Part shown: piece by piece, positions 1 to 36,254 of the stretch
How positions within the stretch are numbered: the stretch's first letter is position 1
Layout of the letters: every line of letters begins with the position of its first letter
Origin: an uncultured Bacilli bacterium
GTDB taxonomy: Bacteria > Bacillota_I > Bacilli_A > RF39 > UBA660
NCBI GenBank assembly: GCA_944358805.1
Contig: CALVSD010000003.1
Location: 1 to 36,254 of the forward strand
Reading direction: 5' to 3'
DNA length: 36,254 nucleotides
The notes under the pieces: generated by a model
The model's database searches: none
What the model was told of the DNA's origin: nothing
What the model saw: the letters and a program-made list of their open reading frames with translations, nothing else
Position numbers and translations under genes: made by a program

Positions 1-317
1 GCGCCATACATTTCCATTAATTTAATTCTTTCTACACTTACCCAATTTGGCATAAATATATATACTGGATGATTATAATAAGCACCAATAGCAGAAAATG
101 ATATACCTGTATTGCCACTAGTTGCCTCAATTATAGGCATACCATCTTTTAGTATACCTTCACTTTTATTTTTATTAACTATATATAAAGCTAATCTATC
201 TTTAATACTTCCTGTCAGGTTATAAAATTCTATCTTTACATATATATAATCTATTTTACCTTTATACTTATATTTTATTTTTATATATGGAGTATTTCCA
301 ATTAATTTATCTATCAT
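1..317 (-). CDS. cysK: PLP-dependent cysteine synthase family protein (CysK/CysM-like), 5' part; runs off the window start
   Basis: Not in ORF track. Manual translation from ATG at 317: MIDKLIGNTPY...VKIEFYNLTGSIKDRLA...IIEATSGNTGISFSAIGA...FMPNWVSVERIKLMEMYGA. Shows IGNTP, the PLP-lysine motif GSIKDR and EATSGNTG. RBS GAGGGA upstream. CysK versus a paralogue cannot be resolved. Confidence 0.85.
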   Translation of the reverse strand, partial: MIDKLIGNTPYIKIKYKYKGKIDYIYVKIEFYNLTGSIKDRLALYIVNKNKSEGILKDGMPIIEATSGNTGISFSAIGAYYNHPVYIFMPNWVSVERIKLMEMYG

Positions 318-604
318 ATATTATCCCTCATAATATAATATGATTAAAATTAATGATTTGTTATAAACTAAATTTCTATTATTTCATAATAATTATTAAT
401 ATATTTATCACTAGTATAACTAAAACACATTTAATAAAGATAACAGAATGTATGTTTTTAAAATAAAATCACGGAATATAAAACATCAAATTCATTATTT
501 ATTTTATACATTTAATATTAAATAAATTAGCAAAAAACATTTAAAATTATTATTCATTTTAAAGTATATATTTAAATATACTGCAATTTTACTATTACCA
601 TAAC

Positions 605-636
605 AAAGACTCTTAATCTCTTTTAAGCGAGTCTTT
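605..636 (-). terminator. Probable intrinsic terminator after the 653-1102 gene
   Basis: Inverted repeat AAAGACTC (605-612) / GAGTCTTT (629-636) just past the stop codon. Confidence 0.55.
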
Positions 637-652
637 AATTTATATATGTTAT

Positions 653-1102
653 TTATTTTTCTTTTATTCGTTTCACCAAATAAAAGGGTAGCATAGGAAA
701 TAATATAATACCAACAAATACCATACTACATATAAATAATATTTCAGAAGTTACATATAATTTTTGTTCCCTTTTAATCTCAGTTGGATTATTTTTATTA
801 ACATAAATTGAAATATTAGAATTTATACCAGTATAATATGCATAATCTTTAACCTTTATTATATAATCTTTTTTATAATTATATTTTAATTCTATCAAGA
901 TGTCTTTTGAATTACTAATTTCATAATTAACAACAACAGCATTTGTTTTATACCAATTTTTTTCTACCAACAAATCTTTTATATAAAAAAATATAGAAAA
1001 CAATCCAATAACCATGCTTATGATTGCTATAATTATCATTATTTTTTTTATTTGCTTTGAACTTCCATATTTTAACATTCTAAACATACTATAACCGCTC
1101 AT
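653..1102 (-). CDS. DUF3592-like membrane protein
   Basis: N-terminal TM helix, beta-rich middle (WYKTNAVVVNY...ISIYVNKNNP), C-terminal TM helix; RBS GAGGAG. Confidence 0.6.
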   Translation of the reverse strand: MSGYSMFRMLKYGSSKQIKKIMIIIAIISMVIGLFSIFFYIKDLLVEKNWYKTNAVVVNYEISNSKDILIELKYNYKKDYIIKVKDYAYYTGINSNISIYVNKNNPTEIKREQKLYVTSEILFICSMVFVGIILFPMLPFYLVKRIKEK

Positions 1103-1280
1103 AAAATCTTACTCCTCTATTTCAAGTTATTTTCTTATTAATTTAGAATCCTAAAAAATTCCCACTATCAATATCATTTTTACTTACAAATTAATTAATA
1201 ATTATTTACTATATTTACTTATAATATATCATATTTAATATTAGCTTTCAATTATAATAAGATAATTAATAAAAAAGAAG

Positions 1281-2585
1281 TTAATCTATTTTATTAATAA
1301 TATTAAGAATACTATTGATATCATTTATATTAACTTCTTTTTCACTAGATTCATTCATATTTTTTATCTTAATAATTTCAGTATTTATTTCTGTTTCTCC
1401 AATTACTGTTACAAATGGAACATTATTTTTATTTGCCCATTCAAAAGCTTTTTTTACTTTCTTATTATTCATTTCGATTATTACTTTAACACCGTTATCT
1501 CTTAACTTTTTAGCAAGTAATAATGATTCATATTTAGTATCCATTGGTATTATATATAAATCATAAACACTACTATTTTTCTTTTCTAAAGACATTATTT
1601 CATAAATTGGAACTAATCCAAAAGTCATACCTACGGCAGGATATACATTACCATCATCTATAAAATTGGTAATTATTTTATCATAACGACCACCTGCTCC
1701 TATACTAGAAGTAATTCTTTTTTGTCTATCAAATACTTCCCATATAGTGCCTGTATATATTTCAAGTCCTCTTGCTAAATATGGAGTAAATACACATTCA
1801 TTTAAATTGAATTTATTTATATATGTTTGTAACTCTTCTATTTCACTAATTCCTTCTTTTAATATTTCATTAGTACTATCTTTAAAATTATTTATAAGAG
1901 TATCTATATCTAATTTAAAGTAACTAAATAATTTATCTAATTTATCTTTATTAATATTTAGCTCTTCTAATTCTTTTATTACACCATCTTCTCCTATTTT
2001 AGCAAGTTTATCTACTGATAATATAACTCTAGATATATATTCTTCTTCAATGTTACATTCTTTAATTAATCCTGATAAAACTTTACGATTATTCCATTCT
2101 ATTTCAATATTTATACCTAAATCTTTATAGCATTTACTAGCCATTAATAACATTTCTATTTCTGGATATATTCCACTTATACCACATAAATCAACGTCAC
2201 ATTGATAAAATTCTCTGTTTCTTCCTAATTTAACAGGTCCATCTCTAAATACTTTACCTATTTCATATCTTCTAAAAGGTAAAGAAATTTCTTTATTAAC
2301 ATTAGCTGCAATTACTTTAGAAAAAGGCACAGTTAAATCATATCTAAGTCCTATATCCCTATTACCTTGATCTTTTAAAGTATATACTTCTTTTAATATT
2401 TCTGCTCCTCCTGCATATTTAGAAGCAAGTAAATCATAATTACATAATATAGAAGTTTCTAATGGTAAATAACCATATGCTTCAAAATTATTCTTTAATT
2501 TACTAATTATTTGATTTTTAACTATTTGTTCATTAGGTAAACTATCAAAAGTTCCTTTTATATTTTTAAGTATATTATTATTCAT
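1281..2585 (-). CDS. hisS: Histidine--tRNA ligase
   Basis: KGTFD, LRYDLTVPF, motif 2 FRDGPVKLGRNREFYQCDVD, LARGLEIYTG, GGRYD, C-terminal anticodon-binding domain. Confidence 0.97.
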   Translation of the reverse strand: MNNNILKNIKGTFDSLPNEQIVKNQIISKLKNNFEAYGYLPLETSILCNYDLLASKYAGGAEILKEVYTLKDQGNRDIGLRYDLTVPFSKVIAANVNKEISLPFRRYEIGKVFRDGPVKLGRNREFYQCDVDLCGISGIYPEIEMLLMASKCYKDLGINIEIEWNNRKVLSGLIKECNIEEEYISRVILSVDKLAKIGEDGVIKELEELNINKDKLDKLFSYFKLDIDTLINNFKDSTNEILKEGISEIEELQTYINKFNLNECVFTPYLARGLEIYTGTIWEVFDRQKRITSSIGAGGRYDKIITNFIDDGNVYPAVGMTFGLVPIYEIMSLEKKNSSVYDLYIIPMDTKYESLLLAKKLRDNGVKVIIEMNNKKVKKAFEWANKNNVPFVTVIGETEINTEIIKIKNMNESSEKEVNINDINSILNIINKID

Positions 2586-2587
2586 AG

Positions 2588-3094
2588 TTACACTTCCTTA
2601 ACACTTTCTATATCTAATATTTGATCTAATTTAGTTATAGTTATATATTTACTTTTCTTACCATTATCGGAAAATTTAACAGCAATTCCGCCATGTTTAT
2701 GCCATAAATCCAAATTTCCTAAGAAGTCATCAATTAATATTGCATCTTTAGGATTTACGATATCACATTTATTAATTTCTTTAGGGACTAATATTACTTC
2801 TAATTCTGGTACTCTAGACTTTAAATATCTTATTTTCCCTAAGCCCTCATTATAAGAAATAATATGAGTTAATACTTTTACTTCAAAAAGGTTACTTTTA
2901 ATTATCTTTTTAATACAATTAATACTATCATTAATTTCAGGTGTCTGCTTTATTATATGATCCCAATCTAAATTATAGTAAAAATCAAGTGCTTCCTCAT
3001 CTTTTGGACTTATATTTAATTTTTTTAACATAGGATAAGTTACTTTTATTGTATCTAAAATAACTCCATCAAAATCTATATATAATTTTTTCAT
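2588..3094 (-). CDS. HAD-superfamily phosphatase, 5'(3')-deoxyribonucleotidase (NT5C)-like
   Basis: Motif I YIDFDGVILDT, conserved K (NKC), motif IV LIDD, and W..HGG.A tail typical of NT5C-like proteins. Confidence 0.7.
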   Translation of the reverse strand: MKKLYIDFDGVILDTIKVTYPMLKKLNISPKDEEALDFYYNLDWDHIIKQTPEINDSINCIKKIIKSNLFEVKVLTHIISYNEGLGKIRYLKSRVPELEVILVPKEINKCDIVNPKDAILIDDFLGNLDLWHKHGGIAVKFSDNGKKSKYITITKLDQILDIESVKEV

Positions 3095-3100
3095 AATATC

Positions 3101-3637
3101 CTACTCTAAACCACTAACTATTTCATCTTCTGTTTCATAGTAACTAACTACTTCATTATTTACTATTTTAATTAAAGTATTATCTACTACTTTAAGATCT
3201 TCTAATGTTTTAGCAGATTTATTTCCAGAACCTTGAGTAACATAATTTTGATTTAAAGCATCTTTTGTATTTACCCTATATATTTTAGATTCAGATAATT
3301 TACTAGTTAATGTTGATTCAATAGTGCTATTCATATTTTCAAAATCATAAAAATATACATAATATTCTTCTTCTTTTTGATTAAATATAGAACTAGCAAG
3401 TATTTTATTATTAACTAAATCAGCAACTTCATTATCTTTATTACTAAACCAATCTATTTCTTTAGTAACAAAGACTCCTACTACTATATATAATACTACA
3501 AATATAATAAGTAATATAATTGTTATTTTAGCAAACTTATATATTTGATTATCATTATCTGTATTCATATCATATAATTCTTTTTTTAAATTCTTTCCTT
3601 CTTTTTTAGCTTGTTTTCTTTTTAACTCTCTTCCCAT
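3101..3637 (-). CDS. Hypothetical single-pass membrane protein
   Basis: Basic N-terminus, one TM helix, extracellular domain with YYVYFYD. Start moved to ATG 3637 (RBS GAGGTG); extended -10 TGCTATAAT at 3657-3665. Confidence 0.7.
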   Translation of the reverse strand: MGRELKRKQAKKEGKNLKKELYDMNTDNDNQIYKFAKITIILLIIFVVLYIVVGVFVTKEIDWFSNKDNEVADLVNNKILASSIFNQKEEEYYVYFYDFENMNSTIESTLTSKLSESKIYRVNTKDALNQNYVTQGSGNKSAKTLEDLKVVDNTLIKIVNNEVVSYYETEDEIVSGLE

Positions 3638-3686
3638 ATATATACACCTCATAGTAATTATAGCAAATATACGTTTTACAGTAAAG

Positions 3687-3712
3687 AAAAAAAAGCATTT
3701 TTATTATGCTTT
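3687..3712 (-). terminator. Intrinsic terminator of ydcC-like gene
   Basis: AAAGCAT/ATGCTTT stem (3692-3698, 3706-3712) followed by a U-run on the minus strand. Confidence 0.6.
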
Positions 3713-3729
3713 ATCATCAATATATATAA

Positions 3730-4872
3730 TTATTTTGATACAGGAAGGACACTTATACTTCTTGCTACTTCTAACAGTTCATCAGTGGATAATTTTTCAC
3801 TAACTACAAAGTATTCTACACCATTACTAAACCAATTTACAGAATTATCATTAACTACTCCTACAGTATCAGATAAATGTGTAAGTTCTCCGAAAGTTGG
3901 AATAATAAGATGTTCTTCTTCATAAGACACAGTTTCTTCTATTAGTGTAAACGGACTATCTCCACTAAAAGTTAATATAAGTCTTTGACCATCATCAGTA
4001 TTTATTGTTTCTTGACTTTGTAAATACGTATTAGTAGGTAAATACATCGGATATATTATATCTTCAATTGTTGCAGTATTCTCTGTTGTTGAATTATTTT
4101 CAGTAGTTTCATTTTCGCTATTATTTGTTTGTTCTTTATTATCTTCATTTTCATTTGTATTTGTATTTTCGTTGGTATTAGTATTTTTATTAGTATTTTC
4201 GTTAGAGTTTGCGTTTGTATTAGTATTTGTGCTGCTATCTTCATTTCTATTCTCTTCCTTAATTAATTCATTTAACTTAAAATAATTATCATCAAACTCA
4301 GATTTTAAATCTATCTTATTAAATACCATCTTTATTTGAGTATTATCACTTTCATCTACTACTATTACTTCTTTTACTTCATAATTCTTATCTAATTTAA
4401 TTTTTTGATTAACTAGTTTTTTATTATTTGGATAATTCACTTTTGAAGTAAGAGTATATCCATCATCAGTTTCTTCAACTTTTTTATTTTCATCATTACT
4501 TAAGTCTTCCACTAATGAACCTAATAAATATACTTGTGAATTGTTGTGTGGCCAATCACTTTGAAATTTAAAACTTTTATTTAAAGATGGTGTTACAACA
4601 TAAACTCCATCACTATTTCTAAGTATCACTTGTTTATGATTATTAGAAATATTAGTAAGTTCTACTTTATAATTATTATCTTTTTGATAAGATACTTTAA
4701 CATCGTAAGTATAAGTATCTTCATTATTAATTATATCCATAGAACCTTCAACATAATAACTACTTGCTTTTTCTATTTTTTTAGAAAATTCTTCACTAGC
4801 ATCTTTCTTTCTAATACTACATCCTGTTATTAATAAAGAACCTAATATTAGAAATAAAAATATTTTTTTCAT
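3730..4872 (-). CDS. ydcC: Sporulation lipoprotein YdcC/SsdC-like (LolA-fold plus C-terminal DUF4367-like domain)
   Basis: Lipobox LITGC; QVILRNSDGVYVVTPSLNKSFKFQSDWPHNNSQVYL closely resembles B. subtilis YdcC as recalled; C-terminal W..NGVEY...LS.DELLEVARS. Confidence 0.85.
   Translation of the reverse strand: MKKIFLFLILGSLLITGCSIRKKDASEEFSKKIEKASSYYVEGSMDIINNEDTYTYDVKVSYQKDNNYKVELTNISNNHKQVILRNSDGVYVVTPSLNKSFKFQSDWPHNNSQVYLLGSLVEDLSNDENKKVEETDDGYTLTSKVNYPNNKKLVNQKIKLDKNYEVKEVIVVDESDNTQIKMVFNKIDLKSEFDDNYFKLNELIKEENRNEDSSTNTNTNANSNENTNKNTNTNENTNTNENEDNKEQTNNSENETTENNSTTENTATIEDIIYPMYLPTNTYLQSQETINTDDGQRLILTFSGDSPFTLIEETVSYEEEHLIIPTFGELTHLSDTVGVVNDNSVNWFSNGVEYFVVSEKLSTDELLEVARSISVLPVSK
4075..4260 (-). 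repeat. Low-complexity Asn/Thr/Glu linker with imperfect short repeats inside ydcC
   Basis: STNTNTNANSNENTNKNTNTNENTNTNENEDN; DNA units such as gtattttcgtt and gtattagtattt recur. Confidence 0.7.
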
Positions 4873-4943
4873 AATTCACCTCTCGTCTTTCAATTAAATT
4901 ATACTCATATAAAATAGAGTTATGATGAATTATGTATATTTTT

Positions 4944-6932
4944 TTATTGATTATAAACAATTAAATTATGTTGACTTCTTGTACATGCTACATAGAATAA
5001 ATATTTTTCATCTTTAGTATATTTATTATCTCTACTCGTATATACAATTACGGAATCAAATTCTAATCCTTTCGCGATATATGAAGGTACTATTACTAAT
5101 TTTCTAGAAAATTTATCACTACCATTATCTATTTTAACAATATCTATTTTATCTTTTAAATAATCATATATTTTATCACATTCTATATTATCTTTAGTTA
5201 TTATAGCCACTGATTTAGATATATTATTTAAATTATTTAAATCGTTTAATATATCATTATATTCTTCACTATTTCTTACAACTACGTCACTTGCATTATT
5301 ATTTCTAATAGCACTTACATGTTCAAGTCCTAAAATATTATTTGTATATTCAATTATTTTACTAGTAGATCTATATGTTTTATTTAATTCTAAATATTTA
5401 CTACTATCAAATATATCTTTTAATACTTCTAAAGAATCATATTTATAATATGGATTTATTGTTTGATTAATATCCCCTAAAATTGTATAATTAGCAGTCT
5501 TAAAAGTATTCTTTATAATTAAATACTGTAGTTTTGTATAATCTTGGGCTTCATCTATTACTACTTGTTTAATATAATGATTGGTATCAAATCCTTCAAG
5601 AACACTTTTTATATATAAAAACAAGCAAGCATCTTCATAGTTTATACATTTTCCATTATCAATATAACTATGATATTTACTATAATTAGATACATAGAAA
5701 TCTTTATATATCTTTTTATAATCTTTAGATATATTAATTATTTTATATAATTCTTTTTCAATACTTTTACTCTTAGTAGTTCTTCCTTCATAATTCATTT
5801 CACTAATTTTAATAGACATTTGTTTAATTCTTTCAAATATTGGGAATCTTGAATATCTATTTTTTAACATATTATTAAGTTCTTCTTTAGTATAAAATAC
5901 ATATTTATCAAATATTAAATTATCAGTAAATGTTAGATTATTAATCAAATCATTTAGATAGCTATTAATATCTTCGATAATTTCATCTGATTGCTTATAT
6001 TTAATTACATCTTTATCCAATACATTGCCTTTATAATATCTTTCAATAAATGATGTAAAATCTTCAATAATTTTATATTCTTTTATTTTATCTTTTAAGA
6101 AACTTGTAAAAGTAATCGAATAAGTATTATCTTCTCCTAATTCTGGTAAGACATTAGATATATACTCTGTAAATATATTATTAGGAGAAAATATAAGAAT
6201 ATTTTTAGAGTTTAAATTAGCAATACGATATAATAAGAAAGCTATTCTATGAAGGGCTACTGAAGTTTTACCACTACCTGCAATACCTTGGACTATTAAA
6301 TTCTTGTCATCAGTATTTCTAATAATAGCATTTTGCTCTTTTTGAATAGTATTAACAATATTTTTCATTTTATCTGATGATTCAGTAGCAAGTACTTGTT
6401 GTAATAATTCATCTGATATATTAATACTATTATCAAAAATATTTAATAATTTACCATCTTCAATTATATATTGTCTTTTCCTAGAAAGATTTCCTTCAAT
6501 AATTCCATCTGGTGCTAAATATTTAGCTTCTCCTACTTCATAATCATAATATAAATTACATATAGGACTTCTCCAGTCATGAACTAAATAATTTAAATTA
6601 TCTTCAACATGAGTAATTCCCATATAAATTAATTCATCATTAAATATAATTGATGCAAAATATGGTTTATTTTGAGAACGATATAGTTTTTGTAAATACT
6701 GACCCTTATTCATCATTATTCTTACTTGCAAATCGTTTTCAACCATCATATTCTTCATTTCTCCAGGATCCATACTTGCTTTAGAATCCCACATAAATTT
6801 TTTAAATTCTAAAATTTTTTCATCATCATCATATAGTTCTTGGCCTAATTCTGATATTTTCTTTCTAATTAAAGTAACTGTGTCATCAAGATATTTTCTT
6901 TCTTTTTGCATTTCACTTTCACTTATTTTCAT
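4944..6932 (-). CDS. helD: RNA polymerase recycling helicase HelD (UvrD-like SF1)
   Basis: KPYFA, DWRSPI, IVNTIQKEQNAIIR, Walker A QGIAGSGKT, ALHRIAFLLY, IDEAQD, KGLEFD, YVACTR. Start moved to ATG 6932 (RBS AAGGAGG). Confidence 0.9.
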   Translation of the reverse strand: MKISESEMQKERKYLDDTVTLIRKKISELGQELYDDDEKILEFKKFMWDSKASMDPGEMKNMMVENDLQVRIMMNKGQYLQKLYRSQNKPYFASIIFNDELIYMGITHVEDNLNYLVHDWRSPICNLYYDYEVGEAKYLAPDGIIEGNLSRKRQYIIEDGKLLNIFDNSINISDELLQQVLATESSDKMKNIVNTIQKEQNAIIRNTDDKNLIVQGIAGSGKTSVALHRIAFLLYRIANLNSKNILIFSPNNIFTEYISNVLPELGEDNTYSITFTSFLKDKIKEYKIIEDFTSFIERYYKGNVLDKDVIKYKQSDEIIEDINSYLNDLINNLTFTDNLIFDKYVFYTKEELNNMLKNRYSRFPIFERIKQMSIKISEMNYEGRTTKSKSIEKELYKIINISKDYKKIYKDFYVSNYSKYHSYIDNGKCINYEDACLFLYIKSVLEGFDTNHYIKQVVIDEAQDYTKLQYLIIKNTFKTANYTILGDINQTINPYYKYDSLEVLKDIFDSSKYLELNKTYRSTSKIIEYTNNILGLEHVSAIRNNNASDVVVRNSEEYNDILNDLNNLNNISKSVAIITKDNIECDKIYDYLKDKIDIVKIDNGSDKFSRKLVIVPSYIAKGLEFDSVIVYTSRDNKYTKDEKYLFYVACTRSQHNLIVYNQ

Positions 6933-7023
6933 AAATCCTCCTTTTATACAACGCAAAAAACTACAATATTTCATGTAGTAAAAAATGTATGTATAATATC
7001 TTAACTTTGCAAATGTCTTTTTA

Positions 7024-7053
7024 ATTATATATTACATTTATTTATTAAGTCAA
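7024..7053 (-). promoter_or_regulatory. sigA-type promoter of helD
   Basis: TTGACT (7053-7048), 18-nt spacer, TATAAT (7029-7024). Confidence 0.6.
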
Positions 7054-7123
7054 TATATTTTTTTATTTAATGTATATTATTACATTTTTTGGAAACTATA
7101 TAATTAGAAAAAGGAGGAAATTT

Positions 7124-7321
7124 ATGAATATGTTACTTAAAACTACATTAGTTCTTTGTATAATTGGTGGTATCAATTGGGGACTAGTAGGAATATTTGA
7201 TTTTAACTTAGTAGAATATTTATTTGGAGCAGGTAGTCTTCTTACTAGATTAGTATATATTTTAGTAGCTATATCTGCTTTAGTAGATTTATATATTCTA
7301 ACAAAAGATTTAGATAGATAA
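7124..7321 (+). CDS. DUF378 family membrane protein (YuzA-like)
   Basis: IIGGINWGLVGIFDFNLVEYLFG...RLVYILV is the DUF378 signature. Start moved to ATG 7124 (RBS AAGGAGG). Confidence 0.9.
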   Translation: MNMLLKTTLVLCIIGGINWGLVGIFDFNLVEYLFGAGSLLTRLVYILVAISALVDLYILTKDLDR

Positions 7322-7350
7322 AAGAGTAATTCATTAACGAACTACTCTTT
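7321..7350. terminator. Probable bidirectional terminator between convergent DUF378 gene and divIB
   Basis: AAAGAGTA (7321-7328) / TACTCTTT (7343-7350) with an inner TTC/GAA pair. Confidence 0.55.
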
Positions 7351-8028
7351 TATTTCTACATAATCTCCAGAATCTAAGTATATTATACCTAATTTGCCTT
7401 CTAATTGGTCTTTTATACTGTTATATTTATTTATTTTATTTATTTTAGTTAAAGTAATATATACATAATTTCCATCATTCATAGTAAGTAAAAATCTTTG
7501 TTTATCTACTTCATTTGGTACGTATTCTATTTCTGATATTTTAGTTATTATGTTAGTATCTATTTTAGAAAAATAATTTATAAAATCTTTATATACACTA
7601 CTTACATCATTTAATAATATAGGTAAATTTAAGTCATATATATTTTCTACTTTGTTACCACTTTCTAATATTATTTCATTATTATATAAACACAAAGTTC
7701 TATATTCTTCTATATCAATATATACTTTACTACCTATTTTTTTAGTAACAGATACTTCTTTTATATAATCATTTTTTAATATGTTATTTTTTATTTCTCT
7801 ACTTGTAGTAAGCAAAAACGATGGATATTCTTCTAACTTTGCAGAATTTATTATATCTTTATCAGGTACTATATTATTATTTATTATATATATATTTTTA
7901 ATTTTTATATGTAATATATAATTAATACCAAAATATAACAATATTAATAATAATAACAATATTAAAATATTCTTTATTTTTAACTTTCTTTTTTTTACTT
8001 TAACCCTTATTTTCTTTTTATTAGGCAT
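7342..8028 (-). CDS. divIB: Cell division protein DivIB/FtsQ
   Basis: Basic N-terminus, one TM helix, POTRA-like region (IKNIYI.NN...YIKEVSVTKK), LLTMNDGNYV; lies downstream of murG-murB. Confidence 0.85.
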   Translation of the reverse strand: MPNKKKIRVKVKKRKLKIKNILILLLLLILLYFGINYILHIKIKNIYIINNNIVPDKDIINSAKLEEYPSFLLTTSREIKNNILKNDYIKEVSVTKKIGSKVYIDIEEYRTLCLYNNEIILESGNKVENIYDLNLPILLNDVSSVYKDFINYFSKIDTNIITKISEIEYVPNEVDKQRFLLTMNDGNYVYITLTKINKINKYNSIKDQLEGKLGIIYLDSGDYVEIKE

Positions 8029-8041
8029 AACATCACCTTAA

Positions 8042-8929
8042 CTATATTATTTCTTGTTCTAAAATTAATTCAACCTTATATTTTTCATATACTTTTTCTT
8101 TAATTAATTTAATTAACTTAATAATATCTTCCCCTTTAGCTCCACCTTTATTAATAATAAAGTTAGCATGCTTCTCAGATACTTCTGCTCCATTGATATT
8201 AGTTCCTTTTAATCCGCATTTTTCAATTAATTCTCCAGCATATAATCCTTCAGGATTTCTAAATACACTCCCTGCACATGGATACTCTAAAGGTTGTGTT
8301 TCTATTCTTTTTGTTTGCCTTTTAGACATTAATTCATATATATCTTCAGTATTACCATTTTTTAGTTCTAAAGTTGCTTCTAAACATATATAATCCCTAT
8401 GATGTTTTAAAAATGAATCACGATATTTAAACTCTAGTTCTTTATTAGTCATAGTTATCACTTCTAATTTATCATTAAGTACTTTTGCACTTACTAAGAC
8501 ATCGCTTATAGAACTTTTATACGCTCCAGCATTCATGGCAACTGAACTTCCCATATGCCCAGGAAGTGCGCACATAAATTCAAGACCACTAAGTCCTAAC
8601 TTAGCACAGTCTAGTGATAACTTTATTAAAGATACTCCTGGTTCTACAGTGACAGTAGTACCTTCTACTTTATAATTATTTAACTTATCTAACTTAATAA
8701 ATATTAAATCATAATATTCTTTAGATAGTATTATATTGGAACCATTTCCTAAAAATCTATAGTTAATATTATTTTCTTTTAAATATCTAATTATTTTTAC
8801 TAACTCATCTATACTACCAGGGAATACCATTCCTAACGCTTTTGAATTTACATGATATGTATTATAATCTCCAAGATTAACATTACTTATAAATTCAATA
8901 TTATTCTCTTTAAAAAAATCTTTTATCAT
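8042..8929 (-). CDS. murB: UDP-N-acetylenolpyruvoylglucosamine reductase
   Basis: LGNGSN, GLSGLEF, MNAGAY, FKYRDS, AGSVFRNP, VSEKHANF. Confidence 0.97.
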   Translation of the reverse strand: MIKDFFKENNIEFISNVNLGDYNTYHVNSKALGMVFPGSIDELVKIIRYLKENNINYRFLGNGSNIILSKEYYDLIFIKLDKLNNYKVEGTTVTVEPGVSLIKLSLDCAKLGLSGLEFMCALPGHMGSSVAMNAGAYKSSISDVLVSAKVLNDKLEVITMTNKELEFKYRDSFLKHHRDYICLEATLELKNGNTEDIYELMSKRQTKRIETQPLEYPCAGSVFRNPEGLYAGELIEKCGLKGTNINGAEVSEKHANFIINKGGAKGEDIIKLIKLIKEKVYEKYKVELILEQEII

Positions 8930-10004
8930 CTAATATCAAATCCTTTAATAGCTCATAAATTTTACCGGAACTATTTTTTATTCCTAATTTACTTACGTTA
9001 TTTTTTAAGGTTTCATAATTTTTTTCATTCTTTAAAACTCTATCTATTTGTTTAAATAAAACCTCTTTTGTTAAATCTTTTTCTTCAATTATTAATGCTG
9101 CTTTTCTATTTACTAAATCCATTGCATTTTTATATTGATGATTATTTGTTACATATGGGCTTGGTATAAATATAGTAGGAATACCTACTGCAGTTATTTC
9201 ACTAATAGTGGATGCTCCTGAACGAGAAACCATTACATCTACTGACTTCATAAGGCCTGGCAAATTATCAATATATGATACTAATTTTACATTACTTGGC
9301 AATATTTGTTTTTTGTTTTGTTCTAAATATTTTTTACCTACCACAAAAATCACTTGGTAATCTTTATTTCTAAAATTATCAATAAAACTCATTATCTTTT
9401 CATTAATAGTTCTACTACCCAAAGACCCCATAACTATTAAAACTGTTTTTTTATCTTTAGATAATCCATAATCTTCAACATTTACTTTTTTAGCATTAAT
9501 AGCTTTATCGCTACATGGATTACCAGTTAAATAAACTTTCTCCTTAGGGAAGCTATTTTTAGCAGACTCAAAACATACTCCAATTTTATCAGCATATCTA
9601 CTTAAATATTTGTTAGCAAGACCTACTACAGAATTTTGTTCATGAATAAATGTTTTCTTTTTTAATTTTTTAGCAGCCCAAATAACTGGTCCTGTTACAT
9701 AACCACCAGTTCCTATTACTACATCTGGTTTAAACTTTTCAATAATTTTTAAACATTCTTTTCTTGCTTTTAAATAACTTGTAATTGTTTTAATATTATC
9801 AAGTGTTAATTTTCTTTTAAATCCACTTACTTCTATTCCTTTATATTTAATTCCGTAAGTTGGTACAATATCTTTTTCCATTCTATTTTTTGTACCTATA
9901 TATAAAAACTCACTATCTGGTTCTTCTTCTTTAATTTTATTTATAATGGCTAAAGCAGGATATATATGTCCTCCAGTTCCTCCAGCACTAACTATTACTC
10001 TCAC
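8910..10004 (-). CDS. murG: Undecaprenyldiphospho-muramoylpentapeptide beta-N-acetylglucosaminyltransferase
   Basis: GGTGGHIYP, GTGGYV, HEQN, GNP, GSLG, SRSGAST, HQYKNA; GTG start; overlaps murB by 20 nt. Confidence 0.97.
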   Translation of the reverse strand: MRVIVSAGGTGGHIYPALAIINKIKEEEPDSEFLYIGTKNRMEKDIVPTYGIKYKGIEVSGFKRKLTLDNIKTITSYLKARKECLKIIEKFKPDVVIGTGGYVTGPVIWAAKKLKKKTFIHEQNSVVGLANKYLSRYADKIGVCFESAKNSFPKEKVYLTGNPCSDKAINAKKVNVEDYGLSKDKKTVLIVMGSLGSRTINEKIMSFIDNFRNKDYQVIFVVGKKYLEQNKKQILPSNVKLVSYIDNLPGLMKSVDVMVSRSGASTISEITAVGIPTIFIPSPYVTNNHQYKNAMDLVNRKAALIIEEKDLTKEVLFKQIDRVLKNEKNYETLKNNVSKLGIKNSSGKIYELLKDLILDDKRFF

Positions 10005-10127
10005 TTTTTCACCTCTTTTTGTCTATATATAATTATAACAAATAATTATTAATTTGTAATTATATTATAACAAAAAAGCACGACTTTTTACACCATATTT
10101 CTTTTATCAGATAATTAACTATTCTAA

Positions 10128-11438
10128 TTATGTATTTTGATAAATTGTTAAATCAATTATTTTTCCTACCTTTTTATAGTTATCATTAATATAGTTTATG
10201 ATTTTCCTATTTGTTTGTGTTAAAGTATCATCATAAATTTCATCTTCTCGCATTAAAAAAGTGCAAACTTTTTCTCTACATTTATATTCTATTTCTTTAA
10301 TTAATCTTATGTCACCATCTTTTCCTAAATTACCATCATTTAATAAATCAAATTTATTTATAGGTATATCAGATTCTAATTTGTAGACATAAGCTTTATC
10401 ATTAATTATATAAACATCTTTATTCTCTTTTAAATAATTAGAAACCTCCTTAATATTAGATATTGTATTATCATCAAGGATTCGCATTTTACATACATTA
10501 GTATCATTAGGGAATCTATTATTACCATTTAATATATTATTAATATTATATGCAAAAACGATACCTATAAATATAATAAATGCAACTTGAGTTACTTTTA
10601 CTACTAAATTTAACTTTGAAAGGAAATATCCTAAAACAGGTATAAAAGGTATAAGTACATGATATGTATCAAATATAGGATAAGCTATAATTTGAAAAAA
10701 TAATAAATACAGAACTTTTATATCTTTAGTTATCATATATTGATAAATTAAATATATAATTGCAATAATTGTTAAAGTTCCCCACATACTAAAAAGAATA
10801 TTATTTTCAGCAAAACTAGATAAACCTAAAAAAGCATAATCAATAAAAGATAATAAACTATCTGTAATAATTAAATATAAAAAGAAAATAATATTTGGAA
10901 TGATAAAACCTATCGTTCTATTTTTAATTTTTTTAAACTTTTTTGTTAATATACTTGGTAAGATAAACATAATTCCTATATTTTGTTTAGTTAAAAATGT
11001 TAATCCTATAAATATTCCTATCAAAAAATCATTCTTTTTATTATCTTCTAAATAAAGAATTATATATAACAACAAAATTGAAAAGAGACTATAATTAGGT
11101 AGAGAAACTAATAATAAAATTGAATAAACAATGTAGTAACTTTTATTCAATGTAATTTTCATAAAATAAAAAATACCAGTACAAATTAAAGCATTAAAAA
11201 TATGATAAACCAATAAGCTTTTACCAAATATTATAAGAAATAATGCTCCTAAAAAAGGATAAAAAGGGGTTATAACCATATTGAAATCTTTATAAGGTAT
11301 TAATCCATTAGCAATATTATAAGTAAAACCATAATTCCATATTTCATCTAAAATTACAGGATTACAAAATAAATTATATAATAATGTTACTATAAATATA
11401 CACAATAATTCTATAGCTATATACTTTTTAGACTTCAT
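10128..11438 (-). CDS. Polytopic membrane protein, GT-C (ArnT/PMT-like) glycosyltransferase-like
   Basis: About 10 TM segments; DE motif after TM1 (LDEIWNY...G.IPYKDF...TP), TKQN motif, soluble C-terminal domain. Start moved to ATG 11438 (RBS GGTGA). Confidence 0.6.
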   Translation of the reverse strand: MKSKKYIAIELLCIFIVTLLYNLFCNPVILDEIWNYGFTYNIANGLIPYKDFNMVITPFYPFLGALFLIIFGKSLLVYHIFNALICTGIFYFMKITLNKSYYIVYSILLLVSLPNYSLFSILLLYIILYLEDNKKNDFLIGIFIGLTFLTKQNIGIMFILPSILTKKFKKIKNRTIGFIIPNIIFFLYLIITDSLLSFIDYAFLGLSSFAENNILFSMWGTLTIIAIIYLIYQYMITKDIKVLYLLFFQIIAYPIFDTYHVLIPFIPVLGYFLSKLNLVVKVTQVAFIIFIGIVFAYNINNILNGNNRFPNDTNVCKMRILDDNTISNIKEVSNYLKENKDVYIINDKAYVYKLESDIPINKFDLLNDGNLGKDGDIRLIKEIEYKCREKVCTFLMREDEIYDDTLTQTNRKIINYINDNYKKVGKIIDLTIYQNT

Positions 11439-11486
11439 AAAAATCACCAATATATATTATAAACAAAAAAGAAACAGTAGTAAATA

Positions 11487-12374
11487 CTATTTCTTTTCGT
11501 TTAACATTTCACTTAATACAACACCCGCATTAGCAATATTTTGAAGTTCTGATGGAATAATTATTTTTGTTGATTGGCCATTAGCAACTTTCTCTAAAGC
11601 TTCAAAACTTTTAATTGCAAGTACTGACTTATCAGCTTTAGCATCTTTTAATAATTTAATACCTTCTGCTTCTGCTTGTTTAATCTTAAGTAAAGCTTCT
11701 GCTTCACCTTCAGCAATTTTAATTTGAGCTTGTTTTTTAGCTTCTGCTCTTAAAATAGCACTTTCTTTTTCCCCTTCTGCAATTAAGATAGACGATTTCT
11801 TTTCTCCTTCAGCTTGAAGAATTTTTTCTCTTCTTTCACGTTCTGCACGCATTTGTTTTTCCATTGCTTCTTGAATATCTCTTGGGGGTATAATATTTTT
11901 AACTTCTACCCTATTTATTTTAATTCCCCATGGATCTGTTGCTTCATCTAAGATAGCACGCATTTTCGAATTAATAATATCTCTTGAAGTTAATGTTTGA
12001 TCAAGCTCTAATTCTCCAATTAAATTTCTAAGTGTTGTAGCAGTTAAATTTTCAATTGCATTAACAGGATTCTCTACCCCATAAGTATATAATTTTGCAT
12101 CTGTAATTTGATAATATACTACTGTATCTATTTGCATAGTAACGTTATCTTTAGTAATTACAGGTTGTGGAGCAAAATCTTTAACTATTTCTTTTAAACT
12201 AACTTTATTAGCAATTCTATCTATATAAGGTAGTTTAAAATGAAGCCCATTTCCCCATGTTTGATAGTAAGAGCCAATTCTCTCTATTACATAGTTTTTA
12301 GCCTGTGGTACTATTGTTATACAAGGTATTGCAAAAATAGCCACCAAAATAAGTAAAATTATTAAAATATCCAT
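11487..12374 (-). CDS. SPFH/band 7 stomatin-like protein (QmcA/paraslipin type)
   Basis: VIERIG, VITKDNVTMQIDTV, LRNLIGELELDQTL.SRD.IN, WGIKINRVE, MEKQMRAERERR, AEGE repeats. Confidence 0.93.
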   Translation of the reverse strand: MDILIILLILVAIFAIPCITIVPQAKNYVIERIGSYYQTWGNGLHFKLPYIDRIANKVSLKEIVKDFAPQPVITKDNVTMQIDTVVYYQITDAKLYTYGVENPVNAIENLTATTLRNLIGELELDQTLTSRDIINSKMRAILDEATDPWGIKINRVEVKNIIPPRDIQEAMEKQMRAERERREKILQAEGEKKSSILIAEGEKESAILRAEAKKQAQIKIAEGEAEALLKIKQAEAEGIKLLKDAKADKSVLAIKSFEALEKVANGQSTKIIIPSELQNIANAGVVLSEMLNEKK

Positions 12375-12375
12375 A

Positions 12376-12789
12376 CTAATCTTTCCACTCCTCTACTTTT
12401 AATTTTACACTATTTATTGAAAGTACTTTTATAGTACTACCAACCTTTATTTCTTTATCACTATAAGCTGACCATAATTTACCATCAACTTTAACTTCCC
12501 CAATTCCATTCTTTTCAATTGTTTCAGTTACTTTTCCTTTCATACCAATAATTCTATCAATATTAGTCCTTTCATTATGTTTAACTTTCTTAATAAAAGG
12601 TTTAGTTAATAACATAAATAATATCCCTAATATTACAAAACTTGCAAACTGAATAAAGACATTATCAGTAACAAAAGATAAAAGCATCGCAATAATACCA
12701 CTTATTATAAACCAAATAGTCACTAAATCAACAGTTATTGCTTCAATAAAACCTAAAATAATTACTATAATTAACCACATATAAAACAT
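12376..12789 (-). CDS. Short NfeD family protein (YbbJ-like)
   Basis: Hydrophobic N-terminus plus OB-fold with GEVKVDGKLWSA; directly upstream of the SPFH gene. Confidence 0.9.
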   Translation of the reverse strand: MFYMWLIIVIILGFIEAITVDLVTIWFIISGIIAMLLSFVTDNVFIQFASFVILGILFMLLTKPFIKKVKHNERTNIDRIIGMKGKVTETIEKNGIGEVKVDGKLWSAYSDKEIKVGSTIKVLSINSVKLKVEEWKD

Positions 12790-12870
12790 AAATATCTCTC
12801 CTACTTAAATTATACTAAATAAACTTTAAAAATACAACAAAAAAACTAATGGAATTAATCCAAAAGTTTC

Positions 12871-15800
12871 TTATTCAACACTCTTTAAAGAATCTATCAT
12901 ATCTATTTTCTTTAAAATAAAATATGTCATTATTTCTACTATTATTGTAAATACAATCATTATTATAAATGTAAGTATATAACTTAGTAGATGAATATCT
13001 TTTATAAATAATAATTCTTCTGTTTCCGCAATCATAAGTACAAATAAGTTTAAAGTTACTCCTAAAAATAATCCTAATATTATTCCTATAATTGTAAGTA
13101 TTAATGTTTCTCTGTATACATAATTAGATACTTCCTTATCATGGAATCCTAATACTTTTAAAGTTGCTATTTCTCTTGTTCTTTCATTTATATTAATAGT
13201 AGTTAAATTATATAAAACAATAATTGCAAGTAAGCTAGACGATACAATTATTAAATACACTATATTATTCATACCATCAATTATATCTTCTAAAATACTA
13301 ATATTATCTTTAGTATATTGAATGCTACTAAAATAATTACTATCTATTAATTCCTCTGATAATTTATCATAATCATTATCACCTACATTAGTAATAATTG
13401 TATTATAAGTAATATCTCCAAATACTTTAGTATAATAATTTGCATTCATATAAATATAACTATTTACATAATTCTCGCATATACCTTCTACTTTTAATAT
13501 AAATAATTCATTATTACTATTTCTAATTTGAATAGTATTTCCTACTTTAACATTTAGAAGTTCTGCCATCTTCTTTGTAATAATTACACCATTATCAGAT
13601 AAAGTTAATTTATTTCCTTCTAAATCATTTATCTTAATATATTTATCTAATAAAGATGTATCTTCAAATGCAAGAACATAAGTATCTATTTTTTTATCAT
13701 CAGCACTAAAAGTATAATTTTCCATATGTGTATATAATAAGTTACTGATACCTTTACTTTCTAACAAATTATTTATATCTTCATTAGTAGTACTCTGTTC
13801 ATCTTTTAATATTAACATAGAATCATATACATGAATTTTATTATATTGGATATCGATTAAAGAACTAACGCTATCTCTTATTCCAAAACCAGTAAGAAGT
13901 AATGCTGTACAACCAGATATTCCGAGAATAGTCATTACAATTCTTTTTTTGTATCTAAATAAATTTCTAACAGTAACTTTCCAAATAAATGATAATCTAT
14001 TCCATATTATTTTTACTCTTTCAAGTAATACTTTTTTACCATTTTTAGGTGCTTCCGGTCTAAGCAATGTGGCAGGCATATATTTAAAGTTTTTATTAAT
14101 AGTAATTAAAGTTACTGATATCATAAGAATAAGTGTAATTACAATAATTGATACACAAGGAATTACTTCTGCATATGTAATTAGTTTAGGTATTATAAAA
14201 TTAGCTTTATAAACACTATATAAGATATGTGGTACATAAGCATATCCTATGGAAAGTCCTATAATAAGTCCTAAAGAAGTAGCAATTAATACATAAAATA
14301 AATAACTACTAAATATTTTTATCTTACTTATACCTAAAGATACATAAAGACCTATTTCACTTCTTTCTTCTTCAATCATTCTTGTCATAGTATTTAAACT
14401 CATTAAAAATACTACTAACATAAAGAATATAGGAAATACTGCTGCAATTGAATCTATTTTAGTAGCACTCTCATAAAAATTAGTATAACCACTATTATCT
14501 TCTCTTGATAATAAATACCAATTAGGTTTTTCTATTTCATCAAGTTCTTTACGGGCATCTTCTATTTCTTTTTCCGCTTTTTCTATTTCACTTATATATT
14601 TATCATAATTTTCTTGGTATTCTTTGTATCCTTCATCTAATTGTTGTTCACTATCACTTATTTTTTGATAATTACTTTCTAATTCTTTTAAAGCCTTGTT
14701 ATATTCACTATTCCATAATTCTTCTTTTTCAATAAGCAATTTTTCATTATTTTCTAATTCTTTCTTAGTATTTATAAGAAGTTCTAAATTACTTTTATTC
14801 TTATTTAATTCTTCTAACATAGCACTATATTTAATATATTCTGGTGTATTTGGTTCTAAACTACTTAATATATTTTCAATATTAGTTATATTATTATTTA
14901 TTTCTTCTAACTTACTATCTAGTTCCTCTTCTTTTAATCCATAATTATTTAATGCATTATTATATTCTTCTTTTCCCTGTTTTAACTTCTCTTTAGCACT
15001 TGTAAGTTCACTTTCAGTACTTTCTTTAGTTTGTTCTAATTCATTTTTACCTTGTAACCACTTTACTTTAGAGTCTTCAATTAATTTTTTATTATCATCA
15101 AGTTCTTTTTTAGCGTCTTCTAACTTTTTACCATTTTCATTTTTTTCTTTTATTAATTTATCTTCTGCTTCATTTATCTTATCAGTAGCTTCTTTTAATA
15201 TTTCTTCATATCTAATTGTTTCTCTAATAGGTTTTAAATCTTTTAATTTATTTTCTAATTTATTTATATTATCTAGATATTGTTCTTCATATGCTACATA
15301 ATTGATACTATTTTTATCCCTTAAATATATTTCCGTATAATATTCCATATCAAAATTATCTTTTGGTATATAAATATAAGTATCTAATTTACCATCTCCA
15401 ACACTAGATATTCCTTTATTTTTATATGTATATAAAGAACTTGTAATAGTACCTACTACTGTAAATTCATTATTATTGATATAGTCATTATCTTCAATTC
15501 TTATTTTATCACCAATAGCATATTTACCATCTTCGACTAAACATTCATTTTTACTATTAGGCATTCTTCCTGATATAAGATTTACTTTATTTACATCTTC
15601 TTCAATAGCATGAATTCTTGCTACATTTCCATCTACTAAAATATCAAATGAATAAGTAGGTATTACAATTAAATCATCTGATAATTCTTTAATTGATAAA
15701 ACATCATCGTCAGTAAGACCCATTGTACTTACTATTTTATAATCCATTAAAAGAGTATCATCATAATATTTATCCATAGTTTTTATCATATCACTAGAAG

Positions 15801-15912
15801 CTTCTCTTATCCCTGAGAAAAAAGCACTTCCTAAGGCTACTATTAGTATTAGTGATATAAATCTACCTAAAGACTTTTTTATTTTTTTAAAACTATTTTT
15901 ATATATTAACAT
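12871..15912 (-). CDS. FtsX/MacB-like ABC transporter permease with long coiled-coil extracellular region
   Basis: Two FtsX repeats (TMTRMIEEERSEIG; INERTREIATLKVLGF), LLRPEAPK, RNLFRYKKR, coiled coil at about aa 230-465. Confidence 0.9.
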   Translation of the reverse strand: MLIYKNSFKKIKKSLGRFISLILIVALGSAFFSGIREASSDMIKTMDKYYDDTLLMDYKIVSTMGLTDDDVLSIKELSDDLIVIPTYSFDILVDGNVARIHAIEEDVNKVNLISGRMPNSKNECLVEDGKYAIGDKIRIEDNDYINNNEFTVVGTITSSLYTYKNKGISSVGDGKLDTYIYIPKDNFDMEYYTEIYLRDKNSINYVAYEEQYLDNINKLENKLKDLKPIRETIRYEEILKEATDKINEAEDKLIKEKNENGKKLEDAKKELDDNKKLIEDSKVKWLQGKNELEQTKESTESELTSAKEKLKQGKEEYNNALNNYGLKEEELDSKLEEINNNITNIENILSSLEPNTPEYIKYSAMLEELNKNKSNLELLINTKKELENNEKLLIEKEELWNSEYNKALKELESNYQKISDSEQQLDEGYKEYQENYDKYISEIEKAEKEIEDARKELDEIEKPNWYLLSREDNSGYTNFYESATKIDSIAAVFPIFFMLVVFLMSLNTMTRMIEEERSEIGLYVSLGISKIKIFSSYLFYVLIATSLGLIIGLSIGYAYVPHILYSVYKANFIIPKLITYAEVIPCVSIIVITLILMISVTLITINKNFKYMPATLLRPEAPKNGKKVLLERVKIIWNRLSFIWKVTVRNLFRYKKRIVMTILGISGCTALLLTGFGIRDSVSSLIDIQYNKIHVYDSMLILKDEQSTTNEDINNLLESKGISNLLYTHMENYTFSADDKKIDTYVLAFEDTSLLDKYIKINDLEGNKLTLSDNGVIITKKMAELLNVKVGNTIQIRNSNNELFILKVEGICENYVNSYIYMNANYYTKVFGDITYNTIITNVGDNDYDKLSEELIDSNYFSSIQYTKDNISILEDIIDGMNNIVYLIIVSSSLLAIIVLYNLTTININERTREIATLKVLGFHDKEVSNYVYRETLILTIIGIILGLFLGVTLNLFVLMIAETEELLFIKDIHLLSYILTFIIMIVFTIIVEIMTYFILKKIDMIDSLKSVE

Positions 15913-16613
15913 TACCAGTCTATCTCCTCAACTAGTTTTGGATTTTTATTAATGACAATATCTTCTACTTTACCATTTTTAATTTTAATCACTTTATCAG
16001 CCATTTCTGATATTATGGCATTATGCGTTATTATAATAGTAGTCATTCCAGAACTATGACAAGTTTTTTGAAGTACCGATAAGACTTTTTTACCGGTTTT
16101 AGAGTCAAGGGCTCCAGTTGGTTCATCACAAAGAAGCAATTTAGGATTCTTAGCAAGGGCTCTAGCAATACTTACTCTTTGTTGTTCCCCTCCAGAAAGT
16201 TGAGCAGGAAAATGATTAATTCTATCAAGTAGTCCTACACTTTTTAAAGTTTCTTTACTATCCTTGGGATTCTTACATATTTGACTAGCAAGTGATACAT
16301 TTTCAAGAGCAGTAAGATTACCTACTAGATTATAAAATTGAAAAACAAAACCTATATCATATCTACGATAATTAGTAAGTTCTTTCTTTTTATATTTAGA
16401 TATATCTACTCCATCAATAATTATCTTACCTTTATCTGCTGTATCCATTCCTCCTAGTATATTTAATACTGTTGTTTTACCAGCTCCTGAAGGCCCTAGT
16501 ATTACTACTAATTCTCCTTTTTCAATATCAAATGAAATATTTTCTATTGCTTTAATAGTAACTTCTCCCATTGTATATGATTTACAAATATTTTTAACTT
16601 CTATATATGCCAC
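15912..16613 (-). CDS. ABC transporter ATP-binding protein (LolD/MacB family)
   Basis: [41 protein letters not shown]; stop overlaps the permease start. Confidence 0.95.
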
Positions 16614-16694
16614 ATTATCACCATTCTTTCACTTAAATTATAACTTATTTTATTAATTAAAACAACACAAAAAGAAAAAAAGAACAACTTGTTC

Positions 16695-17453
16695 TTATTT
16701 ATTAACGATAACATTTATAATATCTGTTACTGTAATTCCTGATATTAATATCAAAATTGCAGCCATACTTAAAAATGGTCCAAACGGAATCATATTGTCT
16801 TTCCTTGAAAACAATATAAATAACGCTATTGGAAAAGCAATAAAAGTTGCTGCAAATATTGTAACTACAGACAAATCTAATCCTAATACCAATCCAAAGA
16901 AAAACATTAATTTAATGTCTCCCCCTCCAAGGGATTCTTTTTTAAACATAAAATCTCCTAATAGTTTTAAAGCATACATTGCTACAAATGCTAATGCTGC
17001 ATCAAGTACATGATATACTGTTATATCAAGTCCATATAAAATTAAATAAGATATTATTGTAATAACACTACCAAATACTAGTACCTCATCTAATATTATC
17101 ATATACTCTATATCACTAATAATTACTATTATTAAAATTGATACAAATATAAGGCTTATAATTAGCTCATTAGTAAACCCATATTCATGATAACATACAA
17201 CATATAATATTCCTGTAACAACTTCTATTATCAAATAACTAAGAGGTAATGTTTCTTTACATTTACGACACTTACCTCCTTGTATCAAATATGATACTAT
17301 TGGTATTAATTCATACCATTTTAATTTATGATCACATATATGACAATGCGAACTAGGAGTTACAATAGATTCTTCATTACTCATTCTAGTAGCTACTACA
17401 TGGAAAAAGGACCCCATTATACTTCCCAATATAAAAAATATAACATAAAACAT
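16695..17453 (-). CDS. pilD: Prepilin peptidase / N-methyltransferase (A24 family, PilD/ComC)
   Basis: GSFF, SHCHIC...GKCRKC zinc site, catalytic Asp (ISDIE; GGGDIKL), PFGPFL. Confidence 0.93.
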   Translation of the reverse strand: MFYVIFFILGSIMGSFFHVVATRMSNEESIVTPSSHCHICDHKLKWYELIPIVSYLIQGGKCRKCKETLPLSYLIIEVVTGILYVVCYHEYGFTNELIISLIFVSILIIVIISDIEYMIILDEVLVFGSVITIISYLILYGLDITVYHVLDAALAFVAMYALKLLGDFMFKKESLGGGDIKLMFFFGLVLGLDLSVVTIFAATFIAFPIALFILFSRKDNMIPFGPFLSMAAILILISGITVTDIINVIVNK

Positions 17454-17468
17454 AACTAATCCTTTCTA

Positions 17469-18755
17469 TTATAATATACCCTCATACATTGAAAACATTG
17501 GAATAATTACTGCTAATAAAATTATACCTACAATTATTGCTAAAGTTACAATCATAATAGGTTCTATTAAACTTTTTAGTTGACTAACTAATGTTTTTTG
17601 TTCACTTTGATAGTATTCAGATACTGATTGCATCATTGGTCCTAATCTTCCTGTATTTTCTCCTGTTAAAAGCATTTCATATGCAACACCTGGAAAAGCC
17701 CAATGTCCTTTAAAAGATGAAGATAAAGATTCTCCAGAACTTAAATTATTAATAGATTTTTTTATAATTTTTTTATAGATTTCATTATTAGTAACTTTTT
17801 TTAATATTTCCATACTATTAGTAATAAACACTTCATGATTTAAAAGAGAAGCAAAAGTGCCAGTGAACATTATTATTTCTTTATATATAATAATATTTTT
17901 AATAACTGGAATATGCATTAATACATATTGAACTAAAGTTCTAAAAGCAGTAACTTTTCTATATAAAAATATTATACTAAACACAATTATTAATATAGTC
18001 ATAATAATAATTGGATAATTTATTCTTACAAAATCACTAATATTAATAATAAATAATGTTATTTTAGGAAGTTCCATTCCTGATTCATCATACATTGAAA
18101 CAAAATCAGGAACAATATATATTAATATAAAAGATAGAATACACATAGCAAAAACAAATATAATACTAGGATAAGTCATTGCACTAACAACTTGTTTTCT
18201 AGTTTCATCTACATTTTTATAATAAATAGCCATATCATCTAATACTTCAGTTACATCTCCAGTAAGTTCAGATGTTTTAATCATATTAATAAGTAATCTT
18301 GGAAATACTTCTCCTTGTTTTTCTAATGCTTCACTAAAAGAAACACCTGAATTAAGTTCAAAAACAATTCGTTGATACAAATACCTATCTTTAGATTTCT
18401 TTGACTGTCTACTTAATATTCCCATGGCATCAGATAATGGTATTCCTGTTTTAATATATGTAGATAATTGAGTTAAAAAGAAAGTTAATTCCTTAGCCTT
18501 CATTTTAGATCTAGGCGATAATTGAGATAAACCAATAATTGTAGATAATTTATCTTCTTTAATACTAATTATTTCATATCCTTGACTAGATAAAAACAAA
18601 TGTACATCAACTTTAGTAAAAGCATCAAAATATCCTTTTATTTTTTTGCCTTCAGAATCTTTTACAAGATAAATATATCTATTTTTTTTATTACTTTTAT
18701 TTTTTGTCTTTTCATTCATATTAGGATTCTTCTCTTTTAGTCTATTATTGGTCAT
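17469..18755 (-). CDS. pilC: Type IV pilus / T2SS platform protein (PilC/GspF family)
   Basis: FFLTQLSTYIKTGIPL, GVSFSEAL, SELTG, SAMTYP, GENTG.L, LIEPIMIV...IIPMF; two T2SSF domains. Confidence 0.92.
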   Translation of the reverse strand: MTNNRLKEKNPNMNEKTKNKSNKKNRYIYLVKDSEGKKIKGYFDAFTKVDVHLFLSSQGYEIISIKEDKLSTIIGLSQLSPRSKMKAKELTFFLTQLSTYIKTGIPLSDAMGILSRQSKKSKDRYLYQRIVFELNSGVSFSEALEKQGEVFPRLLINMIKTSELTGDVTEVLDDMAIYYKNVDETRKQVVSAMTYPSIIFVFAMCILSFILIYIVPDFVSMYDESGMELPKITLFIINISDFVRINYPIIIMTILIIVFSIIFLYRKVTAFRTLVQYVLMHIPVIKNIIIYKEIIMFTGTFASLLNHEVFITNSMEILKKVTNNEIYKKIIKKSINNLSSGESLSSSFKGHWAFPGVAYEMLLTGENTGRLGPMMQSVSEYYQSEQKTLVSQLKSLIEPIMIVTLAIIVGIILLAVIIPMFSMYEGIL

Positions 18756-18854
18756 AAACTCTCTCTCCTTATCTTATATCATTGTAACATAAAATCTATA
18801 TTTTTTCACCATTTTTAATATTTTTCATATATTATTTTAGAAAGGGTGTTAATT

Positions 18855-19259
18855 ATGTATGGAAACAATTATTTTATGCCGTATACTATGCCAATAAGAG
18901 CCTTTAATAGAACTTTACCTATAGCTAAGACTGGATTTCTAGGAAAATTAGGAGGTGCGACAAGCGCCATAAGAGGAATTAATTGGGGAGGGTTATTAAA
19001 TAATGCTTCAAGAACTTTAGGTGTCATAAATCAAGCAATACCAGTAGTTAAACAAGCAGGACCAATGCTTAATAATATGAAGTCTATGATACGTTTAGCA
19101 AATGCTTTTAAGAATGAAACATCACCTTCTAAAATTAATAACAACCAAAATAATAACATTAATAATATTAATAATGTTAATTCTACCAATGTAATAACAG
19201 AAGAAAAAAAAGAAATAGTAAGTCAAGAAGACTATTTACCTAATTTCTTTATAAATTAA
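18855..19259 (+). CDS. VrrA/YqfQ family protein (sporulation-associated)
   Basis: GGLLNNASRTLGVINQAIPVVKQAGPMLNNMKSMIRL resembles the conserved YqfQ core; Asn-rich tail and P.FF end. Start moved to ATG 18855 (RBS AAGGGTG). Confidence 0.75.
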   Translation: MYGNNYFMPYTMPIRAFNRTLPIAKTGFLGKLGGATSAIRGINWGGLLNNASRTLGVINQAIPVVKQAGPMLNNMKSMIRLANAFKNETSPSKINNNQNNNINNINNVNSTNVITEEKKEIVSQEDYLPNFFIN

Positions 19260-19310
19260 AATTATAGACTTATATTAATTAATTTGTTAAAATAAAAACT
19301 GGTGATTGAA

Positions 19311-19706
19311 ATGAAAGAAAAATTTCCGTATTTTTATAAATTAATATGTATAAATAAACTATATTTTAAAGGAGACAATCTAAGAATCAAGAATTATAAT
19401 GATTTAGAAGAAATTAATAATCTAATTTATATTTTATATCAAAGTATAAAGGATTTAGATGATATAAATTCTTTAATAGAAGTTGTATTAAATGTAACTG
19501 GAAAAATATTATATATGCAACCATTTTATGATGGCAATAGTAGAACTTTAAAAGATTTCATTAAATCAATCTTTAAATCATTAAAATATGATATTGAGAT
19601 AAATGAAAATGACTATATTATTCCAATTCTTTTTGAAGAAGAACAATGTACAGAAGAAGAATTAAACTTTTTCAAAAAGAAAGTATTCCTAAAAAAAGAA
19701 GTATAA
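19311..19706 (+). CDS. Fic/Doc-domain protein with non-canonical active-site motif
   Basis: QPFYDGNSRTLK aligns to HPFxDGNGRxxR. Own sigA promoter TAGACT(19265)-17-TAAAAT(19288); RBS GGTGA and ATG 19311. Confidence 0.7.
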   Translation: MKEKFPYFYKLICINKLYFKGDNLRIKNYNDLEEINNLIYILYQSIKDLDDINSLIEVVLNVTGKILYMQPFYDGNSRTLKDFIKSIFKSLKYDIEINENDYIIPILFEEEQCTEEELNFFKKKVFLKKEV

Positions 19707-19710
19707 ACTT

Positions 19711-20382
19711 CTATAAATTGATTTTTTTATACATTCTTATTTTTAAATATGTTTTAATTCTATGATGATAATGATTTTTAGGAATTAATTTATACAATAT
19801 CTTTAGTTTGTTTAATTCATCACCATATTTTTCTTTAAAAAGTTTATCTTGATTATTTAAAAGAATAGGACCAAAATAAATCTTTCTTCTATTATAATAA
19901 CGCCTTCCTTTACTAAAACATATAATTGTATATATAATTCCAGCATCTTTAACTAATTTTTCATCTTTTATGTAGTACCCTATTTTCGTTATTTTATATC
20001 TTAAAAAATCAATATGATTATTACTTTGTACTATAATATTGTTAACATTCTTAAGTTTTGCTAAATTTTTATATAATATTCCAACAATAGTATGAGACCC
20101 CATTCCTGAAAGCACAACAGTATCTATTTCTTCTGCATTAATATTATCTAGACCATTACTAATTCTATAACTAATAATATTTTCTAGTTTATGTTTTTTT
20201 ATATTACATATTGCATTATCTAATGCATTCTTATTAATATCACTAGCTATTATAGTGATATTTTTTCTATTTTGTGCTAAATATATATCAAGAAGTCCAT
20301 GATCACATCCAATATCAACTAATTTTGCATTATCATCAACATAACTAGCCACTGTTTCTAATCTTTTTGAAAGTTTAATCAT
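19711..20382 (-). CDS. trmK: tRNA (adenine22-N1)-methyltransferase
   Basis: [30 protein letters not shown]; lies after sigA as in Bacilli. Confidence 0.93.
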
Positions 20383-21472
20383 TTAAGAAATCCTTTAATT
20401 TTCTACTTCTTGAAGGATGGCGTAACTTTCTTAAAGCTTTAGCTTCTATTTGTCTAATTCTTTCTCTTGTAACTCCAAACATTTGGCCTACTTCTTCTAA
20501 TGTTTTACATGATCCATCATCAAGTCCAAATCTAAGTCTTAATACTTGTTCTTCTCTTTCTGTTAAAGTAAGTAAAACATCGGAAATTTCATCTTTTAAA
20601 AGTTCATGAATAGTAAATTCTTCTGGAGACATGCTTCTTTCATCCTTAACAAAATCTCCTAAATGAGAATCATCTTCTTCTCCTATTGGAGTTTCTAAGC
20701 TTACTGGTTCTTGAGCAATTTTTACTACTTCTCTGATTTTATCAACTGAAAGTCCCATCTTTTTAGCAAGTTCTTCATCTGTAGGTTCTCTGTTTAATTC
20801 AAGAGTTAGTTGTCTTTGACATCTAGATAATTTATTTATTGTTTCAACCATATGAACTGGAACTCTTATAGTTCTTGCTTGGTCTGCTATTGCTCTTGTT
20901 ATTGCTTGTCTAATCCACCATGTTGCGTAAGTAGAAAATTTATATCCTTTATCTGCATCAAATTTTTCTACTGCTTTCATAAGTCCAATATTACCTTCTT
21001 GAATTAAATCTAAAAATAACATTCCTCTACCTACATATCTTTTAGCAATAGATACTACTAAACGTAAATTAGATTCTGCTAATTTGTTTTTAGCTTCTTC
21101 ATCACCTTCGGCAACTCTTGCTGATAATGCTGTTTCTTCTTCAAGAGATAACAAACTAATTTTACCAATTTCTTTTAAATACATTCTAACTGGATCATTA
21201 ATAGTTAATTCTTTAGCTATATTACTATCTTGTAATATAAGTTCTAAATCCTCTCCTCCATTTGCTTCTTCATTATCATCCATATCTTCTTCAGTTACTA
21301 TTTGGACATTATTTTCAATTAAACTATTGTATAAATCATCAAGAGCATCACTATCTAATTCTAATCCTTTAAGTTCACTTGCTAATTGTTCATAAGTAAT
21401 AAAACCTGTTTCTTTACCTTTCTTAATTAACGCTTCTTTTCTTGCTTCAAAACTTTTAATTTCTTCTATCAT
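20375..21472 (-). CDS. sigA: RNA polymerase primary sigma factor
   Basis: [85 protein letters not shown]. Confidence 0.98.
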
Positions 21473-23184
21473 TATTTCACTCCCTTTACAGCCATTATTT
21501 CACTAAGTATTTCAGCTTGTTTTAATGGATCATTTTCTTCTTTAAGACTTTTTTCAAGTTTACTAATTTTACTCTTTTTAAAATATTTCTTGATTACTGT
21601 TATATAATCCTCTATTTCTAAATTAGTATACTCATCTTTCAAATTCATATTTAATATTTCATATAAAACTTTTAACAATTCTTCTTTAGATGATATAAAA
21701 CTAATAAAGTCCGCAACATCTATTTTACCATATTTATGATAAAAGCAAATAATTTCATTAGATAAAAATCTAATTTCCATAGTAGGGAAATAACTTATAT
21801 TATTCTCTACTTGTTTAACTACATCGTCACTTTTTAACATATAATAGATTAAACTTCTTTCTGCTTTTTCATAAACAGTAAGTCCTTTTTTATTTATTTT
21901 TACTACTTTTATTTCCTTTTTATCATCTTTATTATTATAAGTTTCATATTTCTTTTTTAACAATTCATAATCTATATTATATTCAATTGATAATTTTTTT
22001 AAAGTAAGTTCTACTAATATTTCATCATTTACTTTAGTAAGTTCTCTTATTGAATTATCAATATAATTTGATATATCTTCTAAATTATTAAAGTTTTTAT
22101 TTTTCTTTAATAATTCTAATTTGTATTCTACTACATTTATAGCTTTTTCTATTTTGCTAACAAATGCTTCTTTACCATTTTTTATTATATATTCATCAGG
22201 ATCTAAATCATTTTCTAATCTAATTATTTTTGGATTTATACCAATTGCTTCTAAAACATTAATTGCAGATATTGTTGCATCTTCTCCAGCTTTATCACCA
22301 TCAAAACATAAAATTACATTATCTGTCATTTTTCTTACAATAGTTGCTTGTTCTTTAGTAAAAGCAGTTCCCATAGTAGCAACACAGTTATTAATTCCTA
22401 CAGTAGACGCTCTAATAACGTCCATAAATCCTTCCATAATTATAACATAATCATTTTTCTTTAAGTGTTCTCTCGCATTATGATAATTATATAGTAAATT
22501 TCCTTTTTTGAAAATAGGAGTTTCTTTAGTGTTTATATATTTACTGCTATCTTTCATATTATATATACGGCCTGAAAAAGCCACTACATTACCACTTAAA
22601 TCAAATAAAGGAAACATTATTCTATTTAAAAACAAATCATTAGATAAAGTATTAGATAATCCTAATTCTATTAATTTATCTAGTTTTATACCTTTATTTA
22701 TAAGTAAATTAGTAAGAGTACTTTTATTTAATGAAAGACCTATACCAAATTTCTTAACAATTTCTCTACTTAATCCTCTTTTTTCTAAATATTCTATTGC
22801 ATTCTTACCTAAACTACTATTTAAATTATTTTGATAAAATTTACTTGCTATTTCATATATCTTATAATCCACACTTCTAGTATCTACTTTTTCATTTGTA
22901 GTTAAATTATATCCTAATTTATTACCTAAGAGTTTTACTGCTTCAATAAAACTTATATGTTCATATTCTGAAACAAAAGTAAATACATTACCAGTAGCTC
23001 CACAAGAAAAACATGTATATATTTGTTTTTCAGGGCTAACACTCATACTAGGAGAATGATCATCATGAAATGGGCATACTCCAAAATAGTTTTTGCCTCT
23101 CTTAGTAAGGGGTACATAATTTGATATTACACTTATAATATCACTTTTATTTCTAATTTCATTAATAATATCATTATTAATCAC
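21472..23184 (-). CDS. dnaG: DNA primase
   Basis: Zinc ribbon CPFH...[23 protein letters not shown] and FDGDKAG, DPDE; GTG start; stop overlaps the sigA start. Confidence 0.97.
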
Positions 23185-23207
23185 GAGACCACCCCACTAT
23201 ATAATAA

Positions 23208-24233
23208 TTACTTAATAAACATAGAATCTCCAAAAGAGAAAAAACGATATTTTTCTTTAACAGCTTCTTTATAAGCATTTAAAATAATGTCTTTACTAGC
23301 TAAAGCACTAACTAACATAATTAATGTAGACTTAGGTAAATGAAAATTTGTTATTAAACTATCTACTGCTTTAAATTTATATCCAGGATATATGAATATA
23401 TCAGTCCATCCATTACATTTACAAAATTTATTATATTTATTCATTACTGTTTCTAAAACTCTAACTGATGTTGTACCAACACTAATAATTTTTCTTCCTT
23501 CTTCTTTAGCTTTGTTTAGTGTATTAGCAACTTCTTCATCCATTTCGTAATATTCTGAATGCATCTTATGATTAGTTACATCTTCTACCGTTACTGGCCT
23601 AAAAGTTCCAAGACCAACATGTAGAGTTACATAACAAATTTTAACACCTTTATTTTTAATATTTTCAAGAAGTTCTTTAGTAAAATGTAGACCTGCAGTT
23701 GGAGCAGCAGCACTACCAATATTTTTAGCATATACAGTTTGATATCTATCTTTATCTTCTAATTTTTCCTTAATATAAGGTGGTAGAGGCATTGTTCCTA
23801 GTTTATCTAATAATTCATAAAATATTCCATCATAGATAAATTGAAATTCTCTTATTCCATCTTCTTTCACACTTATACATTTAGCTTTTAATAAACCATC
23901 TCCAAAAGATATTACAGTTCCTTCTTTTACCCTTTTACCAGGTCTTACTAAACATGACCAAATATCATCTTTAATATTTTTTAAAAGTAATACTTCTATA
24001 TGTGCTAAAGTATCTTCCTTTACTCCAAAAAGTCTTGCAGGCATTACTTTGGTATCATTAAGTACAAGGACATCCCCTGGATTTAACAAATCAACTATAT
24101 CACTAAATATATGATGTGATAATTCTCCCGTTTGTTTATCTACTACCATTAACCTTGAACTATCCCTTTTAACAATTGGTGTTTGTGCAATTAACTCTTC
24201 TGGTAATTCAAAATCAAAATCATCTGTTTTCAT
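23208..24233 (-). CDS. queA: S-adenosylmethionine:tRNA ribosyltransferase-isomerase
   Basis: [62 protein letters not shown]. Extended -10 TGGTATAAT at 24258-24266. Confidence 0.97.
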
Positions 24234-24344
24234 ATAAAATCACCCGTAACTTCGTATATTATACCACAAAAAAAGAAAATATTTATATTTTTCTTTAAAA
24301 ATTTAATATATTTAATTAATTAATCAATAAACAAACTATTATTT

Positions 24345-25826
24345 TTAGTTTTTATATTTTATATTATAAACGGAAGGGCCAAACAAAACATTTCCATCAA
24401 TATCAAATCTTGACCCATGACATGGACAATCCCAAGTCTTATCTACATTATTAAAAACTAAATTACATTTAAGATGAGGACATTTTATATATACCATGTG
24501 CTTAATATTTTTCTTATCTGTGTATATTCCAACTTTTTGACCATTAATAACCTTTATTTCTACATTTTTAGGATAAAAAACATAATTACTTTTTATCTTT
24601 GTAAGTATATAAGATTTAGCATTTAAATAATTATAAATAATTAAATTTTTTACTTTATCTTTAGTAATATTTCTATGTAGACTAAACAATTCAATATATT
24701 GATTATCTTTATTTAATATAATATCTGATAAAATTTTACCAGCAATTGTACCATTAGTCATTCCCCATTTATTAAATCCTGTTGCAATTAATAAACTATT
24801 ATCATTTTTATAAACACTTCCTATATAAGGAAGATGATCAGGAGTCATTATATCATGATTTAAAAAATAATATTTAATATCTTTATCTATATATTTTTTA
24901 TAATCATTAATTAATTCTTTATATCTTTTTTCTGCATCATAATGATTAGAAGTAAAATGAGAATTTCCCGCATAAATAATATAATCTTTATCTGAATTAG
25001 TATAATATCTTATTGAATATATAGGATTTTCATTAGATATAGCAATAAACTTTTTATTAGTTTTAGTAATTCCTGATAATACATAAGATTTTTCTATACT
25101 ACTTTTTAATGGTATCATGCCAGGTATTACAAAAAATGGATAATGCGTACATACAATTACTTTTTTCGCAAGTATTACACCATTATCAGTATTTACTTCA
25201 TAGTAGTTATCTTTTTTTGTTAATTTAATTGCTCTAGTATTTTCATATATACATACTTTAGATTCTAACAATATTTTTCTAATTCCCATTAAATATTTTA
25301 TGGGATGAAATACACATCCATAGTTAATTTTTATTCCATATTTAACTGATAAATTATTAGGAAGTTTACTTACTACTTTATATTTAATATTATTCTTATT
25401 ATAAAATTCTTCTTCTTTTTTAAAATTCTCTATTTTATTTATATCATTAGTAAAAACATATGAACTTACATTTTCTAAATTACACTCTATGTTATTTCTA
25501 GATATTATATTTTTAACTATTCTAACAGCATCTTTACAAGAATTCAAATATTTAAGTGCTACTTCATCATTAAAATTACTAGATAATTTACTATATATTA
25601 AATCTTGCATAAACGTAAGCTTTCCTGTAGTATTCGCACTAACACCATGGCCACATATATCTTTATCTATTAAAGTTACTTTATATTTACTATTTCTTAA
25701 GAAATATGCTGTAGTAAGTCCCGCAATACCTCCTCCAATTATTAATATATCAGTAGTTATATTTTTATCTAATTTATTTAACACTCTTTTTCTAATATTA
25801 CATTCCCAAATACTCTTATTTTCCAT
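24345..25826 (-). CDS. yhfW: FAD-dependent oxidoreductase with C-terminal Rieske [2Fe-2S] domain (YhfW-like)
   Basis: IIGGGIAGL, TPDHLPYIG, TGFNKWGMTNG, Rieske boxes CPHLKC and WDCPCHGSRF. Start moved to ATG 25826 (MENKSIW; RBS GGTGA), which removes the overlap with the upstream gene. Confidence 0.88.
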   Translation of the reverse strand: MENKSIWECNIRKRVLNKLDKNITTDILIIGGGIAGLTTAYFLRNSKYKVTLIDKDICGHGVSANTTGKLTFMQDLIYSKLSSNFNDEVALKYLNSCKDAVRIVKNIISRNNIECNLENVSSYVFTNDINKIENFKKEEEFYNKNNIKYKVVSKLPNNLSVKYGIKINYGCVFHPIKYLMGIRKILLESKVCIYENTRAIKLTKKDNYYEVNTDNGVILAKKVIVCTHYPFFVIPGMIPLKSSIEKSYVLSGITKTNKKFIAISNENPIYSIRYYTNSDKDYIIYAGNSHFTSNHYDAEKRYKELINDYKKYIDKDIKYYFLNHDIMTPDHLPYIGSVYKNDNSLLIATGFNKWGMTNGTIAGKILSDIILNKDNQYIELFSLHRNITKDKVKNLIIYNYLNAKSYILTKIKSNYVFYPKNVEIKVINGQKVGIYTDKKNIKHMVYIKCPHLKCNLVFNNVDKTWDCPCHGSRFDIDGNVLFGPSVYNIKYKN

Positions 25827-25871
25827 ATTATTCACCATTATTATTATGTAAAATAATAATATTATTATAAT

Positions 25872-25899
25872 AAAAAAGTTATCCCAACTAAGATAACTT
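25872..25899 (-). terminator. Intrinsic terminator overlapping the stop of the 25888-27339 gene
   Basis: AAGTTATC (25876-25883) / GATAACTT (25892-25899) plus U-run on the minus strand. Confidence 0.65.
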
Positions 25900-27339
25900 C
25901 TTTTCAAATAATATAAAACTTTCATCTTCATATAATTTTATATAATCATCACTATATAAAAATACTGTATATAAAGAATTCTCTTTATTTAATATAATAT
26001 GTGTTATATCATAAAATTCTATTATTTCATTATAATTAACACCATGTTTCATATAGTCATCAAATATATCATAAGATAGTCCACTAAACTCTCTTGTATA
26101 TAAATCAGCTCTTGAATCTATAAATACAGGAATTCCTCTAAATAATAAATAACTTCCATAATTATATTCATTAAATAATCTTATATTTTTATAATCTAAG
26201 TTATTAATTATATAATCTGATGCTTTAATTGGATAATTTTCATTACTAAAATATTCTTTATCTTTATTGTTATTTATTGTAAATGCTAATAGTGATATTA
26301 ATATAATAGATACAATACATATAGATATTTTACCAGTTATATATTTTATTAATTTATCTACATTTAATTTTGTATTATCTAAAAAATTATTTATTTCATC
26401 TATGAAACAAGGTGCAAACAATATAACAAATAAAGCTACATGTCTATTTGAAGTAAAACTCATTATAGATAAACCAATTACTAAAAATAAATATCTAAGT
26501 TTTGTATGCGATAAGATTCCTAATAGTAAATATTCTGCTAAAAAGATTATTAGATATACTTGTCCTAATACATCTGTACTTTGATGTTCTTTTATATAAT
26601 TTTGAGAATTACCAATCATTGTATTATATAAATAAGTATACGGAGTATCTCCAATTGGAGTAATTAATCCCGTTAATACACTGCATAGCATTATTATTAC
26701 TAAATATTTAACATTATCATTTTTTTCTATCCTTATTCTTCCCCAAAGTATACTTTTCTTTTTAAACAATTTAGCTATAATATATTCTACTATAAAAGGT
26801 AGATATAAAATAAAGTAAAATGGCCATACAGCAACGTGAATATTACATAAAATCAAAGATATTAATATTAAAAATATTGGATATTTCTTTTCTTTAGTTT
26901 GTAAAAACTTCTCTATGAAATAAAATTCTAATGCAAACAATATATAACTAACAAGTTGTGCTCTTGCTGTAGCAAAATTAGAAAGTCCCATAATACTTAT
27001 TATTGATATGAATGCTACACTTAATTCTTTTTTATATAATTTTAAATTAGTATAATATATCGTTAACATAAGTATAATAAATAATATTATTGTAGATATA
27101 TAAATACCTGTAAAAGAAAAGAAATGATAAATTATATATATAAATACATCATAGAACCAATGAGGATAAGTATAAGGAAGTGTATGAATGGAAAAATGAT
27201 CTAACATATCTATTCCATTATTTAATATAAGTTCTCCTAATTTAATTGTATAAAATGTATCATTTTGAAATATTTTAGTTGTAAGAGCAATACATAAAAC
27301 AACTATAATACTTATTATTAATATTCTAAACTTTTTCAT
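25888..27339 (-). CDS. Polytopic membrane protein, GT-C glycosyltransferase-like
   Basis: About 11 TM segments; acidic motif after TM1 (QNDTFYTIKLGELI), RAQ, NIH, C-terminal FNEYNYGSYL...VFIDSRADLY. Own extended -10 TGTTATAAT at 27360-27368. Confidence 0.6.
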   Translation of the reverse strand: MKKFRILIISIIVVLCIALTTKIFQNDTFYTIKLGELILNNGIDMLDHFSIHTLPYTYPHWFYDVFIYIIYHFFSFTGIYISTIILFIILMLTIYYTNLKLYKKELSVAFISIISIMGLSNFATARAQLVSYILFALEFYFIEKFLQTKEKKYPIFLILISLILCNIHVAVWPFYFILYLPFIVEYIIAKLFKKKSILWGRIRIEKNDNVKYLVIIMLCSVLTGLITPIGDTPYTYLYNTMIGNSQNYIKEHQSTDVLGQVYLIIFLAEYLLLGILSHTKLRYLFLVIGLSIMSFTSNRHVALFVILFAPCFIDEINNFLDNTKLNVDKLIKYITGKISICIVSIILISLLAFTINNNKDKEYFSNENYPIKASDYIINNLDYKNIRLFNEYNYGSYLLFRGIPVFIDSRADLYTREFSGLSYDIFDDYMKHGVNYNEIIEFYDITHIILNKENSLYTVFLYSDDYIKLYEDESFILFEKKLS

Positions 27340-27376
27340 AATACCTCTTTTCTATATACATTATAACACAACATAT

Positions 27377-27409
27377 AAAAATATGTTTAAGTTAATTAAA
27401 ACTTAAACA
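27377..27409 (-). terminator. Intrinsic terminator of the 823-aa secreted protein gene
   Basis: Perfect 10-bp stem TGTTTAAGTT (27384-27393) / AACTTAAACA (27400-27409) followed by UAUUUUU. Confidence 0.7.
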
Positions 27410-27421
27410 CATTATTCAATA

Positions 27422-29893
27422 TTAATTTATAGATACTTTGTATGGATCTTCTTCTGTTCCAGTGCCTGAAGAATAAAGAACATCAGACGACAGATTGACA
27501 ACGGGACGAAGTCCTAAAGAAGTAGATAGATAAAGTCCATTAGGCGCAAGTCCTGCAAAGGCAACCCTAGGAACAATATCATTTGAAAAGCTATAAGGTG
27601 ACATTGTCCAAAAACTTTTATCTATGTGCAAATAATACTTATAATTATTTGTTCTAATTTTACCGCCTGCCAATATTGTTTCATCCAAAGTTATAAGAGC
27701 TACAGGATAATCCAAATTTCCATTTCCTAAACTGTTGTTTACTGTAAAACTATCATTCTTATTTTGACATATTAATGATGGATTTTTTTTAGAATCATTT
27801 CTAAAATCAGCTCCATATATGTTATTACCCATGTCAAAGTTATAACCATTACCACTAGTTATCGTTCTATCATTACAAAATATTTCATCACTTAAATAAT
27901 TGGATAATAAATTACCTTGGGAATCTTTTTTATTCAATATATTTTTTTCATACCAATAATCCACTTCATATTTAGCGTTACTATCTAATAAGTTTGAAGT
28001 GGAGCTTTCATAACTCGAGGAAAACAAACCATGTTGTCTTCTAACCGATCCCGTTGTAGAAATAGATGTTCCTACCTTTGTTACCCCTAACATTTCTGTT
28101 ACAATGGGACAATTTACAATTAAATTATTATCTTCTGTCCTTATAGTTGTATTGTTTAAACATGCATACTTATAATCACCAGTGTACTTATACATAGTTG
28201 AAGTAGATCCAATTCCATTAACATCATAGTTATTAGGATCAGTTGCTAAACTTTCCCACATACTATAAATGCAATTATCTCCTACTCCTGTACTACTATC
28301 ATAATTATTACAAGTCATTGTACACGTTTCATCTTCTAAACTACAATTACTATTTAAGTTAAATGAATTAAAAAAATAATATTTAGTTGGATTGGTATAA
28401 GAATATTGAAATTTATTTAAATTATTAACCGAATCTAAACTTACAGAAGGCGTTGTAACTAAATTCATTTCAGAATTGTACATATAACCTACATGAGCAG
28501 AAGCAAAATTATATGGAGTATTTGTTTTTTGCGACACTGCCGTATATAGCGATGAATAACTTCCTTTTGAATTTTTTATCGTTGCATATTTTCCTGTGTG
28601 CGACGCTCCTTCTTCTGCAGAACCTGAATATATCATTCTAATACTACCATTTCCGTTTATTCTTACTATTCTCCATAAACTACCAGCATATTCTACCCAA
28701 TTGTTTTCAACATCTCCCCTGTAGAAATAAGTAAAATTACTATCTATTTCTCCATCATTATTGGTATCTTTACTATAATCATCTACTGTTTTAAACAAAC
28801 CAGTTCTAACTGAGGTACCCCCTATATTTTTATTTGAATATTTATATCCCTTATTAAATTCATATCTATCATTTGCATATCTATATTCATACATTAGATA
28901 TAAAAATTCACAATTACCATTACTTGTGGTATTTAAACAAGTATACTTATATTTACCATTTTTTATATCTTCTTCTGTAGTTATTATATCTTCTATTCCC
29001 CCAGTTTTGGCATTTTTAAAAGTATATGTATATGTAGTATTATTAAAAGATATATTTTGAGGAGAGCCATTCTCACTATTATAAATTACACTTGATTCTT
29101 CTACATAAGTAAATGTTGTATTTGTAGTAGTAGCCATACTACTATTAGAATTAATATCATATTTATATTCAGTTATTAATGGTTCATAATAGTTGGTTGG
29201 TTCTACAGTATCTAAATTAGTTAAATCCAACTTACTAGTCTTACTATCAATATTTAAAAGTGCTGTATCATAATCAGTGTATGAATCACTTCTAATTAAG
29301 CATTCACTAAAACTTGTTATATTATTATATTTACAATAATTAGAATATATTGTTGTTATTTCTGTTGCTTCTGCTCTTACTTTGGTTGATAAAGTTTCTC
29401 CTTCTATATTTTGATTTATATCCATAGATTCATCTAACCATATGTATATTTTAAATAATTGCTTTTCTACTCTAAGCGGTATATTAATTTTTAAACTTAC
29501 TGTATCACCTGTTTTTTGTCCTACAAAATCTCCAAAATTTAATAGTTCACCCTCTGATGTTATTGCCCATTTTAATGCAGGTTCATTTGCTAAATTAGTT
29601 CCAATTGTGGTTATATCTAAATATATATGACCATATATATTCATTGTTTCTGCAATTGGAGATTTCCATAATTCTATTTCTGTTGAAATACCTCCTGTAT
29701 AATCTGTACTAGGCAAAAGTGTTCCTGTTAGTACATCTGTTCCTTTATTATAGTTAATATAAGCATCAAGTCCATTTAAACTTAGTGCTACATCTATATC
29801 TTGATTAGATTTACTATTCCATACAAAGAACGCTAACGTAGATGATATTACTAATATAAATAATATTGCGGTTAATATAATTGTCTTTTTCAT
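27422..29893 (-). CDS. Large secreted Cys-rich surface protein (SipW-type signal peptide; C-terminal DUF6273/C-type-lectin-like region)
   Basis: Signal MKKTIILTAILFILVISSTLAFF; YFYRG.VENNWV...WRIVRINGNGSIRMIY; FWTMSP...GLRPVVNL...GTGTEEDPY; RBS AAAGGAG. Domain names are from pattern recall, not from a search. Confidence 0.7.
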   Translation of the reverse strand: MKKTIILTAILFILVISSTLAFFVWNSKSNQDIDVALSLNGLDAYINYNKGTDVLTGTLLPSTDYTGGISTEIELWKSPIAETMNIYGHIYLDITTIGTNLANEPALKWAITSEGELLNFGDFVGQKTGDTVSLKINIPLRVEKQLFKIYIWLDESMDINQNIEGETLSTKVRAEATEITTIYSNYCKYNNITSFSECLIRSDSYTDYDTALLNIDSKTSKLDLTNLDTVEPTNYYEPLITEYKYDINSNSSMATTTNTTFTYVEESSVIYNSENGSPQNISFNNTTYTYTFKNAKTGGIEDIITTEEDIKNGKYKYTCLNTTSNGNCEFLYLMYEYRYANDRYEFNKGYKYSNKNIGGTSVRTGLFKTVDDYSKDTNNDGEIDSNFTYFYRGDVENNWVEYAGSLWRIVRINGNGSIRMIYSGSAEEGASHTGKYATIKNSKGSYSSLYTAVSQKTNTPYNFASAHVGYMYNSEMNLVTTPSVSLDSVNNLNKFQYSYTNPTKYYFFNSFNLNSNCSLEDETCTMTCNNYDSSTGVGDNCIYSMWESLATDPNNYDVNGIGSTSTMYKYTGDYKYACLNNTTIRTEDNNLIVNCPIVTEMLGVTKVGTSISTTGSVRRQHGLFSSSYESSTSNLLDSNAKYEVDYWYEKNILNKKDSQGNLLSNYLSDEIFCNDRTITSGNGYNFDMGNNIYGADFRNDSKKNPSLICQNKNDSFTVNNSLGNGNLDYPVALITLDETILAGGKIRTNNYKYYLHIDKSFWTMSPYSFSNDIVPRVAFAGLAPNGLYLSTSLGLRPVVNLSSDVLYSSGTGTEEDPYKVSIN

Positions 29894-29919
29894 TCTATTT
29901 CTACTCCTTTATTTTACAC

Positions 29920-29971
29920 AAAAAAACTATAGTAAAACTTTCTAGTCTCCTAGAATTCTACTATAGTTTTT
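29920..29971 (-). terminator. Premature intrinsic terminator (attenuator) in the leader of the secreted protein gene
   Basis: Minus strand AAAAACTATAGTAGAA-TTCTAG-GAGA-CTAGAA-AG-TTTTACTATAGTTTTTTT: long stem, GNRA tetraloop, U7 tail; ends 26 nt before the ATG at 29893. Confidence 0.85.
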
Positions 29972-30060
29972 AATTTATATTTAACATTTGTTAACAAATA
30001 AGTAAGTTTATACCCCCCCCCTAATTTACAAATAGTTAATTTCTCTTTGTTTATTTTCAT
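29950..30060 (-). CDS. Leader peptide, 36 aa (MKINKEKLTICKLGGGYKLTYLLTNVKYKLKTIVEF), containing a G9 tract
   Basis: Not in ORF track. Consensus RBS AGGAGGT upstream of ATG 30060; TAG stop (29952-29950) lies in the terminator stem next to the loop. Confidence 0.75.
   Translation of the reverse strand: MKINKEKLTICKLGGGYKLTYLLTNVKYKLKTIVEF
30013..30021 (-). repeat. Homopolymeric G9 tract (C9 on + strand), candidate slipped-strand phase-variation site
   Basis: Nine consecutive C at 30013-30021; the only G/C run of this length I found in the AT-rich window; read as GGG GGG GGG although Gly is mostly GGA/GGT elsewhere. Confidence 0.85.
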
Positions 30061-30117
30061 GCTTTATTACCTCCTACTTGTAAATTAGTTAAGGATTTAC
30101 TTACTATCTACATCTAT

Positions 30118-30146
30118 AATATATCATAAATTTTAATAGTTAGCAA
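30118..30146 (-). promoter_or_regulatory. sigA-type promoter for the leader and secreted protein transcript
   Basis: TTGCTA (30146-30141), 17-nt spacer ending in TGA, TATATT (30123-30118); just downstream of the efp terminator. Confidence 0.65.
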
Positions 30147-30156
30147 TAAATTATAC

Positions 30157-30188
30157 AAAAAAAACAGTTTCAAAAATTCAAAACTGTT
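30157..30188 (-). terminator. Intrinsic terminator of rpmG-efp
   Basis: AACAGTTT/AAACTGTT stem (30163-30170, 30181-30188) followed by a U-run. Confidence 0.75.
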
Positions 30189-30744
30189 ATTTTCTAGATA
30201 CATATTTACCATCTTTTGTAGATACAATTATTTCTTCTCCTTGTTCTATAAATAATGGTACTCTAACTGTCATTCCAGTTTCTAATGTTGCATCTTTTGT
30301 TGCATTAGTAGCAGTGTTTCCTTTTACTGCAGGTTCTGTTTCTGTAATAACATAATCTACTTTTTCAGGAAGTTCTATTCCTAATAATTCACTTTCAAAG
30401 AAAATTATTATAACTTCTAATCCTTCTTTTAAGAATTTTGCTTCATTTTCTATTTGCTTGATGTCAACATCTATTTGCTCATAAGTTTCCATATTCATGA
30501 AACTATAACTGTCTCCAGTTGAATATAAGAATTGCATTTTTGTTTTACTTATATGAGCAGTAGGAACTTTAATACCTGAATTAAATGTTTGTTCTACAAT
30601 TGAACCAGTTCTTAAGTTTTTTAACTTAGTTTTTACTATTGCAGCACCTTTACCTGGTTTTACATGTTGGAATTCTAATACTTGATAAAGATTTCCTTCA
30701 TACATGATGGTTACGCCTACTTTAAAATCATTTACGTTAATCAT
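30187..30744 (-). CDS. efp: Translation elongation factor P
   Basis: FQHVKPGKGAA, FMNMETYEQ, EPAVKGNTA, ATLETG, VPLFI. Confidence 0.98.
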   Translation of the reverse strand: MINVNDFKVGVTIMYEGNLYQVLEFQHVKPGKGAAIVKTKLKNLRTGSIVEQTFNSGIKVPTAHISKTKMQFLYSTGDSYSFMNMETYEQIDVDIKQIENEAKFLKEGLEVIIIFFESELLGIELPEKVDYVITETEPAVKGNTATNATKDATLETGMTVRVPLFIEQGEEIIVSTKDGKYVSRK

Positions 30745-30759
30745 CGTTTCACTTCCTTA

Positions 30760-30927
30760 CTATTTCTTTTCTTTATGTGTAGTTACTTTACGACATTTAT
30801 TACAAAATTTTCTTAATTCTAAACGTTCTGTCGTATTTTTTTTATTTTTACTTACATTGTAGTTTGGAGTTTTACATTCTTCACAAACTAAAGACACTAA
30901 TGTTCTATTTTCAGTTTTTTTTGCCAT
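30760..30927 (-). CDS. rpmG: 50S ribosomal protein L33 (zinc-binding C+ form)
   Basis: Not in ORF track. [55 protein letters not shown], 55 aa, two CxxC; RBS AAGGAGG; extended -10 TGTTATAAT at 30960-30968. Confidence 0.96.
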
Positions 30928-30970
30928 AATATACCTCCTTCAAAACATATCTGTGTATAATTATAACACA

Positions 30971-33058
30971 TTATTTATAAATTTCAAAGAATTTATTAGT
31001 AATTTGTGCAGATATTCGTTTAGTTACAGCACTTTGATATGTACTACTACCATAAGAATGACTAATATCAGGGCTTACTACAACAACACTCATTTTAGGA
31101 TTTTCACTTGGAGCATATCCTACGAATGATGAAGTTATTGTCTCTGTGTCTACAACACCATCACCATTTGTGTCAATAAAGCTTTGACTAGTACCAGTTT
31201 TTCCTGATGCATCATAATAATATCCCATATATCCATATCCTAGTCCACTTGTTACAACTGCATTAAATCCTTCTCTTACTCTATCCATATATTTCTTTTC
31301 TACATCCACTGTACCTTGCACTTCTGTTTCTGCTTTATATATCATAGTACCAAATGTTTCTTCATTATCAACACTTGGAGTATATACTTCTTTTAATAAG
31401 TATGGCTTTAATCTTGATCCACCATTAGCTATTGTATTTATATATTGTGATAATTGTATTGGTGTATAAGTATCATACTGTCCAATAGAAAAATCAAGTA
31501 AATGTCCCGGCAATGTAGAAGAACCCATATATCCTAAACTTTCTACTGGTAAATCTATTCCAGTTTTTACTCCTAATCCAAATTGTGCATACATATCACG
31601 ATATTTATCAAAAGCACTCTTATCTACACTTAAAGCTTCATTATAAACGTAATTTCCTCCACCTACTTTAATAGCTATTTTGTATTGATAAACATTTGAT
31701 GAATATTGTAGAGCATAAATATCGTCTATATATCCCATCGTTCTCCAAGAACATTTTTCAGGAGTATCTTTTATCTTAATACATTCATCTAATTGTACTT
31801 CTCCAATATTTATAGCGCCATATTTATATCCAACTAACATAGAAGCACCTTTAACTACACTTCCGGGAGTTACTGGTAAAGTTACCACACCAGGCGTATA
31901 ATCAATTACATACCTACTTCCATTCTTATTAGTTTTAACTTGTTTCCCGGCCATTGCCAATATTTCGCCATTATTTGGATCACTTACAATTGCAAAAGAA
32001 CGATCGTAATAGTCTGTATTAGGTTCATTTTTAGCATTTAAGATTTCATCAGCCAGCATTTCTTCTAAATACTTTTGCAAATCAATATCAATAGTTAATA
32101 CTATATCATTACCTCTTGTTCCTTCACTAATAAGTTCATAAGTATTATCACTTAAAACTTTATAAGTAGCCTTTGTACCCTTTAAATAATTCTCGTATTG
32201 ATATTCTAAATAACTAATTCCTACTCTATCATCTAAACTATAACCATTGTTTAAATAATATTCTGCAAGTTCTGCTGGAATACCTTGAGTATTAGATGAT
32301 ACTGTTCCAAGTATACTTTTAAATGTATCACCATATAAATATATTCGATCCCAATCTAACTTAGTATTAAAACCTTTTAATGTATCAATATTTTCTGATA
32401 TTATTGCATATTCTTCTTCAGTTACATCAACATTCTTTATAATTTTTTCTGCATAAGAATAACCTTTATTCATAAGATAATATAAATATGCGGCTTCTTT
32501 ATCTTCTTCATTATATACACTAAGTTCTTCTTCAGTTATTCTCTCCATTATAAGTTTTTCAATATCATCACTAGATAATTTTCTTTCAGACTTTTGTTGC
32601 CACTCTTCTTCTGTTATCTTCTTTTGAGCGAGTTCCTTATTATTAACGTACCAAAAATTTTTAAGCATTGTTTCATTTAATTTACTATAATCTAAATTAA
32701 TTAATCCACTAACAGTATAAGCTAGTTCTATTTCTTCTTTAGTAGTAATATCATTTTGCTTTTTATAATAAATAGTTTTTATTGCCACATTATCTACGAG
32801 TAACTTATGATTTCTGTCATATATTCTCCCTCTTGGAGAAGAAGTGCTTTCCACATTTTTTTCTGTCGCCATGACTAATTTTTCATTATATTCTTCTTCT
32901 TCTAAAACTTGTAATTGGAATAATCTAACTACTATAATAGAAAATAATATCAAAACAAATACTGTAATAAAAGCATATCTTTTTTCAATCATATCTTTTA
33001 GATATCTTGTTTGTTTTTTTCTACTTCTATTTATTTTTTTTCTATATATTTGTACCAT
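30971..33058 (-). CDS. pbpA: Class B penicillin-binding protein (PBP2A/PbpA type)
   Basis: TM anchor, RGRIYDRN, G.S.LE.QYE, SxxK (GSVVK), SxN (SSNVY), IGQYDTYTPIQL, KTG. Start moved to ATG 33058 (RBS AAAGGTGG). Confidence 0.92.
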   Translation of the reverse strand: MVQIYRKKINRSRKKQTRYLKDMIEKRYAFITVFVLILFSIIVVRLFQLQVLEEEEYNEKLVMATEKNVESTSSPRGRIYDRNHKLLVDNVAIKTIYYKKQNDITTKEEIELAYTVSGLINLDYSKLNETMLKNFWYVNNKELAQKKITEEEWQQKSERKLSSDDIEKLIMERITEEELSVYNEEDKEAAYLYYLMNKGYSYAEKIIKNVDVTEEEYAIISENIDTLKGFNTKLDWDRIYLYGDTFKSILGTVSSNTQGIPAELAEYYLNNGYSLDDRVGISYLEYQYENYLKGTKATYKVLSDNTYELISEGTRGNDIVLTIDIDLQKYLEEMLADEILNAKNEPNTDYYDRSFAIVSDPNNGEILAMAGKQVKTNKNGSRYVIDYTPGVVTLPVTPGSVVKGASMLVGYKYGAINIGEVQLDECIKIKDTPEKCSWRTMGYIDDIYALQYSSNVYQYKIAIKVGGGNYVYNEALSVDKSAFDKYRDMYAQFGLGVKTGIDLPVESLGYMGSSTLPGHLLDFSIGQYDTYTPIQLSQYINTIANGGSRLKPYLLKEVYTPSVDNEETFGTMIYKAETEVQGTVDVEKKYMDRVREGFNAVVTSGLGYGYMGYYYDASGKTGTSQSFIDTNGDGVVDTETITSSFVGYAPSENPKMSVVVVSPDISHSYGSSTYQSAVTKRISAQITNKFFEIYK

Positions 33059-33129
33059 ATTATTCCACCTTTCATTATTTATTATAGCATATTTATAAAT
33101 ATTATACATAGACTTAATTGGTGATATAC

Positions 33130-33384
33130 ATGAATAATTTTTTAATTAGTGAATATGTAAAAAGGATAACTAAAGATGATATAAATAAATTTTCTTTAAA
33201 ACAGGGCGTTAACTTAACAAAAGACGAATTAGATATAATTTACAATTATGTAAAAAAAGATTATAAAACAGTTATATACGGAAATCCTAGAGTTATTTTA
33301 GATGAATTAAAAACTAAAGTTAGAACCCTTACTTATAATAAGATAGAAAGTTTATATGAACAATTTAAAGGATATTTAAATTAA
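33130..33384 (+). CDS. DUF2624 family protein (YqfT-like, sporulation)
   Basis: IT.DDI.KFS.KQGVNLT pattern and position convergent with nfo match B. subtilis yqfT as recalled. Start moved to ATG 33130 (RBS GGTGA). Confidence 0.7.
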   Translation: MNNFLISEYVKRITKDDINKFSLKQGVNLTKDELDIIYNYVKKDYKTVIYGNPRVILDELKTKVRTLTYNKIESLYEQFKGYLN

Positions 33385-33390
33385 AAGAAA

Positions 33391-34296
33391 CTACTTATAG
33401 TAATTTCTAATGTCTGTTATTAAATTTTCATTAAACTTTTTAGTTCTTATCATTTCTATTTCAAATAAATATGGAGGATATACTCTTTCTTTAGAATCAT
33501 CAGTTTTAGTTACATATGGTGTTTCTAATATTTTAGGGATATTCTCTATTTTTTTATTATAAATAATATTTATTAGATTATCAAACCCTAAATATCCATA
33601 TCCTATGTTTTCATGTCTATCTTTATGTGATGCTATATCATTCTTACTATCATTTACATGAATACATTTTAATTTATCTAATCCAATTATATTGTCAAAT
33701 TCATCAAGTACTTTATCAAAATCACTAATATCATATCCGGCATCATTTATATGACAAGTATCTAAGCATACACCAATTTTATCTTTAAATTTAACTCCTT
33801 CAATTATTCTATTTATTTCTTCAAAAGTTTTACCTATTTCATTACCTTTACCTGCCATTGTTTCTAAACATATTGTAACATCATAATCATTATCTAAAAT
33901 AAGATTTAATCCTTTTATAATATTAGTAATAGCAATATCTCTATTTCCTTCAACTGCAGATCCTGGATGCAATACCATTTTATTTATTCCAAGTAAACTA
34001 CATCTTTCTACTTCACTTGTTAAAAATGATACTGAAAAATCAAAATTTTTACTATTAGCTAAATTAACTATATAAGGTGCATGTACTATAACATTGTTTA
34101 AATCAATATTATTTTCTTTCATTAATTTATATGCTTCTAAAGTTAATTCATCTTTTATTCCAAGTCTATTTGTATTTTGTGGTGCTCCTGTATAAAACAT
34201 AAATGTATTTGCTTTATAACTAAGTGCTTCTTGCACACACCCTAATAATTGTTTATCATTTTTAAAAGAGACATGCGCCCCTATTATTAAATTCAT
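33391..34296 (-). CDS. nfo: Endonuclease IV (AP endonuclease)
   Basis: IGAHVS, HAPYIVNLA, LHPGS, LETMAGKG, CLDTCH, HVNDSK, DRHENIG, ILETP. Confidence 0.97.
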   Translation of the reverse strand: MNLIIGAHVSFKNDKQLLGCVQEALSYKANTFMFYTGAPQNTNRLGIKDELTLEAYKLMKENNIDLNNVIVHAPYIVNLANSKNFDFSVSFLTSEVERCSLLGINKMVLHPGSAVEGNRDIAITNIIKGLNLILDNDYDVTICLETMAGKGNEIGKTFEEINRIIEGVKFKDKIGVCLDTCHINDAGYDISDFDKVLDEFDNIIGLDKLKCIHVNDSKNDIASHKDRHENIGYGYLGFDNLINIIYNKKIENIPKILETPYVTKTDDSKERVYPPYLFEIEMIRTKKFNENLITDIRNYYK

Positions 34297-34332
34297 TTTA
34301 TCACTTCCCTATATAATTATATAATATTTTAA

Positions 34333-34360
34333 GAAAAAGAAAAAGCGATTACTCGCTTTT
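34333..34360 (-). terminator. Intrinsic terminator overlapping the pilin stop codon
   Basis: AAAAGCGA-GTAA-TCGCTTTT (34341-34360) with GNRA loop and U-rich tail. Confidence 0.7.
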
Positions 34361-34867
34361 TGGTGCCATATTTCCTCCAGTAGCAGTACTAAATCCATAA
34401 GTTACCATACCTGCAGTGTAATTTTTACCGCCTTCTTTTGCTACTAATAGTACTTCTAATTCATTATCACTTGTATACTTAATTGCAGAACAAGTGCTTT
34501 CGTCTACTTTGTAATCTACTGGTACATTACCATCCATTTTATATTCTACTTCACTTAATCCAACAGTCTTTGCAAATCCTTCAACAGATCCCATGCATAC
34601 CCATTGATCTTTGTTTTCACTATTATAAACTTCTGATTTTAATTCACTACTTATTTGCCAGTTTTCTTCAGGTTGCATTCCATCCTCAACAATCATCTGA
34701 GACCAAGAACTTACTATTGTTTTAGATTGAGAATGAACTGCACTTACCTTACTACTATTCATAACACTAGATACTTGTGGAAACACCAAAGCTATAATAA
34801 TTGCTAATATTACAATAACCGCTAATAATTCTACTAAAGTAAAACCTTTTCTATTTAACTTACCCAT
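34349..34867 (-). CDS. Type IV pilin (class III signal peptide)
   Basis: MGKLNRKG|FTLVELLAVIVILAIIIALVFP with Glu5; two Cys in the globular domain; RBS AGGAGG. Confidence 0.9.
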   Translation of the reverse strand: MGKLNRKGFTLVELLAVIVILAIIIALVFPQVSSVMNSSKVSAVHSQSKTIVSSWSQMIVEDGMQPEENWQISSELKSEVYNSENKDQWVCMGSVEGFAKTVGLSEVEYKMDGNVPVDYKVDESTCSAIKYTSDNELEVLLVAKEGGKNYTAGMVTYGFSTATGGNMAPKSE

Positions 34868-34894
34868 CAATTATCCTCCTATTTCTATATATTA

Positions 34895-34923
34895 AATATA
34901 TCACGAATAATATTTATAGTCAA
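34895..34923 (-). promoter_or_regulatory. sigA-type promoter of the pilin gene
   Basis: TTGACT (34923-34918, overlapping the rsmD stop), 17-nt spacer ending in TGA, TATATT (34900-34895). Confidence 0.65.
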
Positions 34924-35468
34924 TTATTTTTATAAATATAAACATATTTATATCCATATTTTTTACTTTTCACTAATGTCAAATTATTATATTTTTCTTT
35001 CAATTTATCACTTTCAAATTCTAAAACAATTATTCCTTGTTTTTTTAGTAAATCATATTCTAATATCTTATTAATTACTTCATCAATTATTTCATACTTA
35101 TATGGAGGATCTACAAAAATAATATCAAATTTAATACCACTATTATTAAAATAATTAAGTGCTTTATTATAATCATTATGTAATATAGTAGCTTTATCAT
35201 TAATATTAAACGATTCAACATTCTTTTTTATTACCTTTATTGCTTCAATACTATTATCTACAAAAAAACATTTAGAAGCACCATTACTAATTGCTTCAAT
35301 TCCTAAATTACCACTACCTGCAAATAGATCTAAAACAATACTGTCCTTAATATAATTTTGAATAGTGCCAAATACCGATTCTTTTACTCTATCCATTGTA
35401 GGTCTTGTTCCATCAATATTATATCCTAATATATTTCTTCCCTTTAATGTACCACTTATAACTCTCAC
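34920..35468 (-). CDS. rsmD: 16S rRNA (guanine966-N2)-methyltransferase (YlbH)
   Basis: MRVISG.LKGR, TRPTMDRVKESVF, LDLFAGSGNLGIEAISNGA, FVDPPY; GTG start, TGA stop. Confidence 0.96.
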   Translation of the reverse strand: MRVISGTLKGRNILGYNIDGTRPTMDRVKESVFGTIQNYIKDSIVLDLFAGSGNLGIEAISNGASKCFFVDNSIEAIKVIKKNVESFNINDKATILHNDYNKALNYFNNSGIKFDIIFVDPPYKYEIIDEVINKILEYDLLKKQGIIVLEFESDKLKEKYNNLTLVKSKKYGYKYVYIYKNN

Positions 35469-35535
35469 ATAATCACCTTTTCTATTAATAAATTACTATA
35501 TAATATTTTTTTAGTCAAGAAAAAAAGATAGAAAT

Positions 35536-35757
35536 CTATCTTAATACATCTAAAAAAGTTTGTAACATATTTATATTATCTAACATTTTATTTAACTTAT
35601 CAGTAGGTTTTAATTTATATTTATCTTTCATGTCTTCAACAAATTCTTTAAAATTTGCAGGATTTCTGTTTAATAATTTATACCAATAAGAATATTCTCT
35701 TAAAAATTTTATATAGTTTGGATTAGTTTTTAATTGATATTGAAGCTCTAATGTCAT
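35536..35757 (-). CDS. ylbE: YlbE-like protein
   Basis: FLREYSYWYKLLNRNP..FKEF...KY signature; translationally coupled to ylbD and upstream of rsmD/ylbH. Confidence 0.85.
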   Translation of the reverse strand: MTLELQYQLKTNPNYIKFLREYSYWYKLLNRNPANFKEFVEDMKDKYKLKPTDKLNKMLDNINMLQTFLDVLR

Positions 35758-36134
35758 TAATCTTCAAAGTGTTTATATAATGGTCTAGGTTTATATTCTG
35801 ATGTTTTATTAGAATTATCTTTTACAAACAAATCACTTACTAATCCAATTGCTTTTTGTAATGACACTATTCCTTCTTGTACTTTATTAACATCCATATT
35901 TTTTGCCATATTAATTATTTCTGTTAATGAACTACCAGTACTTTTAGTATTTTTTTTGTTATTATTATTTTCTACGTTATTACTTCTTATATAGTTATTC
36001 CATATATTTTTGTCTTCTCCATATAAATCGTAAAATTCATAAAATTGTTGCCAAGTCATTTTATTATCTTTTACTTGTGATATTAAACTAGGATTTTTTC
36101 TAACAAACTCTTTAAATTCGTCAATTTTAGACAT
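35757..36134 (-). CDS. ylbD: YlbD-like putative spore coat protein
   Basis: IDEFKEFVRKNP.L...V....TWQQFYE.YDLYGED..IW and MDVNKVQ..I.SLQKAIG match the YlbD pattern. Confidence 0.85.
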   Translation of the reverse strand: MSKIDEFKEFVRKNPSLISQVKDNKMTWQQFYEFYDLYGEDKNIWNNYIRSNNVENNNNKKNTKSTGSSLTEIINMAKNMDVNKVQEGIVSLQKAIGLVSDLFVKDNSNKTSEYKPRPLYKHFED

Positions 36135-36254
36135 AGACTATCACCTAATAAATTATATGCAAAACTTATTAAATGTTGAACAAAAGTCAAAATAAATTTT
36201 GACTAACTTACCTCACGGTAAGTTTTTTCTACTTCATAGGAATTTATATTCCTC

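What the first reader, a model, noticed from the sequence alone, without database searches (positions are those of the whole stretch)
29894..30146. Poly-G phase-variable leader-peptide attenuator controlling a large secreted protein
Seen (minus strand, in order): sigA promoter (30146-30118), AGGAGG RBS, 36-codon ORF (30060-29950) with G9 at codons 14-16, long terminator hairpin with U7 (29971-29920), then the RBS and ATG of the 823-aa gene. With G9 the leader reads through the 5' arm and stops at the TAG beside the loop. With G8 it stops at TAA 29993-29991 (22 aa), about 20 nt before the hairpin. With G10 it stops at TAA 30010-30008 (17 aa). Inference: only tract lengths of 3n put a ribosome on the terminator, so G9 would be ON and G8/G10 OFF. 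That is a heritable stochastic switch needing no recombinase and leaving the target ORF intact. Established precedent: the Streptococcus gallolyticus pil1 leader, where GCAGA repeat number shifts a leader-peptide stop relative to a terminator. I know of no description of a homopolymer version in this kind of organism, but I cannot search to confirm novelty.
Basis: partly seen in the sequence, partly recalled or inferred. Interest (0 to 1): 0.92.

Follow-up and report, generated by a model that had tools for sequence, protein, structure and literature searches.

The report
Poly-G leader switch before surface-protein genes
A run of nine G's inside a tiny upstream reading frame most likely works as a heritable random on/off switch for a large surface-protein gene in an uncultured chicken-gut bacterium, and the same device recurs before many such genes in related bacteria.

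Summary
It is also one copy of a conserved, multi-copy regulatory cassette.

- **Rarity of the tract.** The 1.31-Mb, 25%-GC genome has only two G/C runs of 8 or more. Both sit in paralogous copies of this cassette (G9 here, G10 on contig C39).
- **Copies in the genus.** I found 23 cassettes with uninterrupted tracts: G9 ×3, G10 ×17, G11 ×2, G12 ×1. There are also interrupted and decayed copies.
- **Frame logic.** The leader ATG lies exactly 39 nt before the tract in 23 of the 24 copies checked. One frame stays open into the apex of a strong hairpin followed by a U run. The other two frames end at conserved TAA codons 27-48 nt before the hairpin.
- **Other genera.** The same logic recurs with unrelated leader and hairpin sequences in three more genera of the family.
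- **Orthologous loci.** Two of four orthologous pairs differ by one G.

This supports a slipped-strand, leader-peptide attenuator of the Streptococcus gallolyticus pil1 type, with a homopolymer as the repeat.

Switching within a population, leader translation and termination were not shown. The runs were available only as contigs, and the one RNA run covered only efp.

I rate it a new variant of a known kind.

The parts
30187..30744 (-). efp (elongation factor P), the upstream neighbour. Context only.
   Evidence: Pfam EFP_N, EFP and Elong-fact-P_C match.
30155..30186 (-). efp intrinsic terminator. It insulates the cassette from upstream transcription.
   Evidence: Sequence AACAGTTTTGAATTTTTGAAACTG followed by U8. 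Folds at -8.5 kcal/mol.
30118..30146 (-). Cassette promoter: TTGCTA, 17-nt spacer, TG-extended TATATT.
   Evidence: Found by the consensus scan. The -35 and -10 elements are conserved in the paralogous and orthologous cassettes.
30074..30096 (-). 5' arm of predicted stem P1 (CUAAUUUACAAGUAG), plus a C/U-rich stretch (AUCCUU) predicted to pair with the first G's of the tract. It abuts the leader ribosome-binding site.
   Evidence: RNAalifold on 21 cassettes and a fold of the window leader at -21.8 kcal/mol. 97.6% of cells in this helix are paired, and all changes are pair-compatible. There is no statistical covariation.
30070..30075 (-). Leader ribosome-binding site AGGAGG.
   Evidence: An SD-like element is present in all 21 aligned cassettes.
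29950..30060 (-). Leader ORF of 36 codons plus TAG in the G9 state.
30022..30035 (-). 3' arm of stem P1 (CUAUUUGUAAAUUA). It covers leader codons 9-13 and ends at the tract.
30013..30021 (-). G9 tract, the proposed slipped-strand switch.
   Evidence: Lengths G9 to G12 occur in homologous cassettes.
30008..30010 (-). TAA stop used when the tract is 3n+1 (G10). It is part of the TATAA that follows the tract in 20 of the 21 aligned cassettes (L035 has GATAA).
29991..29993 (-). TAA stop used when the tract is 3n+2 (G8 or G11). It lies inside the invariant GTTAAC.
29920..29971 (-). Intrinsic terminator: a long hairpin with U7 (29926-29920). The TAG of the in-frame leader (29952-29950) lies beside its loop.
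   Evidence: Fold at -22.4 kcal/mol. The consensus structure is kept in 21 of 21 cassettes, with 100% and 99.2% of cells paired in its two helices and one compensatory pair.
29904..29909 (-). Ribosome-binding site AAGGAG of the controlled gene.
27422..29893 (-). Controlled gene P0001: 823 aa with an N-terminal hydrophobic signal or anchor. It belongs to a multigene surface-protein family.
   Evidence: Translation. Paralogues on C39 and C74 at 78-79% identity. The C-terminal modules are shared with proteins behind other cassettes. More than 1290 homologues, some carrying DUF6273, Peptidase_M73 or N_methyl. No Pfam, NCBIfam or PDB hit of its own.
27377..27408 (-). Terminator-like hairpin with a U run after P0001. 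A TG-extended TATAAT promoter for the next gene follows it, so the switch controls one gene only.
   Evidence: Sequence read. Promoter-like site at 27389-27360.

Best explanation
This is a phase-variable leader-peptide transcription attenuator.

1. A constitutive sigma-70-type promoter starts a transcript that carries a short, well-initiated leader ORF.
2. The G tract lies in leader codons 14-16. Slipped-strand mispairing during replication adds or removes a G, which changes the leader's reading frame heritably and reversibly. This step is inferred from the known behaviour of G runs of 8 or more.
3. With G9 (3n) the ribosome translates across the 5' arm of the terminator hairpin and stops at the TAG beside its loop. 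The hairpin then cannot form behind RNA polymerase, and the 823-aa surface-protein gene is transcribed: ON.
4. With G10 the ribosome stops at GTA-TAA directly after the tract. With G8 or G11 it stops at the TAA of GTTAAC. Both stops lie 27-44 nt before the hairpin, so the terminator forms and the gene is silent: OFF.
5. A conserved stem (P1) joins the region just 5' of the ribosome-binding site to leader codons 9-13 and ends at the tract. I infer that it acts as a pause hairpin that lets the first ribosome catch up with the polymerase, as the 1:2 hairpin does in the trp leader. This step is the least supported.

The cassette stands before many paralogous surface-protein genes. Most copies are assembled in an OFF length, which is what a contingency-gene repertoire would look like.
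For: **Shown by sequence**
- All parts are at the stated coordinates.
- These are the only two G/C runs of 8 or more in the genome. Both lie in paralogous cassettes that are 92% identical over 299 nt, one G9 and one G10.
- In the genus there are 23 cassettes with uninterrupted tracts: G9 ×3, G10 ×17, G11 ×2, G12 ×1. There are also 2 interrupted and 2 decayed copies.
- The ATG-to-tract distance is 39 nt in 23 of the 24 genus copies checked (38 nt in the interrupted L025/L037 copy). The in-frame stop lies 14 or 22 nt into the hairpin, and the other frames stop 27-48 nt before it.
- Spacer length differs only by 3 nt, or by 1 nt compensated by the alternative apex TAG.
- A covariance-model search of 151 family genomes found the design in three more genera. 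The leader and hairpin sequences there are different, with ATG-to-tract distances of 42, 66 or 60, 30 and 34 nt, but the stop placement is the same.
- The chance that the long frame is open as far as observed is 0.09 (window), 0.07-0.11 (G141), 0.05 (G161) and 0.006 (G062) in shuffles.
- Two of four orthologous pairs (94% flank identity) differ by one G. These include the efp-adjacent locus itself: G9 here and G10 in L056.
- Only 26 nt separate the U run from the gene's ATG, which leaves no room for a promoter.
- The gene has its own terminator.
- No Rho RNA-binding domain was found in the 95%-complete genome.

**From the literature**
- The mechanism is demonstrated for pil1, where the OFF stop is 39 bp before the terminator and the ON stop is within or after it (PMC3894217: abstract and section 13).

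**Context**
- G-tract switches of the promoter-spacer type are common in this family. 46 of 401 genomes carry G8+TATAA, against 4 control hits.
Against: - There is no direct evidence of switching inside one population. All runs were served as contigs. The extra-G form seen in X2 (depth 30 of 60.2) and X5 (22.7 of 61.8), but not in X1 (0 of 38.5), could come from the G10 paralogue, whose flanks are identical.
- There is no RNA evidence. The one RNA run covers only efp.
- Covariation is statistically null. Only 1 pair has changes on both sides, and shuffles reach the observed scores in 118-277 of 500 trials. The structures therefore rest on conservation, pair-compatible changes and energy.
- 19 of 23 genus cassettes, and 13 of 13 in the two metagenome assemblies, have OFF lengths. 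This fits a repertoire but would also fit a design in which G10 is the working state.
- MutS is present, so slippage rates may be lower than in repair-deficient phase-varying bacteria.
- Ribosome-polymerase coupling tight enough for this mechanism is not a given in Bacillota. This point is my recollection of work on Bacillus subtilis.
Confidence: 0.75

Rival explanations
1. The tract works mainly at the RNA level rather than through DNA alleles. Stem P1 forms directly behind the G run, which is the geometry known to stimulate RNA-polymerase slippage. The run of GGG codons could also let ribosomes shift frame. A fixed genotype, typically G10, would then yield a set fraction of in-frame leaders and a graded, non-heritable level of read-through.
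For: - A predicted stem ends in the first G's of the tract in the window genus, in G141 and in G161.
- G10 predominates, at 17 of 23 genus cassettes.
- Hairpin-stimulated transcriptional slippage is a described phenomenon. I recall the primary paper. The review PMC5009743 was seen only in a search listing.
Against: - Tract lengths do differ at the DNA level among paralogues and orthologues, from G9 to G12.
- G062 shows no such stem.
- Support for P1 is conservation only.
- This reading adds to the DNA switch rather than excluding it.
Confidence: 0.1
2. The leader ORF is not the sensor. The G tract and its flanks act through RNA or DNA structure, or through a bound protein. One version is G:C/U pairing that changes leader folding. 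Another is a leftover of a promoter-spacer switch, since TATAA follows the tract as it does in the promoter-type loci of related genera.
For: - G(n)-TATAA is shared with 19 promoter-spacer loci among 30 sampled.
- The C/U-rich partner of the tract is conserved.
Against: - In the window the best -35 before the tract is TTGTAA (4 of 6) with a 13-nt spacer. The scan lists no promoter there.
- A transcript started there would meet the terminator 45 nt later.
- This reading does not explain the fixed in-frame ATG distance, the conserved stops in two frames, the long open third frame, or the frame-preserving indels.
Confidence: 0.08
3. The short peptide is itself the product, for example the 17-aa form M..KLT(V/I)CKLGGGV made from G10 alleles. 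The tract would then phase-vary that peptide, and the hairpin would simply be its terminator.
For: The KLT(V/I)CKLGGG segment is conserved within the genus.
Against: - That conservation coincides with the P1 3' arm at the nucleotide level.
- Leader peptides of the other genera are unrelated in sequence.
- A strong ribosome-binding site and a large gene follow the U run within 20-27 nt without a promoter in 17 of the 21 cassettes for which the gap could be measured; the other four have 65-87 nt.
Confidence: 0.04
4. The tract is a sequencing or assembly artefact, or a chance feature.
For: Homopolymers are error-prone, and the assembly and the Logan contigs break at or near the tract.
Against: The same tract in the same conserved context occurs in independent MAGs, in two other metagenome assemblies and in four genera. 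About 0.02 such runs are expected in this genome by chance (with my arithmetic).
Confidence: 0.01

Closest known systems
Streptococcus gallolyticus pil1 leader: phase variation combined with attenuation (Danne et al. 2014, PMC3894217; abstract and section 13 read)
   Same: - A repeat lies inside a leader ORF upstream of a stem-loop terminator.
- Repeat number sets where the leader stops.
- Short leaders end about 40 nt before the hairpin (39 bp there, 27-48 nt here) and give OFF.
- Leaders ending in the hairpin give ON.
- The target is a surface structure.
- Most cells or copies are OFF.
   Different: - The repeat is a G homopolymer, not GCAGA ×22.
- The ON frame is one of three, not two of three as I read the pil1 model.
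- The unit is a multi-copy cassette in front of a multigene family: 2 or more copies here, 5 in G001, and 8 cassettes seen in G141. It recurs in four genera.
- An extra conserved stem ends at the tract.
- The host is an uncultured, reduced-genome chicken-gut member of Bacilli.
- Nothing has been tested experimentally.
Homopolymer tracts in promoter spacers. The classic examples are recalled, not looked up: Bordetella fim poly-C, Mycoplasma hyorhinis vlp poly-A, Neisseria opc/porA. The same design was seen directly in this bacterial family.
   Same: - A G run acts as a slipped-strand switch for surface-protein genes.
- The same bacterial family uses it.
- TATAA directly follows the tract.
   Different: There the tract sets the -35/-10 spacing (TTGACA-N-G8..12-TATAAT). 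Here the promoter lies about 100 nt upstream and is unaffected, the tract is translated, and the output is terminator read-through.
Intragenic G-tract switches: Bifidobacterium breve pilus genes (PMC9187656, abstract read) and Campylobacter jejuni contingency genes (PMC11955535, passages read)
   Same: A G8-G10 tract whose length sets a reading frame, giving ON/OFF states of surface structures in gut bacteria.
   Different: In those cases the tract lies in the target gene, and OFF truncates the protein. Here the target ORF stays intact and the frameshift is read out through a leader and a terminator.
Classical ribosome-mediated attenuators (trp, his and leu leaders; textbook knowledge, recalled)
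   Same: A leader peptide, ribosome position deciding whether a terminator forms, and possibly a pause hairpin that synchronises ribosome and polymerase.
   Different: There are no regulatory codons and no alternative antiterminator hairpin was predicted. The input is a genotype, not the level of a charged tRNA.

Membership tests
pil1-type phase-variable leader-peptide attenuator | A simple-sequence repeat lies inside a short leader ORF that has its own ribosome-binding site and start codon. | tested here: met
   G9 lies in codons 14-16 of a 36-codon ORF, with AGGAGG 9 nt before the ATG. The repeat is a homopolymer rather than a pentanucleotide.
pil1-type phase-variable leader-peptide attenuator | An intrinsic terminator lies between the leader and the controlled gene, with no promoter after it. 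| tested here: met
   The hairpin folds at -22.4 kcal/mol and carries U7. Only 26 nt separate it from the ATG, and no promoter-like site lies between them. This is a prediction only.
pil1-type phase-variable leader-peptide attenuator | A change in repeat number moves the leader stop from upstream of the terminator to within it. | tested here: met
   In-silico re-reading of the genus copies and of copies in three other genera gives this result.
pil1-type phase-variable leader-peptide attenuator | Repeat number varies within a strain or population. | tested here: inconclusive
   It varies among paralogues and in 2 of 4 orthologous pairs. The contig-level read data are confounded by the paralogue.
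pil1-type phase-variable leader-peptide attenuator | Read-through depends on translation of the leader. | not testable with these tools
   This needs reporter constructs or Term-seq. The only RNA run covers efp alone.
Promoter-spacer homopolymer switch | The tract lies between a -35 and a -10 hexamer, so its length sets a spacer of about 16-18 nt. | tested here: not met
   In the window the best -35 is TTGTAA (4 of 6) with a 13-nt spacer, and the scan lists no such promoter. The feature is met at 19 of 30 sampled loci in other genomes of the family.
Classical amino-acid attenuator (trp/his type) | An alternative antiterminator hairpin and runs of regulatory codons. | tested here: not met
   The RNAalifold consensus shows P1, a small hairpin and the terminator, but no competing antiterminator. 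The leader has no run of a codon other than GGG.
Any curated RNA family (Rfam 15) | A match at the family's gathering score. | tested here: not met
   There were 0 matches in the whole window.

The most novel reading that the evidence does not exclude
The cassette is a portable promoter-leader-terminator module built around a G run, which I call a 'contingency leader'. It has spread in front of a whole repertoire of surface-protein genes in a lineage of reduced-genome gut Bacilli. It probably arose from the promoter-spacer G(n)-TATAAT switches that are common in the same family. Its conserved stem, which ends in the tract, makes the G run act twice: as a heritable DNA switch, and as a hairpin-assisted pause or slippage site that sets the leakiness of each allele.
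Probability: 0.2. Interest if true: 0.85.

Novelty: new variant of a known kind. Interest (0 to 1): 0.78.

Why it matters
Combining slipped-strand phase variation with leader-peptide attenuation has so far been described, as far as my searches reach, only for the GCAGA repeats of S. gallolyticus pil1.

This finding would show that the principle is not a one-off:
- It works with the simplest possible repeat.
- It has been maintained across at least four genera.
- It has been multiplied into a cassette that governs a family of surface proteins while leaving each coding sequence intact.

It would also give uncultured, small-genome gut Bacilli a concrete mechanism for surface variation. The cassette is compact, about 180 nt, and could be tested in reporter constructs. 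Together with the promoter-spacer G tracts found in 46 of 401 related genomes, it marks this family as rich in contingency loci.

Tried and rejected
- ** (genome-contig scan).** My pattern allowed at most G9 because the gap was too short. It spent the only scan of that collection and returned 23 stretches. Most were chance hits in unrelated taxa. Only L032, L035, L037 and L050 were relevant; their titles read 'uncultured Bacilli bacterium', and they proved to be copies already held from G004, G001 and G002.
- ** (sequencing runs).** All 24 runs listed are kept as contigs. I laid X1, X2, X5 and the RNA run X15.
  - An extra G at the tract appears in X2 (depth 30 of 60.2, 4 contigs) and X5 (22.7 of 61.8, 2 contigs), but not in X1 (0 of 38.5).
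  - The G10 paralogue has identical flanks, and the listed contigs end at or within 6 nt of the tract. This therefore says nothing firm about heterogeneity at this locus.
  - X15 covers only 30275-30724 (efp). It gives no information on expression of the leader or of P0001.
- No Rfam family matched.
- P0001 and the neighbouring 483-aa membrane protein have no Pfam, NCBIfam or PDB match.
- ** (Atlas).** The look-alikes are unnamed Bacillota clusters. Peptidase_M73 (11% of members) and DUF6273 (14%) are leads only. My impression that the N-termini look like SipW/TasA-type signals is recalled. An archaeal-type signal peptidase gene is present, but the link was not tested.
- The covariation test was not significant, so I do not claim that covariation proves P1 or the terminator.
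- **Promoter-spacer reading of the window tract.** Rejected.
- **Rho-dependent polarity as the OFF mechanism.** Made unlikely by the absence of a Rho RNA-binding domain in a 95%-complete genome. Absence is not proven.
- **Lack of mismatch repair as an explanation for instability.** Rejected, because MutS is present.
- **Literature.** Searches found no description of a homopolymer in a leader peptide coupled to a terminator. The library lacks most subscription journals, and supplementary files were not consulted.
- **Not used.** I did not use structure prediction, complex prediction or the search of protein representatives.
- I corrected it and sent the same report again.
Full report
**What is in the window**

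- The upstream gene is efp. It has its own terminator.
- Next comes a promoter: TTGCTA, a 17-nt spacer, then TG-extended TATATT.
- AGGAGG follows, and then a 36-codon ORF whose codons 14-16 are the G9 run at 30021-30013.
- The ORF's TAG (29952-29950) sits beside the loop of a long hairpin. The hairpin folds at -22.4 kcal/mol and carries U7.
- 26 nt later the 823-aa gene P0001 starts, behind AAGGAG.

- G10 ends at GTA-TAA right after the tract, 44 nt before the hairpin.
- G8 or G11 ends at the TAA of GTTAAC, 27 nt before the hairpin.
- G9 or G12 ends in the hairpin.

P0001 is followed by its own terminator-like hairpin and by a separate promoter for the next gene. The switch would therefore control one gene.

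**It is not a chance feature**

The genome has 1.31 Mb in 111 contigs, 25.4% GC and 95% completeness. It holds only two G/C runs of 8 or more. The second, G10 on contig C39, lies in a paralogous cassette that is 92% identical over 299 nt. That cassette stands before a 79%-identical 828-aa paralogue. A third paralogue, on C74, is cut by a contig end at residue 38. This is what an assembler does at a shared repeat.

**The cassette is a family**

A DNA search of 61 genomes found full-length copies only in the same genus: 5 in G001, 4 in G002 and 2 in G004. A pattern scan of metagenome contigs that allowed G6 to G16 added 13 copies on 11 contigs from two assemblies.

Counting distinct cassettes with an uninterrupted tract gives 23: G9 ×3, G10 ×17, G11 ×2 and G12 ×1.
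- Two further copies have interrupted tracts (G5TG4 and GGGAGGGG).
- Two are decayed and have lost the tract.

In 23 of the 24 genus copies checked, the ATG lies exactly 39 nt before the tract, although the first eight codons vary. The exception is the interrupted L025/L037 copy, at 38 nt. TATAA follows the tract in 20 of the 21 aligned cassettes (L035 has GATAA), and GTTAAC is invariant. These two motifs supply the stops of the two short frames. The third frame is open to a TAG at the hairpin apex.

The spacer between GTTAAC and the hairpin is 27 or 30 nt in one subgroup. It is one nucleotide shorter in the window's subgroup, where the other TAG of the palindromic CTAG-loop-CTAG apex comes into frame. 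These are the marks of a translated frame whose end point matters.

Some exceptions still keep the logic:
- L035 and L083 gained a G by T>G substitution and stay in frame at G10.
- L019 has a 2-nt deletion.
- L089 has a 34-nt lead, so that 3n+1 is its long frame.

**Independent lineages**

I built a covariance model from 21 cassettes and searched 151 genomes of the family. It found weak matches in three other genera. Their leader peptides and hairpins are unrelated in sequence, yet the arrangement is the same:
- a ribosome-binding site and an ATG;
- 42, 66 (or 60), 30 or 34 nt of ORF;
- a G run followed by TATAA;
- one frame reading to within 2-9 nt of the hairpin apex, or right through the terminator in G062;
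- the other two frames stopping 16-66 nt before the hairpin.

The seven G141 copies fetched split into G9 ×3, G10 ×3 and G10-by-substitution ×1. An eighth copy, seen, is G10.

In mononucleotide shuffles, the long frame is open as far as observed in 5-11% of trials per lineage, and in 0.6% for G062.

**Does the tract vary at one locus?**

Among cassettes whose flanks are at least 93% identical, four are non-duplicate orthologous pairs, and two of these differ by one G.
- One differing pair is the efp-adjacent locus itself: G9 here, G10 in L056.
- The other is L017 (G9) against L059 (G10).

Read-level evidence failed. All runs are chicken-gut or other gut metagenomes held as contigs. The extra-G form seen in two of three DNA runs cannot be separated from the G10 paralogue. 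The RNA run covers only efp.

**Structures**

RNAalifold predicts the terminator and a 16-17-bp stem that I call P1. P1 pairs CUAAUUUACAA(A/G)U(G/A)G, just 5' of the ribosome-binding site, with leader codons 9-13. It runs on into the first G's of the tract, which pair with a C/U-rich stretch.

All substitutions in both stems keep pairing, and 98.9% of cells are paired against 42-52% when the partner is slid. However, only one pair changes on both sides, and the shuffle control is not significant. I therefore treat P1 as conserved and plausible, not proven.

A stem ending in the tract is also predicted in G141 (CCCUC between the ribosome-binding site and the AUG) and in G161 (a local hairpin). 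It is not predicted in G062.

**Mechanism**

The best reading is the pil1 mechanism with a homopolymer. In pil1, short leaders end 39 bp before the terminator and give low expression. Leaders ending within or after it block hairpin formation and give high expression (PMC3894217, abstract and section 13).

In this cassette:
- Shown: the parts, the frame geometry, their conservation, and tract variation between loci and strains.
- Inferred: slipped-strand switching, leader translation, and ribosome-mediated anti-termination.
- My own conjecture: P1 acts as a pause hairpin, or as a stimulator of transcriptional slippage.

By this logic the window's gene is ON and its C39 paralogue is OFF. 19 of 23 genus cassettes are OFF, as expected for a repertoire of variable surface proteins.

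**The controlled genes**

All cassettes precede proteins that share two features:
- an N-terminal hydrophobic signal;
- a common C-terminal end of the form ...RPV.YLKS.V.ITGG.G....PY.L.

Some of them carry Flg_new_2 and SpaA_4 domains and sub-threshold DUF6273. The C-terminal 444 residues of P0001 have more than 1290 homologues. A few of these carry DUF6273, Peptidase_M73 or a pilin-type N_methyl N-terminus. These are uncharacterised secreted or surface proteins.

**Context in the family**

The motif G8+TATAA occurs in 46 of 401 genomes, and in 36 of 214 genera. The reversed control pattern gives 4 hits in all. Some genomes hold up to 34 copies.

Of 30 sampled loci, one per genome:
- 6 are the leader type;
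- 19 are classic promoter-spacer switches (TTGACA-N-G8..12-TATAAT);
- 5 are unclear or lie at contig ends.

The window's tract does not fit the promoter type, because its best -35 matches 4 of 6 with a 13-nt spacer. The shared G(n)-TATAA suggests that the two designs are related.

**Novelty**

Five literature searches found the pil1 paper and intragenic G-tract switches (B. breve, C. jejuni). None described a homopolymer in a leader coupled to a terminator. Rfam has no such family. I rate this a new variant of a known kind. It is of high interest because it is multi-copy, spans several genera and can be tested directly.

Noticed in passing
Loci L084-L113 (30 genomes of the same family); for example L097, L103, L108, L110, L111: Classic promoter-spacer poly-G switches (TTGACA-N7..10-G8..12-TATAAT, spacers mostly 19 nt) stand before surface-protein and pilin-like genes. 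G8+TATAA occurs in 46 of 401 family genomes, with up to 34 copies per genome (G238) and 30 (G114). The reversed control pattern gives 4 hits in all.
   Followed up: partly
L088 (G248:C2, minus strand, around locus position 1499): A third arrangement: G9-TATAAAA-CCCTC-T8, followed by GTGTAAAGGAGTAGA and an ATG. The tract could be the 5' arm of a short terminator-like hairpin. The part after the U run resembles the window's sequence after its terminator. G248 has 13 G8+TATAA sites.
   Followed up: no
window 1181-1256 (minus strand), upstream of the 149-aa ORF at 653-1102: A stretch 77% identical to the promoter and 5' part of the cassette (TTGAAAGC..TATGATATATT). It has no leader ORF, no G tract and no terminator.
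   Followed up: partly
L061 (metagenome contig), positions about 1155-2887, against window 444-621: A related strain is 97% identical over window 621-3879. It carries an extra G10 cassette followed by only a 72-aa fragment of a P0001-like gene, inserted between the equivalents of window 444 and 621.
   Followed up: partly
L029 (G001:C53), L025/L037 (G002:C28), L030 (G002:C24), L005 (G005:C28): These are locked or decayed cassettes. The tracts are interrupted (G5TG4; GGGAGGGG with a 1-nt deletion) or lost altogether. In L005 the terminator is kept and a new TG-extended -10 follows it.
   Followed up: partly
L017/L059 and L035 (G001 and relatives), between the U run and the gene: These cassettes have 65-87 nt, not 20-27 nt, between the terminator and the gene. 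The extra sequence contains TTGACA..TATAAT-like elements and might bypass the switch.
   Followed up: no
window 25888-27339 (minus strand): A 483-aa polytopic membrane protein (P0002) lies directly downstream of P0001 with its own promoter. It has no Pfam or NCBIfam match.
   Followed up: partly
G000 contig C74 (4931 bases) and contig ends in G141, G217, G114: Short-read contigs end inside or next to the cassette. C74 stops at residue 38 of a P0001 paralogue, and several G8+TATAA hits lie within 100 bases of contig ends. Cassette numbers per genome are therefore undercounted.
   Followed up: no
G000 contig C99:884-1357: An archaeal-type (SipW-like) signal peptidase gene is present (91 bits against a cut-off of 51.85). 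The cassette-driven proteins have N-termini ending in (S/Q)T(Y/L)A(M/L/F)F, which I recall as resembling SipW/TasA-type signals. The link was not tested.
   Followed up: no
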